Under the pieces are notes generated by a model, which had not been told where the DNA came from, ran no database searches, and saw only the letters and a list, made by a program, of their open reading frames with translations. A stretch of DNA of 45,927 nucleotides. It comes from Patescibacteria group bacterium. GTDB lineage: Bacteria > Patescibacteriota > Minisyncoccia > Phycocordibacterales > Phycocordibacteraceae. Of the stretch, positions 1-45,927 are shown one piece after another; the stretch's first letter is position 1, and each line of letters opens with the position of its first letter. A program made the translations under genes and the position numbers. The DNA lies in assembly GCA_018970465.1 (NCBI GenBank), contig JAGWWI010000004.1:1-45927 (forward strand), given 5' to 3'.

Positions 1-123
1 AAGCATGCGCTATCATCAACGACAAGCCGAGGCGGATTCTCGGATACCGGAGTGCGCGGGAGCTTGCCTTAACGGCAGGTATTATCAAAAACGAGGGTGT
101 CCTAATTCAGGGGTGAATTTAGG
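1..123 (+). mobile_element. 3' end of IS30-family insertion sequence (transposase C-terminus plus right end), truncated by window edge
   Basis: Frame from position 3 reads ACAIINDKPRRILGYRSARELALTAGIIKNEGVLIQG* (TGA 114-116), matching the IS30 C-terminal N-x-[RK]PR[KR]-x-LG[YW] motif. 1-123 is the exact reverse complement of 45794-45916. Confidence 0.85.
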
Positions 124-196
124 CAACTAACCTAAGTATCTATATAGCACGTCATATGGATACTGTCAAGTTCAAGTTCGGCTGGCAGCCGGTTAG

Positions 197-293
197 TGAG
201 ACGGGCGCTACTCCCTTTTTAAGGGCGTCTCATTCGTCTCATTTCTACGCCATTGAGCCGTATTTTTGAGAAAATGAGACGCGGCGCGTCTCA
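197..293. repeat. Cluster of five TGAGACG/CGTCTCA motifs
   Basis: TGAGACG at 197-203 and 275-281; CGTCTCA at 226-232, 235-241 and 287-293. Includes tandem CGTCTCATT x2 and a hairpin at 275-293. Confidence 0.6.
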
Positions 294-559
294 GCTAATC
301 CGGCCGGCAAGCGCGGGATCGGTGCGGTACCGTGCGGCCCGCTCCAAAACGCCCGACCATGCGCTGGAGCGCAAAAATATCCTTGAACTGCCTGCTAAAA
401 GCGGTAAATGCATACTGGGCCACGAAGAACCTGAGCGAGTCAACTTGTTTTGAAAATGACACAGACCGTGGGGCCTCTGGTGCAGACGATAGAAGCCGCT
501 CAAAATACCCTTGTGCTGCCTCGCCTGGTGCTCTGCGGTACCGTGCGGGGGCACCATTC

Positions 560-602
560 AAAAAAAGAGAACCGCCCCATCGAGAACGCTGGGGCGGTTC
601 TC
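560..602 (-). terminator. Intrinsic terminator of the LysE-like gene
   Basis: 13-bp stem GAGAACCGCCCCA (567-579)/TGGGGCGGTTCTC (590-602) followed on the minus strand by T7 (A560-566), just after the stop at 613. Confidence 0.8.
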
Positions 603-612
603 GATGGGGCGG

Positions 613-1275
613 CTAGCGAAGCGGCGCGGAGGAAAGCATCCCCGCCGCGATACAGAGCACGCCAAGGCATTTCGTAAGCGGCGGAGAAGACGCGATAAGC
701 GACCCGACGCCGCCGAACACGCGGCCACGACTCATCAGCCACTGGGCAAGGGCGCGCACTGCCGCCCTCGCGTAGTGGATGAACACTCCGACGCTCAGGC
801 ACCAGGTCGCGAATGCGCCGATGTAGACGCCCGCAAGAAAGGCGCCCGTGTCCGCATCGGCTCGCGCGAAGGCTTCCATCGCGAACCATGCGGCAGCGAA
901 CGTGTCGGGCCGGAGCGTCCCGAGGAACGAGAAGAGGTATCGCCCCCAGGTCTTGGTCCGCACCGTCGGCGTGCCGTTCGAATCCATCGTGAGCAAGACG
1001 GCGCCGATCATGACGAGCACCGCTACTTCGACCGGAGACCCGGCGAGCGATCGGGCGAAGTTCCCGATCGCTTGGGAAAGCATCCCGTCGTCCGCGCGCC
1101 GAACGAAAAGCACGCTGCTAACAAGGAACAGATCCCCCAAGCTCCCCCCGATAATGATCGGGAGCGCCTGTGTGGCTCCGTCTTTCAAGACGGCGGCGCC
1201 CCAAAACGCAACGGGACCAAGACTGGTCCCCACAACAGCCCCGACGAGGAGCCCTTCGATGAAACTCTCCACCAC
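613..1275 (-). CDS. LysE/RhtB-like multi-pass membrane translocator
   Basis: N-terminus FIEGLLVGAVVGTSLGPVAF...IIGGSLGD resembles the LysE GP...G..GD pattern; several hydrophobic segments. GTG start at 1275 chosen from upstream GGGGAG. Confidence 0.55.
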   Translation of the reverse strand: MVESFIEGLLVGAVVGTSLGPVAFWGAAVLKDGATQALPIIIGGSLGDLFLVSSVLFVRRADDGMLSQAIGNFARSLAGSPVEVAVLVMIGAVLLTMDSNGTPTVRTKTWGRYLFSFLGTLRPDTFAAAWFAMEAFARADADTGAFLAGVYIGAFATWCLSVGVFIHYARAAVRALAQWLMSRGRVFGGVGSLIASSPPLTKCLGVLCIAAGMLSSAPLR

Positions 1276-1379
1276 GCGACTCCCCGTTATTGAACCTCGC
1301 GCAATCCTATAGCACGCGTCTCGCCTTGTCACTTCGCGTTCGCGTAGAGCGGCCGCGTGCGGTATAACTCAAAGCGTCC

Positions 1380-1451
1380 GCTCTCATCGTTCAACGGATA
1401 GGACATCTCCCTCCGAAGGAGGAAATGCAGGTTCGATTCCTGCTGAGAGCA
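1380..1451 (+). tRNA. tRNA-Arg(CCG)
   Basis: Acceptor GCTCTCA/TGAGAGC, anticodon arm TCTCC-CTCCGAA-GGAGG, T arm GCAGG-TTCGATT-CCTGC; 72 nt, CCA not encoded. Confidence 0.95.
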
Positions 1452-1533
1452 CCCGTTAGTGACAATTCAAGTGACCGAGCCGCAGAGTTGGCATCCAGGC
1501 TCAACCACTACAAGGTCGTGCTAGAGTGATGTC

Positions 1534-2289
1534 ATGCAAATAAAAGCTCGCGGCTTCATTTCGCCTCTCACCCTCATCTTTATCGTGGGAGCTATCATCC
1601 TTGTCGGAGTTGGGTGGCGGGAAAGCAGGCAGCCCCCAGAGTTTACTCAAAGAACACAGCCTGTGGCAGCACCAACAAGCGCGACAACAACGGCCAGTAG
1701 TGGGGCCGCGACCGAGACAGCAACAATCGATCAGGATGTGCTGCGGCAAGAGACGCCCCCTCAAGGATTAGATTGGGCACCGGCATTGAGTGGCTCTGCC
1801 TCCGGACTCGAAGGCGTTTATATTTACGTCAACGGCAAGCAGGCAATATACGCGAACGTTACCGATGGTCGCTGGAAGGCGGGGCTTCCAAACTCTAAGG
1901 CGAGTTATCCGTCCGGTACGTACGCCATTGAGATAAAGGATGAGCAAGGAAACGCGCTTGCTGCAGCGACGATAACGGTCATTGATGCCATTACGGTCGA
2001 TAAAGGATCCTGGGTGCCGCAAGGACGTGTTCTTAACCTCACAGGGACCGCCGCAAGTCTGAGCAAGCTCTTCATTGTGGTCTTCAATGAGAATCAGCCC
2101 CGTAATGTAGTCGCCACAAGCACAGTACTGGTCGCTAACGAGCGCTGGTCATACACCACCAACCTCTCACCAGGCACGTATTTTATATGGATTGAGGACG
2201 GCACTAAGCCGATTACTTGGTACGGCAATAGTCCACAAGGAATCCAACTTTGGGTTTCTTCTTCGGACGAACTCACTGTCGTTAAGTAA
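1534..2289 (+). CDS. Secreted/membrane-anchored protein with prepilin-like N-terminus and two Ig-like repeats
   Basis: KARG|FISPLTLIFIVGAIILVGVGW; T/A-rich linker; two repeats LSGSA..V.DGRW..PSGTYAIEIKD and LTGTA..V.NERW..SPGTYFIWIED; TAGAGT -10 box 6 nt before the ATG. Confidence 0.75.
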   Translation: MQIKARGFISPLTLIFIVGAIILVGVGWRESRQPPEFTQRTQPVAAPTSATTTASSGAATETATIDQDVLRQETPPQGLDWAPALSGSASGLEGVYIYVNGKQAIYANVTDGRWKAGLPNSKASYPSGTYAIEIKDEQGNALAAATITVIDAITVDKGSWVPQGRVLNLTGTAASLSKLFIVVFNENQPRNVVATSTVLVANERWSYTTNLSPGTYFIWIEDGTKPITWYGNSPQGIQLWVSSSDELTVVK

Positions 2290-2484
2290 GTCCATTTTTG
2301 CGCTCATGCCACCCGACCGAGTGGCGTCGGTCTTGCTTTGCCCAAGATCGTCAAAAGCCCCTTGAAGTGCCTCACTGGGCTAGGTTCGCTACCGAGTCGG
2401 GGCACAGCAGTCAGAGACCGCGTTTGAGACCGTTTGGCCCTGAATACGAGCCGTGTTCGGTTCGATACCTTCCGGCCTGAAAGC

Positions 2485-2520
2485 CGCAAAACCGCGCGAT
2501 TCTCATCGCGCGGTTTTGCG
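2485..2520. terminator. Perfect 16-bp hairpin, likely bidirectional terminator
   Basis: CGCAAAACCGCGCGAT-TCTC-ATCGCGCGGTTTTGCG between convergent ORFs, 6 nt from the recombinase stop. Confidence 0.75.
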
Positions 2521-2526
2521 CTTGCA

Positions 2527-3020
2527 CTAACCCTCAAGCGCGATCCTGCGATCCTTCAGGATAATCCGGCCCTTGAGATGGGAGAGCAGCTCCCGCTTCT
2601 CCGGCAGCGTGCCGTTCTCCAAGAGATACTTGGCATACCGCCGTATGTCCATCTCATCCGCCTTCACTTTCTCGCTCTTGTCGCGCATGGCGCTCCGCAG
2701 CTTATTGTATCGGGCCACCTCCTTCTCGATGAGGTGCCGCGCCCCGATCTCGTCGATGCTGACGTGCTCAAGGAGCGCGAGCAGCTGCTCGATCAGCCGG
2801 TCCTCGCGTATATACGGGTTCCGGCATTCGCGGTCTTTGGATTTGCAGCAGGAATAGTACACATAGGTGTTTGCGCCGCCGTCGACGAGACTCTTCTGCT
2901 TCTCCTGCGCCGTGATGCCCGAGCCGCATACCCCGCAGACCATGAGCTTGGTGAAGGTGAAATCCTGGAACTTCTTCTTGGGCCGGTTCTCCTCCGCGAG
3001 CTTCTCCTGTACCGAGGCGG
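2527..3020 (-). pseudogene. Large serine recombinase, C-terminal fragment (zinc ribbon and tail), copy 2
   Basis: Frame reads [40 protein letters not shown]...YYSC...C...[10 protein letters not shown]; clearly paralogous to the neighbouring copy; catalytic and recombinase domains missing. Confidence 0.85.
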
Positions 3021-3809
3021 ACTGAGCGTTACATTACGGTCGAATAATACCAGCCCAGTCTTCAGACACGACAGCAGCTCCCTCTTCTCCGAAGGCGTCC
3101 CTTCCTTGAGGAGATACTTTGCGTAGGTGCGGATGTCGATGTCCGTGCCGCGCTCGCGTTTCGTCGCTCCGAGCACGCCCACGCGGAATTTGTTGTACCG
3201 AGCGATTTCCTCTTCGATCTTCCCGCGCATGCCGATCTCGTCGAGGTCGAGAGTGTCCATCAGGTTCGCCAGCTTCTCGATGAGCGCCATCTCGTTGATG
3301 GGCGGATTTGCGCAGTCAGTATCCTTGGCGTGGGTGCAGCGATAGTAGACGTGGCGGTTGGTGCCGCCGTCCTTGAGCCGCTTGAACTTTTCGTCTGCCG
3401 TGATGCCGCTCCCGCAGACGCCGCACTTTATGAGCTTGGTGAAGGCGAACTCCTTGCTCTCAGTCTTGGGGATGTACTGGTCGCGTATGGAGGCCTGCGC
3501 TCGATCAAAGAGGTCTTTGGTGATGATTGGCTCGTGCTTGCCTTGGTACCACTCGCCGCTCCCTACTGGGTACTCGAACTCGCCGTAGTAGAAGGGGTTG
3601 CGGAGGATGATGTAGAGATTTGCGAGCGAGAGACGCTTGCCGGTCCGGGTGCGGAAGCCGCTCTTGTCGAGCCACCGGTATGTCTGCCGACCGCTCCATC
3701 CTTCATCGCCGACCTTCTCAAAGAGCTGCCTGACGATGGGTGCGCGCTTAGGGTCGAGACGTGCCTGGCACTTCTTGTCCACGTTCTTCTCGGGCAGGTA
3801 TCCGGTCGG
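3021..3809 (-). pseudogene. Large serine recombinase lacking its N-terminal catalytic domain, copy 1
   Basis: Begins at PTGYL; recombinase domain (ILRNPFYYGEF...GKHEPIITKDLFD) and zinc ribbon (CGVCGS...YYRC...C). No catalytic-serine resolvase domain; native stop lost, so the frame runs into copy 2 (track ORF 2793..3833). Confidence 0.85.
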
Positions 3810-4109
3810 GAGACCTATCGCGGCTTCTTTCACTTCGCCTGCGCTCTGATTGCTGTGCGGGTATTATTGAAATGAGTTCTAGACCACATCAACCCGACCC
3901 AGCCGGTCTTTATCAATGGATATAAAAGTTTCAAAGACGTTTTCACTGACCCGGTCTTTGCGGACGTCATTAGGGTCGAGGAAGACGACGGCGTTTGGAT
4001 AGGCACGATCGGCAGACATCGCTTTATTGGTCTCCCGTTCCTAAATCGTCCAAGGGGCGGCAAAGACAGGATTGTGGAGGTAGTAAAGCGGCATCTCGAC
4101 ACTCCATAG
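3810..4109 (+). pseudogene. Low-GC gene fragment with an internal TGA
   Basis: Reads ...ALIAVRVLLK*VLDHINPTQPVFINGYKSFKDVF...FIGLPFLNRPRGGKDRIVEVVKRHLDTP* with TGA at 3873-3875; no start, 5' end abuts the recombinase fragment. Confidence 0.5.
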
Positions 4110-4112
4110 CTC

Positions 4113-4760
4113 ATGTCGCTCTCCGACAAAGCCGTAGAGGAGTTCAAGGTGCTGCTTGAGAAGCGCAAAGGCGAGCCCGTGACCGACGCCGAGGCGCGAG
4201 AGGGCGCGGAGAACCTATATCAGTTCTTCGAGCTCCTCTTGAAGGGAGCTGAGGAGGACGCACGGCGCAAACGTCGGTTACGACAGGAGCCGGACGGATA
4301 CGAACTCGAAGGTTCCTATTCATGCTGCATCTGCCGCAACACCGCACGTGGGACGAATCACCTCTATACCAAGTGGGGCATTCTCTGCCGCTCCTGTCAT
4401 TCCGCTATCCTAGTCGGTATCATCCCTCCGTACGTCGCGACCTCCCGCCACAGCTACTTCCTCGACTGGCAATTGCAGAGCGATTTCAAGATCCATCCCC
4501 AAACGATGCGTAAGTACGTGCGTCAAGGCGCCCTCAAGGCTCGTATCATCCTTACGCCCGATGGGAAGCCGTATGAGTACGTATTCCTCCGCCGAGAGAA
4601 CTCAGGCCTTGTCTCCCGCGAGAGTCCTGCCCGCAAGTCGTATGATCGGCACCGCAATAAGGTGTCGGATCGGCAGGTACGCGAAGAACGGGCGAGACTG
4701 CGCGCTGAATTTGCGGCTGAACATGCGAAGTTGAAGCGCCGACGTTCACAGTCCCACTAG
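4113..4760 (+). CDS. Hypothetical protein with four-Cys zinc-finger motif and excisionase/MerR-like HTH
   Basis: CCIC and CRSC motifs; HPQTMRKYVRQGALKARII resembles an HTH_17/Xis-type winged helix; intact 215-aa ORF. Confidence 0.7.
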   Translation: MSLSDKAVEEFKVLLEKRKGEPVTDAEAREGAENLYQFFELLLKGAEEDARRKRRLRQEPDGYELEGSYSCCICRNTARGTNHLYTKWGILCRSCHSAILVGIIPPYVATSRHSYFLDWQLQSDFKIHPQTMRKYVRQGALKARIILTPDGKPYEYVFLRRENSGLVSRESPARKSYDRHRNKVSDRQVREERARLRAEFAAEHAKLKRRRSQSH

Positions 4761-5236
4761 CTAAGGAGGGTCGTCCTTCGGGGGCGGTTGCGTAACAGCC
4801 GGGGCCTCATACTGTTCAAGCCGCTTCCTGAGCTCTTCGTTCTCAGCCCTGGTCCAGTGATACATAACGTCCCGCTGTAGAGGCGTGAGGTCGGTGTTGA
4901 GGTGCGCCAGTTTAAAGTCCTCTGAATCTGGCGGTCGCAACAAAGATTGGCGTGCTTTGGGTGCGTAGTGGTCGGAGTTACGCTCAGCGAGGAACTTTGC
5001 GGCTGGGAAGCTGCCTTTCTTGGCGAGTTTGATCATCGACATTTCTGCTATGTCCGCAACGCCTTCGTGCCCTAGCCTAAGTGCGCGGTCGGCTGCCTGC
5101 GCGAATGCCGGGTCCGTCGCCCGCCAACGGTAGTAGGTCGCACGGACAATCCCAATCTTTTGGCACGCGAACAGCACGTTTGGCATCTCTGCCAATATCT
5201 CAAGCAAGCGTTTTTGTCCTCGGCATTACGAGCCAT
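4761..5236 (-). pseudogene. HTH protein (phage terminase-small-subunit/phBC6A51-like) with a frameshift near the start
   Basis: HTH segment ACQKIGIVRATYYRWRATDPAF. ATG at 5236 overlaps the methylase end and gives MARNAEDK; one extra A in the A5 run (T5 at 5211-5215) would join it to KRLLEILAEMP. Alternative in-frame TTG start at 5207. Confidence 0.6.
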
Positions 5237-5546
5237 GGAGCTTAACCCTCTTCTTGCCCGTCCTCTTTTCCCAGCGGTCGAGGATGACCTCGGCATACAC
5301 CGGCGACTTCTCCATGATGTAGCAGCGGCGGCCGAGGGCGACGGAGGCGATCAAGGTCGAGCCCGAGCCGCCGAAGGGCTCGAGGACGAGCTGGCCGCGC
5401 TTCGTGAGCACCTTGATGTACGGGATAAGGATCTCGAGCGGCTTCACGCCAAAGATGACGCCTTGGCCAGACGACTTCTCATCGGCTGCGTTGAACTCAA
5501 TGTGGTCGGTCGGGCAGTACTTCTTGCCCTTCTCATAGGGCTCCCG
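5226..5546 (-). pseudogene. N4/N6 DNA methyltransferase, C-terminal fragment
   Basis: KPLEIL...VLEPFGGSGSTLIA...CYIMEKSP (SAM-binding motif I). Open upstream only to TAG at 5547-5549; catalytic DPPY/SPPY half absent. Confidence 0.85.
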
Positions 5547-5707
5547 CTATTGGCGGCATCCCTGTTGAGGTTGTACGAGACATCAATCCGGTCTGGTATG
5601 TTTTGATTTGGCTCGTTGCTATTTTTTGGACACTTGTTGCAAACCTTACTCTTAGCACGGCGGTAAAGCGGTACGAGAGTGGAAATTTGATAGGAAGTCG
5701 AGAGTAG
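5546..5707 (+). pseudogene. C-terminal fragment of an ABC-2 type permease-like membrane protein
   Basis: AIGGIPVEVVRDINPVWYVLIWLVAIFWTLVANLTLSTAVKRYESGNLIGSRE*: a TM helix followed by the RYESG ending typical of ABC-2 permeases; no start. Confidence 0.55.
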
Positions 5708-5807
5708 GGAGTTTTCGCCAAGCCCAGAAAAACTTGGCGAAAAGAAATGAACTCTGCACACCACGCGCACGGGACGGGTGGGGCAAGGGGTGTGCTCCAC
5801 GGGTTGC

Positions 5808-5963
5808 GACCTCCCCTCCAAAAAATCCTCCCTCCAAAAAATCTTCGGCTCGAACCTGTCCATCCGAAACCGCGAAATCGTTTTTAGCCCCATTCCTCCA
5901 TACGCTTCGCTGCGCGAAGCGCGTAAAAATTTTTCTGAAACTGACCTTTGTACTTTTTGTGCC
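5808..5963 (+). pseudogene. Possible extreme C-terminal remnant of a third serine recombinase
   Basis: DLPSKKSSLQKIFGSNLSIRNREIVFSPIPPYASLREARKNFSE resembles recombinase tails I recall from Parcubacteria (unverified); frame runs without a stop into the rpsT 3' end. Confidence 0.35.
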
Positions 5964-6224
5964 CTACTTGGCGGAGACGAGACGCGCGAGGCGGCTCTTC
6001 TTGCGCGCGGCGGTGTTCGCCTTGAGGACGCCGCGCTTGGTCGCCTTGTCGACCGCCTGATAGGCGGCCGGGAGGAGCTTCGCCGCTGCCGCCTTGTCGC
6101 CCGCGGCGAGTGCGCGCTCAAGCGCCTTCCCCGTGTCGTGCAAGGCCTTCTTGCGGCGGATGTTGACGACGCGCCGCCGTTCCGAGACGCGGATCGCCTT
6201 CTTTGCCGAGGTCGTGATAGCCAT
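5964..6224 (-). CDS. rpsT: 30S ribosomal protein S20
   Basis: MAITTSAKKAIRVSERRR...VDKATKRGVLKANTAARKKSRL, 86 aa. Confidence 0.97.
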   Translation of the reverse strand: MAITTSAKKAIRVSERRRVVNIRRKKALHDTGKALERALAAGDKAAAAKLLPAAYQAVDKATKRGVLKANTAARKKSRLARLVSAK

Positions 6225-6260
6225 GTGGGCGCATAGTACACGAGGCGGTATCATGTGTCC

Positions 6261-6806
6261 ATGATTCGAAGCATCCGCGGGCCGGTCATCTCCTTGAGCG
6301 CCGCAGGCGCGGTGATCGAGGTCGCGGGCTTCGGGGTCGAGGTCCACCTCGCTGACACGGCGGGCCTCGCCGAGGGGCGGGAGGCCGCGCTCGCCACCCA
6401 CCTCGCCGTGAAGCAGGACGGGATGGAGCTCTACGGCTTCGCCGACGCTCCCGACCGCGACTTTTTCGAGAAGCTGCTCGCCGTCCCGGGCGTGGGCCCC
6501 AAGACCGCGCTCGGGGTCCTGCGCCGGGCGCCGCGGCGGGCGATCGCGACTGCAATCGCCGCACGGGATCTCGGCTACCTGACGAAGGTCGTCGGCCTCG
6601 GCAAGAAGCTCGCGGAGAAGATGCTCGTCGAACTCGGCGAGAAGATCGCGCCCGGCGAGGACGCGCAGGGCCCCGATAGCGAGGTCTTCGAGACCCTCGT
6701 CGCGCTCGGCTACACCGAGCGCGAGGCGCGCCGCGCGGTGCAAGCTATTCCCCAGGGCATCGACGGCAAGGACGCGCGGCTCCGGGCTGCGCTTAGCGCG
6801 AAATAA
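6261..6806 (+). CDS. ruvA: Holliday junction branch migration protein RuvA
   Basis: MIRSIRG, LYGF, VPGVGPKTAL, GLGKKLAEKM, LVALGY. Confidence 0.96.
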   Translation: MIRSIRGPVISLSAAGAVIEVAGFGVEVHLADTAGLAEGREAALATHLAVKQDGMELYGFADAPDRDFFEKLLAVPGVGPKTALGVLRRAPRRAIATAIAARDLGYLTKVVGLGKKLAEKMLVELGEKIAPGEDAQGPDSEVFETLVALGYTEREARRAVQAIPQGIDGKDARLRAALSAK

Positions 6807-6807
6807 T

Positions 6808-8085
6808 ATGTACGCGCTCGTCGAACGCATCGTCGCGCTCCTCAAGAAGGTCGTGCCGGACGCATGGGTGCGCCCCCTGCTGCCTCGCTACCATCGGACA
6901 CTCGCATTCGCATCTGCGCTCGCCTACGGCTTCCCCGCCCGCTCGCTCACGGTCATCGGCGTCACCGGCACCAAGGGCAAGTCCTCGGTCGCGGATATGC
7001 TCTTCACCGTCCTCCGGCATGCGAGATACCCTACCGCCGTCGCCGGCACGATCCGCTTCGCGATCAACGACCAGTCGGAGCCGAACCTCTTCAAGATGAC
7101 GATGCCAGGCCGCGGCTTCATCCAGCACTTCCTCGCGCGGGCGAAGCGGGCGGGCTGTCGTTACGCGGTCGTCGAGATCACGAGCGAGAGCACGCTGAAC
7201 TTCCGCCACCGCCACCTCGACCTCGACGCGCTCGTGTTCACCAACTTGCAGCGGGAGCACATCGAGCGCCACGGCTCGTTCGAGAAGTACGCGGCGGCGA
7301 AGCTCGAGATCGGCAGAGAGCTCGCGCGCTCCCCGAAGCGCCCCCGCGCGATCATCCCGAACGGCGACGATCCGGCCGCGGCGCCCTACCTCGCGCTCCC
7401 GGTCGAAGAGAAGCGGCCGTTCTCCTACGCCGAGGCGACGGCTATCGCCCTCGGCCCCGGGACCGCGGCGTTCACCTACCACGGCACGCGCTTCTCGCTC
7501 CAGCTCCCGGGCTCCTTCAGCATCATGAACTCTCTCGCCGTCATCAAGGCGGCGGAGTTCCTCGGCGTCCCGCTCCCGGCGATCGCCGACGCGCTCGCGA
7601 AGCTCGAGCGCATCCCGGGCCGCACCGAGCGCATCGAGGCGGGCCAGGATTTCACGGCCGTCGTCGACTACGCGCACACGCCCGACTCCCTCGAGGCGCT
7701 CTACGCCGCCTACCCGGTGCGCAAGGTCTGCGTCCTCGGGAACACGGGTGGCGGGCGCGACACCTGGAAGCGGCCCTTGATGGGCAAGATCGCTGACGCC
7801 GCCTGCGACCTCGTCATCCTCACGAACGAGGATCCGTACGACGAAGACCCGCGCGCGATCGTCGACGCGATGGCAGCGGGAATGGTGCGGCAGCCGGAGA
7901 TCGTGATGGACCGGCGCGAAGCGATCCGCAGGGCGCTCGCGGCCGCGCGGCCGGGCGACGCCGTCCTTGTGACCGGCAAAGGCACCGACCCCTACATCAT
8001 GGGCGCCGCCGGGGCGAAGGAGCTGTGGAGCGATGCACAGGTGGTCCGCGACGAGCTCAAGCGGCTGCTATCATCGAAGCCATGA
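6808..8085 (+). CDS. murE: Mur ligase, MurE-like
   Basis: GVTGTKGKSS P-loop, EITS, FTNLQREHIERH, PGR, VDYAHTPDSL, NEDPYDEDP, GKG. Confidence 0.9.
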   Translation: MYALVERIVALLKKVVPDAWVRPLLPRYHRTLAFASALAYGFPARSLTVIGVTGTKGKSSVADMLFTVLRHARYPTAVAGTIRFAINDQSEPNLFKMTMPGRGFIQHFLARAKRAGCRYAVVEITSESTLNFRHRHLDLDALVFTNLQREHIERHGSFEKYAAAKLEIGRELARSPKRPRAIIPNGDDPAAAPYLALPVEEKRPFSYAEATAIALGPGTAAFTYHGTRFSLQLPGSFSIMNSLAVIKAAEFLGVPLPAIADALAKLERIPGRTERIEAGQDFTAVVDYAHTPDSLEALYAAYPVRKVCVLGNTGGGRDTWKRPLMGKIADAACDLVILTNEDPYDEDPRAIVDAMAAGMVRQPEIVMDRREAIRRALAAARPGDAVLVTGKGTDPYIMGAAGAKELWSDAQVVRDELKRLLSSKP

Positions 8086-9134
8086 ATGAAGCGTGGTTTT
8101 TCGTCGGCCTCTTCGCGTTCATCTTCCTCCTCTGGATCGCGATCGGCGGCCCTACCCGCGGCGTCTCCTTCGGGCTCCCGGCGGTGACCGCGACGAGCGT
8201 CTCCGCTACGGCGGAGGGGTCGACGACGGGCTCCTACTTCTCGCTCCCGCAGGCGCCCTTCGCGATCGGGCAGACCGAAATCCACCTGCCGGGGTCTTCG
8301 AGCGGCTCGTCGTACGGCTATAGCTCCGGCAGCGGCTCTGGCTACGGCTACGGCTCGACGAACCCATTGATCACAGTGCCGGGCGTCACCTTCCCCGCGA
8401 CCTCGCCCTACCGCGGCCGCGTCTCGCTCGCGGGCTCGGTCGGGGACGCGAGCTCGAGCGACCCGGGCGAGGAGTACGTCGAGATCTACGCTGCCGACGA
8501 CGGCGGAGCGCCGATCGACATAACGGGCTGGGAGCTCCTCTCGGGCGCGACCTACAAGTACGCGTACATCCCCCAGGGCACCGCGATCCCCGCATCCGGG
8601 ATCGTGAATCCGACAAGCGATATTTACCTCCGGCCGGGCGACACGGCGATCATCACCTCGGGTGAGTCGCCCGTGGGCGGCTCCTTCCGCGAGAACGAGT
8701 GCACGGGCTACTTCGGGAGCACCCAGAGCTTCACCCCCTCCCTCTCGCAGTCGTGCCCCTCTGCCAACACCGAGATGACGACCTACTACGGCAAGCCATA
8801 TATCCACGACCCGGACTGCATCAACTACACGCGCTCCCTGGGCACCTGCCGGATGCCGACCGCTGCGGGCGAGGCGAACCTGAACCTCACCTGCCAGGAC
8901 TTCCTCGACACGTACCTCAACTACTCCGGCTGCCTCGCGGCGCACCAGGGCGACGCGGGCTTCGTCCTCCCCGACTGGCGCATCTACCTCGGCCGGAAGC
9001 CCCTCTCCGAACTCCCCGCCTTCGCGAGCGTGAACGAAACGCGCAAGCAAGGGCCCCTCTGGCGCGCGAGCTACGACGTCGTCGAGCTCCTCGACCGCGA
9101 GGGCCGCATCGTCGACGCGTTCACGTACGACTAG
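8082..9134 (+). CDS. Membrane-anchored Cys-containing extracellular hypothetical protein (lamin-tail-like motifs)
   Basis: ATGA overlap with murE; N-terminal TM; G/S linker; EYVEI...IDITGWEL and terminal LLDREGRIVD motifs; six Cys. Confidence 0.75.
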   Translation: MNEAWFFVGLFAFIFLLWIAIGGPTRGVSFGLPAVTATSVSATAEGSTTGSYFSLPQAPFAIGQTEIHLPGSSSGSSYGYSSGSGSGYGYGSTNPLITVPGVTFPATSPYRGRVSLAGSVGDASSSDPGEEYVEIYAADDGGAPIDITGWELLSGATYKYAYIPQGTAIPASGIVNPTSDIYLRPGDTAIITSGESPVGGSFRENECTGYFGSTQSFTPSLSQSCPSANTEMTTYYGKPYIHDPDCINYTRSLGTCRMPTAAGEANLNLTCQDFLDTYLNYSGCLAAHQGDAGFVLPDWRIYLGRKPLSELPAFASVNETRKQGPLWRASYDVVELLDREGRIVDAFTYD

Positions 9135-9958
9135 TTCTTATAGGAAGCTATCGCCATCCGAAGAAGCTCTCGCTTCTCGAGACTTTTCTTCCATCGACTG
9201 TTTGTACGTTTACCGTTTATACAAACGCCTGGAGAGAAATTTATTTCTATCTCAAAGCGTTCGAGATTCTGTTTTCCGATAATCGCTATTTCATTTGGCT
9301 CCACGATCCGCGCTTCAACCCCAAAGTCCGCTAGGAGTGCCTTTACGATCCTGAGAATAGTAAGATCTTTTTGGTATCCGCGCACGCGTCTACGTTTAGA
9401 CGGCATAAAATCCATGCAGCCTTCGTCATCGAAAAAAGCCCTCAAGAACTCTCGCTTAAGCTTTTTCTGTAGCGTGACAATTTCTCCCAGTAACATACGC
9501 GCACGATCATGCAGATGCTCAGAAAGAGCGACGTTGAAATAGGCGATTCTGCCCACTCCTGTTTTTGTATTCCTGTATCGACTTGGCGCAAATGCATATA
9601 CGCTTTGCATTAGTATTTCTACCCGATTGCGGAGCGCCTCGCTGCGATTATTGTAGGCACATACTCTTCGCATAATTTCGCCGTCGAAGAGCAGGTGTCC
9701 GAGTAGCAGTACATTTTGTGGCGTCCACTTAGTTACAGGAATGAATTCGCGAGCACTTTTTCCTTTTCTCGCGAGTGCAAATTGGCGAATGCGTTGCCCT
9801 GCGGCTCTACGCACCACGGCAAGTTTTTCTGGGGCCAAGGGTAAATCTTGGATATGAAAATATACGGTGGTCTTTGAACGACCCGTGGCTCGCACGATCT
9901 CAGGAAGGGTATGCCCTTGCCGCCGCAAAGCGATGCATCGTTCTTTCAGCATATTCAT
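9131..9958 (-). CDS. Free-standing LAGLIDADG homing-endonuclease-like protein with N-terminal HTH
   Basis: HTH LRRQGHTLPEIVRATGRSKTTVYFH; two LAGLIDADG-type motifs LLGHLLFDG and FLRAFFDDEG; lower GC than flanks. Confidence 0.85.
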   Translation of the reverse strand: MNMLKERCIALRRQGHTLPEIVRATGRSKTTVYFHIQDLPLAPEKLAVVRRAAGQRIRQFALARKGKSAREFIPVTKWTPQNVLLLGHLLFDGEIMRRVCAYNNRSEALRNRVEILMQSVYAFAPSRYRNTKTGVGRIAYFNVALSEHLHDRARMLLGEIVTLQKKLKREFLRAFFDDEGCMDFMPSKRRRVRGYQKDLTILRIVKALLADFGVEARIVEPNEIAIIGKQNLERFEIEINFSPGVCINGKRTNSRWKKSLEKRELLRMAIASYKN

Positions 9959-9959
9959 G

Positions 9960-10032
9960 TCCGCCCCCCGGGGAACGATCCCGGAACCTACCGCTTAAAA
10001 GGCGGTTGCTCTACCGATTGAGCTAGAGGCGG
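9960..10032 (-). tRNA. tRNA-Lys(TTT)
   Basis: Acceptor CCGCCTC/GGGGCGG, D arm GCTC..GAGC, anticodon arm ACCGC-CTTTTAA-GCGGT, T arm CCGGG-ATCGTTC-CCCGG; TATAAT 8 nt upstream. Confidence 0.92.
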
Positions 10033-10153
10033 GTGCCTTTATTATACACGAGCTGTTGGTTCGAATCCAACTGGGCGGACTCGCATCGTCGAGCCTGTTG
10101 CGCTAGTTACCGTATAGAGGCCGTACCTTTCGGTCATATATACGGAGGACAAC

Positions 10154-11164
10154 ATGAAGGTAGTCACTATCGGCGGCGGTACAGGCCAGCACGCGGTCCT
10201 TTCGGCGCTCCGGCTCATTCAGGAGCGGTTCGGGCTCGCAATAACCGCCATTCCGACCGCGATGGACAGCGGCGGCTCGAGCGGCATGCTCCGGATCGAG
10301 CATCGCATCATTTCGCCCGGCGATATCGGGCAGTGCATACTGGCGCTCTCGGAGGACCAGGCGCGCGATGCGTGGCTTCTTGCCGGGCAGCGCTTCGGCG
10401 AGGGACGCGTCAACGGCGATACGCTCCGCAACTATCTCGTCCTCGCCGCCCTGAAGCACCACTGCGGGGATGGCGAGCGCGCGATGCGCGCTATCCGCGA
10501 GACGCTCCACCTCGCGGGGGAGATCGCGCCGGTCACGTTCGACGAGACGCACGTGCACGCGCGACTCGCCGACGGTACCGTTCTCACCCAAGAGCACGAC
10601 ATCTCGACAGCGGACCTCGTCGGCGCGGGCGGTATCGAGGAACTCTGGCTTGACCCGCTGCCGAGGGCGAACCCGAGCGCGCTCCGCGCGATAGCGGAAG
10701 CGGATGCAGTCATCGTCTGCCCAGGCACGCTCGCGTGCTCGGTGATACCCAACTTTCTCGTACCCAGCATCGTCGCAAGACTCCGCGAAGCAGGCGGGCG
10801 CAAGGCATACGTCGTGAACCTCATGAACGAGCGCCGTCGCGTGCCGGCCACATGGTCGGTGCGCGACTACGTCGCCTATCTGGAGCAGTACCTCGGCCCG
10901 CGCTTCTTCGATACGGTCGTCTGCAACACACAGCCGGTCACCGCGGAGCAATCCCGCGTATACGAAGAAGAGCGCGCAGCCGTACCGCTCCTCCACGACA
11001 TGCGCGACGACGGCCGCTCGGTCTACGCCGTCCCGCTCCTCTCTGCCGTTCCGGTCGTCACTGATCCGAACGACGCGATCGGCTCCCTGCGCGCCTCCGT
11101 CCGCCACGACCCAGCCAAGCTCGCGCATGTATTGTCGCAAGTCCTGGCGGGAGACCCGGCGTGA
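10154..11164 (+). CDS. YvcK/GlmR (CofD-like) family protein
   Basis: KVVTIGGGTG, DSGGSSGMLR, PGD, ADAVIVCPGTLACSVIPN, RHDPAKLA; GGAGG SD upstream. Confidence 0.9.
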   Translation: MKVVTIGGGTGQHAVLSALRLIQERFGLAITAIPTAMDSGGSSGMLRIEHRIISPGDIGQCILALSEDQARDAWLLAGQRFGEGRVNGDTLRNYLVLAALKHHCGDGERAMRAIRETLHLAGEIAPVTFDETHVHARLADGTVLTQEHDISTADLVGAGGIEELWLDPLPRANPSALRAIAEADAVIVCPGTLACSVIPNFLVPSIVARLREAGGRKAYVVNLMNERRRVPATWSVRDYVAYLEQYLGPRFFDTVVCNTQPVTAEQSRVYEEERAAVPLLHDMRDDGRSVYAVPLLSAVPVVTDPNDAIGSLRASVRHDPAKLAHVLSQVLAGDPA

Positions 11165-11670
11165 TGGCTCCCCTCTTCTCCGATCGGCTCTTCATCGTCG
11201 ACCTCGACGATACGCTCGCCAACACGACGCGCGACATGCGGGGGTCATGGGAGAACCTCCCGCAGCTCACGCTCGCGCCGGGAGCGCATCAGTTCGTCCG
11301 GCGGTATGGAGAACGCACGGTGCTACTAACTGCGGGAAACGAGGAGGTTCAGTTACGCAAGATCGCGCATCTCGGCCTCAAGGGAATACTGCGATTAGAG
11401 ATCGTCGTTCCCGAACCCGAGTTGAAGCAGGCGGCGCTTGAATCTCTTCTCGCAAGCTGTGCGCTTCCGCCGAGTCGTTTCGTCATCATCGGCGACCGAC
11501 TCGACAAGGAAATCGCCGCAGGCAATCGCCTCGGTTTCGTCACGGTACGAATGCGTCTACCACACGGGCGATGGGGTGCGTACGAACCCGCCTCCGAGGA
11601 GGAGCGGCCGCATGCGACTATCGAGACTTTCGACGAGCTCGAGGGAGCGCTCCTATCTCTGCCGTACTAA
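11161..11670 (+). CDS. HAD-superfamily hydrolase
   Basis: Motif I DLDDTL, LLTAG, K, motif IV IGDRLDKEI; GTGA overlap with the upstream gene. Confidence 0.88.
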   Translation: MMAPLFSDRLFIVDLDDTLANTTRDMRGSWENLPQLTLAPGAHQFVRRYGERTVLLTAGNEEVQLRKIAHLGLKGILRLEIVVPEPELKQAALESLLASCALPPSRFVIIGDRLDKEIAAGNRLGFVTVRMRLPHGRWGAYEPASEEERPHATIETFDELEGALLSLPY

Positions 11671-11672
11671 CT

Positions 11673-11705
11673 CGCCGCTGCGCCCTGCGCGGCGGCGTCT
11701 CTTTT
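11673..11705 (+). terminator. Intrinsic terminator
   Basis: CGCCGCTGCGC-CCT-GCGCGGCGGCG stem followed by TCTCTTTT, between convergent genes. Confidence 0.7.
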
Positions 11706-13155
11706 ATTTCGCCAGGTCGAGCACGTCGTCGATGCGGATCTCCCGGACGAACTCCGGCGCATGCGACACGAGGATCATCGCGCCTGCGTAGTCGCTCAAG
11801 GCCTTCGCGATCACCGGCAGATGGCGGAAGTTGATGTGGTTCGTCGGCTCGTCGAGGATGAGGAGCCCGGGGCGCGCAAGGACGAGCGAGGCGAACGCGA
11901 CGAGCCCCTTCTGCCCTTCTGAGAGATCGCCGATCTGCGTGCGGATCGTATCCGCGCCTATCAGGAAGCCCGCGGCCGTGGCGCGCATCTTCTCCTCGTC
12001 TCGCTCTTCCATCACCGCGAGGAGCGCGTCGTACACGGTCTTCGCGAAGTCGAGCGTCGAGAAGTCCTGGCGGTAGTAGCCCACCCGGACGCCCGGCGCA
12101 ATAGTCGCACCCCGAGCGGAGCCTCCTGCAATCGCTTCGAGCAGGGTGCTCTTGCCTATCCCGTTCGGGCCCGCCACGAGGAGGTGGCCGCCCTTGCGGA
12201 GCGCGACGTTCGCCCGCTTCTCGACCGGCTTGCCGGCTTTGAGGACGGCGTAGCCCGTGAGCTCGAGCACGACCGACCGCAGGCCCGGCTGCGCGGGGAT
12301 CGCGAAGGGGCGGATGGTCTTGTCCTCTTTGCGGACATCCACCTTCGCCTCCTCCATCTCCTCGGCCTCAGCGCGCATCTTCTTGGCGACGAGCCGCATC
12401 TTGCCGCCCTTGTGCGCGAAGAAGTTCGCCTTGTCTTTGTTCTCCTGGATCTTCTTCGCGAGGAGCGCGTTCTTGCGATTCTCCCGCTCGATCCGCGCCG
12501 CGACAGCTTCTTGGACGTCGGCATAGGTGCCCGCATACTGCTCGACCCGTCGCGTGGCGGCGTCGAGGTAGAGCACGCCGGTCGTGAACGCGTTCAAGAA
12601 CGCCGCGTCGTGCGAGATGACGGCCACGGTTCCCCGATACTCGACCAGGAAGCGCGTGAGATGCTCGATCCCTGCCTGATCGAGGTTATTCGTCGGCTCG
12701 TCCAAGAGGAGAAGCTCCGGATCCTGGATGAGCGCCGACGCGAGGAGGAGCCGCGCCTGCTGGCCGCCCGAGAAGCTCTGCACGAGCCGGTCGTGATCCG
12801 CCGCGAGATTCACGACCTCGAGAACGGCGTCGATCCGCGGGTCGATGTCATAGACCGGCCGCGCGAACTGTTTCTCGAAGAACGCGCGCACCGTGAGCGT
12901 GAGCTCGGCGCGCGGGATCACCTGCCGCGCCGTCGCGATGGTGAGCCCGGCAGCCCGGTGCACGGCGCCGCTCTCAGGCGAGCGAACGCCGGCCGCGAGC
13001 GCGAACAAGGTCGACTTGCCGGCGCCGTTCTGGCCCATCACCGCGAGCTTCGCGCCGCGCCGGATGGTGAAGTCCACCTCGTCGAGGATCGGCTTGTCGT
13101 CGCTGTAGCCGAACGAAACGCGCTCGAATCGCACCACACTCTCTTCTCTTGCCAT
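11704..13155 (-). CDS. ABC-F family ATPase
   Basis: Two NBDs (GQNGAGKST/FSGGQ/LLLLDEPTNNLD and GPNGIGKST/LSEGQ/LLILDEPTNH), charged linker, no TM segments. Confidence 0.92.
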   Translation of the reverse strand: MAREESVVRFERVSFGYSDDKPILDEVDFTIRRGAKLAVMGQNGAGKSTLFALAAGVRSPESGAVHRAAGLTIATARQVIPRAELTLTVRAFFEKQFARPVYDIDPRIDAVLEVVNLAADHDRLVQSFSGGQQARLLLASALIQDPELLLLDEPTNNLDQAGIEHLTRFLVEYRGTVAVISHDAAFLNAFTTGVLYLDAATRRVEQYAGTYADVQEAVAARIERENRKNALLAKKIQENKDKANFFAHKGGKMRLVAKKMRAEAEEMEEAKVDVRKEDKTIRPFAIPAQPGLRSVVLELTGYAVLKAGKPVEKRANVALRKGGHLLVAGPNGIGKSTLLEAIAGGSARGATIAPGVRVGYYRQDFSTLDFAKTVYDALLAVMEERDEEKMRATAAGFLIGADTIRTQIGDLSEGQKGLVAFASLVLARPGLLILDEPTNHINFRHLPVIAKALSDYAGAMILVSHAPEFVREIRIDDVLDLAK

Positions 13156-13202
13156 CTCGGCACCCTAGCGCACTTCTTGAGAAAACGAAAAAGCGCTGGC
13201 GC

Positions 13203-13904
13203 TCAGATCGCAAGCGCGAAACGCTCGAGCGCGAGCGCGAGGTCGAAGCCCTTGGCTCGCGCGTCCATGAGGAGTGCGATGAGGTCCGCGGAGAGCGTAC
13301 GCGCTTCGGCCGGCTTCCATTTCGCGCTCCCCTTCTCGAGGATGTCGCGCGCCTTCCAGTGGAGGAGGCCGTGGAGCTGCTCGGGCGCGTCGCCCTGCCC
13401 TAAGGCGCGCACGACCTCGAGCCAGAGCCGCTCGGGCGAGCGGGAGGCGAGCGCGTTCACGAGCGCGCTATTGAATCCGCGCTCCGCGCGCTTCGCGGCG
13501 AGGTCGAAGGCGTAGGCCTGCTTGGCTTTCGCGATGATCTTCTTCGCCTTCGCGCTCGCGAGCTTGGGCGCGAGGATCACGATCGCGTTGTCGGACGCCG
13601 CGAGGCGATCGAGCGCGTCCTCGACCAGGCTCCCGCTCGTGGGCGTTTCGCTCACGTCCGTTTCTGCCTCGCCCTCTCCCGCGCTCGCACGCGCCACAGG
13701 GAACGGATCGTCGAGAAGGATAAGGAGGCGCGAAACGAAGAGCCCGCCCGCATTCGCCGCATCGTCGAGAAGGCCGACGGAGAGCTCTTCGCGGGCGAGG
13801 CGCGCGTAGGAGAGCGCGGGATTTTTCGCGCGCGCCTTCGCCACCCACTCGAACGCCTTCGCGCGGACGCGTTCGGTATCCGAGCCGTGGAACAGGTAGA
13901 TCAT
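13203..13904 (-). CDS. holA: DNA polymerase III delta subunit-like (short)
   Basis: MIYLFHGSD, GGLFVSRLLILLD, terminal LALERFAL; directly downstream of polA. Confidence 0.7.
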   Translation of the reverse strand: MIYLFHGSDTERVRAKAFEWVAKARAKNPALSYARLAREELSVGLLDDAANAGGLFVSRLLILLDDPFPVARASAGEGEAETDVSETPTSGSLVEDALDRLAASDNAIVILAPKLASAKAKKIIAKAKQAYAFDLAAKRAERGFNSALVNALASRSPERLWLEVVRALGQGDAPEQLHGLLHWKARDILEKGSAKWKPAEARTLSADLIALLMDARAKGFDLALALERFALAI

Positions 13905-13906
13905 GC

Positions 13907-16318
13907 CTATTCGAGCGAGCCCCAGTCGGGCCCGGCCTTCATCGTCGCTTCGATCGGAACGCCGTGCGTGTCGTGGCCGTCGAGAACCGACTCCATCACC
14001 CGCTTGATCCGCGCGGAGAGCTCGTCGACGCGCGTCGAGCGGATCTCGTAGACGAGTTCGTCGTGCACCGAGAGGACGAGGTGCGCGTCCTCTGCGGCGC
14101 CTGCGCGTTCGAGCATCGCGTCGCCCGCGACCATCGCGAGCTTGATGATGTCGCCCTCGGTGCCCTGGATGGGCGCGTTGATCGCCATGCGCTCCGCCTG
14201 CGCGCGGACGTAGGGCAAAGGCGACTTCATCTCCGGGAACTGGCGGCGGCGGCCGAACAAGGTCTCGGTGTAACCGTACTTGCGCGCGAACCCTTTCGTC
14301 TCTTCAAGGTATTCGGCGAGGCGCGTGAAGGTGCGGAAATAGTCGTCGAGAAACGTATGCGCCTCCGCGGTCGTCGAGCCGAGTTGCTGCCGAAGCGCGT
14401 TGACGCCCATGCCGTAAAGGATGCCGAAGTTGATCACCTTGGCCCGTCGGCGCATCTCGCGGTCGACCGCCTCCGGCGCGACCGAGAACACCATCGCCGC
14501 GACCTCGCGGTGGACGTCCCGGCCCGCGCGGAAGATGTCGCAGAGCTTCTCGTCGCCCGAGAGGATCGCCGCGAGCCGGAGCTCGATCTGCGAGTAGTCG
14601 AGCGCGACGAGCGCGAAGCCAGGCGGAGCGACGAACGCGTGACGGATCGCCTGCCCGCGCGCCGAGTGGAGCGGGATGTTCTGGAGGTTCGGCGAGGCCG
14701 AGGCGAGGCGGCCCGTCGAGGTGCCCGTCTGGATGAATTCCGCGTGGAGGCGATGCTCGCTGTCGAGGAGGGGTGGGAGGTTCTCGATGTAGGTCGAGAG
14801 GAGCTTCTTCAGTTCGCGATACTCGAGGATGTCGCCGACGATCGGGTGGAGCTCGCGGATCTTCTCGAGCTCGCTCTCGCGGGTAGAGCGTTGGCCGCCC
14901 GCCGTCCGCTTCTGCCGGTCGGGGACGAGGCCGAGCTCGTCGAAGAGGACAACGCCCATCTGCTTCGGCGACGAGATGTTGAACGGGTGGCCGGCTGCCT
15001 TGAATATCGCCTCTTCGATCTTCGCGAGCTCGCGCGCATATTCGTGCGCGAGCCGCGCGAGTATCGCCGGGTCGACGAGCACGCCGCGCGCCTCCATCCG
15101 CGCGATGACCGGCACCAGGGGCTTCTCGATCGCTTCGTACACCTCGCGCACGCGGCCGAGCTTCGCGATCTCCGCCTCGAGCGCAGCGTAGGCAGCGTCG
15201 AACTCGCTCTGCTTCGTGAAGGCGAGGATGTCGTCGAGGGACGGGTTCGTGAAGTCGGAGGAGATGAGCCAGAGCATCGCCTTCGCTTCGGCGAGGCGCT
15301 CCGGAGCGATTGCCGGGCGCTTGGCGACGGCGCGCTCATCCGCTTCGTCTTCGCTCGCTGATTCGCCAGGCTCCTCTCCTGCGGCGGCGCCGAGCGCCTT
15401 CTTGGCCCGGTCCCGGAGCGAGCGGAATCCCATCGAGTCGAGAAGCGCGAGGATCGCCACCAGGTCGGCGTGCTCCTGCCACGGCGTCGCGGGAATAGCG
15501 AACGCGATCGGCGCGTCGGTGCGGATGGTCGCGAGCGCTTTGGAGAAGCGCGCGTCCTCTTCGTGATCGAGCACCAATTGTGCGTACCGCTTCTGGATTC
15601 CCGCCTTCGCCGCGACGGCTTCGACGCCACCCTTCTTCTTCAAGGCGGCAAGCAGCTTCTCGAGGGCGCCGTAGCTCGCGACGAGCTTCAGCGCGCTCCC
15701 CTCGCCTACGCCGGGCACGCCTTTGATGTTGTCGGAGGGGTCGCCCATGATGCTCTTCAAGTCCGGGATGAGCGCGGGGCCGAAGCCGAAGCGCTCCTCA
15801 ACCTTCTCCTCGTCGTAGAGGATGGTGTCGTTCAAGCCCTTCTTCAAGGTGTAGACGCGTACGCGGTCGTCGTCGACGAGCTGCAAGGTGTCCATATCGC
15901 CCGAGGCGATCACGACGTCGACCTTCCCTTTCGTCTCCCTGGCGATCGTGCCGAGGAGGTCGTCGGCCTCGAAGCCGGGCTTCTCGTACACGGGAATGGA
16001 GAACGCTTTGAAGACCTCGCGCGAGCGCTCGATCTGCTCGGCGAGCGCGTCGTCGAGCGCGGCGCGTGTGCCCTTGTATGCCTCGTACGCCTCGTGGCGG
16101 ACGGTGGGGACCGGGAGGTCGTAGCAGGCGGCGATGTAATCGGGCTCGAGGTCGTTCACCATCTTGATAAGCATCGCGACAAGGCCGTAGAGCGCGCCCG
16201 TCGGCCGACCGTCGGGGCCCGTAAACTCGGGCAGGGCGTGATACGCGCGATGGATGATCGCGTGCGTGTCGAGCAATACGAGCCGCTTGCGGCGCTTCGA
16301 GGTGAGTTGTCTAGCCAT
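13907..16318 (-). CDS. polA: DNA polymerase I (5'-3' exonuclease plus polymerase; proofreading domain largely absent)
   Basis: LLDTHAIIHRAYHA, EADD, SGDMD, GDPSDNIKGVPGVGE; TGRLAS..PNLQNIP, DYSQIELR, AKVINFGILYG, VHDEL. Confidence 0.97.
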   Translation of the reverse strand: MARQLTSKRRKRLVLLDTHAIIHRAYHALPEFTGPDGRPTGALYGLVAMLIKMVNDLEPDYIAACYDLPVPTVRHEAYEAYKGTRAALDDALAEQIERSREVFKAFSIPVYEKPGFEADDLLGTIARETKGKVDVVIASGDMDTLQLVDDDRVRVYTLKKGLNDTILYDEEKVEERFGFGPALIPDLKSIMGDPSDNIKGVPGVGEGSALKLVASYGALEKLLAALKKKGGVEAVAAKAGIQKRYAQLVLDHEEDARFSKALATIRTDAPIAFAIPATPWQEHADLVAILALLDSMGFRSLRDRAKKALGAAAGEEPGESASEDEADERAVAKRPAIAPERLAEAKAMLWLISSDFTNPSLDDILAFTKQSEFDAAYAALEAEIAKLGRVREVYEAIEKPLVPVIARMEARGVLVDPAILARLAHEYARELAKIEEAIFKAAGHPFNISSPKQMGVVLFDELGLVPDRQKRTAGGQRSTRESELEKIRELHPIVGDILEYRELKKLLSTYIENLPPLLDSEHRLHAEFIQTGTSTGRLASASPNLQNIPLHSARGQAIRHAFVAPPGFALVALDYSQIELRLAAILSGDEKLCDIFRAGRDVHREVAAMVFSVAPEAVDREMRRRAKVINFGILYGMGVNALRQQLGSTTAEAHTFLDDYFRTFTRLAEYLEETKGFARKYGYTETLFGRRRQFPEMKSPLPYVRAQAERMAINAPIQGTEGDIIKLAMVAGDAMLERAGAAEDAHLVLSVHDELVYEIRSTRVDELSARIKRVMESVLDGHDTHGVPIEATMKAGPDWGSLE

Positions 16319-16760
16319 ACGCGATCGTGCGCGAGCCGTCGGCCTGGAGCTCGAGGCGGACGCGCTCCGCGACGCGCGGGTCCGCGTCGAGCCCGACCTG
16401 CTCGGGCCATTCGAGGAGGATGAGGTTGCCGGCGTCCCGCATGAGCTCGTCGAAGCCGAGTGGTGCGAGCTCGGCCGCGCCCGCGAGACGGTACGCATCG
16501 ATATGCACCAGCCGGTCGAACCCGCGCTCGATGTCGCACACGGGAAGCGCGTAGATCTTCTCGAGGACGAACGTCGGGCTCGTGACCGCCTCGCCTACTC
16601 CGAGCGCCTTCGCGACCGCCCCGGCGAACGCGGTCTTCCCCGCCCCCAATTCCCCCGAGAGGGTGACGAGAGTCGCGCTGCGCTCTTTCGGCTTCACGGC
16701 GAGCGCGAATCGCTTCGCTTCTGCTGCGAGCTCCTCGAGGGTCCGGATGGTAGCGGTCAT
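16311..16760 (-). CDS. tsaE: t6A biosynthesis ATPase TsaE
   Basis: LSGELGAGKT, VTSPTF, HIDAYRL, LEWPE. Confidence 0.95.
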   Translation of the reverse strand: MTATIRTLEELAAEAKRFALAVKPKERSATLVTLSGELGAGKTAFAGAVAKALGVGEAVTSPTFVLEKIYALPVCDIERGFDRLVHIDAYRLAGAAELAPLGFDELMRDAGNLILLEWPEQVGLDADPRVAERVRLELQADGSRTIAYG

Positions 16761-16809
16761 GCCCCGATTGTACGCCCTCTCTCGAGGCACGCGAAGCGCG
16801 CCCGCACAG

Positions 16810-17694
16810 CTAGTCGAAGATGTTCGCGAGATACGAGTCGATATAGCGCTGGTCGAGATCGTAGAAATACTGGTGGCTGTTGTGGAGATACGTCGCGAGC
16901 TGGATACCAACGAAGCGCCAGTGCCACGGCTCGAAGATGTAGTAGGTGTTGCCGGGCGGATACGAGAGCGTGAAGCCGTACTTGTACGCGTTGTCGGTGA
17001 GCCACTGGTACGCGCTCGTCTTGGCGAAGTCGCCCGTAAGCTCGCCGCCCATACCGGTCGTCTCGAGGTCGACGGCCGTGCCGAGCTGGTGCTCGGAGTA
17101 GCCCTGGTCGGCGGAGAAGGAGCCAGCGGTCCCGGCGCCGAAGGTCACGACGTAGTCCTTCTTGAGCGCGACCTGGGTGTCGAAGGAGCGATACGCGCTG
17201 TAAGCGTAGAGCGCGACGCCGGTCGAAGACGCTGCGGAGAGCATCGCTTCGAGGTGCGGCAGGACCTGCGGGAGGATCTGGAGAGTCTTGCCCGAGAAGT
17301 AGTCGTACTGATCGGGGATCGTCGTGAGCGAGGCGGGCACGTAGTTCTCGTTCAAGAAATAGACTTTGGAATATTTCGCGAGGAGCTCTGGGTCGAGCGA
17401 TTGGAGCTTGGCGAGCATCGCGACCTGGCTCGAGACGCCGGCGACGTTCACCTTCTCGGATGAGAGCGTTGCGGAGATCGCGTCGGTCTGCGCAGTGTTC
17501 GCTGCGAGCGCGATCGTGGTCGAGGCGAGGTCAGCGTCGAGCCGAGCGACCTGCGCCGAGAGACGCGCGAGCTCGTGGTGGCCGTACCACGCGCCGAGGA
17601 CGCTCAGCGTTGCGAGGAGCGCGAGCGCCGCCGCAAGCGCGCGTACCGGGTGCGTATCCGAGAATAGTCGCTTCGCCCGGCTGCCGATCGTCAT
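16810..17694 (-). CDS. M15B family D-Ala-D-Ala/LD-carboxypeptidase (VanY/LdcB-like), membrane anchored
   Basis: SAYRS, YSEHQLGTAVD (SxHxxGxAxD), EPWHWRFVG; N-terminal TM and coiled coil. Confidence 0.92.
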   Translation of the reverse strand: MTIGSRAKRLFSDTHPVRALAAALALLATLSVLGAWYGHHELARLSAQVARLDADLASTTIALAANTAQTDAISATLSSEKVNVAGVSSQVAMLAKLQSLDPELLAKYSKVYFLNENYVPASLTTIPDQYDYFSGKTLQILPQVLPHLEAMLSAASSTGVALYAYSAYRSFDTQVALKKDYVVTFGAGTAGSFSADQGYSEHQLGTAVDLETTGMGGELTGDFAKTSAYQWLTDNAYKYGFTLSYPPGNTYYIFEPWHWRFVGIQLATYLHNSHQYFYDLDQRYIDSYLANIFD

Positions 17695-17720
17695 GCGCCG
17701 CATTGTACCGCATACGAACG

Positions 17721-17752
17721 CGCGCCCGGTTCTCTCTCGAGAATCGGGCGCG
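17721..17752 (-). terminator. Hairpin downstream of the lipoprotein gene
   Basis: CGCGCCCGGTTCTC-TCTC-GAGAATCGGGCGCG, 14-bp stem with one non-Watson-Crick position. Confidence 0.55.
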
Positions 17753-17757
17753 TAGGT

Positions 17758-18081
17758 CTAGCGGTGCCAGTCGCGGCGGTGATGGTCGCCAAAGAGCCTG
17801 TGCAGCTCCCAGCTAAGCCGCGCCGCCTCGTATGGCAATGCCCATGGCAGCGGAGTCGGGGTCGCGTACACGACCGGCGGCGGATAGCTCGCCGACGGCG
17901 GACAGTTGCCCCGCCCCCAGCAACTGACCCAGCCGTTGCTGGACCAGTAGCCGGTTGGCGGCGCAGTATACGCCGCTGAGGGCAGTGCATATGTATACCC
18001 AGTCACTGGTGTGTATCCAGGGGGGTACGCATCGCAGCCGGCAAGCAGGACCGTAACTATTAAGATCAGCAAGAAGCGCAT
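17758..18081 (-). CDS. Small Pro/Tyr-rich putative lipoprotein
   Basis: MRFLLILIVTVLLAGC lipobox; YPPGY/YTAPP/YPPP segments; H/R-rich C-terminus. Confidence 0.65.
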   Translation of the reverse strand: MRFLLILIVTVLLAGCDAYPPGYTPVTGYTYALPSAAYTAPPTGYWSSNGWVSCWGRGNCPPSASYPPPVVYATPTPLPWALPYEAARLSWELHRLFGDHHRRDWHR

Positions 18082-18175
18082 GTATTGCCTCCATGGCTGC
18101 GCTGGAACTGGATACAAAGTACGTACTAGTTACATACTTGTCAAGTCATGCTGTGCGGGCATGTAAAATGCACGC

Positions 18176-19864
18176 ATGCCAGACGACCCGAAGAAGCTCC
18201 CGTTCGACACGAGCAAGGAAGAGAGCGAGCTCGCCGCGATCCACGAGCGCGAGGAGGAGGATGTTGCGCGCATCCTCTCGGAGAAGTACGGGATGCCGTA
18301 CGCCGACCTCGCGCTGAAGACGGTCAACGCCGACGCCCTGCGGCTCATCCCGGAGGAGGAAGCGCGCGCCACGAAGGCGGCCGCCTTCGACGTCGTCGCC
18401 AAGAAGCTCTCGCTCGCCGTCAACGACCCGCATAACCCCGCCCTGCCCGCGCTCCTCGAAGAGCTCGCCGGCCGCGGCTACGACGTCGCCAAGTACCTCG
18501 TCTCGAAGAAGAGCTTCGAGAAGGCGCTCGCGCGCTATGCCGAGCTCTCGCACGCGATCGAGTCGAAGCCGGGCGTCTTCCGCGTCCCGCAGGCGGCCTT
18601 CGCCAAGCTCGCCGCGAGCGACCACTCGAAGCAGGCGCTCGCCGAGGAGTTCGACCGCGCGACGGCTGAGGAGTCTCTTGAGCGCGTCTCGCGCGTCCTC
18701 GAGATCGCGTTCGCCGGCGCGATCGCGCTCCGCGCCTCCGACATCCACCTCGAGCCCGAGAGCGAGAAGACGCGGCTCCGGCTCCGCATCGACGGCCTCC
18801 TGACCGACGCTTATTTCTTCGACGCGCGCACGTACCATCAATTGAATTCGCGCATCAAGGTGCTCTCGGGCGCGAAGCTGAACATCACCGACCGCGCCCA
18901 GGATGGCCGCTTCACCCTCGACACGGCCGAGAAGCAGATCGAGATCCGCGCCTCCTTCATCCCCGGCGCCTACGGCGAGTCGATCGTGCTCCGCCTCCTC
19001 GACCCCGAGACGACCCGCGTCTCGTACAAGGAGCTCGGCATCCCGGCGAAGCTCTTGGAGCGGCTCGAGGTCGAGATCCGGCGCGCGAATGGGATGCTCC
19101 TCAACACCGGGCCGACCGGAAGCGGCAAGACGACTACGCTCTACTCCTTCCTCCGTGAGATCCACACGCCCGAGATCAAGATCATCACGATCGAAGATCC
19201 GATCGAGTATCACTTCGAGGGTATCGTCCAGACGCAGGTCGAGGGCGAGAAGTACACGTTCGCCGAGGGGCTGCGCTCGATCGTCCGGCAGGACCCGGAC
19301 GTGATCATGGTCGGCGAGATCCGCGACGCCGAGACGGCCGGGATCGCGATCCAGGCCGCCCTCACGGGCCACTTCGTCTTTTCGACGGTACACACGAACG
19401 ATGCGGCAGGGACCTTCCCCCGCCTCGCCGACCTTGGCGCCGACCCGAAGTCCTTCGGTTCCGCGATCACCGTCTCGATGGCGCAGCGCCTCGTCCGCAA
19501 ACTCGACCCGAGCAACAAGAAGGCGCGCCCAACGACGGCCGCCGAGCAGGCGATGATCAAGAAGCTCTTCGAGAATGTCGCTGACGCGTCGCTCGCCCCG
19601 CAGCAGATCGACACCGTCTTCGAGCCGGCCGAGGCGACCGAGGAGAAGACCGGCTACAAGGGGCGCATCGGCCTCTTCGAGGCGATCTTCATGGACGACG
19701 AACTCGCGCACTTCCTCCGCGACAATCCGCCTGAGGGCGATATCCGCCGCGCAGTCGCGAAGCAGGGCTACCTCACGATGGCGCAGGACGGCGTGTTGAA
19801 GGCGCTCGCGGGCGTCACCTCGCTTGAGGAGGTCGCGGGGACGGTGGACCTCCCGCGCCCATAA
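18176..19864 (+). CDS. GspE/PilB family pilus assembly ATPase
   Basis: ASDIHLEP, QDGRF, Walker A GPTGSGKTTT, Asp box TIEDPIEY, RQDPDVIMVGEIRD, His box GHFVFSTVHTND. Confidence 0.95.
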   Translation: MPDDPKKLPFDTSKEESELAAIHEREEEDVARILSEKYGMPYADLALKTVNADALRLIPEEEARATKAAAFDVVAKKLSLAVNDPHNPALPALLEELAGRGYDVAKYLVSKKSFEKALARYAELSHAIESKPGVFRVPQAAFAKLAASDHSKQALAEEFDRATAEESLERVSRVLEIAFAGAIALRASDIHLEPESEKTRLRLRIDGLLTDAYFFDARTYHQLNSRIKVLSGAKLNITDRAQDGRFTLDTAEKQIEIRASFIPGAYGESIVLRLLDPETTRVSYKELGIPAKLLERLEVEIRRANGMLLNTGPTGSGKTTTLYSFLREIHTPEIKIITIEDPIEYHFEGIVQTQVEGEKYTFAEGLRSIVRQDPDVIMVGEIRDAETAGIAIQAALTGHFVFSTVHTNDAAGTFPRLADLGADPKSFGSAITVSMAQRLVRKLDPSNKKARPTTAAEQAMIKKLFENVADASLAPQQIDTVFEPAEATEEKTGYKGRIGLFEAIFMDDELAHFLRDNPPEGDIRRAVAKQGYLTMAQDGVLKALAGVTSLEEVAGTVDLPRP

Positions 19865-19865
19865 C

Positions 19866-19914
19866 CAGCACGCAAGGCGCCGCGGCCCAGAGGGCCGCGG
19901 CGCCTTGCGTGCTG
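19866..19914. terminator. Perfect 23-bp hairpin between convergent genes
   Basis: CAGCACGCAAGGCGCCGCGGCCC-AGA-GGGCCGCGGCGCCTTGCGTGCTG. Confidence 0.8.
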
Positions 19915-19921
19915 CTACTGG

Positions 19922-20134
19922 CTAACCCCCACTCTCGTCCGCGTCGGCTTCGCCCTCGCCGCGACGATTCGCAAAGTTGCCGGGGTTATTCTCCTTGCCC
20001 TGGCTGTGGCCGCCCTTCCTGCCGATCTCGGAGTAGTACTCCGGACCGCGCTCTTTGGCGACCTTCTCGCCGCCCTTCCGGCCGGCCTCTCCGACCGACA
20101 TCTTGCCGTCGTGCGCCTGTTCCTCGCTGGCCAT
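19922..20134 (-). CDS. KGG-motif general stress protein (GsiB/YciG-like)
   Basis: MSVGEAGRKGG...GPEYYSEIGRKGG...NPGNFAN. Confidence 0.85.
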   Translation of the reverse strand: MASEEQAHDGKMSVGEAGRKGGEKVAKERGPEYYSEIGRKGGHSQGKENNPGNFANRRGEGEADADESGG

Positions 20135-20194
20135 AGCTCTAGTGAGTTATGTCTCCTAATACCGACGCTTACCACAGTATCTTCCGCGCCATGA

Positions 20195-20417
20195 ATGGCG
20201 GATTAACCGAGAAGCGCTCCTTCATCGCCCAAAACGGAGCGATCCCGCCCATGCTCCCTCGGGCAAAACCCGCCAGAGGCGGGGTAGACGAAACGCTTGA
20301 GGGTAGCCCCAGCCACGCTGCCGAAGCAGGTACCAGAGCGCCCTTAGGGAGTCGCCCGAGGCCGTCAAGCCTTGCCCGAAGGAGTATGCGCAGGATCAAA
20401 AAGAAAATCCGCTCCAT
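20195..20417. ncRNA. Candidate structured non-coding RNA of unassigned family
   Basis: Closing stem 20195-20204/20406-20417; ungapped 26-nt helix 20241-20266/20372-20397 with 22 Watson-Crick pairs; inner helix 20295-20300/20365-20370; small hairpins including minus-strand CTGC-TTCG-GCAG. Confidence 0.6.
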
Positions 20418-20485
20418 CCAAAGAGCAGACAGGACTGACTCATCGCCTTCCCGTGTGATAAAATGCTAGCACACGACCCCTTTTT

Positions 20486-21478
20486 ATGTCAAGCCCGTCC
20501 GCCGACCCCGCCCTCCCCGCCGCCTCGCTCGACGCCGCCTTGCGCCCGACTGAGTGGGAGGAGTACGTCGGCCAGCAGCAGGTAAAGGCGAACGTGCAGA
20601 TCGCTCTTGAGGCGGCCAAGAAGCGCGGCGGGATGCCCGAGCACCTCCTCTTCTACGGCCCGCCGGGGGTCGGGAAGACGACCTTGGCCCACCTCATCGC
20701 CCTCACGCTCGGCGCGCCGTTGAAGTCGACCTCCGGGGTCGCCGTCGAGCGCGCGGCCGACCTCGCCGCGATCCTCACGAACCTCGATCCGGGCACCGTG
20801 CTCTTCATCGACGAGATCCATCGCCTCCCCAGGAAGCTCGAAGAATTGCTCTACCCCGCCCTCGAATCCGGGCATCTCGATATCGTGCTCGGCAAGGGCC
20901 CCTCGGCGCGCACGGTCGAGCTCGCCTTGCCGCCCTTCACCCTCGTCGGGGCGACGACCCGCATCGCGGACCTCTCGGGCCCCTTGCGCTCGCGCTTCGG
21001 CGGCGGGACGTACCAGCTCGACTTCTACACGAGCCAAGACCTGCGCGACATCATCCGCCGCTCGGCGAAGCTCCTCGGGATCGTGATGCCCGAAGAGGTC
21101 GTCGAGATGGTCGCGGCGCGAAGCCGCGCCACCCCGCGCGTCGCGAACTCCCTCGTGAAGCGCATGCGCGATTATTCGGAGGTGAAGGAGGCACCGCTCT
21201 CGGCCGCCCTCGCCGAAGAAGCCTCCGCCCTCTTCGGCATCGACGCCCTCGGCCTCACCAAGGACGACCGTCGCTACCTCGACACCTTGCGCGAATCATT
21301 CCGCGGCGGCCCGGCTGGGATCCGCGCCTTGGCCTCCGCGCTCCACGAAGAGCCCGAGACCCTCGAGCACGTCTACGAGCCGTATCTGCTGCGCCTCGCC
21401 TTCATCGAGCGCTCCCCCCAAGGCCGCCTCCTCACGTCCAAAGGCCGCGGCTATTTGAGCGGCGAAACCCTTTTGTGA
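20486..21478 (+). CDS. ruvB: Holliday junction branch migration ATPase RuvB
   Basis: LRP, GPPGVGKTTLA, FIDEIHRL, GATTR, PLRSRFG, EPYL. Confidence 0.97.
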   Translation: MSSPSADPALPAASLDAALRPTEWEEYVGQQQVKANVQIALEAAKKRGGMPEHLLFYGPPGVGKTTLAHLIALTLGAPLKSTSGVAVERAADLAAILTNLDPGTVLFIDEIHRLPRKLEELLYPALESGHLDIVLGKGPSARTVELALPPFTLVGATTRIADLSGPLRSRFGGGTYQLDFYTSQDLRDIIRRSAKLLGIVMPEEVVEMVAARSRATPRVANSLVKRMRDYSEVKEAPLSAALAEEASALFGIDALGLTKDDRRYLDTLRESFRGGPAGIRALASALHEEPETLEHVYEPYLLRLAFIERSPQGRLLTSKGRGYLSGETLL

Positions 21479-21490
21479 TACGGTTTACGC

Positions 21491-22063
21491 ATGTCGGGGC
21501 ACAACAAATGGGCGCAGATCAAGCATAGGAAGGCGGCGACGGATGCGGTCAAAAGCCGCGAATTCTCGCGCTTCGCGCGGCTTATCGCGCTCGAGAGCAA
21601 GAAGGCGGGCGGGAGGGTAGACGCACCCGGGCTCGCCGCGGCGATCGCGCGGGCGAAGGCCGCGAATATGCCGAAAGACAACATCGAGCGCGCGGTCGCG
21701 AAGGGCACTTCGAAGGACGCGGGCTCCCTGGAGCAGGTAGTCTACGAGGCCTACGGCCCGGGCGGCGTCGCGCTGATCGTCGAAGCGCTGACCGACAACA
21801 AGAACCGCACGACCCAGGAGGTGAAGCACCTCCTCGGCAAGCTTGGCGTCGAGCTCTCGGCGCCCGGAGCCGCGTCGTGGGCCTTCGCGCGGCTCCCTGA
21901 CGGGCGCTACGTCCCCAACGAGCCCTTGGTTGAGCTCGCCGGCGAGGACGAAGAGCGGCTCGGCGCAATCCTCGACGCCCTCGACGAGCATGAGGACGTG
22001 CAACGCGCCTTCACCAACACGCGCGGCTACGAGTCGACCGAGAGCGAGGCGGAGGAGGAATAG
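21491..22063 (+). CDS. yebC: YebC/PmpR family protein (short form)
   Basis: MSGHNKWAQIKHRK, NMPKDNIERA, YEAYGPGG, TDNKNRT, EDVQ. Confidence 0.93.
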   Translation: MSGHNKWAQIKHRKAATDAVKSREFSRFARLIALESKKAGGRVDAPGLAAAIARAKAANMPKDNIERAVAKGTSKDAGSLEQVVYEAYGPGGVALIVEALTDNKNRTTQEVKHLLGKLGVELSAPGAASWAFARLPDGRYVPNEPLVELAGEDEERLGAILDALDEHEDVQRAFTNTRGYESTESEAEEE

Positions 22064-22064
22064 T

Positions 22065-22556
22065 ATGCGCATCCTCGCGGTCGACCCGGGCTACGACCGC
22101 ATGGGGATCGCGGTCATCGAGGGTGACCCTTCAAGGCCGACTTACGTCTGGAGCGCCTGCATCACGCCGGAGAAAGGCGCGCGGGCGATGCGCCTCGCGC
22201 GCGTCTATGCCGCTGTCGCTGAGGCGCTTCGCGCGCACGCCCCTGACGCGCTCGCGCTCGAGACGCTCTTCTTCAGCACCAACGTGCGGACGGCGATCGG
22301 CGTCGCCGAGGCGCGCGGCGCCATCCTCGCCGCCGCCGGCGCGGCCGGCACCCCGGTCGTCGAGCATTCGCCCCAGGCGGTGAAGCTCGCGGCGACCGGC
22401 AATGGGCGCGCCGACAAGGCCGCCGTTGCCCGGATGATCCCGAAACTGGTCGCGCTCCCCTCCCCGCCCTCGGGTAAGCGGCTCGACGACGAGCTCGACG
22501 CCCTCGCGCTCGCCCTCTGCGCCCTGGCAGCCAGGCAATCCACACCCGCGCGCTAG
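22065..22556 (+). CDS. ruvC: Holliday junction resolvase RuvC
   Basis: ILAVDPG, ALETLFFSTN, EARGAI, GNGRADK, DDELDALA. Confidence 0.95.
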   Translation: MRILAVDPGYDRMGIAVIEGDPSRPTYVWSACITPEKGARAMRLARVYAAVAEALRAHAPDALALETLFFSTNVRTAIGVAEARGAILAAAGAAGTPVVEHSPQAVKLAATGNGRADKAAVARMIPKLVALPSPPSGKRLDDELDALALALCALAARQSTPAR

Positions 22557-22641
22557 GGGCCCCCTTGCGCAGAAAAAAGTTTTTGTTCAAATACAGGAAC
22601 CCTACCGAGGGTTAATCATTTTTAGAGCTAGACGCACTATC

Positions 22642-22815
22642 ATGGGAGACGAATACGATGAGGAGAAGAGTGATGAGCTGCCGGAAACGGGCCCCGGCCC
22701 GCTCGACGACGAGGATATGGACCCTGTTGAAAAGCAGAATATCGAAGCCGAAGGAGATGATTATGGTTTCCAGACCCGAAACGCCGACGGTGAGCTCGAG
22801 GAAGAGACCTTCTAG
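22642..22815 (+). CDS. Small highly acidic protein, 57 aa (below the ORF-track cutoff)
   Basis: MGDEYDEEKSDELPETGPGPLDDEDMDPVEKQNIEAEGDDYGFQTRNADGELEEETF*; 23/57 residues D/E; followed by a hairpin. Confidence 0.7.
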   Translation: MGDEYDEEKSDELPETGPGPLDDEDMDPVEKQNIEAEGDDYGFQTRNADGELEEETF

Positions 22816-22830
22816 CGCTTCTTACCCTGA

Positions 22831-22872
22831 ACAAACGCACGCGCGGGCCCTCAGGCCCGCGTGTTCGTTTGT
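22831..22872 (+). terminator. Hairpin after the small acidic ORF
   Basis: ACAAACG-C-ACGCGCGGGCC-CTCA-GGCCCGCGTGT-T-CGTTTGT. Confidence 0.65.
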
Positions 22873-22886
22873 GCTAGCATTTGCCT

Positions 22887-25034
22887 ATGGAAAAACAGCC
22901 CTCCTGGCGCCACGTGCTTCTCTTCTCTTCGCTCGTCGTCGTCGGCGTGGGGCTCGTCCTCGCCGGCGCCTTCGCGCTCGCGGTCGCGCTCACGCCCACC
23001 CCGGATATCGCCTCCTTCGCGAGCCGCCAGGTCTCCCAGTCGACCAAGATCTACGACCGCACGGGGCAGGTGCTCCTCTACGACTACAACAAGGACGCGA
23101 AGCGCGTGCAGGTAACGCTCGGCGACATCAATCCGAACGCGATCAACGCGACGATCGCGATCGAAGACTCGAGCTTCTACGAGCACGGCGGTATCCGCCT
23201 CACGTCGATCCTGCGCGCGGCGATCGCCGACTTCCTCGGCGGGTCCTTCGCGCAGGGCGGCTCGACGATCACCCAGCAGGTCGTCAAGAACACCCTTTTG
23301 ACGAACAAGAAGAGCATTGTCCGCAAGGTCCACGAGTGGATCCTCGCGATCCGCCTCGAACAGGCGTATTCGAAGGACGCCATCCTCGAGACCTACCTCA
23401 ACACGATCCCCTACGGCGGCGTCCTCTACGGCATCGGCGCTGCGTCCGAGGCATACTTCGGCGTCCCGCCGAAGGATCTCGATCTCGCGCAGTCTGCGTA
23501 CCTCTCTGCCATGATCCAGGCGCCGTCCTACTACTCGCCCTACGGCGCGCATCGCGCAGATCTCGATACCCGCAAGAACCTCGTCCTCTCCCGCATGCAG
23601 CAGCTCGGGTTCATCACGGCTGACCAGGCTGCGAGCGCGAAGCAAGAGCAGGTCTCCTTCGCGGCGACCGGCGCACAAGGCATCATTGCGCCCCATTTCG
23701 TCTTCTACATACTCAACCAACTCGAGGATACCTACGGCGCGAACGCGCTCGAGTCCGGGCTCAAGGTGACAACCACCCTCGACGCAGCACTCCAGGCGAA
23801 GGAAGAGGGGATCATCAAGGCCGGCGCCTTGAAGAACGCGGCGAATGGCGGCGCGACGAACGCCGCCCTCGTCGCGATCGATCCCGCGACCGGGCAAATC
23901 CTCTCGATGGTCGGCTCGCGCGACTTCTTCGACACCACGATCGACGGCCAATACAACGCCGCGCTCGCCCTCCGGCAGCCTGGCTCCACCATGAAGCCGT
24001 TTATCTATGGTCTTGCGCTCGAGAAGGGGTACACCCGCGATACGGTCGTCTTCGACGTGCCGACGCAGTTCTCGACTGCCTGCCCGCCCTCCGCAGTCAC
24101 CGAGAACGCGTCGCCCTGCTACGCGCCGAAGAACTACGACAACACTTTCCGCGGCCCGATGACCTTCGAGACCGCGCTCGCGCAGTCGATCAATATTCCG
24201 GCGATCAAAGTCCTCTACTTGGTCGGGATCCAGAACGCGATCAACCTCGCGCGCTCCTTCGGCCTCACGACGCTCGGCAATGCGAGCCAGTGCGGGCTCA
24301 CGGTCGTGATCGGCGGCTGCGAGGTGCGGCTCCTCGACCTCGTGGGCGCCTATGCCGCCTTCGGCAACGGCGGGGTGCATAACCCCCCGACGGGACTTCT
24401 TGAGGTGGACGACGCGCAGGGGAATGTGCTCGAGAAGTACACCCCCTCCCCCACCCAGGTCATGCCGCAGAATTATGCGAACGATGTGAGCGCTATGCTC
24501 TCCGACCAGCAGGCGCGCATCCCGGAATACAACCCGGGTGGCGTCCTCGATATCCCCGGCTACGAGGTTGCGGTCAAGACCGGTACCACCGACAACTCGC
24601 GCGACGCGTGGACGGTCGGCTACACGCCCTCGCTTGCTGTCGGGATCTGGGTCGGCAACAACGACAACACCCCTGCCGCGTCTCTTGCCGGCCTTATCGC
24701 CGCCCCGATCTGGAAGCAGGCGATGGAGGCCGGGCTCCCCCTCTACCCGAAGACCTACTTCGGCGCACCCGACCCCATCCCCGCCACTGTCCCGCCGATG
24801 CTCCGCGGCGACTGGCAAGCATACGGTGTGCCCCATTCGCTCCTCTACGCGACGAACAAGGATAATCCGCAGGGCCCGCCGCCCGCGAACCCGGGCCAGG
24901 ACCCGCAATTCGCCGCGTGGGAGTACGGCGTCTCCGCATACGCAGCGTCGCATCCCGGACTCTTCGTCGACCCACCGCTCATGGTGCCGCTTTCGCTGGG
25001 GAGCGCAGAGAGCACCGCGAGCACGACGCCCTAG
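22887..25034 (+). CDS. Class A penicillin-binding protein (transglycosylase/transpeptidase)
   Basis: GT51 motifs EDSSFYEHGG, GGSTITQQ, RKVHE, KDAILETYLN; TP motifs STMK, SIN, KTGT. Confidence 0.95.
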   Translation: MEKQPSWRHVLLFSSLVVVGVGLVLAGAFALAVALTPTPDIASFASRQVSQSTKIYDRTGQVLLYDYNKDAKRVQVTLGDINPNAINATIAIEDSSFYEHGGIRLTSILRAAIADFLGGSFAQGGSTITQQVVKNTLLTNKKSIVRKVHEWILAIRLEQAYSKDAILETYLNTIPYGGVLYGIGAASEAYFGVPPKDLDLAQSAYLSAMIQAPSYYSPYGAHRADLDTRKNLVLSRMQQLGFITADQAASAKQEQVSFAATGAQGIIAPHFVFYILNQLEDTYGANALESGLKVTTTLDAALQAKEEGIIKAGALKNAANGGATNAALVAIDPATGQILSMVGSRDFFDTTIDGQYNAALALRQPGSTMKPFIYGLALEKGYTRDTVVFDVPTQFSTACPPSAVTENASPCYAPKNYDNTFRGPMTFETALAQSINIPAIKVLYLVGIQNAINLARSFGLTTLGNASQCGLTVVIGGCEVRLLDLVGAYAAFGNGGVHNPPTGLLEVDDAQGNVLEKYTPSPTQVMPQNYANDVSAMLSDQQARIPEYNPGGVLDIPGYEVAVKTGTTDNSRDAWTVGYTPSLAVGIWVGNNDNTPAASLAGLIAAPIWKQAMEAGLPLYPKTYFGAPDPIPATVPPMLRGDWQAYGVPHSLLYATNKDNPQGPPPANPGQDPQFAAWEYGVSAYAASHPGLFVDPPLMVPLSLGSAESTASTTP

Positions 25035-26135
25035 CTACTGATTCATCGGCGAGACGAGGTAGAGGAGCGAGGCGTCTCCTGCGCCGCGGATGATGAGTGG
25101 GCGGCCGACTCCCGCGACGGAGAAGGTAAGGCTCTCGGCGCCGGTAAGCGCGAAGATGGCCGCCAGATAGCGGTAGTTGAACGACATTTGCGCCGCTTCG
25201 CCCGAGAGCTGCGCGGAGACCGTTTCGGTCGATTCGCCGAGATCCTGGTTGCGTGCGGAGAGCACCAGTTCTTTTTTCTTCGGGTCGAAAGAGAGGCGGA
25301 CCTTCTGGAACGCGTCGGCGAAGATGCTGGTGCGCTTCAATGCGGTCTCGAAATCTTTGCGCAATACGGTCGCCTCGACGACCGACTCCTTCGGGATGAT
25401 CTGGCGATAGTCCGGATAGGTCGCATTCGTAAGGCGGGAGACGAGTATGAGGGTATTCGTGATGAACGCGCACTGATGTTCGTCGAAGGAAATGATGATG
25501 TCCTCCTCGGGAAGCGCCTGGGCGATCTCAAGCGCGTTCTTCGCGGGGATAAGGAAGGCGCCGCTCGTGGTCGATACGGAGACGGGTATTTTCTTCTCCG
25601 CGAGGCGGAAGGAGTCGGTCGCTACGAGCGTCACCGAGTCGCGCGCCATGGAGAAGAGGATGCTCGCGAGCTCAGGGCGGATCGTCGAGGTGGAGGCGCA
25701 GCTCGCGATCGCCGCCAAAACGCCGCGCAGGGTCGCCGCAGGAAGGATGAGTCGATGCGTCGGGTTCTCTGGGAATGGGATCGAGGGGAAATCCTCGTAC
25801 GGCGTCGTCTTCAAGGAGAGCTTGCTCCCGCCTACCGTCATCGTGAGCACGTCGCCCGCCTGTTCAAGCGTCGTCGAGCCCTCAGGTGAGAGCGAAGAAG
25901 CGACCTGCTGGAGGAGGGTCGCGGGGACGGCGACGGCGCCGGGCGCTTTGACCGATGCGGGGACCTTGAGGTCGATACCCGCTTCGAGGTTGGTCGAGCG
26001 CATCTTGACGCCTTCATCGCTCGCGAGAATGAGAATCGACGCGAGCGCGGGAAGGGTCGCGCTCCGGCGCTCGGCGAATCGCGCAGCGGTATGCACAGCG
26101 CTAATAAGATTCTTATTTTCTATGAGGATATGCAT
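25035..26135 (-). CDS. dnaN: DNA polymerase III beta clamp
   Basis: STNLE, DFP, RPEL, VATDSFRLAE, YPDYRQIIP, FNYRYL, LVSPM. Confidence 0.96.
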   Translation of the reverse strand: MHILIENKNLISAVHTAARFAERRSATLPALASILILASDEGVKMRSTNLEAGIDLKVPASVKAPGAVAVPATLLQQVASSLSPEGSTTLEQAGDVLTMTVGGSKLSLKTTPYEDFPSIPFPENPTHRLILPAATLRGVLAAIASCASTSTIRPELASILFSMARDSVTLVATDSFRLAEKKIPVSVSTTSGAFLIPAKNALEIAQALPEEDIIISFDEHQCAFITNTLILVSRLTNATYPDYRQIIPKESVVEATVLRKDFETALKRTSIFADAFQKVRLSFDPKKKELVLSARNQDLGESTETVSAQLSGEAAQMSFNYRYLAAIFALTGAESLTFSVAGVGRPLIIRGAGDASLLYLVSPMNQ

Positions 26136-26340
26136 ACGATGCTTATTACGGGTGTGTGTATGAGGAAAACGTGAATACACCGAGCATCTGAGCGTTATTT
26201 TTCATGCGTGATTCATGATGAGCGGTGGATAACGCGTGCATACGATTCATACCAGGAGCGCGCGAATGTTCTGGATCTCCTTTGAGAGCTCGTTATCCAC
26301 GGATACTTCACGCTTTATCTTTTCGCAGGAGTGGATAACG
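26136..26340. promoter_or_regulatory. DnaA-box cluster at the dnaA 3' end and dnaA-dnaN spacer (candidate oriC)
   Basis: One-mismatch TTATNCACA boxes at 26155-26163, 26224-26232, 26293-26301 and 26330-26338; AT-richer spacer. Confidence 0.6.
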
Positions 26341-27605
26341 GTCGTGTGGTCGCGCCCGCCGAGCTTCACGCCGATTGTCGGATACGAAATGCTGAAATCC
26401 TCGCGCAATAGGTACATGATGATCTGACGCGGCCGCACCACTTCCCGCCGCCGCGTCTTCTCGTAGATACTGTCTTCGTCTATGCCGTAGAATTGCGCGA
26501 CCTTGTTCACTACATGCTTCACCGACACCGCTTTCTGCGGCCGCGCGAATGAGCGGAGCGCTTGGCGCACCTCTGCGATATCCGGCGCGCCGCCCTTGAC
26601 TTGGGCATAACAGACGATGCTATTGACCATACCCTCGAGCTCGCGGATCGAACCGGTCGAGGAGGTGGCAACGTATTCGATCACCTCGTCCGGAAGAGTG
26701 AGCTGGTGGAGCGCGGACTTCTTACGCACAATCGCCATCCGCGACTCAGCGTCCGGCTCGCTGATGTCGATCGTCATACCGCTCGCGAGCCGTCCAGCGA
26801 GGCGGTCGGCGATATCACTGATCGCGATAGGCGCGCGGTCGGAGGAGAAGATGATCTGCTTATTGGTGTCATGGAGGAAGTTGAAGAGGTGGAACAATTC
26901 CTCCTGCGTCTTGTCCTTCTTCGAGAGGAACTGCACGTCGTCCATGATGAGGAGGTCGTACTGGCGATACTTATCCTTGAAGCGGTTCGCCGTGCCGGCC
27001 TGGACGGCGTCGGTATAGTCGATCGCGAACTTCTCGGAGGTCAGGTAGAAGACCTTACGGCCCGGGAATTGCTTCTTGAATTGGTTGCCGATCGCCTGGA
27101 TGAGATGGGTCTTCCCTCTTCCGGTCTCGCCGTAGATAAAAAGCGGGTTATAGGTGATCCCGGGGCGCGCGAGCGCGGCCTGCGCGGCCGCATGCGCGAG
27201 CTCGTTGAAGGCGCCCACGACGAACGTATCGAAGGTATAACGCGGATTCAGATTATCCGATTTGTTGATGTAGAAATCATCAAGCGGGAGCTCAAGAGCG
27301 CCGCGCTCCGGCTTCATGACCGGCGGACGGACGGGCTTCTTGCGGTCGTCCTTCACGATCATATACTCGATATTGCGGAATTCATACGAAACAGAGCGAA
27401 GAATCTTCAAGAGAAGCGTGTGGAACTTCTTCATATACCAGTCCTTGAAGAACTGGCTCGGCACGCCGATGTATACGATCCCATCCTCGATCCGTACGAT
27501 CGAAGAGTCGCGGAACCAGGTATTGAAGTTCGCCGGAGAGACGGACAGTTCGACCTGTGTGAGCATATACTCCCAAAGCTCACGCGGAGAATCCTGTACC
27601 GGCAT
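26247..27605 (-). CDS. dnaA: Chromosomal replication initiator DnaA
   Basis: YTFDTFVVG, YNPLFIYGETGRGKTHL, DDVQFL, QEELFHLFN, RELEG, GGRDHTTVIHS. Confidence 0.98.
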   Translation of the reverse strand: MPVQDSPRELWEYMLTQVELSVSPANFNTWFRDSSIVRIEDGIVYIGVPSQFFKDWYMKKFHTLLLKILRSVSYEFRNIEYMIVKDDRKKPVRPPVMKPERGALELPLDDFYINKSDNLNPRYTFDTFVVGAFNELAHAAAQAALARPGITYNPLFIYGETGRGKTHLIQAIGNQFKKQFPGRKVFYLTSEKFAIDYTDAVQAGTANRFKDKYRQYDLLIMDDVQFLSKKDKTQEELFHLFNFLHDTNKQIIFSSDRAPIAISDIADRLAGRLASGMTIDISEPDAESRMAIVRKKSALHQLTLPDEVIEYVATSSTGSIRELEGMVNSIVCYAQVKGGAPDIAEVRQALRSFARPQKAVSVKHVVNKVAQFYGIDEDSIYEKTRRREVVRPRQIIMYLLREDFSISYPTIGVKLGGRDHTTVIHSCEKIKREVSVDNELSKEIQNIRALLV

Positions 27606-27674
27606 TGAACGCTAGTATACGCGAGCTACGGGAGCCGGAAAGAGTGGCGCCGAAGCAGAAATCTGGTACTATCC

Positions 27675-27683
27675 TGTGTATAA
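27675..27683 (-). promoter_or_regulatory. Perfect DnaA box in the dnaA/rpmH divergent promoter region
   Basis: TGTGTATAA = TTATACACA on the minus strand, next to TACTAT (27667-27672). Confidence 0.7.
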
Positions 27684-27699
27684 CCCCTGAGAGACCTCT

Positions 27700-27840
27700 A
27701 TGTCGACGAAACGGACCTACCAACCCAAGAAGCGCAAGCGCGCGAAGACCCACGGCTTCCTCGCCCGCACGGCGACCGCCCGCGGCAAGCGCGTGATCCT
27801 CGCCCGCCGCCGCAAGGGCCGCGCGAAGCTCGCCGTCTAA
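27700..27840 (+). CDS. rpmH: 50S ribosomal protein L34
   Basis: [46 protein letters not shown]. Confidence 0.97.
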
Positions 27841-27842
27841 GC

Positions 27843-28160
27843 ATGTTCCCCCGCCGGGAACGCCTGCCAAGAGCAGCTTTCCCGCCGGGTGGAGGGGCCC
27901 GACGGCTCTCGAGCGAGCATATAAGCGCTATAACAGCGCCCCAAGGAAGGGGGATTGCCGTCGTTATCTCTAAAAAAACCCTGCGGCGAGCCGTCGATCG
28001 GCACCTTTTGAAGCGCCGAATCCTTGGGGCGCTTCGCCGCCCGCCCGCCCTGAAGCGCCCGAGCGCGCTCGTGCTCTATCCGCGCGCCTCGGCGCTCACG
28101 CTCGCCCCCGCAGAACTGCGCGCTGAGCTCGCCGCCCTCCTCTCAAAATGCGCTGGATAG
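27843..28160 (+). CDS. rnpA: RNase P protein component
   Basis: Follows rpmH; VVISKK...AVDRHLLKRR (RNR-motif variant). Confidence 0.9.
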   Translation: MFPRRERLPRAAFPPGGGARRLSSEHISAITAPQGRGIAVVISKKTLRRAVDRHLLKRRILGALRRPPALKRPSALVLYPRASALTLAPAELRAELAALLSKCAG

Positions 28161-28177
28161 CGTAGAATAGCCCTATC

Positions 28178-28909
28178 GTGCTCTCCGCCTTCTTCCACGT
28201 CGTCTTCTATAACCCCATCTATAACGCGCTTGTGGCGCTCGTCGCCCTCGTCCCGGGCGGAGATGTGGGCGTCGCGGTCATCCTCACCACGATCCTTATC
28301 CGCCTCATCCTGCTTCCCTTCTCGCTCTCGGCTGCACGGGCCGGTCGCGCGATGAAGGCCCTCGAGCCGCGTCTCAAGGAGCTGAAGGAGAAGCATAAGG
28401 ACGACAAGGAGGCTGAGGCGCTCGCCACCTGGGCCTTGTACCGGGAGGCGCGGGTGAATCCGTTCGCCGGCTTCCTCACCGTCCTCGTCCAGCTCCCCGT
28501 CCTTCTCGCCCTCTATTGGGTATTTCGCTACGAGCCGTTCACGATGATCGACTCGGCCCGTCTCTATACCTTCACCCCCGTGCCGGCGCACGCGTCGATG
28601 GAGTTCATCGGGCTCCTTTCGGTCGCGGGCAAGAGCGTTCTCCTCGCGGTCCTCGCCGGGGCGACGCAGTTCCTCCAGGCGCACTTCGCGCTCTCTAATG
28701 CGACGCCGGCCGCCTCCGGCGGGCAGGCGGACTTCCAGAAGGTGATGGGAACGCAGATGAAGTACGTCTTCCCGGTCCTGATCGGAGTCATTTCATACAC
28801 GACGTCGGGTGCGGTGGCACTCTACTTCATCACCACGAACCTCGCGGGCGCCTTGCAGGAGTGGCACGTCCGGCGCAAATTCGCCCTCCCGGCGGATCAG
28901 AGCGCGTAG
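28178..28909 (+). CDS. yidC: YidC/Oxa1 membrane insertase (no periplasmic domain)
   Basis: GVAVILTTILIRLILLP, NPFAGFL..LVQLP, ALYFITTN; rpmH-rnpA-yidC order. Confidence 0.93.
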   Translation: MLSAFFHVVFYNPIYNALVALVALVPGGDVGVAVILTTILIRLILLPFSLSAARAGRAMKALEPRLKELKEKHKDDKEAEALATWALYREARVNPFAGFLTVLVQLPVLLALYWVFRYEPFTMIDSARLYTFTPVPAHASMEFIGLLSVAGKSVLLAVLAGATQFLQAHFALSNATPAASGGQADFQKVMGTQMKYVFPVLIGVISYTTSGAVALYFITTNLAGALQEWHVRRKFALPADQSA

Positions 28910-30147
28910 CTCCAGAGCGAACCGCCGTTCTTATTGATAAAGACGAGCGTCGAGCCCGTCGAGTCGAGCGTAAGCGACTCAGCGTCGAGAGAGCCCATCG
29001 ACGCCACGCTCGACGGGTCGAACGCAAGCTGCGCGAAGCGCCCGGCAACGTCTATCTTCCAGATCCGGTCGCTGAAGTGCACGGCGCCCTGGTACCAGTC
29101 GTCCGGGTAGTTGTAGCTCGTCGAGGGTTCGACCGGGATGCCGCAGTAGATCGCGGAGTCGTCCGCGCTCCAGGCGCATTTGTCGGCGATGGTCGCAACC
29201 GGGAGCGCAGTCAGCGCGCGAGTCGAGACATCGAGGATAGAGAGCTGCATCACGCCCGCATTCGCGCTCGAGATAAGCACCCTGTCGCCCTTGTGGTCGG
29301 GGAGCGCGACGAGGCCGGGCAGAGGGCCAGCGACGCGCGTGAAGCGGCCTGCGGCGGAGACAAGGAAGAGATCGCCGAGAATCGACTGCGACGGCTTGGT
29401 GAAGGCGAAGTAGGAGCCGTTACCACCGAAGGCGATGCGGAGCATCGAGAGCGGCGAAGACCAGACAGCCTTCTGGCCGGAGCCGTCCGGCTTCGCGAGG
29501 GTTGCGACCGAGCCGGTCGCGCCGGAGGCGAGCATGAGGACGGAGGTCGACGAGACGGCGAGGTCGGAGAGCCCTTGCGGGAGGAAGAAGCCGCGCGAGC
29601 CATCCGCGGCGAGGGCGTAGGTATTCGCGGTCGAGAGGTCGTCTGAGAGATAGGTCGCGAACGCTACCCGGCCCGAGGGGAGCCAATCGGCGCGCAGGAT
29701 GCCAGGCACCGTCTTGTTGCTCGTCCTTGTGAGGGTGCCCGCGCCAAGGAGGTAGGAGAAGATGTTGCCGCTTGCCCGCTCGACGAACTCCACTGCCGTA
29801 TCCGTGCCCGCGCCAACGCTTGTCGACGAGGCGGCCAGCGTCGAGCTCCCCGAAGCTACCGAGCTCACGACAGGCACGAGAGCGACGCCCGGCACGATCG
29901 GGCCGACCGCGATCTTGGTGAGGCGATCCGAGACCTTCACCACCTGTAACGCCGCAGCGCTCTCGGTGATCGAGAGGCTCGACTGCCCCGCGCCCGCAGG
30001 CGCCTGCCCCGCGGCGGGCAAGGTCGCGCTCGTCGCGGGTGGCGTGACAACGAGCGCCGGCCCGCCCGAGAAATATTTCCAGTAGACGAATCCTCCGATG
30101 CCGAGGAGGACGACGAGAACGGAGATAATGATCAATAGGCGTCGCAT
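28897..30147 (-). CDS. Membrane-anchored extracellular protein, probably beta-propeller-like
   Basis: N-terminal TM, low-complexity linker, beta-rich repeats (KCAWS, YPDDWYQG, FSDRIWKID, FINK..GSLWSY). Confidence 0.7.
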   Translation of the reverse strand: MRRLLIIISVLVVLLGIGGFVYWKYFSGGPALVVTPPATSATLPAAGQAPAGAGQSSLSITESAAALQVVKVSDRLTKIAVGPIVPGVALVPVVSSVASGSSTLAASSTSVGAGTDTAVEFVERASGNIFSYLLGAGTLTRTSNKTVPGILRADWLPSGRVAFATYLSDDLSTANTYALAADGSRGFFLPQGLSDLAVSSTSVLMLASGATGSVATLAKPDGSGQKAVWSSPLSMLRIAFGGNGSYFAFTKPSQSILGDLFLVSAAGRFTRVAGPLPGLVALPDHKGDRVLISSANAGVMQLSILDVSTRALTALPVATIADKCAWSADDSAIYCGIPVEPSTSYNYPDDWYQGAVHFSDRIWKIDVAGRFAQLAFDPSSVASMGSLDAESLTLDSTGSTLVFINKNGGSLWSYAL

Positions 30148-30148
30148 A

Positions 30149-31282
30149 TTAGTACGGACCCGCTCCTTCATAGCAGCGATACACATCGCCGGGCTTGCAT
30201 TGTCCGGCTGCGGCCCCGGCTGCACCAGGATCGTACGTGAACGTTCCCGCAGTATTCAAGCAGCTGCTGGCAGTAGGATTGGGGCAGGCCGTTATTTGGT
30301 TCGCACAACCATCGCTCCCGCAAACGCTAGTGTTCGTGTTCCCGCCGCTAGGTGTGGTCTGCGAGCCCAGTTGCACCTGAATTGGCGCCGAACCATTCTG
30401 CCACGGCGTTTGGAGCGCGGGGAAATTGACGTCGAGGTTCAAGATCGCAGGATTGATGATGGCGAAGACGACCGCAGGGGCGAGGACGAGAACGAGGCCG
30501 TAGAGGGCGTTCTGGATCCGGCGCTTCCCTTCCGACTTCTTGGTGATCTCCGCGCTCGAGAGGGCGTACTCGATGCCGCCCCAGACGATCATGAGGACGG
30601 CGAGCGTGACGGCGATGCCGATCGCGAAGACGTAGAGGTTATTGAGGAAGTACGCGATACCCTGTGTGTTCGTCGGGATACTTTGGATGCAACGACCGGA
30701 GTTCGCGTCGATCGACAGGCAGTCGAGCCCCGGGACAGGCGCGATCGGGACGAAGCTTGTGTCTGTGGGCACAGTCGGGGCGGTGACTGTAGGAGGAGTG
30801 GGGGTGGTCCCGGTCGACCCGGTTCCTCCTGCCGAGCCCGAGAGGGTGGCGTTTGCTTGGGCGACAGCATTTGCGGATGGCGCCCCTGGCGGCAAGTGAC
30901 CGACGTCAATAACGGCCACTTTCGCGTCGATGGGATCCAGAAATTCATACTCGGTCTGGAGCGTGGTTACTGCATCGTTGTTATAGCCAGAGCAGCCGCT
31001 CAAACTCGGAGACGCGGCGCAGAGGCCGTATGCGTGGAGCCCCGTAACATAGAGCGAAGCCCTCTGGGAACAAGTGGAGGGATCATAGCCGGCAGCGGTG
31101 CATGTCGTGACGAACGCGCTGCAGTTGGCTTGCAGAGAGCTGTCTACCGTTGAGCAGTCGTTCGTTTGCGCCCGAGATACGGATGGCGCAAGCAGTGCGC
31201 CGCCGAGAGCGAAACAAAGCGCAAGAAGGAGCGCCGCGGTGTGCGGCAGACCGTTTTTCATGCGGACAGGTTTTGAAGTCAT
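30149..31282 (-). CDS. TrbC/VirB2-like T4SS pilin domain protein with Cys-rich extensions
   Basis: Core FLNNLYVFAIGIAVTLAVLMIVWGGIEY...GKRRIQNALYGLVLVL..FAIINPAIL; signal peptide; ATGA overlap with the upstream gene. Confidence 0.8.
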   Translation of the reverse strand: MTSKPVRMKNGLPHTAALLLALCFALGGALLAPSVSRAQTNDCSTVDSSLQANCSAFVTTCTAAGYDPSTCSQRASLYVTGLHAYGLCAASPSLSGCSGYNNDAVTTLQTEYEFLDPIDAKVAVIDVGHLPPGAPSANAVAQANATLSGSAGGTGSTGTTPTPPTVTAPTVPTDTSFVPIAPVPGLDCLSIDANSGRCIQSIPTNTQGIAYFLNNLYVFAIGIAVTLAVLMIVWGGIEYALSSAEITKKSEGKRRIQNALYGLVLVLAPAVVFAIINPAILNLDVNFPALQTPWQNGSAPIQVQLGSQTTPSGGNTNTSVCGSDGCANQITACPNPTASSCLNTAGTFTYDPGAAGAAAGQCKPGDVYRCYEGAGPY

Positions 31283-32016
31283 AAGCCGAAGAAGCCCCCG
31301 CCGCCCGCGGAGCCGAAGGAGACGGTGAGCGAGTCGGAGGCCGCGGGTGCGTCGATAGACCCTTTCGAGGCGGCGGTTACCGAGACGGTCGCCGTGCCCG
31401 CGCCCTGCCCCGTCGGCCGGAGCGTGATGAGATTCCCTGTCTGGCTCAAGGCGCCGCCGACGAACCACGAGAGCGCGGGCGCCCCGAGCGCAGTCGGGAA
31501 GGCATAAGGCGCAGCGTAGAGGGTCGCCTCGCTCCCCGCGAGGCTGAAGGTATCGGGGAGCGCAGCGTCGAAGCGGACGCCCATCAGAGGGTCGCGGTCG
31601 TAGATGCGCACGATAGGCTCCGCGGCGGCGAGATCGACGGATGCGTTCGCCGAGAGCGCGCCGTCAGCGCTCGTGACGCTCACGGTCACGGTGCTTGTGC
31701 GATATTCGAGCGGCGCATCGGCGATAAGGACGCGCTTGCCGACCCCTTCGCTCGCGAGCTGCTCCACGCCGTCGACATTCCAGGCATAGGAGAGGCTCGC
31801 CGGGTCGATCGCCTTGCCGGAGGCGCCGGTGAAGTCTGCGAGCGCGACGACGCGCGCCGACCCGCCAAGCGGGACCACAGGCTTCCCGGGGTAGAGAGGC
31901 GGCGCCGAGGAGAGCGGCTCGACGACGAGCGTGACGTCCGCAGAGCCCGCCGCGAGTGCGAAAGCGGGCGCGAGGAGAATCGCCGCAGCAAGCGTGGCTC
32001 GGAGCGCGTAGCGCAT
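31279..32016 (-). CDS. Secreted Ig/PKD-like beta-sandwich protein
   Basis: Signal peptide ending AFALA; two YxW/LSW beta-sandwich-like units. Confidence 0.7.
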   Translation of the reverse strand: MRYALRATLAAAILLAPAFALAAGSADVTLVVEPLSSAPPLYPGKPVVPLGGSARVVALADFTGASGKAIDPASLSYAWNVDGVEQLASEGVGKRVLIADAPLEYRTSTVTVSVTSADGALSANASVDLAAAEPIVRIYDRDPLMGVRFDAALPDTFSLAGSEATLYAAPYAFPTALGAPALSWFVGGALSQTGNLITLRPTGQGAGTATVSVTAASKGSIDAPAASDSLTVSFGSAGGGGFFGL

Positions 32017-32045
32017 GCGCCAAGTATAGCTCGGCGCCCCTGATT

Positions 32046-32801
32046 CTACGCGGCCACCGAAAGCTCCTGGGGGATTGCGTTGTCATTCGCCGCCACAAGA
32101 GTTTCGTTATCGTTGGCAGCCTGTTCCCGCATCTGCTCGGAATAACCTTGTTGTTCAATGGCGATTCGCCGTTCAGCGATTTCGTCCTCGAGCGCGACGC
32201 GGGCGGCCTCCTGGGCCTCCGTGACGCGTAGCTGCCACGCGGCGTAGGCTGCGCGCTCGCGCTTGATCTGCGCGCGCAGAAGGATGGCTGTCGCGGCGAC
32301 GATGCTCGGTATCGTCCCGATGAGCGGGATCTCTGCGACGATGAGAGCGGCGCCGAACCAGAGCGTTGCCCGAATGTCTTCTTTGAAGAGGCGCAGGTCG
32401 ACCTTGAGCAATATGAGCCCGACCACGAGCCAGCCCAACAAGCCGATCGGCTCGGCGATACCCATGCCGAGCACCTCGAGCGCCTCTCCGCCGAAGAAGG
32501 CGGAGGCAGCCGCGACGCCCGCGCCGAACAATGAACCGATGAAGCTCCCGAGATAGCCCGCGAGCCAGGTGCCCGCGGCCGTGCCGATGAGCGCAGGGCC
32601 CGTGAACCCGAACCACTCGAAGAGCGCCTGGAGCACCCAGAATACGCCAGCAATCGCGATGATCGGGAGCGCTATCGCCCACGTCATCCGGCGCGGCGCG
32701 GGCCCCGGGTCGGGGGGCATCGGCTCGCGCGAGGCGCGCGCCATCCGGTCGGCCGTGTCTAACCGCGGCTCGTAGAGGAACCTACTGCGGCGCTCCGGCA
32801 T
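32046..32801 (-). CDS. Multi-pass membrane protein with C-terminal coiled coil
   Basis: Several Gly/Ala-rich hydrophobic segments; overlaps the VirB4-like gene end. Confidence 0.7.
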   Translation of the reverse strand: MPERRSRFLYEPRLDTADRMARASREPMPPDPGPAPRRMTWAIALPIIAIAGVFWVLQALFEWFGFTGPALIGTAAGTWLAGYLGSFIGSLFGAGVAAASAFFGGEALEVLGMGIAEPIGLLGWLVVGLILLKVDLRLFKEDIRATLWFGAALIVAEIPLIGTIPSIVAATAILLRAQIKRERAAYAAWQLRVTEAQEAARVALEDEIAERRIAIEQQGYSEQMREQAANDNETLVAANDNAIPQELSVAA

Positions 32802-34599
32802 GGCGTTCCTTCTCCGCCTTGATCGCGAGGAGCTGCGACGGGTCGGAGGTGATGATCTGGTCCTCGGTGTAGGAGGCGACGACCTTGATCGCGACGTGCT
32901 TCAAGCCCGCGAAGAAGAGCCCCTCCCCCACCCCGGCCTCGAGGAGGAGGTACTTCTCCTCGTCGGTTAGGTTGAAGGTCTTCTGGAGGACGTCGATGTC
33001 GGTGGGCGACTGCTTCATGAGGAGCTGGAGCGAGGAGTTCGTGAGGATTGGCCGGCCGTAGGCGCTCCCGAGGAAGTCGGAGACGTCCTGCGTGATCGTC
33101 GCGACGCCGAGGAAGTATTTGCGCCCGCGCTTCGCGATCGAATAGAGGAAGGAGGCGGTGTCCTCGCTCTTCATCATCCACCACGCCTCGTCGATGACGA
33201 GGAGGCGCTTCTTGAGCTCGTGGCGGATCGCGTTCCAGATGTGGTGGGTCACGATGTACATCGCTATGGGCTTCAGCTCGTCCTCCATATCGCGGATCGA
33301 GAGCACGATGAACTGCTGGTCGATCTTGATATTGGTCGGCTGATTGAGGAAGCCGGCCCACGTCCCGCGCGTGTACTTCGAGAGGCGCTCGACCAGGGAC
33401 GCGGAGCCCTCCATCCCCGAAAGGACGTTCTCGAAGTCGGAGAGCAAAGGCGGCTCGGCGTTCGTGAAGTCCGCCTCACCCGTGATGTCCTTCAATGCGT
33501 AGGTCTCGGTGATCGCGCGGTCGACGATCGCGTCCTCCTCGGGCGATAGGCCGCCGAGCATGATGCGGAAGAGCCCGACCAAGTTGATGATGTTCCCCCG
33601 CAGGATGTCCTTCGGGTTCTCGTCCTCCTTCACGGGCGGCAGGTCGAACGGGTTGATGTGGTGCTCCGAGGAGAGCGAGATGTGGAAGGAGCGCCCGCCG
33701 GTCGCCTCCGCGAGCTGCTCGTATTCGCGCTCCGGATCGATCACGATCACGTCCGCGCCGAACATGAGAGAGCGCAGGATCTCGAGCTTGGCCGCGTAGC
33801 TCTTCCCCGAGCCGGATTTCGCGAAGACGACGGAGTTGTAGTTCTCGAGCGAGAAGCGATCGAAGAGGATCAGGGACGCGTTGTGCCGGTTGATACCGTA
33901 GAGGATGCCGCGGTCGGAGGTGAGGTCGAAGGAGACGAAGGGGAAGATCGAAGAGAGGGGTGAGGAATTCAATTTGCTATTCACCAGGAGCTCGTCGGTA
34001 CCCAGGGGGAGGCACGAGCGATAGCCCTGCTCCTGCTCAAAGAGGGCCGGCTTCGTATAGACGAGTTTGGCGTCGAGGATCGAGCGGATCTCGCCCTCGG
34101 TGCGGTCGATCTCCTCTGCGCTCTCTCCGTAGAGCGAGAGGTAGAGCCCGACATCGAAGAGCTTCTCCTCCGCCTGCTGGAGAGAGTCGCGCAGATTCTC
34201 GATGTTCTGGTACCCCGCGTCGAGGACCGGGTCGCGCACGAGCCCGCGGCTCTCCCGCTCGCTGATCTGGCTCGCGACCTCAGCGACCTTCTTCTGGAGC
34301 GTGCGGAGCGCTTGTTCGGTCGCGATGGGGTGGATGAAGATCGATATATCGAGCACCTTGTCGAGATTGATGACAGGCGCGAACCAGCCGTCGGCGAGGA
34401 AGCGTGGGTACGAAATCGTGTAGAACGCGCGGGCGATCTTCTCCCCGAGCGTGATATCGCGCGAGCCGACCTTGAGGGCCGCAGGGGCGATCGTGTCGAG
34501 GAGGTCGAGGGTTCCGGCCTTGTAGATATCCGCAGGGAGTACCGGCGCGATCGCGGGCGCGTCCTCTTGCTTGCGATGGAAGAAGTCGAGAAGCGCCAT
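32782..34599 (-). CDS. VirB4/TraE-like T4SS ATPase
   Basis: YGIN...LFDRF, Walker A AKSGSGKS, VIDPEREY, INPFD, Walker B VIDEAW, RGRKY, TQD. Confidence 0.9.
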   Translation of the reverse strand: MALLDFFHRKQEDAPAIAPVLPADIYKAGTLDLLDTIAPAALKVGSRDITLGEKIARAFYTISYPRFLADGWFAPVINLDKVLDISIFIHPIATEQALRTLQKKVAEVASQISERESRGLVRDPVLDAGYQNIENLRDSLQQAEEKLFDVGLYLSLYGESAEEIDRTEGEIRSILDAKLVYTKPALFEQEQGYRSCLPLGTDELLVNSKLNSSPLSSIFPFVSFDLTSDRGILYGINRHNASLILFDRFSLENYNSVVFAKSGSGKSYAAKLEILRSLMFGADVIVIDPEREYEQLAEATGGRSFHISLSSEHHINPFDLPPVKEDENPKDILRGNIINLVGLFRIMLGGLSPEEDAIVDRAITETYALKDITGEADFTNAEPPLLSDFENVLSGMEGSASLVERLSKYTRGTWAGFLNQPTNIKIDQQFIVLSIRDMEDELKPIAMYIVTHHIWNAIRHELKKRLLVIDEAWWMMKSEDTASFLYSIAKRGRKYFLGVATITQDVSDFLGSAYGRPILTNSSLQLLMKQSPTDIDVLQKTFNLTDEEKYLLLEAGVGEGLFFAGLKHVAIKVVASYTEDQIITSDPSQLLAIKAEKERHAGAPQ

Positions 34600-34601
34600 A
34601 G

Positions 34602-35258
34602 CTAGCGTGGGGCGGCTGCCGCCGCGTCCGCGTCGAGACGGATCGGATTCTCGAGCTCGCCCGGGTTAAACGCGCGATAGAGGAGCTCGATGATCTCCTC
34701 GGTGCCAAGCGGGACGGCGCGCACGCCGGTGCCCGCGAGCCCCGCGGCGACAAGCGAGAGCCGCTCTTGGAGCTGGACGCGGCTCTCCTCGAAGTCTGTC
34801 TCGCCTCCGGCCGGAGCGCTCCGCCGGCTGAGGAGGCTCGCTGCCGTCGAGAGCGTCGGCCGGGGGGAATACGGGACGACGATGTAGAAGGACTTCGTCA
34901 TGATGTTCGTCGCCTCGGCGAAGGAGCGGATGAACTCGATATATTCGCGGAGCTGGAGCCGCAGGAGCTCGGTCTTCTGGAGAGGCGCCTTCTCCGCGAG
35001 GAGGGCGAGGTAGGGCCGGAGGTCCATCTTCCGCGAATTCACGACGATCTGGATCGAGAAGTCGAGCGTATTGAGGAAGTTCTGGAACCCTTCGGTGATC
35101 GCGCGCTGCTCGTCCGCGCTCTTAAGCGCGAAGTTGACCGAGGAGCACATCAGGATGCCGCGGTAGTCGCCGTCCTTCATGACGATGACGCCGTTCCTGA
35201 TCTCCCGGAGGGGGACGAAGGCTTGCGTCGGGCTTGCGGCGGGAGCGGTCATGGCCAT
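34602..35258 (-). CDS. VirB4-associated protein (TraC/VirB4 N-terminal-like)
   Basis: Located between PrgI and VirB4; SSVNFALKS..EQ, FQNFLNTLDFSIQI, FYIVVPY. Confidence 0.7.
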   Translation of the reverse strand: MAMTAPAASPTQAFVPLREIRNGVIVMKDGDYRGILMCSSVNFALKSADEQRAITEGFQNFLNTLDFSIQIVVNSRKMDLRPYLALLAEKAPLQKTELLRLQLREYIEFIRSFAEATNIMTKSFYIVVPYSPRPTLSTAASLLSRRSAPAGGETDFEESRVQLQERLSLVAAGLAGTGVRAVPLGTEEIIELLYRAFNPGELENPIRLDADAAAAAPR

Positions 35259-35262
35259 GGCG

Positions 35263-35685
35263 CTAGGATTCGAGCTCGCTGACAGACGGCTTCTTGACGT
35301 CGAGCGACCAGGCGAGCTCGGAGAGCTTGCCGCGGGAGAGCCTCGGGGCGGCCGCTACGGGCGCCTGCGGCTTGAGCTCAACCTTCTTGGCGGGGGCCAC
35401 CTTCGCATCCTCGTGCTTCCAGAGGAAGAGCTTCGACCGTACGGAGTAGTTGAAGCCCGCTTCGACCATCTCGATAAGCGGCTTGCCATTAATCCGATAG
35501 AACGCGAGCGCGCCCGCGCCGCCCGCGACGAGCGCCATCAAGGGGAGCGCGAGCCAGAGCGGAAGATAGAGGAAGAAGATGACGCAGAGCCCGGCGCCGC
35601 CCGCAAGATAGATGAACTGCCGCAAGGTCAGCGGCCCGACGATCTTGTCCTCGACCTCGATGAATTGCGGCACCTGATACTCCAT
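35263..35685 (-). CDS. PrgI family (VirB3-like) membrane protein
   Basis: YQVPQFIEVEDKIVGPLTLRQF, two TM helices, INGKP; TACGAT 7 nt before the ATG at 35685. Confidence 0.88.
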   Translation of the reverse strand: MEYQVPQFIEVEDKIVGPLTLRQFIYLAGGAGLCVIFFLYLPLWLALPLMALVAGGAGALAFYRINGKPLIEMVEAGFNYSVRSKLFLWKHEDAKVAPAKKVELKPQAPVAAAPRLSRGKLSELAWSLDVKKPSVSELES

Positions 35686-35716
35686 CGCATCCATCGTATC
35701 ACGATGAATGCGGTGG

Positions 35717-36352
35717 TTATGCGGAAACGCCAGTGAGAAGTGCGAAGAGGCGCGAGACGAGCGCGGAGAATGGTCCGGCGAGGAGATAGCTGAAGATAAT
35801 AAGGAAGAGGATGAGCGCAAGCATGCCCGACTGCGCCACCTGCATTTCGAACCGGCGCAGGCTCCGCGCAGCGTGCCACGGGAGGGCGGAGCGGAGCGCG
35901 GTGAATCCGTCTAACGGCGGGAACGGGATCAGGTTGAAGAGCCCCAAGAAGAGATTCACGAATGCGATCGTCGCAGCGACCGAGAGCGCAAGCGGCGAGA
36001 GGACCCCGGCGCCGAAGCGGACCAGGAGGCCGAAGACGATCGCGAGCGCGAGGTTGGTCGCGATGCCCGCGAGGGCGACCGCGGTCTCGCTCCAGCGGCC
36101 CCGCAGGTTGTCTGGGTTGTAAGGTACCGGCTTCGCCCACCCGAAGAAGATCGGCGAACCCGAAAGGACGAGGAGGCCGGGGATGAGGATGGAGCCGACG
36201 GGGTCGATATGCGGTAGCGGGTTCAGGGTGAGCCGCCCGGAGTAGCGGGCGGTGGGGTCTCCGAGCGCATCGGCGGCGTAGCCATGCGCCACCTCGTGGG
36301 CAATGATCGAGAGGATGAGGATCGCGAGCGACAGGGTGAGGCCAATCGTCAT
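35717..36352 (-). CDS. Site-2 (M50) intramembrane metalloprotease
   Basis: HEVAH, GRLTLNPLPHID, GWAKPVP, FNLIPFPPLDG. Confidence 0.93.
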   Translation of the reverse strand: MTIGLTLSLAILILSIIAHEVAHGYAADALGDPTARYSGRLTLNPLPHIDPVGSILIPGLLVLSGSPIFFGWAKPVPYNPDNLRGRWSETAVALAGIATNLALAIVFGLLVRFGAGVLSPLALSVAATIAFVNLFLGLFNLIPFPPLDGFTALRSALPWHAARSLRRFEMQVAQSGMLALILFLIIFSYLLAGPFSALVSRLFALLTGVSA

Positions 36353-36392
36353 GAGTTGCGGCGAATGGGGCGTATGGTACCATACGGCGACT

Positions 36393-36635
36393 ATGGCACG
36401 CGCCTGCGCGATCACTGGCAAAGCGACCCTCGTCGGGGGCCGCTACAGCAACCGCGTCCGCGCGACGCAGTTCAACGCGACCGGCAAGGTCCGCCGCAAG
36501 GCCAACCTCCAGCGCCGTCGCATCTACGTCCCCGAGCTCGGCAAGACCATCATCGTCGACGTCTCGACGAAGGGGCTCCGCTCGATCAAGAAGCAGGGCC
36601 CGCGCGCCGCGCTCAAGAAGGCGGGCGTTATCTGA
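36393..36635 (+). CDS. rpmB: 50S ribosomal protein L28
   Basis: MARACAITGK...RRKANLQ...VSTKGLRSIKK. Confidence 0.93.
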   Translation: MARACAITGKATLVGGRYSNRVRATQFNATGKVRRKANLQRRRIYVPELGKTIIVDVSTKGLRSIKKQGPRAALKKAGVI

Positions 36636-37101
36636 TCGTCGTCGACCCGAGGTCGAACGTGCGGCCCGCGTAGGTAAGAAGAAGTCCCGCCCCCGGCGGG
36701 ACTTCTTGTATCGCGACTCCTGCGGCGCGCGCGGCCGCCGTAAGCGCGGCCTCGCGCGCCGGCGTCGCGCTGCCGCTCCGCACGAGGAGCGCCCCCACTC
36801 GGTAGCGCGCGAGCACGAATGGCGCGCCGCCCGCGACAGCCGCGCTCTCGTCCGGCAAGACGAGCGCGTCGATGTGTCGCCCCCAGAAGGGGAGCGCTTC
36901 GCCTAAGGCGCGCGCGATGCTCGCATCCTTCCCTGCGCCGACAAGGACGACGCGCCCGTTCGGGAGCCGGACGAGGCTCGCACTCCCCTGCCCTGCCGCG
37001 AGCGCCTCGACGCCAAGCGGCGCGCGGACGAACGCGCTCCCCAGATACGCGAGGACGCCGACGAGGATCACGAAGGCGATGAGGAGCACGCGAGTGGTCA
37101 C
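36628..37101 (-). CDS. Degenerate, truncated ComEC-type metallo-beta-lactamase domain protein
   Basis: TM, then AGQGSASLVRLPNGRVVLVGAG (cf. DVGQGD...LIDGG) and IDALVLPDESAAVAGG (cf. THxxxDHIGG); 157 aa; own TAGAAT -10 box. Confidence 0.7.
   Translation of the reverse strand: MTTRVLLIAFVILVGVLAYLGSAFVRAPLGVEALAAGQGSASLVRLPNGRVVLVGAGKDASIARALGEALPFWGRHIDALVLPDESAAVAGGAPFVLARYRVGALLVRSGSATPAREAALTAAARAAGVAIQEVPPGAGLLLTYAGRTFDLGSTTIR
36679..36707 (+). terminator. Probable rpmB terminator inside the opposite-strand ORF
   Basis: AAGAAGTCCCGCC-CCC-GGCGGGACTTCTT, perfect 13-bp stem 43 nt after the rpmB stop. Confidence 0.6.
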
Positions 37102-37139
37102 TCACGCATTCTACCGGCAGGCCGTGCTAGAGTGGCGGC

Positions 37140-37739
37140 ATGAAGACGTACACCGCGCGAACATTCGACCTCCCGGCCCTTGAAGGGATCTCGGAGGATC
37201 AGGTCAAGGTCCACCTCGGGCTCTACGAGGGCTACGTGAAGCATGTGAATCTCATCCTTGAGCAGATCGAGAAGCTCAAAGAGAGCGGCACCGAGCCGTA
37301 CGTGATCGCCGAACTCCGCCGCCGGCTCGCCTTCGAGTTCGACGGCATGCGGATGCACGAGTATTACTTCGACCAGTTCGTGGGCGAAGCTGGCGGCAGC
37401 CCCGACTCTGCGCTCGCCAAAGCCGCCGTCGAGAAGTATGGCAGCGGCGAGAACTTCGTCGCGCATATCAAGGAGGTCGCGGGTACGCGCGGGATCGGCT
37501 GGGTGATCGTCTACTGGGATGCGGTGGCCGAGAGTCTCCACACGAGCTTCGTCGGCGACCACGAGCTCGGCCAGCTCGCGGGGCTCCCGATCATCCTCGC
37601 CCTCGACCTTTGGGAGCACGCCTACATGGTCGACCGGCGTCCGGCAGACAAGCCCAAGTATATCGACGCCTTCTTCGCGAATCTCAAGTGGCCGGTCGTC
37701 GAGGCGCGCTTCGACAAGGCGATCGCGAGCGCCGCATAG
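37140..37739 (+). CDS. Fe/Mn superoxide dismutase family protein
   Basis: Metal ligands in VHLGLYEGYV, MHEYYF and DLWEHAY; GIGW. Confidence 0.9.
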   Translation: MKTYTARTFDLPALEGISEDQVKVHLGLYEGYVKHVNLILEQIEKLKESGTEPYVIAELRRRLAFEFDGMRMHEYYFDQFVGEAGGSPDSALAKAAVEKYGSGENFVAHIKEVAGTRGIGWVIVYWDAVAESLHTSFVGDHELGQLAGLPIILALDLWEHAYMVDRRPADKPKYIDAFFANLKWPVVEARFDKAIASAA

Positions 37740-39151
37740 GCGAGCGGCACGAACGCCGGGGGGAACGCGCCGATCGTATACGCCGCGCCTGGGAGCGCGG
37801 CGAATGCGCGCGCCAGGAGGATCAGGCATTCGGCAGCAAGGTACGCGGGCACTCCCGCGATGAACGCGAGCGCAGGCCAAAGAGCGCCCGCTGAAGCGCC
37901 CACGACGCCGGCGACGAACGCCGCGCCCATCGCGAGCGGCACAACGGGCGCAGCGAGGAGGTTCGCGGGGATCGCGACGAGCGAGAGATTCCCCGTCTCG
38001 TAGAGAAGGAGCGGGAGGACGGCGAGCTGCGCCGCCACCGTCGTCGCGAGAGCGTCTTGCCAGAACGGGCTTCCGAGCCAGGCGAGGCGCGTCTCGATCC
38101 GCGGCGCGATCCAGATAAGGCCCGCCGTCGCCGCGACCGAGAGCTCGAAGGACGGATCGTAGAGCAGGAGAAGCGGGTTCGCGAGGAGCATGATGAGCAC
38201 GGTCGCCGCGAGCGCCCGCGCGGCTGCATAGCTCCGGCCGGTCGCGCGGGCGTAGAGCGCGAAGAGGGCCATCAACGCGGCGCGAAGCGCCGTGGCCGAG
38301 AAGCCGGCGACGCCGACGAACGCGAGGAGCGCGAGCGCCCCGGCGGGCGCTGCTTGCCGCCGGGGTACCCGCAAGAACGCGAGCGCGGCCATGACCCACT
38401 CGGCGACGACCATCACGTTGTAGCCCGATAGGACGACGATCTGCACGAGGCCCGTCCGCGTGAACGCGTCTTGGAGCTCGGTGCCGAGCCCGCTTTTGCC
38501 GCCCACGACGATCCCGCCCGCAAGCGAGGCGGCAGGCTCGGGCAGGGCGCGATCGAGCCCGGCAAGAAACCAGTGCTTCACCCGCGCCAAGGCGGCCGGG
38601 AGCGACCACCAGGGCGCCTCCCGCTCGACACGGACGGATCCGTATTCGACGAGCGCGGTCACGCCGCGCGCGGCGAGGTACTCGTCATACGCGAAGACAC
38701 GCCCGTTGTCGCCCGCGAACGGCTGCGGCAGGAGGAGCGTGCCGGTGACGCGCGCGCGGTCGCCGACGGCGACCGCGCTTGTTCGCGGCACCACCGCGAG
38801 CACGGTCGCGTGCGCGCTACCCTTCCCCACCGTGACCGGGATGCGCGCGGAGGCGTCGCGCAGATCCGGGTCGCCCGTAACGACGCCTTCGTATGCGACG
38901 CGCTGGCGCACGTCAGGCGCGAAGGCGGCAGGGAGCCCCGCGTGCACGAATGCGGCGCGGGCGACGCCGAGCGCCGCCGCGATGAGACAGAGGGCAGCGA
39001 GGAGATACGTGCGCCGCGGCGCGAAGCGCCACGCCCCGAGCACAAGCGCCGCGAGGAGAAGCGCGAACAGTGCGACCGATAGCCCGCCCATACGCGATGC
39101 GAGCGCGATACCGAGAGCAACGCCGGAGGCGCTGGCGGCGAGCGGGCCCAT
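37622..39151 (-). CDS. comEC: ComEC/Rec2 competence channel (OB plus Competence domains, no fused MBL)
   Basis: FAYDEYL, FTRTGLVQIVVLSGYNV, LRAALM, NP...DPSFELS, SLVAIPANLL. Confidence 0.9.
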   Translation of the reverse strand: MGPLAASASGVALGIALASRMGGLSVALFALLLAALVLGAWRFAPRRTYLLAALCLIAAALGVARAAFVHAGLPAAFAPDVRQRVAYEGVVTGDPDLRDASARIPVTVGKGSAHATVLAVVPRTSAVAVGDRARVTGTLLLPQPFAGDNGRVFAYDEYLAARGVTALVEYGSVRVEREAPWWSLPAALARVKHWFLAGLDRALPEPAASLAGGIVVGGKSGLGTELQDAFTRTGLVQIVVLSGYNVMVVAEWVMAALAFLRVPRRQAAPAGALALLAFVGVAGFSATALRAALMALFALYARATGRSYAAARALAATVLIMLLANPLLLLYDPSFELSVAATAGLIWIAPRIETRLAWLGSPFWQDALATTVAAQLAVLPLLLYETGNLSLVAIPANLLAAPVVPLAMGAAFVAGVVGASAGALWPALAFIAGVPAYLAAECLILLARAFAALPGAAYTIGAFPPAFVPLAYAALAIALSKRASTTGHLRFAKKASIYLGLSAGRRSTM

Positions 39152-39168
39152 GCACTCTAGGCTAGCAC

Positions 39169-39588
39169 CTAGCTCCCGCGGTCCATCGCCTCGTTCGCGA
39201 GGGCGTCGGCGTCTTTATTCTGCTCGCGCGGGACGTGGGTGAAGGTGACAGTGCCAAAGGCGGCTATCGCCTGCGCGAGGCGGGCCTGCTGCGCCTTCAT
39301 GTCCGGGTGCTTCACCTTCCACTCCCCCTGCATCTGGCGGACGACGAGCATGCTATCCATCTTGACCTCGACGGCCGTGTCCGTGCGCTCCGCCGGCGGG
39401 ACGAGCTCGGCGAGCGTCTCGAAGGCGCGGATCACTGCCTCGTACTCCGCATAGTTATTGGTCTGGCGGCCGAGGAACGCCGAAACCGCCCCCGCAGCGT
39501 TCCCGAGCTCGTCGCGGATGAGAGCGCCGGCACCAGCGAGGCCCGGATTCCCCCGCGCGCCGCCGTCGGCGTGAATCGTGTAGCGCAT
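39169..39588 (-). CDS. rnhA: Ribonuclease HI
   Basis: DGGARGNPG, TNNYAEY, DSMLVVRQM, HVPREQNKDADALAN. Confidence 0.92.
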   Translation of the reverse strand: MRYTIHADGGARGNPGLAGAGALIRDELGNAAGAVSAFLGRQTNNYAEYEAVIRAFETLAELVPPAERTDTAVEVKMDSMLVVRQMQGEWKVKHPDMKAQQARLAQAIAAFGTVTFTHVPREQNKDADALANEAMDRGS

Positions 39589-39595
39589 GTGCCTA

Positions 39596-41314
39596 CTATA
39601 CCGCCTCGAGGCCGACGAGCCGCAGGCGCACCGGCTGTCCGCGGGTGAAGGTGTCGCGCTCAAGGTGGGCGAGGAGGTTCGCGCGGCCGCCCGCGGCGAG
39701 GGCCTCGGCGCGCTCGACAACGGCGCCCTTCGCGAAGAAGGCGACCGCTTCGAGCGGGCGCTCGCACTCGCCGCGCGCGATCGCGATCTTGAGGTGCTCG
39801 GCGTTCTTGCCGAAGCGCGAGACGCGGAGAATCTCGGCCTCTCGGATGCGGAACAAGGGCTTCTCATTGCCCATCCCGAACGGCGCGAAACGCGCGAGCT
39901 GCGCGAGCGCTTCGAGCGTCACCTCCCGAGGCGCGAGCTCCGCGTCGGCGCGCGCCGCGCCGGCGTCCGCGACGGGCGCGTCCGCGAGGCGCTCCATCGC
40001 CGCGACGAGGCGGTCTTCGAGATCAAAGACGGCTTCAGGCGATACCGTGAATCCGCCCGAGGCCGCGTGGCCGCCGAACTCGGCGAACGCGCCCTCCGCC
40101 GCGCTCATGAGCTCGAGCGCGTGTACCGGCCCCGAGCGCACCGATCCTTTGATCGTCTGCCCGCCCTCCCGCCCCCAGAGGAACACGGGCCGCCCGTACT
40201 CCTCCGCGAGGTTCCCGGCGACGAGCCCCAAGAGCGCGGGGCGCCACTCCGGGTCGCCCATCGCGATCACGCTCCGGAGCGCGCGCTCCGCGAGGCGGGC
40301 ATGTGCGGCGCGGGTGATCGCGCCCGCCTGCCCTTTGCGCGCGCGATTCGCCGCCTCGAGGCGCTTGGCGAGCTCCTCGGCCTCGCGTTCGTCGCGGGTC
40401 GTGAAGAGCTTGAGCGCGTCATAGGCGTCGCCCATCCTCGAGGCGGCGTTCACTCGCGGGGCGATCATGAAGGCGACGTCGTCTTCCGTAATCCGGCGCT
40501 GGTCGACGCGGGCAGCGCGGCAGAGCCGGCTGAATCCGAGCCGCGGCGACTTACGCATCACGATGAGTCCGTACGTGGCGATGACGCGGTTCTCCCCCGT
40601 GAGGGGCACCATGTCCGCGATCGTCGCGAGGCCCGCGAGATCGAGGAGCCACTTCTCGGAGCCCTCCGGCACGCGCGCGCGGAGCGCTGGGTCGACGGCC
40701 AAGGTCGCGACGCAGAGCTTCCACGCGAGGCCGGCGCCGCAGAGCTCTTTGAAGGGATACGGCTCGTCGGCGCGCGCCTTCGGGTCGACGAGGGCATACG
40801 CCTCGGGCAAGGTCTCGCCCGGCAGGTGGTGGTCGGTGAGGATGACGTCCATGCCAAGCTCGCGCGCGCGAGCGACCGCGGCTACGTCGGTTATCCCGGA
40901 GTCGATCGTGATGAGCACCGTCGCGCCGCGCGCCGCGAGCTTCTCGACGCCCTCTTCGTTCACGCCGTAGCCCTCGAAGTGGCGGTGCGGGATGTAGTTC
41001 TCGAAGTCGGCGCCCGCCTTCTGCAAGAAGTCGTGCATGAGAGCGCCACCTGGCGCGCCGTCCGAGTCGTAGTCGCTCCAGACGGCGACGCGCTCGCCGT
41101 CCTTGATCGCGCGGGCGAGGCGCTCGGCGGCCTTCGGCATGTCCGCCATCAGCAAGGGGTCGTGGAGGTGGAGGTCGTAGGAGGGCGCGAAGAAGCGCGC
41201 GGCCGCCTCCTTATCCGCGAGGCCGCGGCGCGCGAGCAAGGCGGCCGTGAGGTCGTCGTATTCTGCGAGTTCCGCCCGGGTCGCGGCGTCGAGCGGATCG
41301 TGGAGCGCGAACAT
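39596..41314 (-). CDS. recJ: ssDNA exonuclease RecJ
   Basis: DYDSDG, EGYG, ITIDSG, TDHH, LCGAG, TIADMVPL, PRVNAASR, GGHAASGG, PFGMGNEKP. Confidence 0.95.
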   Translation of the reverse strand: MFALHDPLDAATRAELAEYDDLTAALLARRGLADKEAAARFFAPSYDLHLHDPLLMADMPKAAERLARAIKDGERVAVWSDYDSDGAPGGALMHDFLQKAGADFENYIPHRHFEGYGVNEEGVEKLAARGATVLITIDSGITDVAAVARARELGMDVILTDHHLPGETLPEAYALVDPKARADEPYPFKELCGAGLAWKLCVATLAVDPALRARVPEGSEKWLLDLAGLATIADMVPLTGENRVIATYGLIVMRKSPRLGFSRLCRAARVDQRRITEDDVAFMIAPRVNAASRMGDAYDALKLFTTRDEREAEELAKRLEAANRARKGQAGAITRAAHARLAERALRSVIAMGDPEWRPALLGLVAGNLAEEYGRPVFLWGREGGQTIKGSVRSGPVHALELMSAAEGAFAEFGGHAASGGFTVSPEAVFDLEDRLVAAMERLADAPVADAGAARADAELAPREVTLEALAQLARFAPFGMGNEKPLFRIREAEILRVSRFGKNAEHLKIAIARGECERPLEAVAFFAKGAVVERAEALAAGGRANLLAHLERDTFTRGQPVRLRLVGLEAV

Positions 41315-41339
41315 GTCGCACCATTGTATACTGCCGCCC

Positions 41340-41750
41340 ATGGATACCTGCCTTTTCTGCAAGATCGTCCGCGGCGAGATCCCCGCCCACACGGTGTACG
41401 AAGACGACGCGACGCTCGCCTTCCTCGATATCCACCCGGTCAATCCGGGCCATACGCTCGTGGTGCCGAAGAGGCACTCGTTCAACCTCCTCGATATCGA
41501 CCCGGCCGACTGGGCCGCGGTCGCCGAGTCGACGCGCCACGTTTCGAAGCTCGTCCATGACGTCCTCGCTGCCGACGGCATCAACCTGCAGATGAACAAC
41601 CGCGAGCACGCGGGCCAAGACGTCGACCACCCGCACGTGCACATCATCCCCCGCTACCGGGGCGACGGCCTCCCCCACTGGCGCGGCAAGTCCTACCAAC
41701 CCGGCGAAGCCGAAGAAATCATCGCAAAACTCCGCGCTGCGCACGCGTAG
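41340..41750 (+). CDS. HIT family hydrolase
   Basis: CLFCKI, GHTLVVPK, AGQDVDHPHVHIIPR. Confidence 0.95.
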   Translation: MDTCLFCKIVRGEIPAHTVYEDDATLAFLDIHPVNPGHTLVVPKRHSFNLLDIDPADWAAVAESTRHVSKLVHDVLAADGINLQMNNREHAGQDVDHPHVHIIPRYRGDGLPHWRGKSYQPGEAEEIIAKLRAAHA

Positions 41751-42914
41751 CTACAGCCCCGTCGTATTCAAAGCGGCGAGGCCGGGGAGGGTGCCTTCGG
41801 CGAGGAAGTCGAGCATCGCGCCGCCCCCCGTCGAGACGAAGGAGAAGCGCGGGATGAGCCCGAGGTTCTCGATCGAGGCGACGGTGTCGCCGCCGCCGAC
41901 GATCGAGCGGGCGCCTGAAGCGGCGACGGCGCGGGCGAGGCTGTCGGTCGCGTCGATGAAGCCCGCTTCGTAGCGGCCCAGAGGGCCGTTCCAGAGGATT
42001 GTGCGCGCCTTCCCGGCGAGGTCGGCGAGCAAGGCTTCGGTCGCGGGCCCGGCGTCGAGGATCGTCTCGTCGGCGCGGACGCCGTCCGCGCGCGCGACGC
42101 GCGCCTTCGCGCGCGCGTCGAGGTCGGCGGCCGCAGCCGCAGGCAGCGCGCGCACATCGACGGGGAGCGCGAGCTTCGGGTTCGCGAGGAGTTCACCGAG
42201 CTTCGCGGGGTCGGCCGCAGGCGAGGCGAGCGACGCGCCGATCTCCCGCCCCTCGGCCTTCAAGAAGTCGTTCGCGAGCGCCCCGCCGACGAAGACGTGG
42301 TCGTAGCGCGCGAGCAGGGTCTCGAGCACAGTCTCCTTGGTCTCGAACTTCGCGCCGCCGATGACCGCGAGCGCCGGGTGCTGCGGCGAGAGAGCCTCCG
42401 AGAGCTCGCTCACCTCCTCTTCCAAAAGGAGGCCGGCGTAGGCAGGCAGGAGGGCCGGGAGCGCCACGATCGACGCATGCTTGCGGTGGCAGGTGTCGAA
42501 GGAGTCTTGGACGAACACGTCCGCGAGGAGTGCGAGCTCTTTGGCGAATGCCGGATCGTTCGCGACTTCGCCCGGGTTGCGGCGCAAGTTCTCGAGCACG
42601 AGGACGCTCCCGCCCGAGAGAGCGCGCACCGCGTCGCGCGCCGCGGGGCCTGTCGACTCAGGGCAGAAGCTCGTGCGCGGGACGAAGCGCGCAAGCGCCT
42701 CGGCGACCGGGGCAAGGGTCTCCGTACCCTTCTCGCCGAGGTGGCTTGCGAGGACAACCTTCGCGCCATGCTCGGCAAGGAAGGTGATCGTCGGGAGCGC
42801 CTTCTTGAGCCGGTAGTCGTCGGCGACGGCGCCGTTCTCGATCGGGACGTTGAGGGGTGTCCGCACGAGGATCGGGATATTCGCGAACGCGGGGATCTGG
42901 CGAACGCTCCGCAT
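41751..42914 (-). CDS. pgk: Phosphoglycerate kinase
   Basis: LNVP, SHLG, LENLR, HRKHAS, GGAK, WNGPLG, GGGDT, STGGGA. Confidence 0.95.
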   Translation of the reverse strand: MRSVRQIPAFANIPILVRTPLNVPIENGAVADDYRLKKALPTITFLAEHGAKVVLASHLGEKGTETLAPVAEALARFVPRTSFCPESTGPAARDAVRALSGGSVLVLENLRRNPGEVANDPAFAKELALLADVFVQDSFDTCHRKHASIVALPALLPAYAGLLLEEEVSELSEALSPQHPALAVIGGAKFETKETVLETLLARYDHVFVGGALANDFLKAEGREIGASLASPAADPAKLGELLANPKLALPVDVRALPAAAAADLDARAKARVARADGVRADETILDAGPATEALLADLAGKARTILWNGPLGRYEAGFIDATDSLARAVAASGARSIVGGGDTVASIENLGLIPRFSFVSTGGGAMLDFLAEGTLPGLAALNTTGL

Positions 42915-42915
42915 G

Positions 42916-43656
42916 CTAGGCTACGGCGCGTACGAGGGCGGCGAAGGTCTCGGGCTCGACGGAGGCGTGCCCGACAAGGAACCCCGCGACGCCTGTCTCG
43001 CCTGCCAGGGCGCGGGCGTTCTCCGGCTCGACCGAGCCGCCGTAGAGGATGGCCGCGCGTGCGGCGCTCCGCCCGGGCAGGAATTCGGCGAGCACTTTGC
43101 GCAGATAGAGCGCGGTCTCGGCGAGGTCGGCGGGGGGGATCGCGTCGGCAGCAGTCTTCCCGATCGCCCAGACAGGCTCATAGGCGATGATGACGCTCGC
43201 CGCCTCCTTCGCCGTGAGCCCGCCGAGCGCGGAGGCAAGCGATTCGCGGAGCCTCGCGAGGTAGCGGCCATCTCCGTCGCGCGCCGTCTCCCCCACGCAG
43301 AGGATGGGTACGAGCTTCTGCGCGAGCGCGTGGCGGAGCTTCTCTGCGACGACGGTGTCGGTGTCGCCTGCCGCGCGCCGCTCGGAGTGGCCGACGATCG
43401 CGTAGCGCGCGCCTGCGGCGCGCACCGAGGCCGCGGTCACCTCGCCCGTCTTCGCGCCGCCGGTCGTCGCCGATACGTCTTGCGCCGCGAAGGCGACGGG
43501 CCCCGATGCGCGCGCGAGGAGACCGAGGAAGGGCGCGGGCGGCGCGAGCACGAGCTCGACCCCGCTCGTTCGCGCGAGGCGCTTCGCCGCAGAGGCGAGC
43601 GCGGCGGCCTTCGGCACGTCTTCGACATACGCCTTCCAGTTGGCGATGATGAGCAT
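42916..43656 (-). CDS. tpiA: Triosephosphate isomerase
   Basis: ANWK, GHSERR, AYEPVWAIG, LYGGSV. Confidence 0.96.
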   Translation of the reverse strand: MLIIANWKAYVEDVPKAAALASAAKRLARTSGVELVLAPPAPFLGLLARASGPVAFAAQDVSATTGGAKTGEVTAASVRAAGARYAIVGHSERRAAGDTDTVVAEKLRHALAQKLVPILCVGETARDGDGRYLARLRESLASALGGLTAKEAASVIIAYEPVWAIGKTAADAIPPADLAETALYLRKVLAEFLPGRSAARAAILYGGSVEPENARALAGETGVAGFLVGHASVEPETFAALVRAVA

Positions 43657-43677
43657 CACCGAAATCGTAGCATGGCG

Positions 43678-43701
43678 CCCGTGCGTCTCGAGACGCACGG
43701 G
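43678..43701. repeat. Perfect 24-bp palindrome upstream of tpiA
   Basis: CCCGTGCGTCTCGAGACGCACGGG between the PilB-like stop (43705) and the tpiA -10 box (43664-43669). Confidence 0.75.
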
Positions 43702-43704
43702 GCA

Positions 43705-45432
43705 CTATCCAGAGGCCGCGCGCCGCGCTTCGTCGAGTGAGGTTGCTCCGCGTGCGGCGGCGTAGATGCCTTCCTCGAGCGCCGTGAGCGTGCCGGCGCG
43801 CTTCGCTGCCTGCTCGATCGCCGGTCGACCCTGCGCCAAGACGTCGCGCACGACGGATACGTCGAGGACCTCGTGAATGCCGATCGCCCCCGCGTATCCT
43901 CCCGCAGCGAGCGGGCGGTAGAACGCGAGTGCGTCGAGCGTGGTACCGGGCGCGACGGCACCCTCTTCTTTGAGTGCCCCTAGAACGGCCGCGAACGCCG
44001 CGTCGGGCGCGACCCCCGCGCGTTCTTCTGCCGTGAGCCGGTAGGCCTCGTTCGGCCCCGCGAGCCGACGCACCAGGCGCTCGCCAAGGATAAGACGCGT
44101 CGCAGAGGCGAGCAGTGCGGGGTCGACGCCGAGCTCTATGAGGCGCGGGAGCGCGTCCGCCGCGCAGTTGGCACGGACCGTTGCGAGTACGAGGCGGCCG
44201 GCAGCGGCCGCGCTCGCGGCGAGCGCGGCCGTCTCGGCGTCGCGGATCTCGCCGATCGCGATGATGTCCGCATCGTGCCGCACGAGCGCGCGGACCCCGT
44301 TTGCGAAGGTGAATCCGGTTGCCGGGTCGACCTGCGATTGGCTTACGCGCGCCAGCTGGTATTCGATCGGGTCCTCGATCGTGGCGATGCTGACATCCGG
44401 CGCATTGAGGACGTCAAGGAGGGTGTAGAGCGTGGTCGTCTTGCCCGATCCGGCCGGGCCGGCGATCAAGACGAGCCCGCTCGTTGCGCGCAGGGCCCGA
44501 TGGACCTGCTCGAGCCCGGCGCCGTGGAATCCGATGCTCTCGAGCGTGAAGCCCTCGCTTCCAGCCCGCAAAAGGCGCAAAACGACCTTCTCGCCGAAGG
44601 CGGTCGGGAGTACGGAGACGCAGAAGGCGGTCTGCGCCCCCTCCGCCTCCATCTTGAAGCGTCCTTCCTGGGGCAGGCGGCGTTCGTCGAGCTTGAGCGC
44701 CGCGAGCGCTTTGGTGCGCGCCGCGATCGCCGGAGCCGCGCGCTTCGGCAGGCTCATCGCGTCCCGCAGGGTGCCGCCGATTCGGTAGCGCACGACAACG
44801 TCGCTCTCTGTCGGTTCAATGTGGAGATCGGAGGCTCTCTGGGCCGCCGCGTGCCGCAAGAGCGCGTCGACGATCCGTACGGCGGCGGGATCCTCCGCCG
44901 CGCGCCGCAGCTCCTGGTCGGCAAGCGTGCCTTCTGCGCTCGCCGGCGCCGAGAGCCGGGCCACCTCAGTCGCGATGATGTCGCCGAAGGCGCTCTTGAG
45001 GAGCTGCTGGTATTGCAATAGCGCCCCGCGGAGGCTCTCGCCGTCGGCGAGACGGGGCTTCAAGGATAGGCCGGCACGCTTACTCACTGCCGCGACCGCT
45101 GCCAGATCGTCGATATCGAGGAGCGCGATCTCGAGATTCTCTCCGTCCCGCTTGTAGGCGATCGCATTATGGGCGCGCGCAATCGGCTCGGGGATCAGGG
45201 AGAGCGTCGCGGCGTCGATGCGGAAGTCCTTCAACGAGACGAAGGGGATGCCGAGCACATACGCCTGGATGCGCCGCAGCGCGTCCTCGGTCAGGGCGCC
45301 GCGCGAGACGAGCAGGTCGCCCACGGAGACGCCCTTCTTGCGCGCCTCCTCAGCGGCGTCGTCGATCTCCTTCTTCGCGACGAGGCCCGAGTCGGTGATG
45401 AACTCCTTCAACTCCCCTTCTGAAACGTGCAT
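43705..45432 (-). CDS. Second GspE/PilB family ATPase with degenerate His box
   Basis: MshEN-like N-terminus, ASDLHIEP, GPAGSGKTTT, TIEDPIEY, GEIRD; His box reads GRLVLATVRAN. Confidence 0.9.
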   Translation of the reverse strand: MHVSEGELKEFITDSGLVAKKEIDDAAEEARKKGVSVGDLLVSRGALTEDALRRIQAYVLGIPFVSLKDFRIDAATLSLIPEPIARAHNAIAYKRDGENLEIALLDIDDLAAVAAVSKRAGLSLKPRLADGESLRGALLQYQQLLKSAFGDIIATEVARLSAPASAEGTLADQELRRAAEDPAAVRIVDALLRHAAAQRASDLHIEPTESDVVVRYRIGGTLRDAMSLPKRAAPAIAARTKALAALKLDERRLPQEGRFKMEAEGAQTAFCVSVLPTAFGEKVVLRLLRAGSEGFTLESIGFHGAGLEQVHRALRATSGLVLIAGPAGSGKTTTLYTLLDVLNAPDVSIATIEDPIEYQLARVSQSQVDPATGFTFANGVRALVRHDADIIAIGEIRDAETAALAASAAAAGRLVLATVRANCAADALPRLIELGVDPALLASATRLILGERLVRRLAGPNEAYRLTAEERAGVAPDAAFAAVLGALKEEGAVAPGTTLDALAFYRPLAAGGYAGAIGIHEVLDVSVVRDVLAQGRPAIEQAAKRAGTLTALEEGIYAAARGATSLDEARRAASG

Positions 45433-45480
45433 TACATGAAGTATAACGCGTCGGAGATGAACTCCGGCGCGGTTGGCACA

Positions 45481-45735
45481 TCACTTCTCACTTTTCGGAC
45501 AAGGGAATGCGAGGTTCCCCCATCCGCCCGGAACTCGATCGGTCGCACCGCAGTTCACGCATATCTCGTCGTAGGTTGAGGCGTCGAGAGAAATGCGGGT
45601 CTCGTGGCTCGGATGCGGCCCGTGTGCGGCTGGAGCTGCACCCCGCTTTTCAAGAAGCGGCAGCACAGCTGCTTTTTCTTCGGGGGAACCAGAAAGAGCT
45701 ATGATTTTCAGTGCGTCGAGTACAGAGGTACCCAT
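45481..45735 (-). CDS. Small hypothetical protein with His/Cys motif
   Basis: 84 aa, AGGAGG SD; HPSH...CVNC...C; lower GC. Confidence 0.6.
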   Translation of the reverse strand: MGTSVLDALKIIALSGSPEEKAAVLPLLEKRGAAPAAHGPHPSHETRISLDASTYDEICVNCGATDRVPGGWGNLAFPCPKSEK

Positions 45736-45793
45736 CTCAAACCTCCTGAGGAGAATTGTTGCTCCTGTAGTATAGATTGAATTACCACCCCAA

Positions 45794-45927
45794 CCTAAAT
45801 TCACCCCTGAATTAGGACACCCTCGTTTTTGATAATACCTGCCGTTAAGGCAAGCTCCCGCGCACTCCGGTATCCGAGAATCCGCCTCGGCTTGTCGTTG
45901 ATGATAGCGCATGCTTGATTGATTTCC
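45794..45927 (-). mobile_element. 3' end of second IS30-family copy, truncated by window edge
   Basis: Minus strand reads EINQACAIINDKPRRILGYRSARE...VLIQG*; identical to 1-123 in reverse complement. Confidence 0.85.

Follow-up and report, generated by a model that had tools for sequence, protein, structure and literature searches.

The window analyzed here is a 45,927-nt stretch of contig JAGWWI010000004.1 from a Patescibacteria group bacterium (assembly GCA_018970465.1). Within it, a spacer separates a KGG stress gene (19922-20134, minus strand) from ruvB (20486-21478, plus strand). Pfam matches identify the neighboring products as a KGG repeat protein (PF10685, 22.4 bits), RuvB (215.6 bits), a PilB-like type II/IV secretion ATPase (341.7 bits), and YebC. 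Downstream of ruvB come yebC and a RuvC-like reading frame, which together form a Holliday-junction gene context. On the other side, the pilB-like and KGG genes converge. A G+C-rich long inverted repeat at about 19868-19915 lies between their ends and is probably a two-way terminator.

Every pairing that the original prediction listed for this spacer is present in the sequence exactly where it was placed. The longest, a 26-nt helix between 20241-20266 and 20372-20397, comprises 22 Watson-Crick pairs, one G-U pair, and three mismatches. Folding of the spacer was compared with that of shuffled sequence on both strands. The plus strand reached -94.3 kcal/mol (z -3.84) and the minus strand -114.8 kcal/mol (z -4.78), and none of 200 shuffles equaled either value. 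The candidate outer stem (20195-20204, its 3' half on the minus strand, with 20406-20417) occurs in the minimum-energy folds of this genome only. Together with the alternative GGAGCG/CGCTCC pairings, it falls outside the conserved core, in DNA that cannot be aligned in relatives. The RNA is present as a single copy in this genome. A protein-coding reading based on frames of 106 and 82 aa was rejected, as a stop-free frame exists in just 16 of 57 sequences and the lengths are spread evenly over the three residues modulo 3.

Homologs are widespread among close relatives. At E<=8e-5, BLAST matched 34 of 36 further genomes of the genus, with one borderline case (G019, E 0.004) and one genome without a match (G002). 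In the genus alignment, the conserved part covers approximately 20241-20402, and both flanks are unalignable. Applied to 29 sequences, RNAalifold returned 35 pairs for the plus strand, 18 of them compensatory, at -35.1 kcal/mol, against 53 pairs for the minus strand, 25 of them compensatory, at -58.8 kcal/mol. An alignment of 41 sequences drawn from many families shows pairing in 93.6% of cells and variation on both sides in 45 of 53 pairs, figures to be read with the reservation that genomes within one clade are non-independent samples. None of 500 shuffles matched this structure, and slid control structures paired in 37-48%. The top 20 mutual-information pairs among 57 sequences were all pairs of the model. 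The same scan detected no pseudoknots or other tertiary pairs; its extras consisted of additional P1 pairs and one covarying position in the arm, which alternates between C-A and U-U. The consensus contains two branch points, and the side hairpins Pa and P2 both covary. These comparisons demonstrate a real structured RNA with a covarying four-way junction, whose predicted core reads from 20402 to 20241.

Support in relatives differed among the helices first described. Covariation upheld P1 (the 26-nt helix) and two hairpins, P2 (CCCGCC/GGCGGG) and P4 (CTGC-CGAA-GCAG), but not the GCTTGA/TCAAGC helix. The latter was rejected, given that relatives use those bases in other helices. A different alternative pairing, between the 5' strand of P1 and the 3' strand of the arm, was seen by eye in low-GC members and dropped because it is impossible in this genus.

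The weak preference for the minus strand in the original prediction proved to be right. Folding energy, G-U tallies, promoters, and orientation strongly support this strand, and the plus-strand reading was rejected on the same grounds. Read on the minus strand, the C-A mismatches that the plus strand shows in P1 and the arm turn into G-U pairs; at one such P1 pair, the plus strand has C-A in 25 of 29 sequences. One arm helix exists solely on the minus strand, where G-U pairs stand beside fully compensated pairs. The apical loop on that strand is UUCG or a relative thereof. A contrary sign comes from two invariant tandem arm pairs, G-U when read on the plus strand but C-A mismatches when read on the minus strand; this helix, taken by itself, favors the plus strand.

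Signals for initiation and termination are arranged around the same strand. The promoter pattern was defined as TTGAC[ATG], 16-19 nt, and TAnnnT, located at most 120 nt upstream on the RNA strand. This sigma-70 pattern occurs in 50 of 57 class-wide loci, with the extended TGn element in 47. By comparison, it was found once among 57 on the opposite strand, and in 1/57 and 0/57 on the two strands of a downstream control stretch. A run of at least four U within 12 nt after P1 is present in 23/57 loci versus 4/57 on the control side, and P1 is usually continued by a U tract or followed by a predicted terminator distinct from it. The features point to an independent small RNA gene with its own predicted promoter and, often, its own terminator on the structured strand. 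The predicted parts of this gene are collected in Table 1.

Table 1. Predicted parts of the RNA gene and of the adjoining ruvB promoter, in window coordinates.
Feature	Position	Strand	Basis or remark
-35 hexamer TTGACA of the predicted RNA promoter	20487..20492	-	promoter scan; on the ruvB start codon (ATG 20486-20488, plus)
Extended -10 (TGC + TAGCAT) of the predicted RNA promoter	20463..20471	-	promoter scan
Species-specific 5' leader	20403..20456	-	contains a terminator-like hairpin (20430-20407)
Conserved core, 162 nt here, four-way junction of P1, Pa, long arm, and P2	20241..20402	-	
P1, 5' strand of the closing stem	20372..20397	-	pairs with 20241-20266; covariation
P1, 3' strand of the closing stem	20241..20266	-	covariation, as for the 5' strand
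Pa, short junction hairpin	20360..20371	-	helix 3 of the model
Long arm, four stacked helices with small bulges	20286..20357	-	helices 4-7 of the model
P4, hairpin capping the arm, loop UUCG on the RNA	20317-20329	-	
P2 hairpin	20269..20283	-	helix 8 of the model
Tail after P1, ending in UUUU (20234-20231)	20231..20240	-	terminator-like tail in the scan
Predicted ruvB promoter (CTGACT, 18 nt, TG, TAAAAT)	20435..20464	+	TGnTAnnAT conserved upstream of ruvB (genus alignment)

Two covariance models were built, R1 from the genus and R2 from the 41 sequences, and the core in this genome scores 146.2 and 120.7 bits with them, respectively. P1 contains about 23 pairs, the inner nine of which are conserved in sequence across the class. 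All 19 of its modeled pairs vary on both sides in some sequence of the 41-sequence alignment. Pa has one invariant form within the genus; class-wide, its sequence and its length both change. In the long arm, AGGA/UCCU is kept class-wide, together with CUGGU/RCUGG and its tandem G-U pairs. The capping hairpin P4 appears dispensable, being absent in 2 of 57 sequences (L059, L070). P2 pairs in 99.4% of cells, and for each of its four modeled pairs some sequence shows a change on both sides. Its loop is variable, and the RNA contains no conserved loop sequence.

In this genome, the predicted RNA promoter matches the consensus at 10 of 12 positions, with an 18-nt spacer and a TG preceding the -10 hexamer TAGCAT (20468-20463). 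Promoter spacing would place the RNA start near 20456. The 3' end is likely the UUUU of the tail. The leader hairpin is followed by a U tract (20406-20397) that extends into the first bases of the core. A hairpin with a U run also appears in the leaders of many relatives, where the distance from the -10 element to the first model position ranges from 1 to 77 nt. Such a terminator-like hairpin may act as an attenuator or as a stabilizing 5' hairpin, and the reading of the locus as a stand-alone RNA has no explanation for it. In three loci of the genus (L013, L019, and L020), the DNA separating the RNA from the ruvB promoter contains a conserved insert common to all three, about 130 nt long.

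The distribution of the RNA extends well past the genus. Strict scans recovered full-length copies in 64/151 genomes of the order with R1 and matches in 56/151 genomes of the class with R2; both counts are lower bounds, since unfiltered searches recovered full-length copies in genomes scored negative by the strict scan. With filters off, four of five such genomes yielded a full-length copy beside ruvB (98.3, 53.4, 35.3, and 26.6 bits), and the fifth gave a partial match cut by the contig end. A sensitive search of the stretches upstream of ruvB in 60 class genomes missed by the strict scan gave 48 matches at E<=0.01, 44 of them at E<=0.001, these E-values being rough on account of the short calibration of the models. 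All 48 best matches point away from ruvB. Taken together, the searches place the predicted RNA in the majority of class genomes. It is not universal there, as 12 of the 60 genomes gave no match in the sensitive search (one stretch being cut by a contig end). These include family f137, in which neither the strict scan nor the sensitive search detected the RNA in any of five genomes (G209, G248, G279, G307, and G333). Its absence from this family would reflect either lineage-specific loss or strong divergence. One genome carries two tandem copies on the same strand (G090:C1:65112-65497, locus L050; 73.4 and 49.1 bits).

Outside the class, signals fade. In a draw of 151 genomes, a strict scan for copies in other classes of the phylum found nothing beyond the taxonomic family of this genome. 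Among 40 stretches upstream of ruvB from other classes, six gave weak matches, the best at 31.6 bits, and five of the six face away from ruvB. These are possible distant relatives.

The genomic address is conserved across the class. When the RNA is taken in its 5' to 3' direction, ruvB precedes it on the opposite strand and diverges from it, and the pilB-like gene runs toward its 3' end. ruvB adjoins the RNA in 27/29 order loci and 27/29 class loci, and the pilB-like gene does so in 29/29 and 28/29, respectively. Within the genus, ruvB lies on the same side in 29/29 loci, and the KGG gene adjoins the RNA in none of 29. In most class genomes, the predicted gene is flanked by ruvB, which diverges from it, and by a pilB-like ATPase gene that converges on it, and the KGG gene of this window is, by this comparison, a local insertion.

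Searches for known RNA families gave no match for the element. At gathering scores, the whole window contains only two Rfam matches, both tRNA genes (1380-1451, plus strand; 9960-10032, minus strand). A search of the region against the 4227 families of Rfam 15 at E<=10 returned three sub-threshold chance matches only, among them dauA (17.6 bits versus a cut-off of 45) and speF (10.1 versus 37). Twenty related loci gave no match to Rfam 15 at E<=1, and a narrow Rfam scan of locus L058 returned only plant or animal microRNA or lncRNA noise. The element had also been judged to lack the hallmarks of RNase P RNA and tmRNA, and both of these were located elsewhere in the genome (C34:11475-11757, 141.4 bits, and C34:27396-27817, 74 bits, respectively). 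No description of the RNA was found in a library of papers searched for non-coding or structured RNAs of CPR, Patescibacteria, and Parcubacteria and for 6S RNA in the CPR. The family is apparently undescribed. Its newness lies at the family level, as structured RNAs encoded by genes of their own are familiar in bacteria. The original prediction had offered a new CPR non-coding RNA, a riboswitch-like leader, or a divergent 6S RNA; of these, the new non-coding RNA stands, conserved in the class and without a match in Rfam 15.

Two further RNA families of the clade have a bearing on its identity. The signal recognition particle (SRP) is missing in this genome and its relatives according to both protein and RNA searches. 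Neither the small nor the large bacterial SRP RNA (RF00169, RF01854) was detected in this genome at E<=10, and among 41 genus genomes none had an SRP RNA above the cut-off. The M domain of Ffh (PF02978) was found in 0/61 relatives, 0/151 class genomes, and 0/91 phylum genomes, with 14/14 controls positive. This genome also lacks an SRP-type GTPase above the cut-off and any open frame of at least 150 aa with two of the three SRP-GTPase motifs. An earlier study describes Parcubacteria as having lost ffh and ffs (PMC4508563), which fits the organism studied here.

As for 6S RNA, the class possesses a rod-shaped 6S-type RNA of its own (loci L101-L114) that the Rfam model mostly misses. RF00013 (gathering score 46.4 bits) gave matches in 10/151 class genomes at E<=0.1, one of them above the cut-off. 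A model built from five sub-threshold RF00013 matches of the class (R3) describes an unbranched rod of 50 pairs with no branch point and recovers a 6S-type RNA in 70/151 class genomes. None of six fetched 6S-type loci adjoins ruvB or the pilB-like gene. In 24/151 class genomes, and likewise in G200, the 6S-type RNA and the RNA described here occupy different loci. RF00013 found nothing at E<=10, either in 20100-20520 or in the whole genome studied here; R3 and an nhmmer search with six class sequences (E<=100) likewise detected no 6S-type RNA in this genome.

These data allow the identities proposed for the RNA to be weighed. A riboswitch or 5' leader would share its multi-helix junction, similar size, and intergenic position, and in this genome the KGG gene does follow in the same orientation, some 100 nt beyond P1. 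Such a role in KGG expression is nonetheless extremely improbable. The gene is absent from every genus locus compared, and what comes next in the order and class is a convergent gene, whose 3' end faces the RNA. Moreover, the RNA has its own promoter and a terminator-like stem with a U tract, it lacks a conserved same-strand gene downstream, and no Rfam riboswitch matches it. The probability that it is a highly divergent SRP (4.5S) RNA is close to nil, and this identity was rejected for want of both a model match and the partner Ffh. The absence of a recognizable SRP RNA from the genus would leave room for such a molecule, and the two resemble each other as small housekeeping-type RNAs with a long helical body. 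The apical loop, however, is the conserved core of SRP RNA, whereas the apical hairpin here is variable and sometimes missing. Closer in outline is 6S RNA, also a stand-alone, single-copy RNA of 150-200 nt with a long closing stem formed by its two ends, a long apical arm, and conservation across a large clade. The strong predicted promoter suggests that the RNA described here is probably abundant too. Its size and the long stem and arm that flank a central region loosely recall 6S RNA, which was not found in this genome. Orthology is contradicted by the coexistence of both RNAs at separate loci and by the four-way junction in place of a rod. A 6S-like RNA that mimics a promoter to bind RNA polymerase holoenzyme, whether as a second paralog or as a functional replacement in lineages such as this genome where no 6S-type RNA was found, is an unlikely proposal. 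Unlike the open bubble of 6S RNA, the central region has two strands that both form covarying hairpins (Pa and P2), and the region fails to match RF00013 even when searched alone.

A different kind of explanation centers on the promoters. The -35 element of the RNA promoter is the reverse complement of the first ruvB bases (ATGTCAA), and a -35 element covers an in-frame ruvB start candidate in 27/47 loci. The ruvB -10 box (20459-20464) and the RNA -10 box (20463-20468) share 2 bp. The locus could accordingly be viewed as chiefly a cis device, in which a strong divergent promoter throttles ruvB through occupancy of the ruvB promoter and the transcript is mainly a compact terminator and insulator guarding the pilB-like gene from antisense transcription. 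The overlap of the -10 boxes, the frequent placement of the -35 element on the ruvB start, the behavior of P1 and its U tract as a terminator at many loci, and the fixed position across the class all agree with this account. We nevertheless consider it rather unlikely. A terminator needs one hairpin, but this RNA has four helices and several bulges that covary and keep specific bases across the class. A mere insulator would leave the two tandem copies in G090 unexplained, and in 20 of the 47 loci the -35 element lies off the ruvB start candidate.

The reading of a stand-alone non-coding RNA gene on the minus strand, whose product would act in trans as a protein-binding scaffold and whose promoter would compete with that of ruvB, is the one we hold to be probable, albeit with appreciable reserve. 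The RNA would most likely serve as a scaffold for protein rather than through base pairing with mRNA, because the bases kept across the class lie in helices, bulges, and tandem G-U pairs, and there is no conserved single-stranded seed. At the DNA level, the position of the -35 element on the ruvB start and the overlap of the -10 boxes imply that a polymerase bound at the RNA promoter should exclude initiation at ruvB. Such blocking would tie ruvB output to the activity of the RNA promoter, and this coupling would help explain why the two genes have stayed together. The overlapping promoters could also keep the synteny conserved passively, with no functional link to ruvB.

As to the complex that such a scaffold might join, we put forward only tentatively, and with more doubt than conviction, that the RNA is a subunit of a new class-specific housekeeping ribonucleoprotein, standing beside RNase P RNA, tmRNA, and 6S RNA. 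The gene context invites a narrower version in which the four-way junction of the RNA acts on the Holliday-junction machinery, for example as a junction-shaped decoy, and this we judge very improbable.

Precedents exist among bacterial RNAs such as the raiA motif RNA and OLE RNA, structured RNAs that are not known to have a defined biochemical function. As in those cases, the RNA described here was defined by comparative analysis and combines strong covariation, a narrow taxonomic range, and conserved bases that suggest protein or tertiary contacts. It differs from them in belonging to another clade, in occupying a fixed address between a pilB-like gene and ruvB, and in having no match in Rfam 15.

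Genomes of the candidate phyla radiation are below 1 Mb, carry almost no spare DNA, and contain few known non-coding RNAs. The RNA described here differs from RNase P RNA, tmRNA, and 6S RNA, and it occurs in a clade from which SRP RNA is missing. The analysis provides a calibrated structural model, predicted gene boundaries, and a fixed address by which the RNA can be located in new assemblies. The predicted back-to-back overlap with the ruvB promoter constitutes a directly testable arrangement. Given such tiny genomes, a near-consensus promoter, and retention in most of the class, this RNA likely plays a central role in the bacteria that carry it.
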